From positions 248,001 through 312,000 of the forward strand of contig JALMLS010000277.1 in assembly GCA_038496445.1 (NCBI GenBank): DNA of 64,000 bases. The letters are read 5' to 3'. The notes beneath the pieces are model-generated. The model was not told the origin of the DNA. It worked only from the letters and a program-made list of their open reading frames with translations, and searched no databases. The translations under genes were made by a program, and so were the position numbers. The first letter of the stretch is position 1; every line of letters starts with the position of its first letter. Source of the stretch: Trichosphaerium sp. ATCC 40318 (Eukaryota; Protista; Tubulinea). Below, piece after piece: positions 1 through 64,000 of this stretch.

Positions 1-2205
1 CCTAATTGATATAACTAGCGATATGCTATCGACTTTTGGGACGATGGGATGAAGCACTTCGTGATTATGGAACAACAATAAAAATTAGGTGCAATTAGCT
101 GACTTCAACTTGAATTTAACTTAGTTTTTAGACCTGAGAGTGCTGTAGCGTATAATGGACAGGGAGAAGTATTTCTCAAAATTAATAAACCAAAGGAATG
201 TATAGAAAGCTGCACACGAGCTATACTCATTGGTGGTAACACATTCTATGAACCATTCAAGAACAGGTACTAGTGCTTTTTTTAGATTTTCTTCAGCTCT
301 CTGTACTTACTTTCAGATCTCTTGCGTATGCTCGCTTAAAACAATACGTAAATTCAGATGCGGACGAATACATAGCAGACAAATTATACTCACCAGAGTC
401 ATGCCCTGGAGCCTCAAAAGATTTTCATGTGAGGTACAAAAAAGAGAAGAAGAACTTTTCGAGATTAATGCTCATCAGATACTTTGATTGTTTTGTACAT
501 TTTAGACCTGAAAGAACGGTCATTGATCCGTATGAGTGTGCTGCCGAAGGAAATATAAAAGATATCGGCGCTTGGCTTATAAGCGCTCATGGTGGAAATG
601 TAGACGATGGAAATCAAGAGGATAATTGCAATACACTTCTTTACATTGCTAGTCGTCACAATCAAGCCAAAGTTGTAAAATTTTTGGCACGTGTTTAATG
701 TTCAGTACGGGTTTTTTAACAGTATTTAACGAACCGTTTAGTTAGAGAATGGAGCAGATGTAAATTTAGTACAAAGTCATGGATCAACACCTCTCCATGC
801 AGCTTCTTTGGGAGGTCATAAAGAAGTGATTAAATTATTGTTAGATAATGGCGCTCTTTTTCTTCGCAATAAATTAGGAGAACTTCCCAGCTGTTGTGAT
901 GACACCAATACATCCACTTTCAACCCTGTATGTAGCCTTAAAAGGGCGGTAGTATTGGCTAAAACGTAAATTGTTTTAGGTAGAAGATGGCTCAGAGACA
1001 ACTTTATCTTGGGTTGTTCCAAAGTCTATCACTGAGGAAATGAAGAAACGCTGTGACTCTAATTCCAATTGTCCACTAGAGTATAATATTAATTTGATTG
1101 ATATGGGCATGAATGAGCGTAGGAATATGGTTGAGTGCGAACAAAGACAAACATCTTCCTTAAATTGTGGTTGACTGAGTAAGCTAGGGAATGCTTCACC
1201 AAATACATGTCAGCTGCTGTAAAAAAAACTTTCAAGTAAGCTAACACATGCAACCTAATCTTTTTTGATATTCAATAATTACAGAATTGAACGCATTGAT
1301 GTTATTCACAACAACCAACAAAAACTTCGGTTCGAAGGACAGGTAAGGATATAGCAAACTGCTCTTTTAAACTCAAACACATTTTTCCCTCACTCACCAG
1401 TTTCCAGATGCAAACCTTGGCAATTCGACTTCAAAAAAACAAACCTGATAAGGACTCTATAAGTAATGATATAGATAGAAATACTACATACACTAGATTA
1501 CTCGATTGTGAGCCTTCAGAGTATAAAGGAGTAAAGATATATCCCGTACAAAATTTTCTTCAACTTAGAGCAAAAGCACTTTTGCAGCTGAACTCATTTC
1601 CCTTTAGCTATGGTATTCCATATCACCCGACAGTTATAAGGGAATTTGTAAATATGGATTCAGTACGTTGTGCATGAAGTAAATACAGAAGAAAACAAGA
1701 ACTCATATTTTCTTGAAAGGTAAACAAACGTGTCCTCCATTTCGTGAAGGATTCATGGGGAATGGATATTATGGATCAATTCAAGCAAGCCATGCTGTAA
1801 ATATAAATAATACAGGTGTGCTGATTCTTGGATTCACATGCTTTGGAAATATTTTTCCTGCACTTGCTGGAGGTAAGTTTGTTGACTGGTTTTTTTATTT
1901 TGTTATGATACTTAATCTTCGTTTTTTCAGATGTACCTAAGTTGATGGGTAAGAATAATTATAATATGTATGATGGTGTCATATCCACAGTAGCTGAGAC
2001 TGGTTTTGGATCTACGCCTACATTCTTACCTGTCAGTGGGGACGTAGAAGATAAGTTTGATGAAACACTAGTTTATCAAGTAAGTGTTTTGTCAATTACA
2101 ATAACAATTTCTTTTCACTTGTTGTATCACGTGTTTAACTTTTTTCCAAACAAGGGTAGCCAAATATTGCCGCTATACGCTGTACATTATACAAGAAATT
2201 TATAG
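1..2205 (+). CDS. TPR + ankyrin repeat + PARP-like ADP-ribosyltransferase domain protein (5' end outside window, multi-exon)
   Basis: Spliced translation gives TPR-like ICYRLLGRWDEALRDYGTTIKIRPESAVAYNGQGEVF and ankyrin NTLLYIASRHNQAKVVKFL|LENGADVNLVQSHGSTPLHAASLGGHKEVIKLLLDNGA. These are followed by VKIYP|LWYSISPDSYKGICKYGF...GFMGNGYYG...FDETLVYQ|GSQILPLYAVHY* (PARP-type motif spacing). Stop TAG at 2203-2205. Confidence 0.75.
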
Positions 2206-2957
2206 CATACGACTAAAAATATTAAATGTAAAAAAGCAAAACAAAAAAAAAAGGGTAATGTACATTGACAGTTTACTTCTTCACTCATACCACCCAAAAT
2301 TGACTTGACTACAATGAACCCATCTTATACCATTTAAAAAGGGCATTCTTGCGTCCTGGTATAACTACATTTGTTATTGCAGAACTAGAAGCAAGGAAAA
2401 GACCTTAAATTTTCGTGAGTTTTCATTAAACTTCCTTAACTAAGCGTTCTGTGTTACCAATTTTATCGAAAAAGAGCCCCAAAGTACCATGCTACGCTTA
2501 GTAGAACAGGCCCAGGCTTTTAACATAAGTAAAAGGCCACTAGAATTTTGTTTTGGGTTTAACCCGTTTGTCCATCCTGCAATACGAATATACAAGCGAA
2601 CGAGACCTTTCTGAATGAATGTTAGGCAACGGAAAAGGCTGCATGGCACATTTTCACCAAAAAGTTTTGCTGTAGTGAAACTCCCCCGAAAGGTTCAACA
2701 CGTAATCATTTCCCTTTTACGTAGTTACGCCTCTGTTCCAGTAGCAAGCTAATCCAGAAAAATTCCTTTTTAGGTAAAATGTGCCACTAGCGAATTGTTT
2801 TCACTTCGGGTTCTACCCGCTTGCATAAAGAAGCCTTGCACCGTTCAAGATGTTGGATGTGCTTAGTCAAAGAGCGCTAGAGTTCAAATAGGACTATTGC
2901 CTAAATAGGAAATGGGTGTTTTACCCTGATCTACATAATTCTGCAATCACCAAACAA

Positions 2958-3767
2958 ATGACAACTCTTGAGCTTGAAAGTCAAGCAACTGAAGGAAGTT
3001 ATGGTACACCATATAATCACATCTAAGTAACCTTGTATTGAATGATTTTATACAGCTCAGTTCGACAACACAGGTGCAATAGTAAAAAAGAAAAACTCAA
3101 GCAAAAAAAAAAGTTTGTCTTGCTTCCTTTTTGTTTCAATGGGCCTGTTCGCTTCAAGATTGGTTTGGTGTATCGTCCTTACCGTTTTCATTACTGTACG
3201 CTTATGATTTTTGTTCACAAAACCTCTTTATACTTACACAAGCCACGTTAATCTTTTTCTCTGAACAGCCGTTTTGACTTTTTGCAGATGATTTGGCAAG
3301 TTGATCAAACAATTAAATACAGGGAAATACTAGTAATATTGGTAAGCATCCAAGCAAATATAGTGTTTTGAACATAACATATGTTACATCACATGAAAAC
3401 AAAAACTCATGACAGTTTTTTTTTCATTTCATTAGTAGTGACAATATTGTAGTTTTCCGCAGCTCTCAGTTGGCAAATATGTTTCTCTGTTTTAGAAATT
3501 ATAGCTATTGGTGTGAATTTGCTATGCTTAAAAAGATTCCACTTGTACGCTGCTATTCTAGAAGGATTGTACATTGCACAAATACCAATGTTATGGGGCA
3601 GCTTTGTTTTGGTAACACTCTTGTGGGCAGTCAGTGTTGTACAGTGGCCAATAGTTCTTGTGGTTGGAATACAGCCGTTATTCGTAATACCTGAGTATCT
3701 TATTGTTCTTTTCATGGAGAATAGAGATAAAAAAGGATGTTTCTGTTGTGGATACATGGTAAATTAA
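2958..3767 (+). CDS. Small hydrophobic multi-pass membrane protein, unknown function
   Basis: ATG at 2958 followed by a GTAC donor. Last exon is strongly hydrophobic (LYAAILEGLYIAQIPMLWGSFVLVTLLWAVSVVQWPIVLVVGIQPLFVIPEYLIVLF) with a CFCCG tail. Internal exon structure is uncertain. Confidence 0.4.
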
Positions 3768-4041
3768 AGTACTACTTTGACAAAGTTGGAAAAAATATTA
3801 GCCGATTTCATGTATATAATTATAGATAATTAGACACAAGGTGTATTTGTTCTTTGTCCATGTGCAAGTCTTAATATTGTACAATATGACCTGTTCCGAT
3901 AATGATACTCGAACGGGCCAAAATCGCTTTCTAGACAACACAAGAAACTGTTGAAAACTATTGACAGTGCCAGTATTTTTTCTCATTGCAGCAATAACGA
4001 ATCGCCAGCTAGTTAGTCATAATTCTAAGAATTGCATAATG

Positions 4042-4059
4042 AGGGGGCACGTGCCCCCT
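4042..4059. repeat. Perfect 18-bp GC-rich palindrome AGGGGGCACGTGCCCCCT centred on CACGTG
   Basis: Read directly; lies in AT-rich intergenic DNA. Confidence 0.85.
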
Positions 4060-4682
4060 TAAACATTAATAATCGCGATATATAATGCTACTGAGGCGAG
4101 TAAAAATGCCTCAAAAATATCCTGTTGACAATTAACTTACTAATCCTAAGTATTCGTCTATCTCTGTATATATTTGCATGCAGTCTATGGACAAGTTGCC
4201 TTATTATTAACGACAACTTGTTGAGTTGATGGTCCAAAAACAGATAGTGTGTATTAAATTATCTGTGCAATCAGAGTCACAGTCGCCCTCCATATGATCA
4301 AATGTTACCATAGCACACCAAACAACCTATTTTTACGAATTTTGCAACGTGATAGTATGCACCTGACGATTCTGAAGCAGCCCTCCACAAAATCAATGGC
4401 ATCGTCGGTCATATCATCAGTAAATCCCGTCGACAAACCACTTGGTATTTAACTTTGACAACTCTTGCAATCTTTGACAGAAATCCTCTTACATAAGGTT
4501 CATTACTATTGTTGTTGATATTGCTCAGAAAAAGTTACAAGGATCTGTTCCCTATAACGAATCACCTAGCTTCAATACAACCATATGCATATAATCACTT
4601 TAGAGTCACTAGAAGTAAAATACAAAGTAACTTTTATTAATGTACACCCACAGTTCAATTAAAAAACCAAACTAGATTATCT

Positions 4683-6035
4683 TCATTTGCGTAGTTTTGT
4701 GCCTCTACTCCGACGCCTTAACCATCTTAATTTTAAGCAATCGCTAGCACTTGGTCTTCTATCAGGTTCTACACAAAGAACAGTCTTTAAAAATCTAATT
4801 TCACTCTTGGATAACGTGTTATAGTGCATAAAGTCCAATGCTCCTCGGGCGAGAACAATTCTCATTTTTTCCTCAATTTCTTCTCCTTTCCTGGCTAACA
4901 ACTCAACAGGACGTCGTCCTGTTAGTAGTGTATGCAAAACTATACCTACTGACCAAATGTCATAACGTTCATTATAACTCCGTGTACCAACGAAGCACTC
5001 TGGAGGCATGTACTAGCGAAAAAAAATCAGACTCCACAGAAATCGTAATCAGTTATTCTGAAAATAAAGTTTTCGTACCTCAATCGTTCCACTTACGCGT
5101 CTACTACCCGCTTCAGCTTGTTTTATACGTTTTACAAACCCAAAATCAGCTACCTTTACTGTGGAGCCACAAAGAAGTACATTTGCTGCAGAAAAAGTTA
5201 GGCGAAAGTAATAATCTAACAAAGGTGCTTACACAGCTTGATATCTCGATGTATAAATCCTAAAGCATGGATTTGAATTAAAGCTTGAAGTACTTGTTCA
5301 ATAATGCTAAAAGGAGTTAACATGACGTATCGCGCTATAACGGTATAATAGGGCGTTTTGGACTGCAAAATAGGCAGAACTCCAGAAGCAAAACAAGCCT
5401 GTACTGATCACGTTTTACGCATTTATCGCGTGTAATACGGACGTCGTAAACAGTATGCGATGAATGGTAAGACTCTGATGAGTTGGAAGCGAATTGTAGT
5501 AAAAAGCAAACACGTGCGACGTAGCGCCATAACGTGCCTTTTTATTAACCTAGGCCTTTTCCGTCCCACACAGGAACGCATAAGAGCGTGTAGATCACAA
5601 TCTGCATGCTCCAATACCAATACTTTGCTACCTATATACTAGTAAACAAGATAGATCTCTACCGATAAGAGTGAACTGGTAAAAGTTAATTGTTTGCTCC
5701 TGCCGTTTTGTTATTTTTTTGGTTATTTTTTTTGGGTCGGGACTTTGTTTTCTTGTTCCACAGGTACCTTTATGCTCATAAACGCCATAAAGATGAAGAA
5801 TGTTTGGATGATCAAATAGTTTTTGAACGCCTATTTCTCTTTGTATTATTTTATGGTACTGCTTAAAATAATCGCGTTGTATGTATTTTAATGCCACTCG
5901 GGTCTGATGTCTTAATTTTCCGACATAAACTTTTGCTGTTCTCCCTCTTCCCAAAAGCTTTCCCTTTTTATATTTTCTATGTTGTTTAACGTTATCGAGG
6001 GTTTTTATCGTCTCTGGAAGGTTTTGTGCGTCCAT
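4683..6035 (-). CDS. Ser/Thr protein kinase, Aurora-like
   Basis: LGRGRTAKVY, VALKYI, QREIGVQKLFDHPNILHLYG, HRDIKLSNVLL, ADFG, GTIE|YMPPE, DIWSVG, PDRRPSA across spliced exons. Confidence 0.85.
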
Positions 6036-6591
6036 TTATATGTTTACAGGCTTCCTATGGTGTTCATGAATAGTACGTGACAGGTTGCAAATAGAATATG
6101 TGAGGATTCGTTAAGGATTTAGACAAGGAAAGCTAACCAAAAAAAAACCGGGTGAAATCGAACCTTGTTTGAGCCGCACACGTGGTCCAAACGCAACAAG
6201 CTCGGCGTAAATGAAGTGACTTATAGGTAGTCTAGCGATAGTTTACGCAATACACGCAACACTTATAGCGTTAGCAGCGAGCTCATCGCCACAAAGTGGA
6301 AATTTCTAACTACACTTTCCGGCTATGGTAGAGATACAGAAAAGGAATTACTTGACGTACTTGACGTATTTTGCGTCGTGACAATAAGAAATCGGGATGA
6401 GAGTAATAAAGAAGCTTTGATGTACAGCCAAATACCTGCAGGATGACATGGTGGAATGTCGCTGTATTGACACAGCGTCACGTTGTAAATTAGGTGTCCG
6501 AAATGCGCATGTTTTGGTTGAATGGCGTTTTAAGTGACTTTTGTTTGACCTTGTTTTCGCGGCTTGTATAACATCACAATCAGCAAGTGAG

Positions 6592-8869
6592 ATGTCTGGC
6601 ACGGAGGTAAGCAAGCTTACGCTTTCAAAGACACGGTTAATTCTCATTTCAAAAATTAGCAAGAAGTAAAAGCCACAGATGATACAGAACAAGTAACAGA
6701 TGCTGAAAACGGAAAGGGCGAAGAATATTCTCCGAGCAAACCAAGCGAAGCCAAAAGTGACGCCAAAAGCGAACCAGAAGTAGCCAAAGAAACTGATGAT
6801 GCTAATGAGAAAGATTCTGAAGCTTCCACACCAACTGAAACAACAGAAGCAACAAAAGCTGCTAAAAGTGACACTCAGGAAACCGCATCTGCACAGCAAA
6901 CAACTGAACAAGCATACGACGCCAAAGTGTCAAGCGAAGCACCCCAATCACAAACTACCACCAATGCGCCAGGTAAGCTTATTTATCACCACGACGCCAT
7001 ACCAGCAAATGATATGCATTCACTTTCACGCCTAAGACAATAACTCTAGATGCAAATGCTCAAACAGCGAATCCACTCGTCTATAACCCTGCTAACGCTA
7101 CTGGGACAGGTGTTATTGGAACAGGTGTAATTGAAACAACACAGGCCCAACCAGTGCTATACCACCCGCCACAAGCTGCAGCTCCCGTCCGTGTGGACCC
7201 TAAAACATTTAACATTTTTGTGGGTGATTTAGAGTACAATGTAACAGACGCAGACGTCAGAGCAGTACGTTTAGTGCAGAAGTTTTGAAAAAAAAATGCA
7301 AAAAAAAAACCGCTTGCCAATTTTACTCAAAATGCTTCTCCTATTAGGTTTTCGCTGGATGTGGTGATATTTATAAAATAAACGTTATAACAGACAGACA
7401 AAGCGGGTTTTGTAAAGGTTACGCTTTTGTCCATTTTATACATCATGATTCACAGCAACGTGCTCTTTTACAACCATATAATGGTGCAATGATTAGAGGA
7501 AGACCATGTAAAGTAAGTTTGGACGAAATAACGTAGAAATACGGCCGTATTAATTTGGTTTCTTATCGATAGGTCAAACCTTCTGAGCAGAAGCGTGTTA
7601 TTTTTGTAAGCAACCTTCCTTTGGAAGCTCCTGATGCAGAAGTTATACAAGCACTCAGAGATTATATACAGCACCTATGTCCTAACTTTCAAACAGAAAT
7701 TAAGAAATACAGTACGACACCACAAACAAACCAACTTTTGATTTGACACCTGTCACATTTTGTTCGTTTGGTTTTTTTTTTTATCAAATTTCTGTTTCAA
7801 AGAAAAATCTTATTGTTGTTATAGCACCTAATGGACTATCACGTGGATTTGGTTTTGTCACATTCCCTTCATATGAAACAGCAGATGCATGTAAGAAAGT
7901 TTTAAGCAAAGGTTTAGTGCGAGGGCGTCAATTGAAAGTCTCTTGGGCGGAAACACAATATGTTGAAGATCTAAGTTTATTGAAAAATGTTAAAACTATT
8001 CTCATCAGTGGCTTGTCTCCTTGCGTTAACTTAAATATGCTTACGTACGTTCACAAACGTTTGTACATATCTAATAAGCCAAAGATCATTGTTTCAGCAG
8101 TTTGGACCAGTTGCTAAAGCAAGTATAATCTCAGGCCCAACAGGAGCATCAACAGGTAAAAAAATTTTGAGCTTTCAGGAAGATTAGATTCCCTCGTGCT
8201 TATTATTTTAATGCAGGTTATGGATTTGTTGAGTTTGGTAATAGAGTTGCTTGTGTATCTGCTATGAAGTGCATGCACGAAGAAACATTTTGTGGTCAGA
8301 AGTTGAATATAGTTCTGGCTAAGCCACCTCCAGAAGAAGCTGCTCCAAAACCACAACGTACAGGTGGTTGGGGTGGACATGGTGGTTATGGTAACCAGGT
8401 AGGATTTTATCATTGGTATGTTATCGCTTGTACACTCACTTCTACTGTAGTGGCAGAGCGGTCAAAACTACGGAGGCTACTCACAATGGGGCAACTATGT
8501 ACACCTTCAATTTAAACAACGTTTTTCTTACTTTGTATTAGAACTATAACCAAGGATATAACCAGCAAGGTTATAATCAACAAGGTTACGGACAGCAGTC
8601 GGGATATAGTGGCCAGCAAGGATATGATCCTCAGGCATATGCGCAACAATACGCTCAACAATACAACCAACAATATTACAGTCAACAAGCTGGTTATGGT
8701 CAAGCAGCGCGAAGGTATAGACTCCTTGTTTCAATATGTTCTCTAACGATGACATAGTGGAGCCACTGGTTCGAACGCATATGGCGCTGGTAGCTATGGA
8801 CAAAGACAACAAGGACAAGGACAGCAAGGCGCATACAAAGGACAACAACAACAATATAGACGACAATAA
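6592..8869 (+). CDS. Three-RRM RNA-binding protein, hnRNP R/Q (SYNCRIP)-like, with acidic N-terminus and G/Q/Y-rich low-complexity C-terminus
   Basis: RNP motifs [28 protein letters not shown] and [16 protein letters not shown]...VLAKPP. Tail of [10 protein letters not shown] repeats ending YRRQ* at 8869. Confidence 0.8.
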
Positions 8870-9733
8870 GGTACTTTTAACTTAGAGATTTTTATTTTTT
8901 TGTTTTTAATTTCTTTTTTTGAATTCCAGTTTCCCCCACTAGCCCTGGCTTTAATAATAAGCAAACGTGATATGATTATGCACGCAACCCCATATCTCCC
9001 ACTCTCATAATCCTATACTACTATGATTATTGTTTTGCTTTGTTATTTGATGAACTTATTGATGCCTTCTTGCTTTGTGTGTGGTTTTTTGAACACACTT
9101 TGTTTCGATAATTTTGGGATTTCAACCTTTATAAAATTCTCAGAATTTATTGTTTCCTCTTATCTTCTTCTTTGTTTATTTGTTGTACTTTGATTACTAC
9201 TATTTCTATTCTTATTCTTAAACCATTTTTGAGTACTTTCATTCGTTCTTGCATGCTCTCGCACCAAGATGAATAAAAAAGGTTGACAAAAATGGAAAAA
9301 GCGCCATTCACGGATGACAGATAGGTATTTTGGCAGTTTTCTTTTTGAATATTTGTGCTTATATATACTGCTACTAACACTGTAGATACTAACCATAACG
9401 GGTACATGAGAATCCACTGCTACTAACCCAAACAAAAAAAAAACCTAAAGAACACATCATTGTTGTTAACTTGTAATTCGCTGCTTGTGTCAAAACAATA
9501 TATCAGTACGGTACAACCACCTGGACGGTACAACCTAAACCCTGGGTTTTTTTAAGAGGTTTTACTTTTTCTTGGTTTTCTGTCTTTGTATTTTTTTGAT
9601 GTTGTACTCGGTTCATGCACCGTTTTGTGTAATAAAATAAAATAAAAACGCTTGAAACGCAAGGACCGCCACCGCATTTAGTTTTGCTCAATATTAGAAT
9701 TTCCGGTTTATTACCAGCACTTGTGATGCAATA

Positions 9734-12562
9734 ATGTCCAGGGTAGGCGTTTATGCCATTTTTTAAGTTATGGGTTTCTTATATTCGATGCTAATCTATT
9801 CAACTAGTCGACATTTGGTGGTTCTAGCCGTAACAGTGCTTATGATTCTTCTTCGTGGACAGTATCATCTATGTCTGATTCAAGTTCAAGCTACGCGTCT
9901 TTGTCGCCTAGAGGACCTGCAGGAGAAGAAACAAGCGGTTCTGCTATTGTCCGGCAGTTGTACAAACTAAATGTAAACTCTTCTCCAGCGCAAACAGCGC
10001 CATCAGTAGTACGTATTACTCGAATTCGCTAGTAAGTTCCAAAACTGTAGTTAATCTCATTTTGCCTGAAAAGGTATGGAAAGCGGTCGCAGATCTTATT
10101 GTCACGTATGTACTTATACTCGTATACTATAGCCCATTTTAGGCTAGTTGTCGCTTCATAAACCTTTACTAACTAAAACGAACAGAGGGGACGTAGACTG
10201 GGATGAACAGTTCGGAAACGAAGCTGAAGGAAGCTACATGGTGCCTTTATCAGAGATTGTCGGTTGGTACCTTACTAATTCGTTATTCGACCACAAAACA
10301 GGTATCTACGCCTTTTAAATGATTCCTAAAACGTTACAGGCCACGCAAACTTCTCAGTACTGGACAGGTACGTTAAAAAGGTTTTAGTTGATTCCCACAT
10401 CTAAGCCGCATAAACAAATCACTTATAACTTTGTACCATGTTTAGATTCGCACTCATAAATAAGATAAATATTTTATACGAAGCAAGCGACATGAATGGT
10501 CACCCTTGGTTCCATAAGGTATTCCTCGTTAACACTCCTATCTTTGTTTGAAAGCTCAAACAAAAAATTTCCAATTTGGTTTTTTTTTTCCTTATTTGCT
10601 AATTTGTACTTTGAAAATAGACTGCGTTACAACTTGGTGATAATGCAGTGCCATTCTTGCAACAAATGAAAGAAGCTAAAGTAGATATCTTACGCTTGGA
10701 TGCGCAGGTGAGTCTTTTTTCTTTCTCTTGTTAAAGCGCCTTCGTGACTATGCTCGCTTGCCTATTAACTATGTCTCAAAAGGCATCAACATTGTATTCT
10801 AAAATAAAAAGTGAGGAAGTTCGTGAGATGCTATTTCAAGAGGCATTGAATAGATTAGGTACAAACTTCTTTACGGAGTACAGCTTTTCATGACTTTTGA
10901 AAAAAAAAAAAGCCTTCTTTCCTTTACCATAAACAGTTGGTAAAATAACCGAACATAACAAACATTTTTATTATGTATAATTTATATCATGTACTTATAG
11001 TCTTTCTTTAGTTGTACCAAACGTTTCTTCGATAGAGACGAGCTTAGACCAAGCTAACATGCATTTAACAAAACTAACTGCTGAATTTTCACAATTTAAA
11101 GAACAAACACGAAAAGCACAGGAGGCACTTACACTGCCTTCTAAATACTCTAAACAACCTGTAAAATATACTAGTAGAGTATCTAGACATTCTACACCAC
11201 CTAAAACACCACCAGAGAATAGCTTTAGCAATAGAAGCAAAGAACTTGAAAAACTTAGAAAGCGAAATAGCAGCTTGAAGGATCAAGTCAAAAACTTAAC
11301 ACAAGCACTCCAGACACTACAAGTTACTTCCAGCAGCCAAAGTGACATACCCAGTAACACTATTGGGAACCATGCGCATGATTCTACATCAACAAAGAAT
11401 AGTGTTGTTCCAGCACTAGGGCCGATTAGTTCTCCAAGTGTACCTTCTTTGGTTTAAGTTTGTGCGAACCTGATTTTCTCATTAGCTTCCTTGGACAGTA
11501 GAAGTCGAAGGTGACTTGTATGATGTACATACACCATCAAGTAAGTCTTGGAAGAAGGATAAGCTCAAAGGAAAAGATCCTCAAGCTCAGATAAAGTGGT
11601 ACAAAGGTACGAAGAGGAAATACATCTCCGATTCTATGTACTAATTTTTTTTGTTTGTAGCTCAATTAAAAAAAGCTAATGAAGAGAAACAATCCATAAA
11701 TGTAAAATACGAAGAAGCAATGGATGAGTTGAGCGAGTTACAAACAAAAAAATCGAAAGTGTTAGTCATACGTTTTGTTGAGAATACACTCAATATGAAT
11801 ATATATAATTCTGCTATAAAGAATGGTTGGAATGGTAAAGACCAAGTTACAATTCAAGTAGAAATAGAGAAAGATGTTTTAGTAACATCTTTAAATGCTG
11901 ATGTACCAGCACTTGTTACTGGTAAGCACTTTCCTCAAGGAACAAGTATCAATATTCTCAACAAAGTACGATCGAAAGATTTCGAACAGTTCTTTCAGTT
12001 TTTTCTTACTTTTTTCTTAAGGGTGGTATCATAGGCAGGGGTGGACATGGTGGGTTCAAAGGGAAGGGTGGAAACGGTAAGCTATATGCATATATACATA
12101 CATTATGTAACTCATTAATTAAGGTGGTGATGCTATACGATTAGAGTATCCAGCAAAAATTGTTAACATGGGCGTCATAGCTGGTACGTGTTTTTTTATT
12201 CTTGAACACTAGCACATCTGACAGTATCCAAGCTGGTGGCGGTGGTGGGGCAGGATACACTGGAAAGTATGCTGAATATGGTGGGGGTGGTGGAGCACCG
12301 TATGGTATATCCTCTGCGTTATTAAGCAGGTACACTTTATCTTTATTTTCTTGTGCTTAATCATTGTATTAGGGGTTCTCTGTCAAAGGGCGGTGTTGGA
12401 GCAAACGGACAGAGTGTTGGCGGTGATTGGGGCAAAGAAGGCGATAGTTTTGGCGGCGCTAATGGCGGTTCTCCTGGAAGAGCGATAGTAAAATCGTCCA
12501 ATAATTTAGAGCTTATTCGTTCCCCTGATACACATATTTATGGCGACATAGCAGACACATAA
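9734..12562 (+). CDS. Coiled-coil protein with C-terminal phage gp38/tail-adhesin-like glycine-rich domain
   Basis: About 15 exons join in frame with canonical splice sites. C-terminus: VTSLNADVPALVTGKHFPQGTSINILNK|GGIIGRGGHGGFKGKGGNG|GDAIRLEYPAKIVNMGVIA|AGGGGGAGYTGKYAEYGGGGGAPYG...GGDWGKEG...GGSPGRAIV...IYGDIADT*. Start codon is tentative. Confidence 0.75.
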
Positions 12563-12944
12563 ACTGTTAATATTGTAGAGTAAAAAACCGCTAAACGATG
12601 TAAACTGATATAAGTTTAATGGACATAGACCGTCCTCAAGTCACCGTAATTCTCTTTTTAGCTGTGACAAGAGTCAGAATGTTTGTGGAACTTCTTGTTT
12701 TCACAACGAAATACAATAGGACTCTAACGATGAAGCTCCACTTCGTTGGTTTGTTGTACATGTCAACTACATATCGATTTTTTACGTGTCTTGTACTTGT
12801 CGCTCCTTTGACACGTCAAAAACTTGTAACCTTGCAACAGACGCTCGTGGATAGTAAATGATCCTGACCACGAAGCTGCGACTTTTTTTGTTAAGTTACG
12901 GCTGTCTCGCTTCTTTAAGGTGACAGTATTCACGTTTCACTACC

Positions 12945-15798
12945 ATGAGAGGCTTTGCGGTGCTCGCTATACTTGCAATAATTGCATGCGCCAACGCTGC
13001 GCCATCAGACTATATTTCTAAGAGTAACGCCAAAACCATCATCGATGCGGTCAACGAACAAAGAGATCAAAGTGGTAGTGCCTACAACGCCAATATCGGT
13101 GATACGCATTACGCAGTGAAAACTCACTCATATCTTGGCCAAGCGGTCCCTGACAAACAAAAACTTTGTCCTTTTGCCTTGGAGGGTACGTATACACTAT
13201 TAGATTCATACGCAAACGTATTTTGCCCAGTCATCAATTTATTTGCCAATTTGCGAAAACTTTCGCTCACCTCTGAGAACAGGTTTAAAAGGAGATATTG
13301 AATCTATTTACCACTCAGTCCAAGTAATTAAAGCGCTTGACTGTAAAGTCAAAGATGCACCAGCAAATGTAGCTAAGGTTGTGTCCGAAGCTGTTCAAGG
13401 AGAGTACGTAGCGTTTTTAACGCTACTTCGCTAATATTGCTTCCAGATCCCTCCTCGACTACTACCACGCTGTGTCAACTGTATACACCCTTGGAAAACA
13501 ACTTAAACTCAAGAAAAGAGATGTTCTCCCTGTCGCTTCCAACATTATGGTACAATTTTAGCATCGCTAAAAAACGCTCAAAAAAGCAAATTCAACTACA
13601 ACACCTTGCAAAAAGACGTGTTTTGACTGTGATTGACTGATGATGTCACAGGACCTCATGGATGGTGATCAAGGCACTTTCAAAAGAACACCACAACAAG
13701 ATGAGGGATCTGTATATTACGCAGGTAATTTTTGAGGCCAAACAAAGAGAATTAATTAATAAAAAACGTTTCCTGCTAGTTTTTGATAAAATATTTATTT
13801 TCTATTTAGGTCTTGCATACACAGCACTCTCTTTGATGTACAAGGATCTCGAACAAGATGAGAAAGACCAAGGTGCGTTTTTAGCAACGTGTCATTGGCT
13901 TTGGACGCCAAGACAGTGGCATTGTTAGTTTGGTCTTAAAAAGTCGTTAACATGTTTTGTTTTTAGTTTCTGGCGTTTTCGATCAAATCGATACACTATT
14001 GAGCTTAGCTGAAGAAGACAGCACCGATTCCGCTGCTAGCTTCTCTCACCAAGATAACACTGTGTCATCTCTTAAAACCACAAGCACTTTATTGCAAGGT
14101 GTTATGGATATCTCAAAAGCCCTCAGCAACGACGCTCCAATCTCTGAGGTGAGTATTATTTTATTAATCATATTTTTTCCGTGATTTAATCAACTGTCTA
14201 AATGTTTTTGTAGGATCTCATTGTTCAATTGGCACAATACTTCATTAACAACAAATACACTACCTCTATTTCTGAGGCTGCTGCTCTCACCAGTGGTTTG
14301 AAAAACTGTAACGGTAAACAACTCGCCAAACCTGTTGTTTTGAGCGTTGCCCGAGGAACTATCCACGTTTCATCAAAGGTATGTCCATATATAATTTAGT
14401 TTTATTAATAACGCTTTCCTAGGGTGAAGAAGGTTACGTACAAGTACGTGCCACTGATGTATTTGGTTCCCCAGTACCAGCCAAGGTATACCTTGTCAGC
14501 GCATACTCTGTACAAGACAAGTCCCAAAAACGCATCTTGAGCAACCAAGAAGTACAACCAGTTAAGGGTCAAAAAGGTCTTTTCTCTTTGAACTTCCTTG
14601 CTGCTAAGCCTGATCCTGGTGCTTATGTTATGGAATTCCGTGTTACACCAAAGAAGGTTCGTTTACATGGTTATATCCATTTTCGCTAATGTTGGTTAAA
14701 GGACTCCAAATGGCAAGCCGTTGAAGTTGAGAGAACTATTAAAGTTCAAACACAAATTACTGTTGATAAACCTACAATTTTGGTCACTGATACACCTTCC
14801 CCTACTGCTGGTGGTCGTACATTCGAGTATGTTATTAATTCTTGTTGTTTACCATTTGAGACGTGAATATTGATGTTTGTTTGATAGGCTCACAAAGGGC
14901 AAAACTTTGAAGGATATTGTTTCTGTATCATCAAACCAATTCTTGCACCTTCGTTTTAAAATCAGCAACAAGGCTTCTGGTCGTTCTATTCTCGTACACC
15001 AAGCATTTGTCAAGCTCACTAACGTAAAAACACAAGAGGTGCGTATTGCAGGAGATTTTTTTCGTAGCTTTTTTTTTTTTTTGGATTATGCTAATCTGTT
15101 TGGTTAGGAACAATACTTTGTTGCACGTGCTAGCAAGTCCAAACAATATGATGTCAAAATCGACATGGCCAAGCACGCCTCTAAATTCAACAACCGCGAC
15201 GGAAAGGTACGCTAGAAACTAATTATACTTTGGAATCTTGATTTTACTATTTCATTTCTAATATCTTTTTTAGTACGAAATGACTTTGATTGTCGGTGAC
15301 TCCTACATTGACAACTCCTTCCAATGGAAGGTCGCCACTGCTTCACTCTCCTTTGATGGGGAAGCCTCTGATGTCCCAAAAGCAACCGTAAAGGCTGTTC
15401 GCCCAGAGATTAAACATAAATTCGCTGTACCAGAAAAGAGAGCACCACGTTACCTCTCTGATGCCTTTACAGTCGCTGTATTGGTTCAACTCGCATTTTT
15501 ACTTGTTGGAGTACGTCTCAGAGCATTTTTTTTTGTTCACTTGTTGTCAAGAATTAATGTTTATTTTTAGTTCTTGGTTGTTGGTATTAACTTGCGTAAC
15601 TTCCCTCTCGGTTTGAACACCATTTTCGCTCTTGGCTTCCATGGATGTTTGGCAGCTTGGCTCGCTCTCTATGCCGCATACTGGCTTTACATTGACTTTT
15701 TCGAAGCTACACGTTACATGCTTGTTCTAGCGCCACTCACAGTTTTCTTTGGCCATAGAACACTCCGCTACATTGCTTCGCAAACAAAGAGAGATTAG
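12945..15798 (+). CDS. RPN2: Oligosaccharyltransferase subunit ribophorin II (Swp1)
   Basis: Signal peptide MRGFAVLAILAIIACANA; VHQAFVKL; LIVGDSYIDNSFQWKVA; RPEIKHKFAVPEKRAP; three C-terminal TM segments including FHGCLAAWLALYAAYW. Confidence 0.92.
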
Positions 15799-15988
15799 AA
15801 TAATTAGATCTCTCTAAAGAAAGAAAAAATAAGAAAAATCCTTTTTGTACAAGGCAACTAGCCTCCTTGTATTGGAGGTTCTACATTAAAAAGTTTTCGA
15901 GTTGTCATTATTTGTGGGGTTTTATTTTGTTTCTTTTTCCGAATATTCTTTGATAGTGACAATATTGTGGATAGAATTGTTATTTTAT

Positions 15989-16498
15989 TTAGTGTTTGAC
16001 GGTGGTTCTTGTAGTCCAAGCACATGCTGAATACCTCTTTTCTCCCTCTAAAGTTGAAGGGACTTTGCATGTAGCACTTCTTGTAAGGTAATTACGGTAA
16101 ACTCTTTTAGGGAGTGTGAGTCCAGAGCGCTTGACTGTTTTTTTGTATTTGAGCATCGTGGTTTTGTATTCGTTGCTTGTTGCTATTTCCTCGTGTTTGA
16201 CGTACATACAGTTGACATTGTAGTACGTAAAGCCGAGGTATGCATTAAACTTTACTTTGTATAGGTTGTACTTTGCAACGTCTTCGACATCCACGTATGT
16301 GCTAGGAGTATTTTTTACTCTTCCTCCAACAAATTTGAAGCCGTTTGCATCTGCAATATCTTTTGAGGCGTGTGCTGCTTTTAATTGATCTAATGTAGGG
16401 CATTTGAACAGTTTGTCTATGCAAGTGCGACCTTTTCCGCATTTAGTTGCTGCTATGCATACAATGCATAATAATACGAGAGTAGCAACCTTTATCAT
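15989..16498 (-). CDS. Intronless secreted cysteine-containing basic protein, 169 aa
   Basis: Single ORF with signal peptide MIKVATLVLLCIVCIAA and six Cys in the mature region (CP...VNCMY...TC...AC pattern). Confidence 0.65.
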   Translation of the reverse strand: MIKVATLVLLCIVCIAATKCGKGRTCIDKLFKCPTLDQLKAAHASKDIADANGFKFVGGRVKNTPSTYVDVEDVAKYNLYKVKFNAYLGFTYYNVNCMYVKHEEIATSNEYKTTMLKYKKTVKRSGLTLPKRVYRNYLTRSATCKVPSTLEGEKRYSACAWTTRTTVKH

Positions 16499-16758
16499 GA
16501 TACGGGAAGTTGTTGTTTACTTTGAGAGAAAAACTTCCTTTTCTGAGCATTAAGGTAACTTGGTTGTTGCATTCACAACTACGACGTTACATTCATAAAC
16601 TAATTGCACGATCGTAAAACAATTGCCTTGACTTAAGTTTAGGATTCACAATTCCTGACGTTCACAGGGTGTTCATACTTCGCTACATAACACGCTTGAG
16701 TCGCTTTAGCCCTCAGAATTCCAATTTTACTTATTAAAATTCTGCAGTTTGTTATCTG

Positions 16759-18742
16759 ATGGCGCACGTTGAATTCTACGACGTATGTACAAGCTACATA
16801 ACGTACAAACTTGTAAAGTAACGGTGTCTGTTCATTAGTTTTTGCGCGTTTCTCCAACAGCGACACAATCCGAGATAAAACGCGCATATTATAAACTAGC
16901 TCTAGAGTTACATCCTGATAGGAACCCTGCAGAGGTAGGTTGACGCGGGAACTTTTTTTTTTCAAATTTTAATTTTACGCGTAAATGAACGTCACTGACA
17001 GAACTGCAGGATGCTAAGGAAAAGTTTCAGCACCTCTCAAAGGTTTATTTTGTTCTAAGCGATCCAACGCGTAGGGAAGATTACAACAGGTTTGGTGAGC
17101 AAGATGACGACCTGGTACGGTACTTTTGATGATTAACGGGTTCGAATAAAACTTATTGTTAAATAGTTTAACGAACAAGCTGAAGAAGGCACTACAAGTA
17201 CGAAGCGCCACCTGTACTTATAAAAAAATTAACTGTTTGACAAGATGTCAATCCAAACTGGACGGTAGATGAGCTAGAAACGTTTTTAACAAAGATTGGT
17301 AAAGAATTGAAAGCAGAAGGTAATCATTCATCCACTTTAAAGAAAACCCCAAAAAATTATTCACGCGTGGCGCCTGTGATGCTTTGTTGACACTTGCTTA
17401 GATATACAAAAAATGCAGAATACAATGGAGTTCGAATCAAGTATGAATGGGTACAACAATCAATAACACAACGGTTTTTTTTCATTTTTTCAAAAATTTA
17501 CACAACTGTTAGGGCTAGCACTTATTCACCAAAAGTGCTTAAAGCTGAGATTAAAAGAGCCTGCAAGATTGGTGTTGTTGAATTTAGTGTGCCTAGAAAA
17601 GGTATAGCTGCTATTCCTGTTGAGATTGGAACTCTTGTACGTAACATAATCAAACATGCATTTTTTTGGTCTTTTTTTTATTGCTTTCATCAAATCGGTT
17701 TTGCCATGCCCTGTTCGTTTCTGTCATGCCCCAAAAGTATGCAGTAACAATAGTTAGTATGTTATTTTCTCCCTGTCATCTTTATCAGGTGTATATAGCA
17801 AGTTTTATGAAGGCACACTGTTAGAGATCTTATGTTGTATTTTTACTAAATTCGTTTGTTTAAGACAATGCTTACAAGGATCAATTTGGAGAATAATAAG
17901 TTGTCCTCGCTGCCAGAAGAGTTCTCTCAGTTGGAACATTTACAGCAGATTTGTCTAAGCACCAACTCGTTTACAGAAATTCCAGCTTGTATTTGTACGC
18001 AAAATCACTTGGATTTTTTTGGATTTTTCTTTCTTTACTTTGAACGTCATTTGAGCTTATTCATTTGAAGGTGGTATTCTATCATTACATGAGATAATAA
18101 TGGAGCATAATAAGGTTACAGAAATACCAGAAGAATTGGGTAATCTTAAGCTTTTACAGACACTTAAATTGTTTGGAAACAAGGTACTTATTGTTTAGTA
18201 TTGAGTTTAAATCTAAGAAATATTATTAGATTGAAGATGTTTCAAATGGTGTTCTAGAGTCTCTTCCACATTTAATAACACTTGATCTTACTTGTAATTA
18301 CTTAAAGAGTATACCAGATGCTCTTTACGATAAGAGAGGAGTAGTTGTTGATGAGAATGTCAAACCAGAAAGCAAATTTAAAAAGAAGAAAAGGTATTAT
18401 TTTGAACTTTCTTTAAAAACCCCGGGTTCTCAACCTGTTCTAAAAAGATTATCAATATTCTATCACGTGCATACTATCAGACACTAGAAACACCTTGTAG
18501 TTGCGCACAGGCAGTGATGTTGTTAAGCTTGTTGTCAGGAAGCTTCTTGTTTTTCTTCTTTATTTCTTTTTTTTCGTTTGTTGATTGTTTTTTGTAGGAA
18601 GCGTGTCACTACTAAAAGCAAAAGTAAAACGGAAACAAAACCGAAGGTACGTAAATTAAACTTGTACCCCACGTTTTTTTGTATTGACGTGGTATTGTAG
18701 AAACAAAAGACACGTGCAAAGAAAAAAACCACAAAAAAGTAG
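16759..18742 (+). CDS. J-domain (DnaJ) + leucine-rich repeat protein with basic C-terminal tail
   Basis: FYD|[30 protein letters not shown]...[25 protein letters not shown], then LRRs ([38 protein letters not shown]; [10 protein letters not shown]; [15 protein letters not shown]), then a Lys-rich tail. Confidence 0.8.
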
Positions 18743-18911
18743 ATGAATTTGTTTTTTGTTTACCGCTCGAGTATCTATGAATTTCTGAGTCTCATTTAAT
18801 CTTAAAGTAGCTAGTAAACTAGTGATTAACAACACGGGAAGTAAATAAAGACGAGTTTATGTAGATAAGAGAACGAGGCTCGTTTTTCTTTATTTTTTTT
18901 GTTTTTTTGCT

Positions 18912-19804
18912 TCAGTCTGATATGCTGATTTTTGTGTTGCATAATTGTCCCCATTCCTTAGTGATATCAAAAACTTCCGGTCCTTGAGGTGCTCTATCAA
19001 AATTGGACATGTGGCGAATATGTTTTGCTAAGCAGAACACGTGAGTAATTACGAAACGTTTTTTTTTGTCAAACCTCCAAAAAGTGTGGATTGTTGAATA
19101 ACAGGGTTGTTTCCTTGTGTTGTATCAAAGTACTCGCTATGCGTGGTACCATCACTATACGTCCAGTGATCCAAACTGGTACCATTTATGGTGATTGTGC
19201 CTACACGCGCTTTAAAAACTCGAGTTTTCTGTAAACCCTCTCGCTATAGACTCACCGGCGAAGTCGTACATGTCGTAGGTGTATGTTCGTAACTTACCAC
19301 CCAATGACTTTTTGGTACATTGAGGGCCAGTGGCGTAGTACATTATCGAGTAAAGCTCGCGCTAGTGTAATGATGAGCTTTAAAGAAACAGAAAGAAAAA
19401 TAACACAAAGTCAGCTGAAAACAGCTGAGAAGCCTTGTTTCCTCATTTTATTCACGTGCCTCATTGTAAAGGTACCAAAACTCACGTTTTTGGTTTGTGC
19501 CGTTTACAGTTTGAACATATTTCTCAGCATTTTGATCAGCGTCGTAGTACCTGAACGTAGATATGCTGTAAACAAAGAAGAAGTGACTTTGGCACAAAAA
19601 GAGAAAATTCTTCTTACCATTTTCCAGTGACTTGTACAAAGTTATCCCTAAGACTCGTTTGTTAGTCTGTTCAAAGTCACGTGATACGTACATCATGTCA
19701 AAATAGTCTGTTGAGAACGAATGAGGCCATAAAGGTGGTAAAGGGTCGCATAATGTACAAGAGACTATTGTGAGAAGAAATAAAGTAAGCGTGCTTTTGA
19801 TCAT
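18912..19804 (-). CDS. Secreted/lysosomal ependymin-related (EPDR/LolA-fold)-like protein
   Basis: Signal peptide, then PPLWPHSFS...GKWYYDADQNAEK...YLYNE|RELYSI...QCTKKSL...YDFAGTITINGTSLDHW...F...P..PEVFDI...C, which matches the EPDR-type pattern. Confidence 0.6.
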
Positions 19805-20583
19805 TTGAAAACCAAATATTTGAAAATGTTGTGTTACACAGATTGCTTAAATTGGCCCGGATGTTGACCACGTCAACTGAATCATACTCATCTATCCGTT
19901 GATGTGTTGATAAGCAAGAGAAACTGAAGCAAGAACGCCTGTGTAAATAAACAACAGCATCGTTAAAATATTTTAAAGTTGATAGGCGGAAAAAATTGAG
20001 ATCACACTTTTAAACAGTAAGTTAATTATGACAGTATAACGGCGTTTGATAAGTGAGAGGTAGTTGTTTAAGTACGGTAGTATCGTAAAACAACATCAGC
20101 AAGTAGCAGTTCTATACAATGGCAGATTACATAAGTCTTGATTACGGAACTGTTGAATACTTCAATTGATTTATGTAATTACATGTACAAGATAACTCCA
20201 ATTCAATAAATGGGAAGGGTCTCTGGCTACGTGATCCAGGGGATCGAAGCTGAGTGAGACGTATTCTGGTATTGTAGATCAACAAGAACGCCTGAATCTA
20301 ACAGACTTTATTGCGGAGTTTTTTAGCTGGCGGTTAACTGGCTACAGATTATTGTAGCCAAGACCACCTCTACACACTTAAGCTTCAATACACTAAATTT
20401 TAGTTTTGTTTCAAGATTTACATTGTGTTGAAGGAAAATTGTTCAAGTACTATGGTATAGAAAACGTGCACTGGTATTGAAGTATTTGATGGCATTTTAA
20501 ACTTAGAAAACTTTTTTATTACATTCACAGAACAATTTGATTTAGATTAAAACATTTTTTTTTTTTTTTTTCAACTTCAGTTC

Positions 20584-23579
20584 CTACCATTGGTTGTTAT
20601 TTTTTTGCCAACTGCATAGATCAGTCAATGGAGGTGTATCTCGCGTGTATCGCTCATCGAAATATCCTTGTAGCCCATTGTAGTCGCAGTTCTGTGCCAT
20701 CGCAATAACTCTGGCACACTTTGGGTTTTTGCACCAATCTTGCCAATACTCGATAAGAGCTTTGAACTCGTCTGTAGTATCACAAGGAGGTTCATCCCAC
20801 TTTACTTTGTTGAATAATTGAACAGAACCTGCCATACTGGCGGCATTCATCATGAACATGAACACACGTACAAGAGAAATCAAATCATAGTTTGCAATGT
20901 ATACGAATTTTTCATTTCTAGCACGTTGGACTTGAACCTCCTCACAAGCAAACTCAAGGGATCCACAAAAGTGCGCGTTGGTGTCAAATGGAACGGCTGT
21001 AGACCAGTCGGTGAGCACAAATTGATCACCAACAATCAAAATGTTAGATATACTCACATCTCTAAAAAAGAGATAAGTACAGCGCAGAAAAAAAAGTGAT
21101 TGGGTTATTACCTGTGAACATATTTAATCTCGTGCAACTTCTGGAGAATAGTCACCAAGTGCGAAAATGGGGGTGTGTGGCAAGACGGAATCATGTGATT
21201 CAGCTGAACGCCAACGGGCTCGGTGACAATGTAAAGTTGATCGTCATATATTCCTCTAGCACGCTAATAAAAAAGCTGTTAATAAACTTTGACAAAAAAA
21301 AAGGACGGACACGCACCACAACTGGAACAGCAGGAATATTATTAGCTGCTAGAAGTTCAAGAATCTCAGCTTCTTTTTCTCCCCATTCATTCATACCAGG
21401 CTTAAAGTGTTTTACAGCCATGGAGGTATTGCCATTTGTGACTTCGTAAACAGTAGCGGTGGCACCTATTCCAAGAATCTTGTGTGGTGCATTCGTTTTA
21501 CCAAGGATTGGAAACAAAGGTGACCCCCAACCAAGTTCTTTCGGCTTACAACTTAGAAAACAGCTTATGAGAGTTGTTCCAGGAGCATCAGGAGTGTTGT
21601 AAATGAAGTCAGGAGTCATAATATACTTATACTCATTAACGTTTTCTTGCCATTGTAAAGTCACAAATTTGACATATTTGTGATTAGATAGAATGCCTGT
21701 CATCTCTGTTCGTACTTTCTGTATTTTGAGTGTTTCTAAGAGGTAGTGCCTGAATGTAAAATGAGAAATTATCAACAGAACCAAAGAGATGCGTACATTA
21801 CTTGGCCTGTTGCACTAGATGTAAGGTTCCCAAAGCCTTGCTTAATTTCCCAAAAAGCTACCACCTAAGATAACAGAAGTTAGCTACAGCTTCATAATGA
21901 AGAGATGTACCTGATAACCTGCAATGCGTTGCCCTTGCCCTGCTTTTATATCTTTGGCTGTAAATGTGAGATCCGGTTTGTATGTTGTAGTATTCCCGCT
22001 TGCATGGGTATCATGGCAAGTAAGGTACGGCGGTTTTGATGCGACTACCTCCTTGTGTAGACTACTGTTTAAATTTACTTCAGGGAACTGACCCCACACC
22101 CCGTTTAGCGTATACACATTGTTGGAATACTTTCTTATCCCTTCTGCTACGCATACTGACTCTTCAATACAAGGTCTCTTCTTTGGTGGTCCGTTGTCCA
22201 AGTTATCAACCTTCGTTGGTGTCGACACTTTTGTACGTTTTGGCAGTTGTAACACCTGTTTGGCTTGTGGTGTGTCTGTCTTTGGCTTCTCAGTCTTGAC
22301 AAACAACAAGGATACCTCTGGTACCCCGCTAAAAAGGACAACGTTACGCTTTATAAAATCGAGTCGGGTGCCAGTGTCGACCGTAGCGCAAGTGTATACG
22401 TTTGTGTAGGCTAAGGTGTACAATTTAGAAACTCAAAGGTCAAAGAGAAAAAATAGGAGAAAAAACAAGCCGACATACCGTTTTGCATGACATCTGTAAA
22501 CACCCCGTGTTGGCCCATTGCTATGACACGTCGTGCATCTCTCTTTAAATCGAAGTTTTCTTCTTCTAGTATTCGTACTTTCACTTGTGTTTCTGCAATT
22601 TTCAATTCATTTACAACGCCTTTAGCTTTCACTTCCGCAAACTCCCTTTTAAACTCCCTTTTAAACTCTGCAAAAGCTGCCGAAAGGTTATTGAGTTTCT
22701 CTCGCTTTTGAGTTTGTTCTTCATTTGCATCGGCATTTGCAGCGGTAGCTTTGACCATCATATCTGCTTCATAAGCAACCTCGCCGCTTTGGGACATAGT
22801 ATTTACAACCACAACAGTTCTTGATGCATTCGCTAACTGCTCTCCTGCTGCTAGTGCATTAGCATTGTTACAAGGAAGCAACGGCCGTCTCGTTGGTTTA
22901 GGCGCAAACTCTGGCTGATTGGCGGGTTCAGGTTCGAGCGACGGGACACCACGTTGAGGAGCTGCGTCAATAATCAAGTGCAAGACAAGTTAAAATGCCC
23001 AATATTTACAGGGATTTAACACGTGCCTGCTTCACACCACAATATCACCCAAGCGAAATGGCATTTCTTAGTGCCCACCGAAAGCCTTGAAAGCATTTTA
23101 CTGTCGCACGCCACAGCGTCAGCCTTTAGAATCTTGTACGGTGTCTTTATCAGGTTCACTATACGGTATAAGCATGTAACAAAAAGTTGGAATGAAAATT
23201 AAAAAAATTCTGAGAAACTACCAATGAAACGGTTTAAACAAAACAATGACGAAACGAATGAAAGGAAGGGTGGTTACGTACAGGCCCGTTGTGTGTTTGT
23301 AATGGCTTTAGCAAGCCCATGTTTCGAAAGACCTTTAATATCGATGCCTAAAAAGCGAGCAACCCTGGAGAGTTTGTATTCCGAAACTTTACTACCGTTT
23401 AGGTACGCAAAAAGCTTCTTTAGCTCTGTCTGAGTGTTATCTAATATCACGTTACTAAAACACGAACAATAAACGCTCAAACGATAAAACTACACTGTAC
23501 CTGTCGGTTTCCTCTTCTTTTTGGCGACGGTTGTTGAGGAACCCTTCTTTTGACTCTTCTTGCCTCGATTAGAGCTCAT
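20584..23579 (-). CDS. Crinkler/FunK1-type effector-like protein: basic + HEH-like header, coiled coil, PD-(D/E)xK restriction-endonuclease-like domain, kinase
   Basis: HDTH...YKPDLTF...VVAFWEIKQG...GQ...Y...GILSN, followed by LGIGATATVY, AVKHF, IVTEPVG, HRDVSISNIL, LTDWSTA, GSLEFA, YDLISLV. Exons join in frame. Confidence 0.75.
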
Positions 23580-24178
23580 GAGGTGTAGAGGTGCCAATGT
23601 GGTGCTGGTTCACGTTGAATGATGACTTAAACGCCTGGAAAACGAGACAGATTAACAGAACGAGAAAAGAAATGACTTTTCTGTTCGGCTCTGAGAAGAA
23701 AAGTCTGAGTCTATCTCAAACGAGCAATGCAGCGATGAAAGATTTGAGCTTGAAACAATTGATTAACTGAATGAAGGCTATGAGAAAGCAGTAATACAAA
23801 CTCTCCAGGTTGCCGTCAGGCTCATCAATGCCAATACACACTTTCAACATACGTACGTATCTACTGCACGTTTCATTTTGTACAAATATTTAACGCTTGT
23901 TGTTGAGTTCTTAGAATTTGTTAAACCGAACGTTTTACTTTGAATTTGCTTTTCACACTTGATTGATTAGCGTACTATCATTTGTAGATCTTTTGCATCA
24001 ACTCCTGGGACATTAATTCGCCACAATTCTAACCACAAATACATCAAAATTGTGGTGTTAGTGGCAGGAAGTCAAGGAGTACACAGTGATTGACTTTCTC
24101 TACTAATGAGCGGCTTTGTTCATGTAGGATTGTTGTATAAACAGTCAGGTCACAAGTATGTGCTCCTGTGACTTCTTG

Positions 24179-24217
24179 TTGCCACTGTAATGTCACAAAT
24201 TTGACGTATTTGTGGTT
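24179..24217 (-). pseudogene. 39-bp relic of a paralogue of the adjacent REase-kinase gene
   Basis: 35/39 identical to 21647-21685. Encodes the same NHKYVKFVTLQWQ, with all four differences synonymous. Confidence 0.7.
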
Positions 24218-24405
24218 AGGATCATCTCCTTGGATTACCGTGGTGTAGATTAGCTGGGTCACTTGAATTGTGTTATGGCTCCATCTAAAAGTTATTTGAT
24301 TGTCTAATAAATATGGCTTGTGATGCAAATAGAACCAATTTTTTTTCAATAAATCTCAACGACTTCATATTTTTTCTTTTATTAGTCGTTTTGGGTATAA
24401 TATTA

Positions 24406-24767
24406 TCATCCAAAAAACTTGAACCTTTTCTTTTTCTTTTTTGTTTCTGTCTTTGCAGTAATTGTAGGTTCCTCTTCGAGCGGTGGGTCTTCTTTCAAGT
24501 AGTTGCCTGGTACTAAACCCGTCACTCCATCTTCCCTCATTACATTCCACCATCCAGATACGTCAAATTTTGTTACTAAGAGCTGCTCTCCCCTCTTCAT
24601 ATCTACAAAGGTGTAAGAATACCTACACTTAATTTATAATTAAACCAACGTAACTGAGTTCGTCTGGCGCTGCACTAGTGTAGTCATACTGCGCATAGTA
24701 CACCTTTTCTCCTTCCTAAAAGTTCAGTCACGTTTAAAATACAGCTCACTATTCGTACTGCAGTCAT
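24406..24767 (-). CDS. Small single-SH3-domain protein with polybasic C-terminus
   Basis: MTA|EGEKVYYAQYDYTSAAPDEL|NMKRGEQLLVTKFDVSGWWNVMREDGVTGLVPGNYL...KKKKKRFKFFG*. Confidence 0.85.
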
Positions 24768-24991
24768 CTTTACTTGCTTAAAAGATGTTAGTGATGACTT
24801 AATGGTTTTGGAAGCACAACTGTTGGTCATTAAACTCACACTTAAGGCACTAGTGTATTTTAACAGCGACTACTCTTGATTGCTCGTTCATCAACATGCT
24901 GGAAAAGGCGCTGTTCTCAGTGACAAGCCCAAAAAATTCGACTAAACTAAGTTGTTTATTTGAATTCATTACTTCCTAAAACAGAACAACA

Positions 24992-26917
24992 ATGGCACTA
25001 TCAGCTCTATACATACTTGACATAGGAGGAAGACCTATTATAGCGCGAGACTATCGCGGTGATGTGAATACGAGCAGTATTATAGACCACTTTAACGTAA
25101 AACGCTCACAAGTTGACGAAAGCGATATGAAGCCAATATTTAACCACTGTGGAACAAATTTCATATACGTAAAGCACAATGACCTCTATTGCACGTGTTT
25201 AGAGTTATCACAAACAAAATCTTATTAATACTAGTCCTAACTGTATCCAAACGTAACGCAGACGCATGCGTAGTGCTTGCATTCATGTATAAGTTGATTC
25301 AGGCATGTATCAAACTAGATAACCAAAAAAGCCGTTAACGACGTCATCACAGGTTCTTTCGGCGTATTTCAACGCTCTAGAGGAAGAAAGTCTTCGAGAC
25401 AATTTTGTTGTAACGTATGAGCTTCTAGACGAAATGCTTGACTTTGGATACCCTCAAATAAGCGAAATGGAGCTCCTGGAGCAGTACGAACTTGATACAT
25501 TTTTTATTCGAGTTTTCAAATAAAATCGCGGAAAAAGACGAGTTATCTCCGTCCGTTAATCGAGTGCAATCCGTAGGTGTATAACTCAAGAATCTAACAA
25601 ACTAAAAAGAAAAGAAGAAGTCTTACAACTACAAACAGGTCATAGACCTTTGTTCTATCCAGTCCCAGTGAAATACAAAAAAAATGAGGTAAAAAACCCA
25701 AAGTGCTCCAGGCTTTTTTACTGTTTTACTTACTTACACACGTGAAACAGGCTTTTATTGACGTTGTTGAGAAGATAAATATGCAAGTGTCTAGGACAGG
25801 TTCAGTCATACAATCTGAGATAATGGGGTACCATCAAGTACGTTGAATTTGATTGTAAAGCCAAACGACTTTTTTTGAACTGGCTGTTTCTTGAGAACCT
25901 TGATCATTGGTTGGTTCTTATAGCATCTAGAATGAAAGCAATTTTGAGTGGTGTTCCGGAAGTGAGCCTCGGATTAAATGATAAAATAGTCTTCCGACAA
26001 TACAACGATAAAGGTACATCTTTTGTCTATTTTTTTTTATTCTCAAAACAAACACTTTATTTAGTTATAAGGGGTCATGCCAATGTTACTTTTGTTGATC
26101 AAGTTTCTGTCAATCAATGTGTTAATCTTAAAAGGTTTGAAAAAGAAGGGGTACTGAGACTAATACCACCTCGTGCGTTGCAACAGCTGTTTCAGTTTTT
26201 TTTAAATGTGAAGCCATTAAAATACTCTGTTTTAGATGGAGATCACGTGATGATGAGTTACCGTGTATCCTCTGATATTAAGCCACCTATACGTGTGATT
26301 ATGGAATCAAATATACACAAAGGCAGCAGAGCAGAGTATCTCATAAGAGTAAGGAAAAAAACCCCAATTTGATTTTCGTGGTTGGTCTAATTTCTGTTGC
26401 TAGGTTCGCCCCCAGTTTGCTCAGTCAGCTGCTAAGTATGTAAAAGTCACAATACCTATATCACCAGATGCATCAGTGCCTATCTTTAAAGTACTGATAT
26501 ACATCTTAGAAAACAAATAATAACTTGTTCTAGTCAACTATTGGAAAAGCAGTGCATGCACCAGAGCTTGACGCTATTGTGTGGACAATCAAAACCTTGC
26601 CTCGTGGTAAAGAGTTTCTTTTGCGTGCCCACGTCAGCCTTTCGTCTATATCGTGCGGTATGAAACAACTCAGTCAAATTCAAGCTGTTAACATCTGACA
26701 ATTGTCACAGGTGCAAAGAGTGAGAAAAAACCAATTTCACTTCAGTATGAGCTTCCTGGTACCACAACAGGATTGCGTATTCGTTATATGAAGGTCATTG
26801 AAAGAGCAGGATACAAGGCTAATCTTTGGGTTCGCATTTGAAACAGTACTATGTAAAGCTAACCTTTGGTAGGTGAGATATATTACACAAAGTGGAGACC
26901 ATCAAATTCGTGTTTAG
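24992..26917 (+). CDS. AP1M: Adaptor protein complex medium (mu) subunit, AP-1 mu-like, divergent; possible 1-nt frameshift at 25825-25828
   Basis: MALSALYILDIGGRPIIARDYRGD; LEEESLRDNFVVTYELLDEMLDFGYPQ; KYKKNEAFIDVVE; LSGVPEVSLGLNDK; WVRYITQSGDHQIRV*. Confidence 0.85.
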
Positions 26918-27129
26918 TAGCTTGTACGCAGTAACAACTAAGTCCTACCTACAGAAATAAAAAAACAGTGAAGATCACGAGAAAGAAGAAGATTTCTTCT
27001 TGTAGTTTACTTGTTTTCACTCTTTTTCTTACAACAACAGAAATACAAAAGAAATCCTATTATCTTTGCGCGGTTACTCAAATCACGTGATCAACAAATT
27101 CCTCGTTTTTTCGGTTTTTTTTTTGTGTT

Positions 27130-28316
27130 TTAGATATCCTGCATATTCTGCAATGCTTGTTGCTACGGTATAAAGTTAAAGTGATAACTAACACAATGAA
27201 CCAAAAAAAAAAATTATTCAATTACCTTTTTGTGTATTTCTCTAGCCAGGTCTGTAAAAGCGCTATCAACTCCACTACTATTTTTGGCGCTTGTTTCTAA
27301 TACTGGAATACCATGTCTATCCGCTAATGCTGTAGCTTGTGCTGTAGAAACAGCTCTATCTTGTACCATATCGCTTTTGTTTCCAACCTTGTGTAATTCA
27401 GTGAGAAAACGTGAAATGAAAAATTTGAACAAATGTTTTGTTGAAAAAACTCATTTTCCGTCGATGATGTGTAGGTTTAAAGTACCATTAGTTTTGCGAC
27501 TTTCTCTGTTGCGAACTTTGCGATTTCACTTAACCAGTGCTCCACGTTTGTAAAACTTGCTTCTGTTGTTATGTCGTATGCAATAATAATACCATGACTA
27601 CGTCTGTAGTATGAACTTGTGATTGTTCTAAAACGTTCTTGGCCTAGTAATCGCACAGTGAATAACAAAAATAAAAACAAAATAAAAAAAATCTGCTTTT
27701 TTTGTTAAATCAGCGCTAGTACCAGCAGTGTCCTATGTAACATAATGATTAGATGACGATAATATACGTAGTAATGGTTTCAAATAAATACTTCAAAAAA
27801 AGAGAAACGTGATCAACTAGGTGCTACTGGTTCGTCAAAAGAAACTGTAGCCAAAAAAAAACTAACAAATGGAAGAACTCGGAACAATAAAACTAAAAAC
27901 CAAAAACTCGCGTTAACGTACCCAAATTGTAAGCTTAACCTGATCACCGTCTATATCTAATGTTCTTTCCTTGAAATCAACACCAATCTACACCAAACAT
28001 CAACCTCATACATTACTAAAACACTTCACATACAGTCGCAGTAAAAGCTTCATCATACGTTCCTCTCGTAAACCGCTTCACGCACGTGTTAAAATTTAAC
28101 GTAGTAAACGTCTCTACGTACCATCATTAGGGAACTCTTACCAACACCACTATCACCTTGATTGGTATACGTTATTTAGCCTAAATTCAAAAAAACCAAA
28201 GAGTATGACTTGGTACCTATCAACAAAACATGGTAATTATTCGTCTCTGACTTTTTACCAACCTTCAATCCGTTACTGTCGTCAGACTTTTTTTTCTTTC
28301 CATTGGAACAACCCAT
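27130..28316 (-). CDS. Rab GTPase, Rab1-like core, N-terminal MGC motif, no C-terminal cysteines
   Basis: [44 protein letters not shown]. Starts [10 protein letters not shown] and ends [10 protein letters not shown]. Confidence 0.88.
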
Positions 28317-28463
28317 TTGTGGGAGAAAAGGGTGTTTTGTGACTTCAAATTTCTAATTTGGTTTTTTGGTTTTTGGTCAAAAAGTCAACACAAAGTAAGC
28401 CAACAGCAAGATAAACGCCTTGTACAGCGCACCAGACCGTTACTGGTTTCTACGACATAAACA

Positions 28464-31410
28464 ATGGACTGTGGCAGTCTAATGTTGATAAGGTAATGGT
28501 TTATGCTGTTACCGTTGTTAATCGTGTGTAGGGATGTTTTTAGGCTCCGCTCAAAGATGTACGACATTTCTAGTGTTACAATTGTTGTTCCAAAGTAACG
28601 ATAACGTAAAGGAGTGACAGCGATCGTATTTTGATGGATCCAATAAAGAAATGGCGTCAATACAACAGATTTCCCTTCAAACTCGTTGTACACACTTGTG
28701 TATTCGTTCTTATTATCATACAGGTATATACTAATAGCATACTCGTTCTAACTGTCAGATTTTTGTCGTAGTGGACCAGTTTACAGATTATTACAGAGGT
28801 TCGTATTAAAAACACCACGAAACTATCTCCTTACGCGTCAAAGGGATGGACAGCACATTTACACATTACTTCTTACCAGAAGGTTCAAAACAAACCATAA
28901 TGCGTTTGTTTATTAATATGAATGGTAGAATACCAAAGCGGTCTTTTTACCATCAACGACGCTGTTGATTTTATAGAAAGAACAGTAAAAACAGTACGTT
29001 ATTTTTAATGCTAAATCTGTCAAAAAAGGTTAAACAATGACGAAGGTTTACTTACTATTGTGTAGTATTATAGTCTTAATTCAACATCTCCAGAGGTTCT
29101 TTATCCCGTTAGTATACATGGGGAGTTAGCACCTGTGTATATGGAGGTCATTAGGTACTCTAAATTGAGCTACTAAATTTGTCTTTTTTTCCAACTTTTT
29201 TTGTAGGTACCCTAAACGAAACATTTCTTTGGAGAATAGAGAAGTCGTTACAGAGCTTTTTGAGCTTACAAAGAAAGCTCCTCTTGGTCCATTAGCTAAT
29301 CTAGATAATTATCAACTTAATCAGTACTTCTTCTCTCTTGTTAGAATACGACAGTTCTTCAAAATCGAAGGTAATCTGACATTGCAACTTGGCTTTATTT
29401 GACACATTGTGACACTTTTTTTGTTTCTGACAAAAAAATTAGGTTTTGCTATCAGTGACTTTGCAGCTATACCTTTTATTTGGAATGTATCTCTTTATCT
29501 TGAAGATGCTAGCGGTATGATTGAGACATCAATAAAAACAGAGAAATTTATAGGTCACACAACCCAAGATTTTTATTTCAGTCAATCAGGTTCGCAACGC
29601 GTTTATTTTGACAAAGTTTAGCGCTCTTTCTTTTTACTTGTGTTTTAGGATGGTTGAATCTTTTTATTATTATATTTGCATGTACATCAACTGGACTCGC
29701 TATAAAGGCATTAATATCCGCATATGGAATATATAGACGCGCACAACGCAAGTTTTCTCAGGTGACCTTGAAAGCCCTTATTTTATATTTTTTTCCCGGT
29801 TTGTAAATTAAATACTTAATTTCTTCATTAGATACCTCCAGATAGACTGCTAGTGTATTGTAAAAACCAAATGATTAAACCTAGATTATCATGGAACGAA
29901 GTTCCTTTCTCTGTAAAACTGGACTTTTTTGGCATTTGGCACGTGATATTTTGATATCACATAGTTTCGTCATAAGCACAAGTAAAAAACAACTGTTAAC
30001 TTGCTGTTTAGGCACATACTTTCTCTTGCAGGAGATATTGTATTAGTAATTGGGTCTAGTATGGGATTAGCTCAAGACTTTGGTAGAGGAACAGCATACG
30101 CTGATATAAGTCGTATGCTTCTAGGTATCGGTACAGTAGTTGTTTGTTCAAATATGATGAAATATCTCGAATATCAGCCTAAATTCGCAACACTTATATT
30201 GACCTTGAAGTACTCTTTCAGTAACAATATTAGATTTTTACTATCGGTATGGGTTCCTTGTTATCTATACATGTGTTTATTATTGTATAGGTTGTACCTA
30301 TGTTTTTGGGTTTTGCTCTTTGTGGCTTGGTATGTTTCAGCCCTTACTCTTTACGTTTTGTCAATTTGACGAATACGTTAATCACGCTATTCGCATTACT
30401 CAATGGTGATGATATACATGCTACATTTAATGTCTTAAATGATTTTTACCCTTTCCCAGGCAAGTATAAGAAAAAGACAATGATAGTTTCGCACACGTGC
30501 GACAAAACATGTGCTCAAATTCGAAGCAAAGTTTTTTTATTTTTTTTTTGTCTATTTCTACTTTCTGTAGCACTACCTCACTGACATGTATTTATCTTAG
30601 TTTTCGCACAAATATACCTTTACAGTGTACGTTATTATTAAAGGTATAAACAAAACTCACTCTGAATTAGTTTGTTGTTCTGTTCATTACAGCTATTTTG
30701 AATATATTCATTTTCATAATCGAAGATGCTTATCATGCTGGTAAACTTACTGTACTAAGAAATCTGGATCCTGCAAAGTTGATGGAGATAATACAAGGAG
30801 AAGAAAGTCTTTTTCTTCATGAAACAAAAGATATCGATATTTACAGCCTTTTCCAAATCTTAGAGAGGTAAGAGCGAAATACAAAATCCCAAAAAGAAAA
30901 AATGTCCTTCTTTTTTCTTCTTCCACAGTTCCCATCTTATTACAATTTTACGTTCTTTTTAAACCTCAGACCACCTATTTAAATACCTTGCCTTAAATCA
31001 TAAAATTGGCAGTTTCGTTTTTGCTGACATCGGAATTTGAATGCCTAAGAACTGTGAAATAATATTTTTTTTTTCTATTCTTAACAAACCTAAATCCTGA
31101 AACTAGTGAACAAAATTATCTTCGAGATTATTCCTTTTCTCATGCTATGGGTATACAGTACGTAAAATATAAAATTCTTATTCAAGGATGACTAAAGGAA
31201 CATTACAGGGATGCACTAGATGAGGAGAAAGTGGAGCTTATTGATAATAAACAAAGTGAGCCTATAACAAATTCTATAGATCTAGTAGATTTAGTTATGA
31301 AGAAACAAAAGGAGTTTGTGGCGAACATAGAAAACGCTATGCGTGTAGAGAGAGAAAAGTTTCTACAAGAGCTACTTAATGATGTTGCAAGTGTTAAATT
31401 CCAGCAATGA
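28464..31410 (+). CDS. MCOLN: Mucolipin (TRPML) lysosomal cation channel
   Basis: LMDPIKKWRQYNRFPFKL; pore LFALLNGDDIHATF; FAQIYLYS|FVVLFITAILNIFIFIIEDAY. Exact start uncertain. Confidence 0.88.
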
Positions 31411-31881
31411 AACAATGATTTTTACCCATCAAGGCTAAGTTTTTTTTCCAGTAAACGTTCACGTTTTCAAACAACAAAGTAAACCGTAAATTCATTAAAG
31501 TTTCTGCCACTTTTATTGAACGTGTATAATCACAGTGAGTTGACGAGTACTACATACAATTTTAACAGAGGAAGTGTTTGAAGGCGTTGGAATGTGCACA
31601 CTATCATTCTAATATGATTGCTATGGACTTGAGAAATGTTGTACATTAAATTTATTTTCGTCGCCATACATACAACGGAGTCGTGAAAACCATCTAGGGA
31701 AAAATTGTCCGTTATCGCATCGCTGTTGACAGCTATTAAATACCGGATTGACTTGACTATTCAGTGTACCGGGAGGTGTTTACACAACGTAAACAATTGT
31801 AGGTGTCACTTTTTTTTAACTCGTTGTGCAATTCAAACTGCCCATACGTGTTTCTTTTCCACAAAATCTGGCAGAGTACAG

Positions 31882-33820
31882 CTAAACATTATTTTGTTTG
31901 TTCTCAAAAGCTCTAAGTTGCTTTGAAAACCCAGCATTTGGATTAACTAAGTTGATCAGAAAAAAAATACATTGATTTTCTTGTGAGTACCGCAGCTACG
32001 CTTGCTTTTTAAAAATATCAAAGCATCTGCCATAGATAATTTCTTGTGTGACATCAACCAAGCTGTAACAATTGTTCCACTTCTCGAGATACCAGCAGTG
32101 CTACAAGGTGAAATAAGTTTTTTGTTTCTAAGTAAACAATAATATGCACAATACCAGTGTACAAGCACTGATCCACCTTCCTCTAACGCTTTGTTAATCC
32201 AAGTAATGCATCTTGGTAAATCGTTTAATACATTTTGGTCTGGGGAGTCACTCCATCCAACTGACAAGTAGGATAACTTGAATAGAAATCAATGTTAACA
32301 CTAGTTATTTTTGGTTTGAAGTACCTCTGAAAAGAACTCATTTGTCTGCTCCTTTGCAGCGTTTAACACGTGTGTTATCTAAATAAATTCATTTTAATAA
32401 AAAAGAATAGTGAGATTAAAGTTACATACTCCAAGATGACGTAATAAACGTATGTGCTTTGCAGGACTTTTGCCAGAGATATACAAATTCTAAAGATTAA
32501 ACTTAAATACCCAATCTCTTGACATGATATTAAAAAGGCTACTTACTTCTGTTACCTTGTCTGGAAAGCACCAGTGGTATAGATCTAATTCATGTCGCCT
32601 ACAGTCTAGTAGTAATTGTGGTATTTCTTTAAACAGATTGAACTTGATTGAAAACTTGTTTAAGCGATCCAGAGTATCTAAGGTAATACAATGACTTGGG
32701 AACTTCTGTAATGAATTGTATGAGAAATCGAGATCTTCTAGGGCGTTATTTTGTATCATATCTAATACTTGAGACTCTGGGAGACTTGTTAAATTGTTGT
32801 GACTGACATTCAACGAATGAAGTGGAGCTTTAGGTATGAGTCCGATGTCTTTGAGTTCATTGTTGCTTTGTCAAAGTTAACGTTATCTAGTTGGATACAC
32901 ATTGTGCATACCTTAAGTCTAGTGTATGTAGAGAAGTGAGCTGTACCATCGAATGAGGTAGACTATGAATGGAATTGTGGGACAAGAGCAAGGTTTTAAG
33001 TTGCGGTGCAGTAAAACTTGGACATTCACCTAAGGTATTATTGGACAAGTCCAACACGGACAGGCTTGGTAGAATGGATGATATTTTGATATGTGTAATT
33101 GTATTTTTTGATAGAATAAGTACTTCCAGCTTTCTGAGTTTATCACAATCAATGTCTAAATTTTCCTTAGTTGGTTCTAGCAATGACTCGGCCTCTGGCG
33201 TACTTGTTAGAAAGTTGTCACTAGCTTTAAGTGATTTAAGAGATGTAGGAAGACTTGGTAGATTACTGAGTTCGTTATCAGTAACATCGATAGAAGATAA
33301 CTGAAGAAAACTGCTTGACATTAGAAATTTTTTGGTTGCTATTTTTTTCTGTACTTTTCCAAAAGTGGTAGCTCACTAAGCTTGTTTTGACTGGCACGAA
33401 GCGCAACCAAACTAGAGAGTGATAGAATGCAGTTCAAGTTCACTATCTTGTTCTTACTACAGTCAAGTTCTGTGAGCCTAAAGTATGTGATACAGATAGG
33501 ATGCAGCACTACAATTTCAGTGAAAACTTACTGTGGTAACGATTTGGCAAACTTGTCAATGGCTGTAAGGCCATTGTCTTGTACATCCAAAATTACTAAG
33601 TTAGATAGTGTGGGAATACTCTCAGACTCGAATAAGTTGTTGTATGATAAGTCTAAGGATACTAGCTATTTGACAACGTGGGTATGTTAATAATTATTAT
33701 ATGTACCTCTCGGCGCTCGTGTACGTACTCAGGGATCTTTTTGATCCATGTACACGACAAATCAAGATGTTTTTTGATTGTTTTAGTTGTAGGCTTGTTC
33801 TTTGGTCTTGATAGTTTCAT
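31882..33820 (-). CDS. Leucine-rich repeat + dual-specificity phosphatase (Dictyostelium Mpl-like architecture)
   Basis: Many LxxLxLSxNxL repeats, then VLVHC|TAGISRSGTIVTAWLM and PNAGFSKQL; catalytic HCxxGxxR intact. Confidence 0.85.
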
Positions 33821-33904
33821 GGGGGGCGTCAATTGTTAATTAAGTAACTGAAGAATGTCAATTGACACTGTTTGACGGAAATATTCTTTCTGAGTGCCCA
33901 CACT

Positions 33905-36900
33905 ATGTCATCTGGCGCTCAAGACGGTGATGGGGTATTAGAAAAGTACCTTTCAGCGATAAAGACAAGTGAGAAGACTGGCACCGTTTTAAAGGACATA
34001 AGTAGGTGTTATACGCGTATACAAGAACTCTGATGGTGTTTAGCACGCGAAGGAAAGAAAAACACAAATCTTGCCACCAAAACCGCCAAAGCGCTCGGCA
34101 ACGCGCTTTTTTGCGATCTACAACATATAACACGAAGTAAAGAGATCATCAAATTACTTGCTCTCTTTAGCAGAACGCATAAAGATCTACTCCATGAGAT
34201 ATATAAGAAACAATGCGATGTACGCTTAATACTGCTTAAATAATCCTGTATTCAAAATTCGCTTCGTTCTCTTCAAAAACGCCACTAAACGCTAATTATG
34301 ACGCTAGACGCTTGTGGCATCATTAGAAAGTAGTACAGATGCAAAACTGGCAAACATACTTGTCTCTTGTATCGCTTATCGTTTCTACATACCAGTACGC
34401 AATAAATACAACCTCATATGCTTACACGACATGCAAGGAGCTTATGGGTAACTATGACGCTTTGTACAAGTACTTTAAAAACACGTGCACTGTGTTAACT
34501 CAACAACTAAAAACCGCAAACCAACAGGTACCTACTTATTCAGTATTGCGGAATGCCACAAAACTATGAATCGAATGTCTTCTTTACAGTGCAACTGAGA
34601 AATTTCTAGGAATCTATGAGCCTCATGGCAACATTTGATGTAATGTTTAACGCCTTTCATCCTTTTTTAAAGTCACACGATCTGCTTCAAATGATCAAAG
34701 ATAAAAGTCAAAGTACTTGATTATTACCTTCCCTTTAAGGCGACTTACATAAAGTTAGGCTTCTCAAGGTTTGAGGATACAGGAGAAGTGGCTCAGTACA
34801 TAAATGCATTACATGTATACCCCCTATGGTCATATATACACTAACGCTTATTGTAGACGTTAGATTTACCCAATTTTACTGCTTTGAAGTTTATGACAGA
34901 GACAGCGGCTACTCTCCTCTGCCATCCGTGTTGCACTCGTGAAGTTCTTCATGGATGTTCAATGACACTTGCGCTCATACATAGGCAAGTTATTGAGCTT
35001 CTAGCTCCTCAACATATGAAGCTTGGTGAGGTGTTAAAGTACGCTTCAGTCTCTTGTTTGAATATTAAGTGGGTTTAGTACCTTCTTTGCTGGTGACACC
35101 ACGAGTCTATTTGCTGATAGAGTACTCAAAACAGATGTTTTTGGGAGGTTTGCATCATTCAATATGGAGACACGCATCAGTGTACAAAAGGGTTCTCTTG
35201 TAGTCGATCAAAATTTAATAATGTTCGTTAATATTAATATCGAATTTGTTGCTCTTCTCACAGGTAAATTTTAGGGAACCTGTTTTCCTCACAAAGCTTA
35301 AAGATATTATTATACATTACATGGAAAATTCATCAGTACCATACACACGGTATCTAATAATGACAGGTAAAGATTATCGGAACTATAAATACTTATAAAA
35401 TTAAGCGATGAACTTGATACTGCGTTCTGTTATAACTGCTTCTAAGAAGAGAAAAGAGGTATTACCAATGGCACAAGATTTCTTAGAGTCTTCTATATCT
35501 CTTATATGGAAAAACTGGAGTGACTCTTACGAGATGATGAACAACGAGGTAAATCTTAGTTTCTTAGCTTTTTTCTGATTTTAATTTCTGGTATTAGGTC
35601 AGAGCTATGTTCAAGCTTGTTTTGCAACTTCATGAGTTATGTAAGAAATCAAATGAGGATAAAATGCAAGATATATCATCACCAGACCTACTACATGATC
35701 TTGCTCGCCGCTTGGTATCAGTGGGTTGGAGTGCGAAGGTACAAGACGCTTTGTACTTTGATACACATTCTTACTATGCTCTTAGGGCAAATACCCGATT
35801 TTAACACTTTTAATACAACACCTTGGACCAACACCAATAATTGAGCTATGCCCAGACTTGATGCACCACATATTCGCTCATATGAAGTACGTTATAAGAG
35901 ATACTGTAGTAATCAATTACTCACATATTTTGTAGTAGCCAATCAATAAGAAAAAGTGCAACAAACCTAATGAAGACATTTCTTTCAAGTGAAAAGAAAA
36001 ATAGAAAAAAAGGAGACGTACGATAATAAATAAGCTATGTAGTCTCCTAAACCTCTACCTAGGATTGCTATGAGGTGTGGTGTAGGCCTATGTTACAAGC
36101 TTTGTTTGCAGATAAAGATACACTGCACGGTACAGAAAGAAATAGTTTGCATTTGTTAAGAGTACAATAGGTATTGTTACCTATGCATTACCCGAGCTTC
36201 TAAAACTATTCCCTGGATCTATACATCGCCTTGTCAGAGACACCTGCAGTTATAAAAGCACATCACCTTTATCATCAGATCATCTTTGCGTTCTGTTTAG
36301 TATTGTGAGAGTTGGTAGAGAGTTAGGCATTATTAAAAGCGAACAATTACCAGATCTGCTAAAAGGTAATAAGTTCAACAAGAAAATCATTCTTACGTTT
36401 TCTTTTCTTTCAAGACTTCCCTATGAAGTTCGCCGATATTGCACTACTAGGAGCAACTGGTAGAGATACAGGAATTAGCGTTTTATTATCTGTATCTCCA
36501 AAAGGAAGCAAGTATGATGAAGTAACAGAATTTGAAATATCTATTGTTAAGACATACTTGAACTATAACATTAAGGCACACTGCAATCTTGTCGGTTTAT
36601 TTTTGCTCTCTAACACTGATCATGTAGGAAACTACTCTTGGGAATAGAAATAACTCTGCTGCAATACTGAATGTATTTTTTCAACGTGTGATGGATACAG
36701 GGAATAGACTTATACGTGATAAAGATGTCGCTGGAATTAAGAAACTAGCTGACTTTTGGCAATGGTAAGCAATTCTTTTGTTGTTTGCTTTAACACATTT
36801 GTATTAGGATGGGCCAGTTTTTGGCTTATAATTTATATTTCTGTGGCACATGCACTCGCCAGATTATGGCTCTTAAAGTGTACTTCAAAATATGTGTTAA

Positions 36901-39900
36901 GATATATAATCTAACACCTCGCCAAGGTTCACTTCTGCACTTAAAATATTCGGTATATCAGTTCCTAAGTGGTTATCTGATTATTACGACACTTGCAAGC
37001 CCTTTTGCCAGCCAAAAGTTGTCCGTTCTCTTATGCAACTGTACGTAGGTTTGGGATCTGTTAAGAAACAAATTTTAATGAGTTGCTAACCACAATCAAT
37101 TAGGCTTTGGACAACATTTGATGAAAATAGAAGAGAAGCTATGAGTATTTTAAATAGGCTTCCAAGCCCTTTGCCTGGATATACACCTGATTTAACTACA
37201 AGAGAAACACAGCGCGCTCTAGATTTATTGCGAAGGTGCTGTAAATCAAGAGCGTTGGAGTTGTTTACCTTTTTTATAGTGCTAGAATGAGGGATTGTAT
37301 TGCTGCAGCAATAGTTCTTCGTATGATTGCTTCAAAGTTTGGTTCAGTTTACACTTGTAAAAAGGTTGACAATACGCTTGTGTTTACTGATGAAGTGCCT
37401 GAAGGTAGTGATTTAATTGTTTCTTCGCTTGCTTATTTTTTTAATAGACAAAGAAGCTACAACAATTACTATGTTACGTTATGTTGTAGAGGTTCTTGAA
37501 CAAGAGATTGAGCGATCAAATAGCAATACAGTTGATATAGTACCTCTACAAGGATATTTCAATGCAATAAGGTTTTTTATTGCTGACCTAAAATACGATA
37601 AGCCGTATGTGTTTTACATAGTTTATTGAATTCTTACGCTTCTGAAAGGGACACTGATACAACACGTGGGGATTTAATAGCAAGGCTGGTTTCACTATCA
37701 AAGCGAGCTGCAAGGATTAATATAAAAGCTATTGGAGCTTCTTATTCCGCTACAAGAACAGAATCCGAACAACAAGAAGGTAACCAACTTTCAAAGTAGT
37801 TTTGAGAACTAAATTTGTTTGCAGTTGAAAAAGGCTCTTCTGTTTGTGCATGGCAATCAGTCAAAGAAATTTCAGCAATGATGAGCGATATTGTGCAGTT
37901 TGTACGTCTTCCAAAAGGTCCTCAGGATAGTAATGCGTACACCTCTGTTGCTCAAGTGCGAGAGATTATTGAATTGCAGCTACATATAGTACTTGCTACA
38001 AGACACAAGGTACACCCAAAAACCCTGTTTTTGATACTTGGAAACGCCATGCTAAACATAGTGTAGGGTGTAATTGAAAGGGGTTCAGCATCTTTTTCTG
38101 ACTTACTACGAATATGTATAGAAGCTGAACACCCTGATATACGAAGTATTCCTGGCACTATACTTACAATGCTCCTACACCAGATACGGTATGACTTTTT
38201 CAGGGAAAGTCTTTCTGTTAGGATTATTGACAAAGTTTAGGAACAATCCTAAAAGCATCATCTTGACCCGTCGCTCTGCTGGTTTACCTTGGGCTATCGG
38301 AGCTATATGCAATGCAGATTGGCGGGTATACCGACATAACTCGGGTATACTCAAACAAGCTTTAAGAGGGATAATAGATATTGCGAAAGAAACCAAGGAA
38401 GACAAAGATGATTACACTTCTTGTGTACATGCTTTGAACATACTCCGAGCACTTATCATGGACAGGCACTCAAGCATTGACAGAGTTAAAAGCTTATTTA
38501 TCTGTATAGGCTCTATGTTGATATTGTCGTTGGGTTTGCTGAAGAAGCCTTCATGCTTGCGTTACCTTTGTACAATTCAAAGCATTGGGCAATGCGTAAT
38601 TCTGCAACATGGGTATTTACTTCACTACTGATACGTTGTCTTGGCTCTTCAAGGGTCATAGAAGATCAATCGGGTAACAAAGGACGCCTTAGTGTTAGTA
38701 CGTATCACACCATGCCCTTTGGTTAAAAGTTTTCCATCCTAATGTTGTTGTACTAGGTGAATGGTTTGTACAGTTTCCTAAGCTTAAAGATTATCTATTA
38801 AATAGTCTCAATAACGATGAACAAGATACAGGAGATCCTCAAGCAGCTCTTTATGCTATGTTAACCCTATTCTCTCGTCTTTCTATTGTACTAAGCTCCT
38901 TGGTTTTACGTAATGTTTGTAATACTGTCATAGGTAGAACAGCAATCTTCGTTGGATAAGTTCACTAGCTTCATTCCAGCTATACGAAGGCATACAGCAT
39001 CACAACACTTTATGGTTCGGTGCATGGCTGCAAAAGCTCTAGTACCTTTTATTTCAATACCAGGCCTTCCTGAGTTCTGTAAACAAATATTGGTTTCTCT
39101 TCCTGATGAATCAACTCGTATAACAAACCACAACTTTGTTCACGGGCAATTACTCCAACTTTACTATATACTAGAAGGTACCAATCACATTGATCGTGGT
39201 ACTTTATCTCATAGTGTTTACCATTGTTTTAGAACACTTACCTCTACTATCAAAAGAGAGAAAGATATCATTCTTTTTAGAGGTTTTGCCATTAATACAA
39301 GCAAAGTCTTGGTTTGGTACCATGTGTAAATGCCCTCCTCTCACAGCAGTATACTACGATCTTGTTGTACTTGTGATTAAACATATACCTCAAGATAGTA
39401 GTGAATCCTTTGATTCGTTTATAACAGCTGTTTGCCGACAAGCTTCAGTTTTAGTTAAATCAGAAGCAACCAGCTTAACAGGCAGACTCATGAATCCACT
39501 CGCCAAACGAAACGCTGCACGTGTTCTACTCACTTCTCAAACGCGCTTTAGTAATGCCTTGATTGACTTGGAAGATATAACTTTCTTGCTCATCTCATCA
39601 AAGGATTATCAAGTAAGATCAATAGTTTTGAATAAGCTCATACGTGATGCAAAAAATGAAGAGGAAGAATTCCAGCTGGACAAAAGTACGCTAAAGAAAA
39701 CCAGTTGTGTCAGGTCAACGTCTTAAGTTTTTGTTTAGGCACTGTTATGTACTTGCTAGACAACCTACCAAAGGAAAGAGATGCAAAGGTTCTATCACGT
39801 ACATTGAAATTGTTATCAATAGGCACCCACGAATTGGTGAGATACTACTGTTACCTTCATCTTTTATCTAATTCAGTAAAGTCTCTTGATGCCTGGCCTA

Positions 39901-41338
39901 AACTCATGCTGCTTACACATCTAAAAGACGAAAGGACCAAAACTGGACTATTACGTGTAATGGGAAAAGCAATACGAGAGGTACGATTTAAAATACAAGC
40001 TACATAGTAACATTTCGGTTCTCAGGTTGCTGAAAAGGACAAGTTCATTGCAGCAAAGGCCAGAATATGGTTATCAATGCTACGTGACAGTATTAGTGAG
40101 ACACAACCAGAAGGTATAAGACGTGCTGCTCTTGAATCTGTTTGTAGTGCGCAGATAGGCAGTAAAGCATGGTATGATATTTTTTCTGCCAGAAAAGATA
40201 CCTGACCATTGTTGTCATGTGTAGGGTATCGAATGTCGCTTTAGGATTGAGTGCTTGGAAGATTGTTATTACTGCATTACAAGATGATTCTCAACGTATA
40301 AGAGAAGGCGCAACAGGTTAAAGAAAATTCATATTTTTTAGTCAATCAAGAACTATCTGACTTTTCTGCTTTAGATTTCGTTTTGAGTTGCTTCCGTGAA
40401 ATAAACTCAACCAGCATACTACGTGATACTGATATTAAACCAACCGTACAAGGTAAGTTACGTTTTTCAACACCTGTGGTGGTGGAAATACCTTCAAACT
40501 CACTTTGTTTGGAACAGGTGGACTGTTGCAATGTTTCACATTACTAGAAGCTCGTTATGGGTCTTCTGCAGCATACGTTGACTTACTACTTAATATGTTA
40601 TTACCTGGACTTGGTAAGGCGTCTGTTATTATAAAGTTTAACGATGTAGAACCTTTACTTATCTTCATATCAAGATGCACTAGCTAAAGACTGGAAAACA
40701 CAAACAACACGTGATCTTTTCGAACCAGAGCCAGCGAATTTTGCTGTAGAGCCTGCTTTGATTTATCAAATCGCTGCAAAGTTTCTTTCTGCTACAAAAG
40801 GTGGTCAAGGTGTAACACAAAAGGTACATTAAACGAAGCTTTAACAAAAAACCTTTTGAAAAGTCTAAACTTATCATAACGATTGCTCTAGATTACACAA
40901 CAGAAAGATAGCTTACTTTCAAGGATGAGTACGACAGCGTCCTTTACTACTGTTATCCACTCACAATAATTTCTCTTTTCAGAGTCGCTGAAGAGATGGT
41001 TAAATGCTGCAATATCGTCCAAGAATCCTGCAGCGTATTGGGCTTTAGATGAAGCTCCTGTATTTTCTGTACTATATCGTGTTGCGTTGATGCTTCAGTT
41101 GTGTGTAGAACATAACGTAGAGTTCGCTGATGATGAAAAGAATCAAATAGTTGCCTGTACGATTGAGTTTATTTACTTTTTTTGTTTTCAGTCTTTCTTA
41201 ACTTCCTATTTAGTTGCACTATGTTTAAAACAATTCTCAACAACACCACCAATAGAAGCTGTTCTATCGAGTCTGTCAAATACTTTTGATTCTATTCAAG
41301 TGAACTGTGCGTTCTCCAATACAATTTTGGTAACTTGA
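33905..41338 (+). CDS. THADA: THADA/Trm732 (DUF2428 armadillo protein, tRNA 2'-O-methylation cofactor)
   Basis: TRH(K)GVIE, LTRRSAGLPW, CVHALNILRAL, WAMRNSA, VRCMAAKALVPF, HNFVHGQLLQL, DLFEPEPANF; about 35-40 exons. Confidence 0.9.
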
Positions 41339-42195
41339 TACAGTTGAAAAATAAAAAAAAATATCAAGAAAAAGAAACACGCTAGAAAACAACTCCTTTT
41401 CGCTCAAGAAAAAGCTGAGGATAAATTATTAATAGATCACGTGATCATAAAGGTTCGCAGTTTTACTTTTAACTTTAATATATTCTATCGCTGAGAACGC
41501 GTCATATTTGAGCGCTAGTACTTCTCGTAGCGCTTGTTTAAATTGAAAAAATAGTAACAATTTTGTTCTCACGTTAAAACACGCAAATCCACTTTTACTC
41601 CTCTCTAGAACTAATCATACAGTGTCTTTCTTTCCATAGAAACGCACGATAATCTTATACATATCTTCATTACGCAATAGTTTGAAATTTTTGAAAACGT
41701 GATTTACCCACAAAAAATCCAACCCAAACATTATTTACTTCACACGTCGGTTTTTTTCTCACTAAGTAGTCAGTGTACGCCCTCACAATCACGAACTCTT
41801 CAAAAACACTCTTCAATAGGTATTTTTATAACAGGTAACTACACAGCGCTAGAAAGAAAAATGTGAGCAGATTGTATTTACAGATCAAAATGAGATCACA
41901 ATTATCTGATAATTTTTTGTTATTGTTGCCACTTGAGAAATTTCCCAAGACGTAAAAGAGGCAAGTGATTCTCCGTATGGATACCAAAAATATCTCGTGT
42001 GTCAAGATTTGGGTACCCGAGATTAAGGCACGCTCATACTTTTTACTAACACAGGGTAAACAAGGCAGCAAGGTACGTACCCAAAACTCAAGGCGTAAAA
42101 GAGCTTACTAGATCATGTTTAACCAAAAACTTTTCATCTTTGAAGATTTCTGAGCTAACTCTCTCACCTTTAGCGTCTCTACTTCCGTTACTGTA

Positions 42196-45100
42196 ATGAC
42201 ACGCCTCATACTCACCGTTGTCGCCCTTTTAATAGCTTGTGCGGCTGCACAGCAAACTCTTACTATGGATACATTAGTTGATGATTGGGAAGTTCTAACA
42301 GACAACCACGAAGCGAATGCTACCTTCGACGTTGCTGAGGCAATATCCACTGGTGTTAGAGGTTACGGTAGCATGCGTACAATAACCGCTACGATTATCA
42401 GTAACTTTTTCGACCGTAACATCCTCTGTAACTCGCTTGGGGGCACGTTTACAATGCGAATGAATCCAGGTGTTACTGGTTCTTGTGATATCGCTTACAC
42501 CGCGCCAATGCGACAACCTTTCAACCCTGCTATTAACTTGAACGCTCCTATTATTGGTGCCAGTACGTGACCTCTATCGTTGACTTTTGGCGTGTTAAGT
42601 CCCCCTTTTTTTAAAACACGTGATTTTTGGATCGCATCTCATTTTGTTTTAAATAGGTTGTTGGGCTGTACAGGTTATTAGCTCTACAGGCGCAAGTGTT
42701 GCTATTACTGCAAATACTCCATCTGGAAGTATCGTATCTACTTTACCTTCGTTTAGTGGTGAAAGCGAAATCCACTGTATCCCAATACCAAACCCGGGCG
42801 CTTTGTCTTCTGTGACTGGTTTACAAATTACTACAGCCGGACCATCCTCTACTACTATTGGAATTCAGGCCATTTGTCCTACTCCACCAGTGATATGTGA
42901 ACATACTGTCACTATTGATGGTTCTCCTGTACCAGACCAGGTTCCAACAGGTTCGATTGTTTTCTTCATCTCAACGAATAAGAAAAATCCTTAAATCGTA
43001 ATTCTTCTAACAGTTGTTCTGTAGGTACTATTCTTTCAGTATCAGTAACGTGCCTCAATTTTGCGTCTGTACCTTCTGATGACGAAACGGTCAGCATGAA
43101 CTTTGATATTCCTCAAAATATTGGCACTGTATTGCCTGATACAAGAGACTGTAGTCTTGAGGTAAGTTGTAGTATTTCGTTTCTTTTTCCTTAAACCAAC
43201 TTTCTTCGCCATCATGTGACTTATAAATTTTGCATCTAGGCTGTTTTCAATCCAACTAACGGCCTTTCTGTATCAAATGTTCCAGTTGCTGATGGTGCCT
43301 CGTTCACATGTGGCTTTGACTTCATGGCAACAGGTGCCTCCAATTTTTCCTCAAAGTTCAACTTGTCCTTCTGACACTACTTTAAGGCGGTGGCTCAACA
43401 TCTTTATTTGCAGCTGTCACAAACTCAGCTGATGGCGTCGTAAGCTACTCTGGAAACGCCCCACGGCACGTACTCTATTCTGCTTCTTTTTTTTTTTTGT
43501 TGAAGCATTAAAATTAAACACAACTCCTTACAAGAAACTTTTAGTGGATTATGTGATGTAGCTCAAGTATTCAACCTTGTTGTTACAGGTGATGTAATAC
43601 CAGTTACACCAACAACCGCTGCTCCGACGACTGCTCCTGTAGGATTCACACCACCTCCTGTAGGCTTCACACAACCACCAATGGATACTCCAACTGCCGC
43701 TCCTGTAGGCTTCACGCAACCTCCTCCAACTGCCGCTCCTGTAGGCTTCACACAACCTCCAACCGACACTCCAACCAACGCTCCAGTTGGCTTCACGCAA
43801 CCCCCAACCAACGCTCCAGTCGGCTTCACGCAACCCCCAACCAATGCTCCATTTGGCTTCACGCAACCCCCAACCAACGCTCCATTTGGCTTCACACAAC
43901 CCCCAACCAACGCTCCATTTGGTGTGACACCGCCAACAAACGCGCCAGTAGCTCCTCCAACAGCCCCTCCAACGAATGCTCCATTTGGTGTAATAACACC
44001 AACAAATGCACCATTTCCTCCTCCAACAGTTCCTCCAACGAATGCTCCATTTGGCACTGTAGCTCCAACAAATGCGCCATTCCCTCCACCAACAAACCCT
44101 CCAACAAACGCTCCATTTGGCACAGTAACACCAACAAATGCACCATTTCCTCCACCAACACAACCACCAACAAATGCTCCATTCGGCACAGTAACACCAA
44201 CAAATGCGCCATTCCCTCCACCAACAAACCCTCCAACAAACGCTCCATTTGCCACTGCAGCTCCAACGAATGCGCCAGTACCTCAATCGCCAACGAACGC
44301 TCCATTTCCACCTCCAACAAACCCTCCAACGAACGCTCCATTTGCCACTGCAGCTCCAACGAATGCGCCAGTACCTCAATCCCCAACAAACGCTCCATTC
44401 CCACCACCAACACAACCACCAACCAATGCCCCTGTACAAACCGCTGCTCCTACAAACGCGCCAGTACCTCAATCCCCAACAAACGCTCCATTCCCTCCAC
44501 CAACACAACCACCAACCAATGCTCCTGTGCAAACCGCTGCTCCTACAAACTCTCCTACAAATGCTCCTGTACAAACCACTGCGCCTACAACCGCACTTTG
44601 TGATCCTTTCACTACTGCTGGAGGTGTCATACCAACAGGTCAATTCTCTCTTATTGATATTATTGGTCTACCTTTAGCACCACCAGAGTATTGTATGCGA
44701 TTTGATGGATTCACCGGATCTACTGTACGATTTTCAATTCACGTTTTTTGCTACAATATCTTTAAGTCGTTTCCAAAAAAATTATCTTGAGTTGTTTGTT
44801 TATGTTTGTTATAGGTTCCAGTGACATTATCTTGCTTGAGTAATATGATCTTATACATCAATGCTGCTGAGCGTACTATGAGACTTAGTGGTGAACTTTT
44901 CGGTGCTGAAGACCTTGGTACTACTCGTCAAAACCCAGAATTCGCAGCTATCCACATTATTTTCTCGTACGTTGTTTCTTTTTTCATCTAGTATTCTTCT
45001 TTACATCGTAGACGTTTTGTGCTTACCTGGTTTTTTAAATAGGGATATTGTAATTATCAGTACACCAACTGGATTCGAAATTAACACCAGCACTATCAGT

Positions 45101-45432
45101 GACGGTCTTGTTCTTTTCAGGGTACTAAACTTTTGAGAACAAAAAGCAATAACCCTGATTTCACGACTTACGTTATACATAGAATACACCATTTATTATT
45201 GGCTCTCTAGCAGGATCACTAGCAGGACGTATTGTTGGTACTCCTAACGGATACACATTTTTGTACGTATACTATACTGAGCGACTAAAGAAAAAACCTC
45301 TTGAAGAAAGGATATTTCCAAAAAAAAGTATGGCTTTTCTAATTCTCCTCTAGCGGTCGCTTTGGAAGACCTTTTGGAAACGATGCATATGACTACGACT
45401 TTATCGCAAGAGTCGGTAACTGTATTCCTTAA
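42196..45432 (+). CDS. Secreted mucin-like/cell-coat glycoprotein: globular N-domain, DUF11-like Ig domain, long PTNAP stalk, C-terminal globular domain
   Basis: Signal peptide MTRLILTVVALLIACAAA; about 1-kb Pro/Thr repeat exon; no obvious TM anchor; ends RVGNCIP*. Confidence 0.75.
43610..44590 (+). repeat. Coding tandem repeats (PTNAPx units with higher-order blocks)
   Basis: Dozens of CCAACNAAYGCNCCA units. Successive subtypes GFTQPPTNAP, FGTVTPTNAPFPPPTNP and ATAAPTNAPVPQSPTNAP. Confidence 0.95.
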
Positions 45433-45672
45433 AGTATAACCTAAAACTTAAGGTACGTTCTAAAACCAAGCCTTAATTTTTTTTTACTTATTCTTTGGTT
45501 GATAGGCACATCTTACAAATAGAATATTATTGAATAAAAAGTATTTAACCGTGTAAGAGATTTAAACTAATAATTGAATAAACGTGATTTTTATTTAACA
45601 CAATATCTTTCTGTATTCTCAATGAGACATATTTGATTGTTGAGTTATGTTGTAAATTTTTGTAACTTGTTA

Positions 45673-46986
45673 TTACTCTTCAGCCTTATTTAGACAACAA
45701 TACCACGTCATATCATCAGCATCATTAATAAGACCTTCCTTCTTACCTGGCATTGCATGCTCAACAACAAAGCCTACGAAATTAATTAGCACTTGAAAAA
45801 CATAACTTGTGATTATCACGTGACACTTTTTCGCAGTTACAGAAAAATCGAGAAAACGCACCTCTATTCTTAAGCTCTTCCTCAAAAGAAGGTACACCAA
45901 GCCTATAACTTGCAGATATCCCATAAAAATATCCACCTTTTTTGAGATACATACTTACTGTTTTAGCCAGTTCTTTGCCTATATCAACTGTGTACATAAT
46001 CTCTGTTCCAATGACAATATCAAACTTTTTTTTGAACACCATCTTATCTGACATAAAGTCAATCAAAGTAGTCGATATTGTATCGCTTGGCACTAAGACG
46101 AATCACATTAATAAGACATAAGGTAAGATATTAACAGCTCAGAAAGGTTGCAGGCATGGTACGCCACTGTTTCTGCCCTCGAACACAGGAAGTTGTTCCA
46201 AAAGTATTTTGGTTAAAAACGCGTACAACTTCGTTTGTTTAGCTTTATATTATCTGTTATATTCTCTATTACGCTTTCTAAGCCATCTGTTATCGTAGTC
46301 GATTTCGCGTAGCGAGATGTTACTAATCCAGCTAACCCACATCCTGCTCCTAGTTCCAGTACAGTCTTTCCCTCAAAGAAACCCTTGTTTTGAAAAATCC
46401 ATCTACTCGCTAACACAGCACCATCCCAAACTCTCCAAGAAGTCTTTACTTCAGCGTATCCAGTTTGTTTCAGTCTAATCACGACATCGAATGCACCAGA
46501 TTGGACGTTGTAGCCAAAGCCGATGTTCCTCAGAGTACCTGGTTTGCACTTTGCTAGAACAGATGCAGCTAACTCGACAGGGTAAGAATATACGTCTCAA
46601 GGTAGCTTTAAGTTGATAAGAGAGGGAGTACCTTGGGAAATGTCGTTTGTAAGTTTGTAGTCTTGGTAATAATGCTCAATAAGGTTGTTTAAACTGTGTA
46701 GACATCCAAAACCTCTTAAAACTGGAAAAGTCTCAGTTTAGCGAACTGTCAATTTAGAAATACCGTCATTAGCTGTAATTAGGCTTCCAATGAGTTGAAG
46801 TGCGCGCATAAGCTCTGGAATAAGCGTTGGATCAAGTTTTTGTTGATCTTTCACCATTAAGGATAGTTGATACAGTACTTTTACATTCTTGGGCGCCAAT
46901 AGATGTTGTTTAACAGTACGAACCCATTTATCGAACGCTCCGTCTCTCAACAACTTTGTTATTACCGTAGCTAGGTCTTGCTCCAT
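45673..46986 (-). CDS. Seven-beta-strand protein methyltransferase (Methyltransf_16, METTL21/22/23-EEF2KMT-like)
   Basis: WRVWDGAVLASRWI...FEGKTVLELGAGCGLAGL...TITDG...FDIVIGTEIMY. Confidence 0.85.
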
Positions 46987-47096
46987 AATTCAAGCATATC
47001 AAGTGGTTTGGTGGTAATAACAGTAATTGTACACCTTCGCAGAAGTAAGCAGCGAAGTCTTGGTATTTCCTTCGCGCCATTTTTTGAATTGACCAA

Positions 47097-48482
47097 ATGG
47101 ACGCGACACTTGAGTCTCTACGCCAATTTTCTTGCCCTCTGGTAGATATCGATGATAATAAAAAGCTTTTTACAGAAGAATTGCTTGTTCTGTTCTACTG
47201 GGCTCTAGGGAAGATCGATGCTGAGATTCTACATAAAATTGAGACCAAGAGCGTCGCTGTACCTCAAACGAGGGAGCAAGGTACGAGTTACACGATTATT
47301 TAAACTAATACTCTTCAGTTGTGCTAACAACAGCGTCATTACTTGGACTATGCGCCAAAGACGATACGGAACTCGTAGCTGTACGCAATACCTCACCGAA
47401 AAGAAATAACGGTTTTTTGCCTTTCAGAATTTTTTGCTGTTATTTAGTAAACTTGCTTGTGAACCATGCTTGACTCATATAAAAATTAGGGAAACGCCAC
47501 TCTTGGAACAAAAGTAGTACTTACACAACACATGCTTCAAATGATAGCCATGAAAGAGCATGTCACGAAAAGCAAGATCAAGTACGCTTTTTGACACATG
47601 TCACATGTTGTGGTTATTTTTTTCTTCATATTTCTCCTGACGCGACGTAGTACAAGCATAGCAGTAAAAAACGAGCAACTACTATTACGTCAAGTTCTAG
47701 ATAATCCAGAATTGCTTCACTCAAGTAAATCCCTTTTTCCAAGCGATATGGAATCTCTCACTAGGCTCAAAAAGAAGTACTTCCTCAAAGAAAAAACTTT
47801 TTTTTTTACATTTCTTCTTAGGACGAGAGTACCAGATAACAAATCATTATCAGCTTCCATAACAAAACTTGAGAAGTTTATTGTTGCTAATGATATTGAC
47901 GAACGTGACACAACTGTACGTGGGAAACAAACGATTTTTTTTTGGTGAATTTTTTTGTTTTCTTCTTTTCAATGTGGTCCGTGCTTATACCAGTTTTTTT
48001 TATAGGAGCAGGATGCTTATCGTCAAAGAGAAATTACTATGGATACTACAGCATTGAAAGAAGACTTACAACATCAAACACAACGATTGAAATCATTGAC
48101 AAAAGAATTCTCAGAATTGTTTACAGATGACATTGAACCTCTTCTAGAAAAGCATAAAGTAGGATCAATTGAAGTATCAGCTATTGGAAAAGTATCAGAT
48201 ACTGTTCTAACCAGTACTAAACCACTTACAGAAGTACACTAACCTTTCATTTTTATTTCTTTTTGCATTCTCGTTTTTTTCTTGATTTTTGTTTGTTTGA
48301 TGGTATGGCTCATTGATTTATTCGTTTAGGTCCTTGATACAGGTGATATGATACGTAAAGCATCTCATAACTTGAGTCAGATGAAGAAAAACGTTATGGA
48401 GATTGAGCAATCGCCTTGCTTTTCGAAAGAATCTCTTGCTCTTTTGACAAATGCAATGACTTTATCAGAAGCTCTTGCATAG
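47097..48482 (+). CDS. HAUS7: Augmin complex subunit 7-like coiled-coil protein
   Basis: SCP...W...LLGLCAKDDTELVAG; LHSSKSLFPSDM; LKSLTKEFSELFTDDIEP. These resemble HAUS7/AUG7 motifs recalled from memory. Confidence 0.6.
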
Positions 48483-48652
48483 GAACATTTAAGAGTTTCG
48501 AACAACTATTCATTTGTATAATTTTAGGACAGTACTGTTGGTTGTACTGCCTTTAATCTTGTAGCATTAAAGACCAACAACAAGACACACAACGCGAAAG
48601 TTTGTTTTTTCTTCTGATATTTTTTCCATGTGACGTCACTGACTGTCTTTGT

Positions 48653-50152
48653 TTATTTTTTTTCAATTATTGCTTCTATTGCGTCCAATGCTTCCTTTAC
48701 CATTTTCATGTCAGCTTGAACGCCCATGTGACCAATACGAAAGACCTTGAAAAGAAAAAGAATCAAGTCAGAAAATATTACTCCTTTTTTTTTTGGTAGG
48801 TACTTTATCTTTTAGTTTGCCATAGTTGCCTCCAACTACAACTCCTTTACTGCGCAGCTTATTATCAAGATCTTTCCAACTTATTCCATCTGGTACATAG
48901 CATGCTGTTATAGTAGGTGAAGGTGTAGAACCTAGACAAGTCAGAAACAACGCAAAAACTTCTCTTGCTGATACCTTCAGCCACGTGTAGTTTTAAGCCC
49001 ATCGTCAAAAGTCTTTGTCTACAATATTTTGCTACATCGTCATGCCTTTTTATAGAATTATCAAGGCCTTCTTTAATAAACGCATCCAATGCATTATTCA
49101 GTTCAATCATTGAAGGCCCTGTGTCAATCAATGAATAACAGTTCAAGAAAAAACGAACTTACAGTTGTGAGTGTACGGACAGTATTTTTCTTCTACGACA
49201 TTCCTCCACCCTTTTAATGCCTCATATCCTTTATAACTAACTCGTCAGATATGACATAGTAACTAGAGCACGTACTTAACTTCATCAATAACTGACCAAG
49301 CACGTGATGATACGGTTAAAATAGATAAATCGGGCCTCAAAGATAAAACTTTTTGACTTCTAAATCAACAACGGTTAGGTCTATTGCCTGATACCTCAGT
49401 ACCCAAGTAAACCAATATCAATATGCCAGTCACTTACATTAACATGTGCACCCATACCACTACTGACAAAATCGACATAAAAAAGACTTCCAACGCTTGC
49501 ACTGATTTTGCCAACCTTATGAATTCTCAGTTAAATAATCGATTAGAAACGGTTCTTACATCTCCCAAACGATCATTTAGTGTACCAGAAGGTGTTTCTA
49601 ATGCGTTGGTAAGTTCAGAAATGAGTTTCAAAGATTTTGACGTTATTTCCAAACAGCTTTGTTAAAACGTACCACAATGTACTGCTGTTATTAATTTTGG
49701 CTTGAATTCTTCCGCTTTGGTGCGTATTTGGTTCAATAAACCATCAGAAACCGTTTCGTTGTATTCCGTTCCTACAACCTATTCCAACGTATTAACCATG
49801 CGTATGACCTTTATAAAAACGTACTTCTACAACGGCACCCATGTCACGACACATATCGGCGATGCCGTACCCGTAAATTCCTCCGCAAGCCGTTAGCTCC
49901 TTTTTACTTATGGTTTAGCGTACCTGTAGCGACAGACAACACCTTGTCGCCTGGCTTTAGTGTACTCTTTAACCCAGCCCACAAAGCAAGCATACCTTCG
50001 CCTACCATAACAACAGCACTTCCTTTAGGCGCATAAAGCATCTTTTCAAGTTTTTTTGTTACGCTGTCGTACAACTCGTAAAATTCGTCATCTATATCAG
50101 CTGATCGTTGACCAGATGGTCCAGGTATCATACCACACTTATAAGGTTCCAT
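48653..50152 (-). CDS. Class-V PLP aminotransferase (alanine-glyoxylate/serine-pyruvate type)
   Basis: MIPGP; GEGMLALWAGL; VHC|ETPSGTLN; YVDFVSS; G|SQK (PLP lysine); PYTH; FRIGHMG. Confidence 0.9.
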
Positions 50153-50287
50153 TTTTTTGGTGTTAAAGGTTACAAAATACGGTTATTTACAGGTTGTATT
50201 AAGTTATAGTACAAGTTTAAGCCATCGAGTTGGCTGAGGAAAAAAAATGCTGACCATGAGTTTGTGGCTTACAATAACTTCGAAAAG

Positions 50288-52260
50288 TCATTTAATCCAT
50301 CTAGTAATACCCTAAGCCAACGTTAGAGAGCGAACTTGATGCTAAAAAAAAAGTTCGAAAAAAGGAAAAAAAAATCACGTGATACTTTCTTTAGAGGCCA
50401 AATAACGCACGTTGTTTGTAAGCTTGTAAAAATCTTTTTTACGCTCATTGTATCTGTATTACGTGTAGTATGAACGTAAAACCTCCCAAACTGCGAAGAA
50501 AATTTGCTTTTGAATTCTCTCTTAATTCGTTCAAGAGCAGCACTTACGTCACGACGACCACCTTTATAATCCGGGAACAATCTTTTGAATGCACTGAAAT
50601 GTCTCTCAAGCTTAGAACGAAACAGATCCTCCTTATTAAGAAACAATACCCACTGAACACTCCGTAAAATTGGTGAACCTTTACGCCTTATGAGCAAAAA
50701 AATGTGTAAATTTTTTTTGTTTACCGCTGAGTGAACGGAATAGTTCTAAAGACTCTTTAAATGTATCATGCCGTCTCTTTCGGAATACTAAGTACGGGAT
50801 TAAATTAAAGAAGTTACGTCCAAAGCTGCAAAATGTTGAAAAAATTAATTGATTGTAATTAATAAAACCGGCGCCTTTTTGCGATTGTTGTTATTTTTTT
50901 GAGTTCTCGTGATTATGAAAATTAAAAATCGTACTAGCGTCTAAGTCTGCTACGAATAGAATAGCATCTACACCATCAAAACTATGCAACCATTTTCTCC
51001 TCTCTGATTTTTGACCACCTGATGGTTACTGTTAAAACAAACCAAATATTGGACAAAAAATTCTCTTTATCACAAAATTGACAAAATACATTACCAACAT
51101 CCACGAAAGTAAAGCTAAAATAATGCATCAGTATAGAATATAATAAATAGAATCAAAAATATTAACAACATTTCGAAAAAATAGCGATGTTTGGGTTCTG
51201 AATAGTGATACAGAGTTTTTTTTTTCTGGTGTTTAACATACCTTTTTTCGCATGCTTGAAAGCTTGTCTCAACAATACCGGTTGTCTTTAATTGAGAATA
51301 AATAATGTCTTCATCTGTAGGTAAATAATCATGTGAGAACACTTCTTTGCTTCGAGATACCACAAAACTAAGCCACTGGTTAACTTTATTCCTCTATTTT
51401 CGTATTCTGAGTCATGGCACGCACTGTCGTAGTGACTCTTGTATGTCAACGCGCAATGTTTCTCTATTCTTCCATGTAACGTGTACTAAGCTATCGTCCC
51501 ATATTTTTTTAACTACACCAGCATTCAACGCTTTAGGATTACCACTAAGTTTTGATACAGATTCCTGAAGAGTGTAAAAAAAAAAGTTCAAAAAAAAGAT
51601 TGTTGTCTTTGTTTAATACCATTAATTCTTCGCATAGACACCCATTCTGTTGTGTAACCTCTACAAGTATTTGTAAACCTCTAATATATATTTTAGATGG
51701 AACAGTATAAATAGCAATCAATGGCAAGCATTTTTTTTGCGCTTTTTTTTGTGGATCCATCATCGAGCAAACACCCCAAAAAAAAAACGAAAACAAACTA
51801 CAAAACGAAGCAAAGACTTCATCCAGGTCGTAAGAATTAAAAAAAAAGTGAAATCTAGATACAATTAACGTACTTTCTAATATTCTCTCTTATAACTAGT
51901 TTATACTTCTTCCTCTCTGTCATACTGAAACCACCGCAGTATAATATTTTCATTTGTTTTATCATAGTACTCTTACCAGCACCGCCAGCTCCTATTATTT
52001 TTTTATTATTAACATAACAACGCACATAGTAGAAGAAAGATGTGAGATCGAGGTTGGTTACGGCACGTTTTTTTGCAGTTGTTTTTACGTGTTTAAAGTT
52101 TTAGTAAAAAATCACGTGATTTACCGTTTTTTAACACGTGGTACTTACCTAACAATAACATTTTAACCTCCGTGCGCCTTCTAAGTTTCTCTGCTTTAAG
52201 TATCTTATCTATACTCTTGGTACTCGGGGACCTTGTCACTGCGCTGGCAGCGCATCCCAT
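50288..52260 (-). CDS. Heterotrimeric G-protein alpha subunit, divergent
   Basis: MGCAAS; KMLLL|GAGGAGKST; [18 protein letters not shown]; [12 protein letters not shown]; LFLNKEDLF; HTTRNTDT. Confidence 0.9.
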
Positions 52261-52854
52261 GTTGCTTAAATGGTGATAAAAAAACAACCCAAGACAAAAG
52301 AGGAATATTTTTCGGAGAGAAAAAAAGATAAAAAAGAACGAAGAGTGTGTATCACGAACCGCTATTTTTACGCCTTTTACACCTCGTCAGTTACAGTTGG
52401 TAGTGCTACCACAAGTTTAGGAGTTTGGGTTACAAAAATGACACAAGCGCAAAAAGTAGCGTCACCACTTCATGTGACAAACCAACAGTTTAAACATACG
52501 GATTCATCACATCAGACCTCTCTTACTTTGAAATTTACTAGCGCTATTTACTCACGGACCGGAAACTTATTTTGAACGGACCGGTTTTTTTACGTGGTAC
52601 TGACACTAGAAACCGTAAACGAACAAGCACATTTTCTTTTGTTTTGTGGATTTTTTGGTCGATAATGGACATGTTTAACATTTGGTGTAGCCCCTCTACA
52701 CTCTATAAATCATAACACCACGCGCCATAAAACCAATACCAACATGAGGGTAAAAATAACAACACAGACTATTCAACTAAACATGTCTATTTTACAAGAT
52801 TGTAGATGTGATTCAAACGCTGCCAGTACTCTGTAGCAGTCCTTACACAGGAGT

Positions 52855-53739
52855 TTAGATAGTAGTAGGTCCGGTAGTTGTACTGGCACTTGACGAAGGC
52901 GTAGAAACGTCTGGTATGGCCGCTGATAGTTTTCTTCTTTTTGGCCGTCTCCTACGTCTACGAGGCCCATAGTGTATGTGGCGAATCACTAGAAGCCAAT
53001 AGATGAGATGAGTATTACGATTACTTTTATTCTTACCAAGAGTGCTGTTACCTCCACCAGAGCCCCTTGCTGAGTTAATTGAAGCGCCTGTGATCATTTT
53101 CGTAGCTTGATCCACAACAAACTCACCAGAATCAAAAAAGCCTTGAGCGCCAATCTCTGAAAACAAAAAATTGGTATTAGCAAACATCAATGATGGTGTT
53201 TTAGTGACAAAACGTAAAAGTGAGTTTGACAGAAATAACTCTATTTTGTGTCAGCCTAGTTTTTCGAGATGCTTTGTGAACATGGTCAGGTGGCCTTTGT
53301 GCAACCTTGTACGCTAAGCATTATCGCATCCTTATGGAGTACGTAATATGATGGTAAGATTAGAAAGTCACGTGATTTCCACAAATCAGGAGTAGCCTTT
53401 AAAAAGTAGCTTGACTTTAAAATTATAATTCTGGTCAATTTTTCTTTTGTTCTCATCTTACTCAAATAAGGATTCATTATCTTCGGTTCTATCCACCCAC
53501 GTAGTCTAATAGCTTTCTATTAGTGCTATAAGCGATGTATTGCGTACGATATATTTACCCAACGACGCATTCCTGCACAACCTGAAGAAACTACCCAGAA
53601 TTTACATTAGCTCGCTTGTGCATGTAGCGACTTACGTAATAGAGTGTCAAATAAAATTGTGATGAGCCTGATGCATGGGTTAGTTAATAGACTGTAATTT
53701 TTGTCTATTGTCGTGTTAAAAACTTTGGCCGTACCCCAT
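52855..53739 (-). CDS. DUF1748-like small protein
   Basis: Spliced MG|LITILFDTLL|LSSGCAGMRRWVNIS|LRGWIEPKIMNPYL|KIGAQGFFDSGEFVVDQ matches the D..L.S...AG.RR...GE.V.D pattern. 3' end uncertain. Confidence 0.55.
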
Positions 53740-54141
53740 TGGTTGTTGATGTTCTTACGAATAAGTATGCATGTAAGTTTACAATTTCTCTGAAAGACTG
53801 AATTCAACTAGTTTAGTTTTTTCTTACTTAGTTCTAATAACATCGAATTATGCAAGTTTTGTGGGTTTATTATTAATGCAAATAGTACGTCACCATCATG
53901 CCGACAATAAGTTTTATTGACAATGTTTTCATGTCATTTATATCTTCATTGGAGACGTGTGGCTTCCTGGGTTGCAACTTTTTGGATTTTTGGTGAATAC
54001 CATTCGGTACTAGTTCTTTTAATCATGAGTTAAACCATGAAGTTTACAGCGTATGTGAATATTTCAAGGTTTAGGGTAAATGTCAAAAGTTTACTTGTTT
54101 TGACTGAAGTTGTGATGGTCTGTAAAATATAACGCACTAAA

Positions 54142-54895
54142 ATGTCCATAGACCTCAGAAATGCTGCAATTAACGGTGAACTTGAAAAAGTACAACAATT
54201 AGTCGCTGATGGAGCAGACGTTAACTCAAAATACCGTACTGGAGGTGAGTATGTTTAAATGGCGTTAACTTACGCGTTTTCAAGCGGCTGTATCATCTCT
54301 ATTACATGTTGCAGCTTCTAGAGGACGTAGAGAGGTTATAGAGTTCCTTATTGACAAAGGTGCTAACATTGAAGCCGTTGACTCCGATGGTACATTATTT
54401 TAACTCCAGACTGCTTACAATGTGCTACTTTGTTAATTGACACAAACTAGGTCAAACACCTATTGTTTTTGCAGTGAAGCACAGGTACGCGTTATAAACA
54501 TAGTGTACACCCAAAATCTAACCTTAACACAAAGGCACAACTTACTAATCAAGCTATTCATTGAAAAAGGAGCAGATATTGACGTTGTCGACAATAAAGG
54601 CAATACCAAACGTCCTCAAGCTCTTTAATCTAATCGTTTTTTGTAGAAAATAATCTCTTACATATAGCAGCAAGTGTAGACCACCCATCAATGGTTCCAG
54701 TTATTGCTCTACTACGAGAAAAGGTAACACAGCTCAAAAATTTCTTAATGTCAAAAAAAACCAATTTATGTGACACTTCAGCTGTGTTGTTTATTTTCTG
54801 TTGCTTAGGGTGTTGATGCTGAAGCTGAAAATGAAGATGAGAACCTTCCGAAGGACATGTGTAAGCACAAAGAGGTCGTTGCAGCATTGCAGTGA
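54142..54895 (+). CDS. Small ankyrin-repeat protein
   Basis: LRNAAINGELEKVQQLVADGADVN; LLHVAASRGRREVIEFLIDKGANIEAVDSDG; KGADIDVVDNK|ENNLLHIAA. Confidence 0.88.
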
Positions 54896-55149
54896 TAGCT
54901 AGAATAAATTTCTTATTAAAGCCACTTTTAATGGCGCAAGATAAACATTTGATTGTTTGTAATAAGCGCCGAAACCCAATTTTGTTGTACTAAGTACATT
55001 CGACCACTTTAAACATAAAAGACAAGATGTAACACTATTCCTCTCGGTGATTGTTGTCATATACCATTTCTTTTCCAACTACACTAATCACTATTCTATT
55101 CGTTTTATTTTACATTGAACTACGACATTCATAATTTCTAGCTAGCGGC

Positions 55150-56649
55150 CTATGAGAAGCCAATTTCCTCCTCTGAAGAATAGTTTTTTTTACAGCGATA
55201 AATTTTCTCCTTGTTGAAAAAAGAAAGAGTTAGTTGATGTTAAAAAAGCAAGAAAAGATTGCTTACACTTGATTTACCAACATGCTCAAGACGTCCTGTT
55301 ATAACCATCCTTTCTAATATACCATCTTCAACAGCCACATACGCATATCTAGGGTAGTTTTCTTCCTCAAGAAAAGTCACTAAAAACCAACTGATAAGTA
55401 AAAGCAAGAAAAAAATAAGAAAAAATAACGCTTGTACATATATCTTTTCTGGTCATTTCTCGGTCTCTCAAAACCTGAATAGCAATTGCTGTTATAGACT
55501 TATCATCACAGACTCTATACAATCAGATTTGAGAAATAAATAAACAACAAACTAAAATCAAAAAAAAAACACTGGAAAACTTACACTCTTTTTTTCACCT
55601 TGCTGGCAATATTAGGCGCGTTAGGTGCTGTCTTGTTATTCTTTTGTTGTTTTTTTGTTCGCTTAATTTTTATCTTCTTTTTTGGTCTTGGAGATACTGA
55701 TTCATCCGAACTCAAACGTCCTAGTAACCATGAAAAAAAATTGCAAAAAAAAAAACATTCACAACCAAATAGCACAAGCCGTACTTTTTTTAATCGTAAT
55801 AACACGTCGTTTGCGCTTAGGTGGTTGCAATTTCGTAGCAGTTGTAGCAGTCGTAGTAACACTCATAGGATCATCTGTTCAACGAGAGTTAAGAAGTGAG
55901 CAACTTTCATTGTGTACCCTTCAAGTTTGACTTGAACGGTACTCACAATAATAAAAATATCGTACCAGTGCCTATGGGGCACTCATCAGTTGAGTCTTCC
56001 TCTGCCTTATCTGTTTTTGATTCTGTAGCTTCAGAAAACCTTTGTACAGCTCTGCTTGTGCGTTTTCTACGCAATTGCATCGACCGCTAAAACAACGTTT
56101 TAGTTGTTTTAACTGAAAAACTGGTATTAAGGCTTGTATCGTACAGGTGAGGATGGGTTCCATTCAGCGCGAAAACGTAGTTTCATATTACCAATTTCAA
56201 AAATTGAATCGCCTCGCAGGAGTTGCGGTTCTTGAACGAAAGCGCCACGGTAGAATACTCTACCTTTTATAGGAGCGATAGAGAACTGGTTGACAGTTAA
56301 AAAAAAAAGTGACACGATGTAGAAGACTACGCATACGGTGCTATCAGTACTATTGAAGGTGATTTCGGCATGTTCGGGCTCAATGTATCTCCAACCACCA
56401 ACGAACCTCAGTACGTGAGCTCCTTGATTTCTATCAGCGCTACACAGTATTTAGAGTCGATTTAGTAACTGACTGTATCTCAGTCAGTGTTGCAACGCGT
56501 ATACAGTTGTAACAGGTATATATAATAGACACGCACTCTTCAGTGCCGACAACACACTTTGTAAACAAAGAATCTGTATACTGACTAATAAGAAGGGATG
56601 GAGGCGTAGTTGGTTTCTTGGGCACACTCCACAGGCTCCACTTGATCAT
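55150..56649 (-). CDS. Degenerate FHA-domain protein with basic linker and short C-terminal helical domain
   Basis: CVVGT...IEPEHAEITF...GRVFYRG...LLRGDSIFEIGNMKLRF (FHA fold pattern); NLS-like PKRKRR and PKKKIKIKR. Confidence 0.6.
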
Positions 56650-56857
56650 CTCAACAAACGATGTAACCGCTATTTGTAAATTTTGCTAGTTTGCGTCTAG
56701 TTCGCAATATGTTTTCAAGTGTGGCGATATACCGTTCCAGTACTAGTACTAGCTCAACAGGCTTAGCAGTTCGACTACTTTTAATTGTTTTGACTTCTCG
56801 CTTATGTTTTTGACAATCACTTCTATACAAGCCAGCAGTCAACGATACTTGTTCGAT

Positions 56858-59187
56858 ATGTTTACAGTGCGCAAAATAATTTGTATTAAATATTATTAAC
56901 GCTTATTTAGCGTAGCACGCTACGTGTATGCCAGCAAGGGAGAACCGGGCACAATACATCCACCAAATTCAACTATCGCGTTAAACAGTGTGTTTTACCG
57001 CAACAATGCGTAAGAAACGCTGCTATAACAAAATTGTTCGGTTTGAATAAACCCAAAGACGTAAACGAAGTCAACAAGAAATTGATAGAAGCTGTAAATA
57101 AAGCTGATATACGAGGCTGCATGACTACGTATGAAGCGATGCGAGCAGATGGCATTAAACCAAATGTACTGACATACGAAATACTACTTGACTGTACGGG
57201 CGTCAAACGCGCTAACAACCTGTTATTTTGTTGACATATCTTCATCAAGGCATGAACTTTGCCCCAAGACGCCATCGCAAGTTATGGCAGGATTACTCGA
57301 CCGATTTAAGGGAATCTGGACTAGAATTAACGAGGTAGAAACCACTTTGAGCGGAAAACTTTTTAGTAATTGTTTCCTTGTTTAGCGATTTTCACGCTCG
57401 GTTGATCAATTTCTGTGGTGTAAGTCTTAAAGACTTTCAGAGCGCGTATGATGGTACGTTGTAGCACAACTTATAGACGGTTTTGATAAATTTTTGTTAC
57501 TAACACTTTATTTTTTTTTCAGCGTACAACATTTTCTTAATGTCTGATTCTGGGGCACCTAAGCCGTTTGTCACTATGATGTCTTTGTGTGAGAAATGTA
57601 GGAGGTGGTTAGTTCTTAGAGACGTGCTTAGGGAGGTGACAGTGGTACGCATGTCTGTTAAAAATTTGATGAAAAAAAAGTTCAAATAACAACTTCCTTT
57701 TTTGTGTTAATTTTTTTTTGTTAAGAGGCGAGTACCTATTACAAAAGAGTTTGCTGATGAGGCTTGTAATATATTTATAACGCATAACACTACTCGAACT
57801 ATTTTTCATAAGTTTGTAATGAACCATTACAAAGTTGTTACAGGTTCGTCTAATAGTCCTTCTTATATTCATGAATTGATGTTAAAATATGATAGGTGAC
57901 TTGCAACATATTATAAAAATACTGGTAGTTCTATTATCGAAGGTTTCAGAGTTAGGCAAAAATGTAGTTTCACAAGACTTAATTACAGTACGTTTTTGTT
58001 ATTTTTTTTTTGGTGACGCGAAACCTTTCATCAAAAATGATTTTTTTGACCACGTGTATTTTAGTTTCCGTCACCAACATTTCTACAACTATTTTGCGCA
58101 GTGATGAATAAACCAAATGTTTATCATAGAGAGAATGATTTTATTCTCTGCGATTTTTTTTGTCAAAAAAAGCAAAGATTGTCTTTATAAATTTAGTCGC
58201 TACTGTGAGCCAAAGTAGTGATTGTAAAAGGGAAGATATATTAAAATTTACAGATCCACCTATTACGCCCTTTACGAGAGTTATTCGTATTGTTGGTCAC
58301 AAGGTGGCTTACATTTTTATTTGAAACAAATCAATGATTTGTTAATATCTATTTTGCAATTAAAATATCGCAATGTGCTGACAACACAAAAACAACATTT
58401 CTGAGTGCAAAAAAGATCTGGTTTCTTCGTAATACTCTTTACATATGTGTATTTTGACACTAATAGTATGTTAACGTAGGTTTTTGAGAAACAAAAGTCT
58501 AATAATAATCCAATGAACTTGGATGTTCACGAACAAGTAAGTTTTTTTGTTCAACTAGAAATTCTGTTTTGTAATTTCTTCTTATATTGTTTGTAGATAA
58601 TGGTTGCTCTATGTCGAGTAGACCAAGTACCAAAAGCAGAGATTATATATAAAAGTATTAAAGATTACTTTGACAGTTTAAACCAAACAGTATATCTTCG
58701 CACTAAGGTACGCCACAGCGTTTTTTTTCTGAATTTATTCTTACAATGTTGTTTTTGTTTCTAGACTGATGATGCCTTTGTACTTGCTTGTATGCGTATA
58801 GGAGATTTTGAAAAAGCATTAATGCATTTAAGAAAAGAAATATACACTCATAACAGATGTACGGACAAGAAACGAACCTTGTAAAAGTATACATTTGTTT
58901 AACCTTTACTCTTAGCGATATCCTTCTCATGTTTTCTCTCTTGGGTAGACTATATTCCTGGAGATAACTTAAAATACAATTATGAATTACAACAAACCAA
59001 AAAACAATGTTTAGCTAGTAGTGAACCGAGGCGGTGCAGGGTACGTTGTTCTTTTTTTTTTTTTCTTTCATTTTATTTGAAAACCAAAATGTTTGTGACA
59101 CTTTATTAGATCGGTACAAGAGAAGGACGCATGGTAATTGCTGTGATGGAAGAGCTATGTGCTAAAAACAAACTGAATGATGGGTGA
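56858..59187 (+). CDS. Pentatricopeptide repeat protein, probably mitochondrial
   Basis: Arg/Ser/Thr-rich acid-free N-terminus (MFT|RSTLRVCQQGR...); PPR motifs YEAMRADGIKPNVLTYEILL and GAPKPFVTMMSLC. Confidence 0.7.
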
Positions 59188-59442
59188 AACCTTTCTCTAT
59201 TACTAGCGGATGTACATACTATGTAAAACTAAAAAAAACTATCACCCAAACAAAAAGACTCCCTCAATTAGTACATTCACCTTCTTTTCAAAGAACCATG
59301 TAGCCGCCTTGCAAGCAAGATTGGACCAAGGTGAATTTGTTAGACGTGTAAAAGTAAAATGTGCACCTGGTGGTTTACGGTTTACGACTTAACGAAGTTA
59401 AGCATCACTTTGTCCTAGATTATTGATCAAGCCGTTTAAACA

Positions 59443-62400
59443 ATGGCCGCTGTTAAAGCTTTATTAAATATGTTTGGACCTAGTGGTTCTGCCCAACCAC
59501 CAAGGTCCAAGGCGATAGCGCCTGAGAAAAATATTAGCGCTGTTGTTGCCAAACTCGACAAACAGCTTCCAGAGTGAGTGATTTGCGCTTTTTGATAGTA
59601 TGGTTTAAAAATAAACTAACCACTCGTAGCTTTACTAAAAAGGAGTATAACTGGATACGTGAGACGTCACAGACACCTCCTTTACCTCCACAACGCTATA
59701 CAACACATATAGCTACAGATAAACCACTTTACAAACCGGGAGAAACAGGTACAATCATTTTCAAGTAAACACACAATAAAAAACCATTCTTGGATCCCTC
59801 ATTTGCCCTAATACTATTCTGACGCTACAATTAGTTTACATAAGAGCAACGCCACTAGACGCTCATACTCAAGCTCCTTTACGTTCAAAAGAGATCATAA
59901 ACGTAGTATCTGTTGAAGTATTAACGCCAAAGGGTGATGTAGCCAAGAAATTTACAAGCCGGACTGAAAATGGCGTTTTCGGCATGCAATGGGTAGTGCC
60001 AAAGGACTCTACGAGTGGAGAATACAAAATCAAGCTATCCTACGAAGCTACGTAAGCAAAAACGGTTTTCGGACACTATTTATCTGAATACAAGCCACAA
60101 CTTTTCTTCACAGAAAACAAAACCATGTGTCAAGAATTCCACGTGCTTTTTCTTACAATCACTTTTTAGACAATTTGCGCCTGCAGAAAGAGTTATTGAG
60201 GTTCGGGAATTTCAACCACCAAAGTTGGTACGGCGCAAAGCAAGTCGAAATAAATGACAGCTAATTATTTTTTGTAAAGAAACTACAAGCAGAGTTTATT
60301 AAAAAAGGTCTCGGTCCTGGAGATAACGCATCTTGTACTTTAGAAGCAAATAAGGCTGAAGGTGGTGTTCCTGTAGGAGCTACTGTGACAGCAATTGCTC
60401 GTATTGATGGTGATGAGTGTTACAGGTAATTGCTATTTAAAGCGAAGTCTTTGCTTATGAAGTGTTCCTCTAGAGGTGAATACAAATTAGACGCTAAGGG
60501 TAAATGTACTGTCGCCTTCAAGCTACCAGAGAACATAAATATCGGCGATGGCACACTAACACTCCGTGTTACCCATGGTGGTGTTGTTGAATCAACAAGT
60601 AAAACGATTCCAATTCTATTACAAAAGATCGATGTCGACTTTTATCCTGAATCTGGACATTTAGTAAACGGTATAGAGCTTAAGGCTTGTTGATCATTAT
60701 CTCATGTTTATGGATAGGTTTGGAATCAGCTATATACATTGAGGCTGTACTTCCTAATGGAGACCCAGCAGATCTTAAAGGAGAAATACTAAGATGCCCA
60801 GTGAAGGGTTCTAAAAAAAAATCACCAGAGACTAATAACGTTCCTGCTGGTACGTTTTGATAGAAATAATACTCGGAAACTTTTCTAATGCTTCAAAAGG
60901 CACTTTCAACTTTGTTTGTGACATATCATCAGAGCATGAAGGTCGTGGTAAAGCTACATTTACTCCTGAAACAGGATTCCTTTACTACTTACGTGTAACT
61001 GTACCTACTGGTATTGCACGCCTTATACCATTCCCAGAGCATTGCGAGTATGTCTTTTCTTACGAGTGTTTAAGTTTAAGGTTGTGTTTGCTTACAGCGA
61101 TCTTGTAGAATTAAGCCACATGGAGGTGTACTGCGTACAGGTGATGTTAATGTTTTCGCTGCTGGAGAAGGAGTTGATCTTAATGTCTCCACTACAGGTA
61201 CGGTTTAGCTCGTTTTGTAATTGTGGTTTTTAAATCTAACGTTGTATTGTAGAGCCTGGTCGTTATCGTGTATGCTTGAGCAAGCGTGAATTGCAGGTTG
61301 CTTCATCTTGGATTGAAACTAAAGAAGGAGAATCAACTGTTATTACTTTTAGACCACCAGAGTACTCTGGAGAGGGTATGCTTGATGCTGCTTGGCTGCG
61401 CGTTTACTTACTCGACGTTTAGGTATTCTTCGAGCAACTCTTGTGGATGATAAAGGTGTTCCTCTTGCTGAGCGCTTAGTATTTAGAAAACCAAGCCATA
61501 CAGTTGATATTAAAGTTGTTCAAGACAGAAAGTCTTACACACCTTCTGATAAGGTTATTCTACGTCTTCAAGCTACTGACGAGCGAGGTGCACCAGTATC
61601 AGATGCTGTTGTTGGTGTAACGATAACTGATGATGCTGTATTGGAGATGGTTGAGGTACGCAGGGCGGAAGTGTTGTTTGATTAAGTTTGACTCATTTAA
61701 TTTTTAGAAACGCAAGCAAGCTCCTAGACTACGAGAGATGGCTTTCCTTGAGACTGAAGTGAAGGAACTGTATGATTCTCTTGTTTATCTTAAAGGAGAC
61801 AAGAAGGGTGACTTGGCTACTGATTTATTGCTTGGAACTCAAGGATGGCGTCAGTTTATTTACTTTAAGAAATCATCAGACGTTCAAAGTTTCTTGGATG
61901 AACATGAAGGTAAAGCTGAACGTGTTCTTGCTGTTAGATCTTCCTTTTTGACAGAATCTAAATGGGTACATAATAGCGTCGTTGTTAGATGTTAGTGCTA
62001 ACTGAGCTTCCCTTTAGAACACAAATACTTACCAACAAGAGGATCTATTTGCAAACCAAAGTGTAGCACCAACATTGTCACCATCTCATTCCACACGTAG
62101 AGGTATTTTTTGCGGGTTTTCTGGTTTGTTTCTTACTCTTTTTCACCATTAGCGGCTCCAATTGCTAGTCCCTACGCTGAAGAGATATGCTCATCAGATG
62201 ATGAAGACGAATGGGAAGGAGATGGCGGTGCAAATCTATTGGATTCATTCTCCGGTTTTACAGCCATTGGTGGCGGTGCACCTCAAAATTCGGGTGGCTT
62301 TGGAGGAGCGCGCAGAGGTATTGTAAGGCCTCAAAGGCTAAATAGAGCATCCACATCAAGCTCTGTCACTGGAAGTAGAGGAAGAGGAAGAGGAAGAGGA

Positions 62401-64000
62401 ATGGCTAGATCTAGAGTACCTGCCCTTGCGCGAAAAAAGACAAGGTAAAAACAAATTTAAGTTATTTAACCTTGTTGCTTCCTTCTTATAATATCTAAAT
62501 TCCGTACTAATTATGGTTTAATTAGATCAAAACCTACATCAGCATTATTCTCAAAGAATAAGAAAAAGGGGAAGAAAAAGAAAGCTGGTGCTTCTCCAAG
62601 AAGCCGTAGCATGCAATCAAGACAGGAGAATGAATCTAGTATAGATCCGTTTGCTGCAGCACCTCCTCCACAAGCGAATGCTTTTGACTTGCTTTCACCA
62701 CAATCAGCTCCACCCTCAATGTCGTACGCAGCGTCATACGGAGCGCCTCCAGCGCCTGCCGCGGCTCCAATGGCATCGTATGGGTACGGCCAGCAACAGC
62801 AACAACAGCAAATGCCGCCACCACCACCAGGAGCTTCATTCGGTTATGCTGCATCTCAGCCGAGAGTTCCTCCACCAGCTAACCCTTACTACTTGACGAA
62901 CTCCTTAAATAAGTCAGCCCAGGTCCAACGTGGTTATGTCCCACCAAGTAACTACTACCCACCTGTGAACCAACCTGTGAGAAGACCTGTTAGCAGACCT
63001 GTTAGCAATCAAACTCCTAAGAAAGAGACCAGTACGTAACTCTTATTGAACCTTCTCTTTTAGAAACTTACAATGGTTTTTCTTTATAGGTATTGTGCGC
63101 GTGTTTGCTCATAGCGCGAAGAAGAAAAAACCTACTGAAGATAGAACTGACTTTAGAGAGACTGTTTACTGGGCCTCAGGATTACTCACAGATTCTAATG
63201 GTCGTGTTACTGTTACTTTTAATCTATCAGAGAGTGTTACTGGATTTAAAGTAATGGTTGATGCTATGGATAGACGAGGACGTGGTGGTGCACTTGGTAA
63301 GCACAAAACAAAAAAAAAAAGAAAATGGTTGTATGGTTACTAACTGATTTTTGACAATAGGCGCTACTGATCACCTAATTAAATGTGTTGAACCTTTCTC
63401 TGCTGATCCTAAGGTTCCTATGGAGGTTTCTGCAGGCGATACTATAATGTTACCTGTCACTCTTGTGAATTCTACAGAACAGCATATAAATGGTGGTTCT
63501 ATTGAAGTTTGGGCTGGTTCTGGTCTTGATCTTGATCCAGATACAAATAAACATCAAGGTATTAATATTCCACCAGATACAAATGTTAGAAGGATTGTGC
63601 CTGTTGTCGTTCAAGATGTTCCTCTTGAAACTGAAGTAAAAGTTATCGCAAAGGCTGAAGGTGGTTATCAAGATAACATTGTTCGAAAGATCAGAGTAGC
63701 TCCATTGGTACGTTGTGTCTTTTTTCTTCTTTTTTTCTTTATTTTTTTTCAGTTTGTTTTGTGGTCTGTTGCGTTGTAAATGTACTTACCTGTTATTATT
63801 TATAGGGTTTCCCAAAATCATTCGGTGATGCTGGAAGCGTTTCACGTGGTAAAGTCCAAGAATTCCAGATCAATATCCCTAAAAACGTTGTACCTAACAC
63901 AGTTACAACTTCTGTACGTTCTTTTTTTTTGTGATGCTTTTTTGGTCTACAACGCTAACTCGCTTGTTGTATAGACGACTTTCTATGTATCTCCTGCAGC
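59443..64000 (+). CDS. Alpha-2-macroglobulin/TEP-like protein (MG2, A2M domains), 3' end beyond window
   Basis: ATDKPLYKPGET; DFYPESGHLV.G; HEGRG; AERLVFR; DLLLGTQGWRQF; low-complexity bait-like insert; RTDFRETVYW...F.LSESVTGF; PFSADPKVPMEVSAGD. Confidence 0.85.

Follow-up and report, generated by a model that had tools for sequence, protein, structure and literature searches.

We asked whether a gene at positions 9734-12562 (+ strand) of a 64,000-nucleotide stretch of Trichosphaerium sp. ATCC 40318 DNA (the window) ends in a domain related to the gp38 adhesins of T-even phages, as an initial annotation had proposed, and what such a domain might do in a eukaryote. The whole gene was modelled as 15 exons with 14 GT-AG introns of 38-153 nt, encoding 625 codons followed by TAA. 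The 625-aa product was collinear over its full length with P0002, the EukProt Trinity transcript TRINITY_DN860_c0_g1 with a complete, intron-free ORF (171/513 residues identical). Exons 1-4 (9734-9742, 9808-10008, 10074-10105 and 10186-10301) and 5-8 (10340-10367, 10446-10518, 10621-10707 and 10783-10858) encode a Ser-rich N-terminus and then an all-helical domain of ~140 aa. Exons 9 and 10 (11012-11439 and 11486-11606) and the first part of exon 11 (11661-11965) encode heptad (coiled-coil-like) segments and Ser/Pro/Thr-rich linkers (together 11012-11755). The least certain joins of the model are the exon 5/6 border (10367/10446) and 11439/11486.

The glycine-rich C-terminal part is encoded by 5 exons (11661-12562), which joined in frame both on reading the sequence and by script. 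Exon 11 starts within the heptad/linker region and then, from 11756 to 11965, encodes the opening 70 aa of the GP38-type domain, with beta-helix rungs, a GWNG motif and INILNK at the end. Behind intron 11 (11966-12021, 56 nt), exon 12 (12022-12076) carries the glycine-rich motifs GRGGHGG and GKGGNG; behind intron 12 (12077-12123, 47 nt), exon 13 (12124-12183) encodes a beta-helix rung (GDAIRLEYPAKIVNMGVIA); and behind intron 13 (12184-12232, 49 nt), exon 14 (12233-12329) carries AGGGGGAG and YGGGGGAPYG and then a loop that differs between the three eukaryotes compared here. Intron 14 (12330-12372, 43 nt) precedes exon 15 (12373-12562), which supplies KGGVGANGQ, GGDWG and GGANGGSPG, the closing beta-helix rung and the stop codon, so that the joined frame ends in IYGDIADT and TAA (12560-12562). 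All four introns (43-56 nt) begin with GT and end with AG, their phases are compatible, and the four junctions lie in gap-free, collinear alignment with P0002 and with P0001, an intron-free JGI contig of 1136 bp (sample 3300030740) with an A-run at its end. Support for these joins comes from their canonical splice sites, the continuous frame and the collinear cDNA-type homologues of other eukaryotes. Every peptide stretch that had been quoted initially after removal of four introns was recovered in this frame; the exon extent needed a small correction, as exon 14 (the fourth of the five) reaches 12329 and GISSALLSR therefore sits between 'APYG' and 'GSLSKGG'. Neither tRNA or Rfam features nor a second GP38 domain copy or phage genes were found in the window.

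Does the sequence place this C-terminus in the GP38 family, as its motif order had suggested? The Pfam family GP38 (PF05268, phage tail fibre adhesin Gp38 domain) has a gathering cut-off of 25 bits, and both the Pfam and the fold tests were done with P0001 and P0002, whose domains are ~60% and 55% identical to that of the window. The excised domains scored 44.7 bits (P0001:120-320, E 1.8e-11) and 41.2 bits (P0002:370-565), and a precomputed PF05268 annotation was present on both proteins; Pfam gave no GP38 match on full-length P0001 or P0002, the match appearing only when the domain was cut out. In the tests alongside these, PHROG tail-fibre families matched at E 1e-16 to 1e-20. Of the window's own sequence, the exon 14 piece alone (31 aa) matched Pfam GP38 at E 0.17, and exon 15 matched the C-terminal end of the phrog_11439 profile (tail fibre protein; E 6.4e-5). 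When scored with an HMM built from 40 phage/bacterial GP38 domains, the joined domain of 204 aa reached 118 bits, compared with 8.1 bits for the best of 1000 composition-matched shuffles. It has seven glycine runs (residues 493-596; the core is 37% Gly), and the order of its glycine-rich motifs matches that of 28 phage/bacterial domains in a column-by-column alignment. The non-glycine 70 aa (11756-11965) matched gp43 of Sphaerotilus phage vB_SnaP-R1 by tblastn in 2.3 Gb (35% identity, E 4e-4) and phrog_10745 (E 4.7e-6), and the top atlas clusters for this segment all carried PF05268. A search of 1.84 billion proteins with the same segment returned 22 matches, two of them of eukaryote type. On the sequence evidence, the match of the C-terminal domain is beyond what chance or glycine bias would give.

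The predicted structure agrees with this assignment. Searching the PDB by sequence alone with P0002:370-565 gave no match, so the link to solved gp38 is visible only via Pfam and fold comparison. The AlphaFold model of P0001:120-320 reached a pLDDT of 88.1 and a pTM of 0.86, with low confidence in the variable loop of exon 14, and it predicts a short beta-helix with two loop excursions that build a three-layer polyglycine-II sandwich. Foldseek with this model returned gp38 of phages PP01 (9v85) and S16 (6f45) at E 4e-9 to 5e-10; only those gp38 chains fell below 1e-8, and the next match among the best 50 had an E of 0.65. VIA-align, run exhaustively over 48,161 chains, aligned 189/201 residues of the model to residues 42-249 of 6f45_D (Z 22.4, rmsd 2.2 Å) and gave Z 20.5 for 9v85_C, with the next family at Z 8.5. 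In addition, the neighbours of the domain in BFVD and ESM-Atlas were all phage or bacterial GP38 proteins. The polyglycine-II sandwich that had been expected from the motifs is therefore what the homologue's model shows when it is compared with solved gp38 adhesins.

We then asked how the domain came to be in a eukaryote. Homologue searches with P0002 (whole or residues 365-565), in a collection that excludes the window's protein, recovered no proteins other than P0001, P0002 and phage/bacterial ones; the 101-aa exon as query gave no match within the length limits, and a pattern scan of metagenome contigs and 185,579 bacterial/archaeal genomes found no close relatives of the eukaryotic domain. 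In a phylogeny of the kind the initial annotation had called for, the three eukaryotic sequences formed a single clade (support 100/100) on a long stem amid phage/bacterial sequences, which fits a single old transfer. The GP38 relatives occur in a phage structural module (with an SU10-type capsid), directly 3' of a tail-fibre gene, or next to bacterial chromosomal genes. This tree has no root, and support for the sister group of the eukaryotic clade is weak (86/87); the claim of horizontal capture stands as regards a phage or bacterial origin, and the donor may have been a bacterium or prophage rather than a free phage. As to a route through giant viruses, no match to a giant virus in BFVD reached significance (probability 0.12 for the Mimivirus row). 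Taken together, we consider it very likely that the domain is a GP38 domain that was transferred horizontally into a eukaryote. Since the module was fused to a eukaryotic helical stalk protein and was kept in at least two other eukaryotes, it is one of the rare receptor-binding modules of phages that a eukaryote has adopted; we found no report of a eukaryotic GP38 domain in the searchable literature.

What does the rest of the protein indicate about its use? The N-terminal domain, which is common to our model and P0002, was described initially as unknown, and we could assign it to no known family: Pfam gave no match for the exon pieces or for P0002:1-200, atlas neighbours were weakly ankyrin-like (0.87), and a single-sequence AlphaFold model was all helix at low confidence (pLDDT 48.9). 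The stalk turned out to be only partly as proposed. A crude heptad scan did detect heptads, and they lie in three short segments (residues 211-249, 276-319 and 383-428) joined by Ser/Pro-rich linkers rather than in one long coiled coil; Pfam matches in this region were to coiled-coil families and all sub-threshold. P0001 and P0002 likewise have heptad segments immediately upstream of the GP38-type domain, and from these segments the protein is probably oligomeric. As had been noted, the protein lacks both a signal peptide and membrane segments (the N-terminus is hydrophilic and the top 19-residue hydropathy is 0.98), and hence the protein is probably cytoplasmic.

The explanation that we favour, and that we hold to be probable as a whole, is as follows. 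A GP38 domain entered a eukaryotic lineage once, horizontally, from a phage or a bacterium, and then gained spliceosomal introns and became the C-terminal head of a eukaryotic protein. The phage N-terminal module that plugs gp38 onto the tip of the gp37 fibre was lost, with the eukaryotic stalk as its substitute. The family membership and horizontal entry of the domain, the gain of introns, the fusion to the helical N-terminal and heptad parts and the loss of the gp37-attachment module are each shown or strongly supported. The resulting protein, probably oligomeric and cytoplasmic, might carry a set of two or three adhesin heads. Their ligand would lie on a surface and, as with phages, would most plausibly belong to the bacterial envelope, and the N-terminal domain might couple the bound cargo to host machinery. 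We put forward a bacterial ligand only tentatively. The proposed role as a sensor of bacterial surfaces would be compatible with the absence of a signal peptide or membrane segment; a cytoplasmic protein would, however, seldom come into contact with an intact bacterial surface except where bacteria leave or damage the phagosome. A more specific version, which we regard as unlikely, is an amoeban cell-autonomous pattern-recognition receptor, an oligomeric coiled-coil adaptor in the cytoplasm whose gp38 heads would grip the outer membrane of bacteria in the cytosol or in damaged phagosomes and whose N-terminal domain would recruit autophagy, ubiquitin or cytoskeletal machinery.

Alternatively, the domesticated fold could have nothing to do with bacteria and could bind an endogenous protein or glycan, or cap a coiled-coil adaptor of the cytoskeleton or of trafficking. 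We consider this possible, though less likely than not. A protein with neither signal peptide nor membrane segment does not normally face prey surfaces, and fusion to a conserved helical N-terminal domain also suits such a role. Moreover, no GP38 family members are shorter than the eukaryotic ones, which have most of the variable loops trimmed, and the remaining loops are largely conserved in the three eukaryotes rather than hypervariable. On the other hand, the three sequences do differ in one loop (residues about 553-566), no result points to an endogenous ligand, and the characterised members of the fold are all receptor-binding tips for bacterial envelopes (PMC6851490).

Could the gene in this genome be an unexpressed or decaying relic, with functional relatives in other eukaryotes? 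The terminal branch of the window's sequence is about three times as long (0.83) as that of P0001 or P0002 (0.28 each), which could reflect relaxed constraint, and none of 20 sequencing runs with the species label contained the stretch (a comparison of four of them with it gave zero contigs), although the run type is a guess and the runs are perhaps not RNA of this strain. Nevertheless, nothing breaks the 625-codon frame over its 15 exons and 14 canonical introns, and all glycine motifs and beta-helix rungs are retained. In addition, the three eukaryotic domains are identical in 94 of about 200 columns, and dN/dS was ~0.17 (YN00), a rough value because dS is saturated (2.17). A relic is thus improbable.

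We also asked whether the C-terminus could instead be an ancient glycine-rich domain of eukaryotes, similar in type to that of ALK/LTK, or convergent low-complexity sequence, with no kinship to gp38. ALK/LTK receptor kinases also contain polyglycine-II helices (bioRxiv 10.1101/2023.11.25.568672), and glycine-rich sequences can produce spurious matches. However, Pfam gave only GP38 for the P0001 and P0002 domains at E up to 10, the non-glycine 70 aa matched GP38 proteins unaided, and the shuffled sequences stayed far below the score of the domain. The structural comparison with gp38 and ALK/LTK that had been suggested initially placed gp38 at the top, and no ALK/LTK chain was among the best 50 of Foldseek or VIA-align. 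As ALK/LTK is absent from both the sequence and the fold searches, these searches leave the kinship with gp38 in place, and we regard an ALK/LTK-type or low-complexity origin as very improbable. Contamination or mis-assembly of phage or bacterial DNA in a eukaryotic contig, which might be suspected as every relative apart from the three eukaryote-type sequences comes from phages or bacteria, has a negligible probability, since (as the initial annotation had argued from the introns) the domain is split by four spliceosomal-type introns, is in frame with the 10 eukaryotic exons upstream of it, lies in a stretch whose GC content is uniform with its flanks and occurs in the same fusion in the EukProt transcript.

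A GP38 domain kept by a eukaryote matters in several respects. No natural binders of bacterial surfaces are more specific than the receptor-binding proteins of phages, and gp38 has one of the very few known polyglycine-II sandwich folds. If a eukaryote keeps such a domain, cut down to a minimum and joined to a stalk and adaptor domain of its own, transfer from phages or bacteria can supply recognition modules and not enzymes alone, and the protein becomes a candidate for intracellular recognition of bacteria by a phagocytic protist. The compact version of the fold (~200 residues) could also be used in structural work and binder engineering.

Finally, we compared the eukaryotic protein with known systems. 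It resembles S16 gp38 (PDB 6F45 chain D) and PP01 gp38 (PDB 9V85) in PF05268, in predicted fold and in the order of the glycine motifs. T-even gp38 adhesins (S16/T2/T6 class) attach with their distal loops to an outer-membrane protein or LPS of the bacterium. In S16 and PP01 gp38 an N-terminal alpha-helical domain docks on the gp37 trimer, whereas this domain is absent from the eukaryotic protein: Gp38_N (PF21721, with a conserved Trp) had no match in P0001 or P0002, the structural alignment begins at S16 residue 42, and heptad segments precede the eukaryotic domain instead. The phage proteins are encoded beside a tail-fibre gene, whereas the eukaryotic domain, with shorter loops, is covalently fused to a eukaryotic protein and occupies the last 5 of the 15 exons of a eukaryotic gene rather than part of a tail-fibre module as in T-even phages. 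GP38-domain proteins of other phages and bacteria, stand-alone or fused, include gp43 of Sphaerotilus phage vB_SnaP-R1 (MN844877.1) and P0003, a protein on a phage-like metagenomic contig; their domains are collinear with the eukaryotic one from end to end (32-38% identity), start with a non-glycine 70 aa containing GWNG and likewise lie at the C-terminal end of the polypeptide. Such proteins, from tail modules or bacterial chromosomes, differ from the eukaryotic one in that they are intron-free, have longer variable loops and are often tandem duplicates or joined to PKD, TIG or Gp10_C domains. The ALK/LTK glycine-rich domain (PF12810) likewise places polyglycine-II helices in a eukaryotic protein but has no sequence or fold match to the domain; ALK/LTK receptors lie outside the cell, are restricted to animals and combine it with a TNF-like domain. 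The layout that we propose would resemble that of coiled-coil receptors for cargo in cell-autonomous defence and in the handling of prey. Other genes of prokaryote or phage origin that became established in eukaryotes, such as transferred phage-type lysozymes, also gained introns and were kept under selection. Their products, however, are secreted, stand-alone proteins or enzymes, while the GP38 module was grafted onto a multi-domain protein that is probably cytoplasmic.

We read the window from 9500 to 13500 and joined candidate exons by script, which resolved the C-terminal part of the gene into five forward-strand exons (11661-11965, 12022-12076, 12124-12183, 12233-12329 and 12373-12562). 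The four introns between them (56, 47, 49 and 43 nt) all start with GTA, end with AG and have compatible phases. The joined frame leads from a heptad segment into the start of the domain (VLVIRFVENT) and through the glycine motifs; it closes with THIYGDIADT, and TAA at 12560-12562 is the stop codon. This in-frame join reproduced in full the glycine-rich peptide quoted in the initial annotation, with all motifs present, but exon 12233-12329 is longer and adds nine residues between 'APYG' and 'GSLSKGG'. Upstream, ten more exons with canonical sites share one common frame, giving a gene model of 15 exons at 9734-12562 that encodes 625 aa, in which 10367/10446 and 11439/11486 are the weakest joins. 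GC varies little over the window (about 0.34-0.45), and no second copy of the GP38-type domain was present within the 64 kb. GC reaches its maximum (0.45) and GC skew its largest magnitude (-0.2 to -0.3) at 43549-44790, where a 369-aa ORF (43681-44790, +) carries a Pro/Thr-rich, mucin-like tandem repeat of roughly 25 units on the motif PTNAP; long antisense ORFs within this stretch look like by-products of the repeat. Just 3' of the gene, an ORF at 12945-13301 (+) has a signal-peptide-like start (MRGFAVLAILAIIACANA) and extends through introns; judged from its sequence, the product is probably a secreted protein, with no family assigned.

Sequence comparison gives the intron joins strong, indirect support. 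A HMMER search of 1.84 billion proteins (cluster representatives) with a 101-aa exon query yielded 22 matches at E <= 1e-3, of which only two were eukaryote-type: P0002, a complete ORF of 565 aa on a Trinity transcript in EukProt, and P0001, 320 aa, encoded on an intron-free 1136-bp JGI contig (L002) with a terminal A-run. Further homologue searches with P0002 added no eukaryote-type relatives. In a local MAFFT alignment, the spliced protein of the window was collinear with both over the four C-terminal junctions, without a gap at any of them. With P0002 it was collinear over the full length including the N-terminal domain (171/513 aligned residues identical), and its GP38-type domain was about 60% identical to that of P0001. 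On L002 (1-173), an upstream ORF (3-173) in another frame reads as heptad/coiled coil and overlaps the start of P0001, so a frameshift or faulty assembly has probably truncated P0001 at the N-terminus. All 20 public runs under the same species label were almost devoid of sequence words from the 3-kb stretch 9600-12700, which would be surprising if any run were genomic DNA or deep RNA-seq of this strain; for four of them, read mapping at 90% likeness to the gene stretch gave no match.

The 625-aa protein starts with a Ser-rich N-terminus (residues 1-70), followed by a predicted all-helical domain (about 70-207) that has no assigned family and is common to P0002. The coiled-coil stalk proposed initially corresponds to heptad patterns ahead of the domain, but these form three segments (211-249, 276-319 and 383-428) broken by Ser/Pro/Thr-rich linkers; the last passes without a break into the GP38 domain near residue 424. 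Since the maximal 19-residue hydropathy is 0.98 and the N-terminus is hydrophilic, the protein probably lacks a classical signal peptide or membrane segment, as had been suggested, and the same holds for the complete ORF of P0002.

We analysed the joined protein of the window with local scripts, while Pfam, AlphaFold and fold searches were done on P0001 and P0002. The non-glycine 70-aa part of the domain (11756-11965) matched phrog_10745 (E 4.7e-6), and the last exon matched a PHROG tail-fibre family (E 6.4e-5), at the C-terminal end of that family's profile. A tblastn search of 50,697 phage records with the 70-aa part had one match, Sphaerotilus phage vB_SnaP-R1 gp43 (E 4e-4 at 35% identity); its gene lies directly 3' of the tail-fibre gene, and the protein passes the Pfam GP38 cut-off of 25 bits with 25.9. 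All language-model neighbours of the 70-aa piece carried PF05268 (score 0.91, 190 shared features). When cut out, the P0001 and P0002 domains scored 44.7 and 41.2 bits against Pfam GP38 (profile positions 25-200 of 218), although the full-length proteins gave no GP38 match; their precomputed Pfam assignment is PF05268, and PHROG tail-fibre families matched these domains at E 1e-16 to 1e-20. Against a local HMM built from 40 phage/bacterial domain segments only, the window's joined domain scored 118 bits, in line with the gp38-type identity first proposed. As 1000 shuffles of its residues stayed at or below 8.1 bits, with a mean of -10.3 (sd 4.2), the match is not explained by glycine content.

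The AlphaFold2 model of P0001:120-320, computed with the 31-row domain alignment A1, had a mean pLDDT of 88.1 and a pTM of 0.86, with values below 75 only at residues about 130-160. In Foldseek against the PDB, all three significant matches were gp38 adhesins, including those of PP01 (9v85, E 4.8e-10, TM 0.75) and S16 (6f45_D, E 3.9e-9, TM 0.77), and the next match had E 0.65. VIA-align, run exhaustively over 48,161 chains, placed 6f45_D first (Z 22.4, rmsd 2.2 Å, 189/201 residues, chain residues 42-249) and then 9v85_C (Z 20.5), followed by generic beta-helices (Z <= 8.5). In BFVD and ESM-Atlas the neighbours were without exception GP38 proteins of phages (Uroviricota) or bacteria (TM up to 0.91), and no giant-virus protein matched significantly. 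An ALK/LTK-type eukaryotic glycine-rich domain, the alternative named in the initial annotation, is very unlikely, because Pfam found no family besides GP38 in the cut-out P0001 and P0002 domains at E up to 10, and ALK and LTK are absent from the 50 best chains of the Foldseek PDB and VIA-align lists for the P0001 model, where gp38 is the best match.

We then asked where the domain came from. In an unrooted maximum-likelihood tree of 43 domain segments, computed under LG+C20 from 246 columns, the three eukaryotic sequences are united in one clade (100/100) that lies among phage and bacterial sequences and has a stem about 2 substitutions per site long; within it the window pairs with P0001 (97/83), and the sister group, P0021 + P0014, has only 86/87. 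Among these phage and bacterial relatives, P0003 lies near an SU10-type capsid gene within a phage structural module, P0021 in a bacterial chromosomal neighbourhood adjoining BacA, and others, encoded on IMG/VR contigs, are long tail proteins of phages; the scanned metagenomes and prokaryotic genomes contained no close relative of the eukaryotic domain. The simplest reading is a single transfer into an ancestor of the three eukaryotes, after which the domain gained introns and was fused; this agrees with the capture first suggested, but the donor could be a phage, a prophage or a bacterium. As regards constraint, the three sequences share 94 invariant positions in about 200 domain columns, and YN00 gave dN 0.38 and dS 2.17 (saturated) for the window versus L002, a ratio of about 0.17. 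The terminal branch of the window is about 3x longer (0.83 versus 0.28 each for P0001 and P0002), which could reflect faster evolution, relaxed constraint or paralogy.

There is strong support that the C-terminus of the gene product is a GP38-type beta-helix/polyglycine-II head, that this head has lost the fibre-docking module, and that it is covalently attached to a eukaryotic protein also present in two other eukaryotes. The heptad segments may oligomerize and put several heads on display, and the heads would bind a surface ligand, by analogy with phages a bacterial outer-membrane protein or LPS. The protein would be cytoplasmic, its N-terminal domain coupling bound cargo to cellular machinery. 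A bacterial ligand is a tentative proposal. Similarly tentative is its main rival, a re-purposed binding or capping module for an endogenous ligand: in the eukaryotic versions the loops are shorter than anywhere else in the family and mostly conserved, which favours a fixed ligand over an arms race, although one loop (residues about 553-566) varies among the three sequences.

No account of a eukaryotic GP38 domain came up in full-text literature searches; a survey of polyproline-II bundle domains treats phage S16 gp38 and human ALK separately, and the word 'eukaryote' is absent from its text. S16 gp38 is built of three parts in order, a helical N-terminal domain for attachment, a beta-helix of five rings and a polyglycine-II sandwich of ten helices, the distal loops of which presumably bind the receptor (PMC6851490). 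The eukaryotic domain resembles the last two parts only and lacks the helical attachment domain. Its sequence and predicted fold place it in Pfam GP38, but the proposed T-even likeness does not extend to a T-even-type adhesin in the strict sense, because the Gp38_N docking domain and a tail-fibre gene context around the gene were both tested and found absent. Many phage/bacterial relatives (P0003, P0005, P0008, P0014, P0020, P0006, P0007 and P0004) have two or three complete tandem GP38 domains, some with additional PKD, TIG, Gp10_C or TcdB mid/N-terminal domains (the TcdB-type domain in P0004, a bacterial relative used as an alignment row only), whereas the eukaryotic proteins carry a single minimal GP38 copy.
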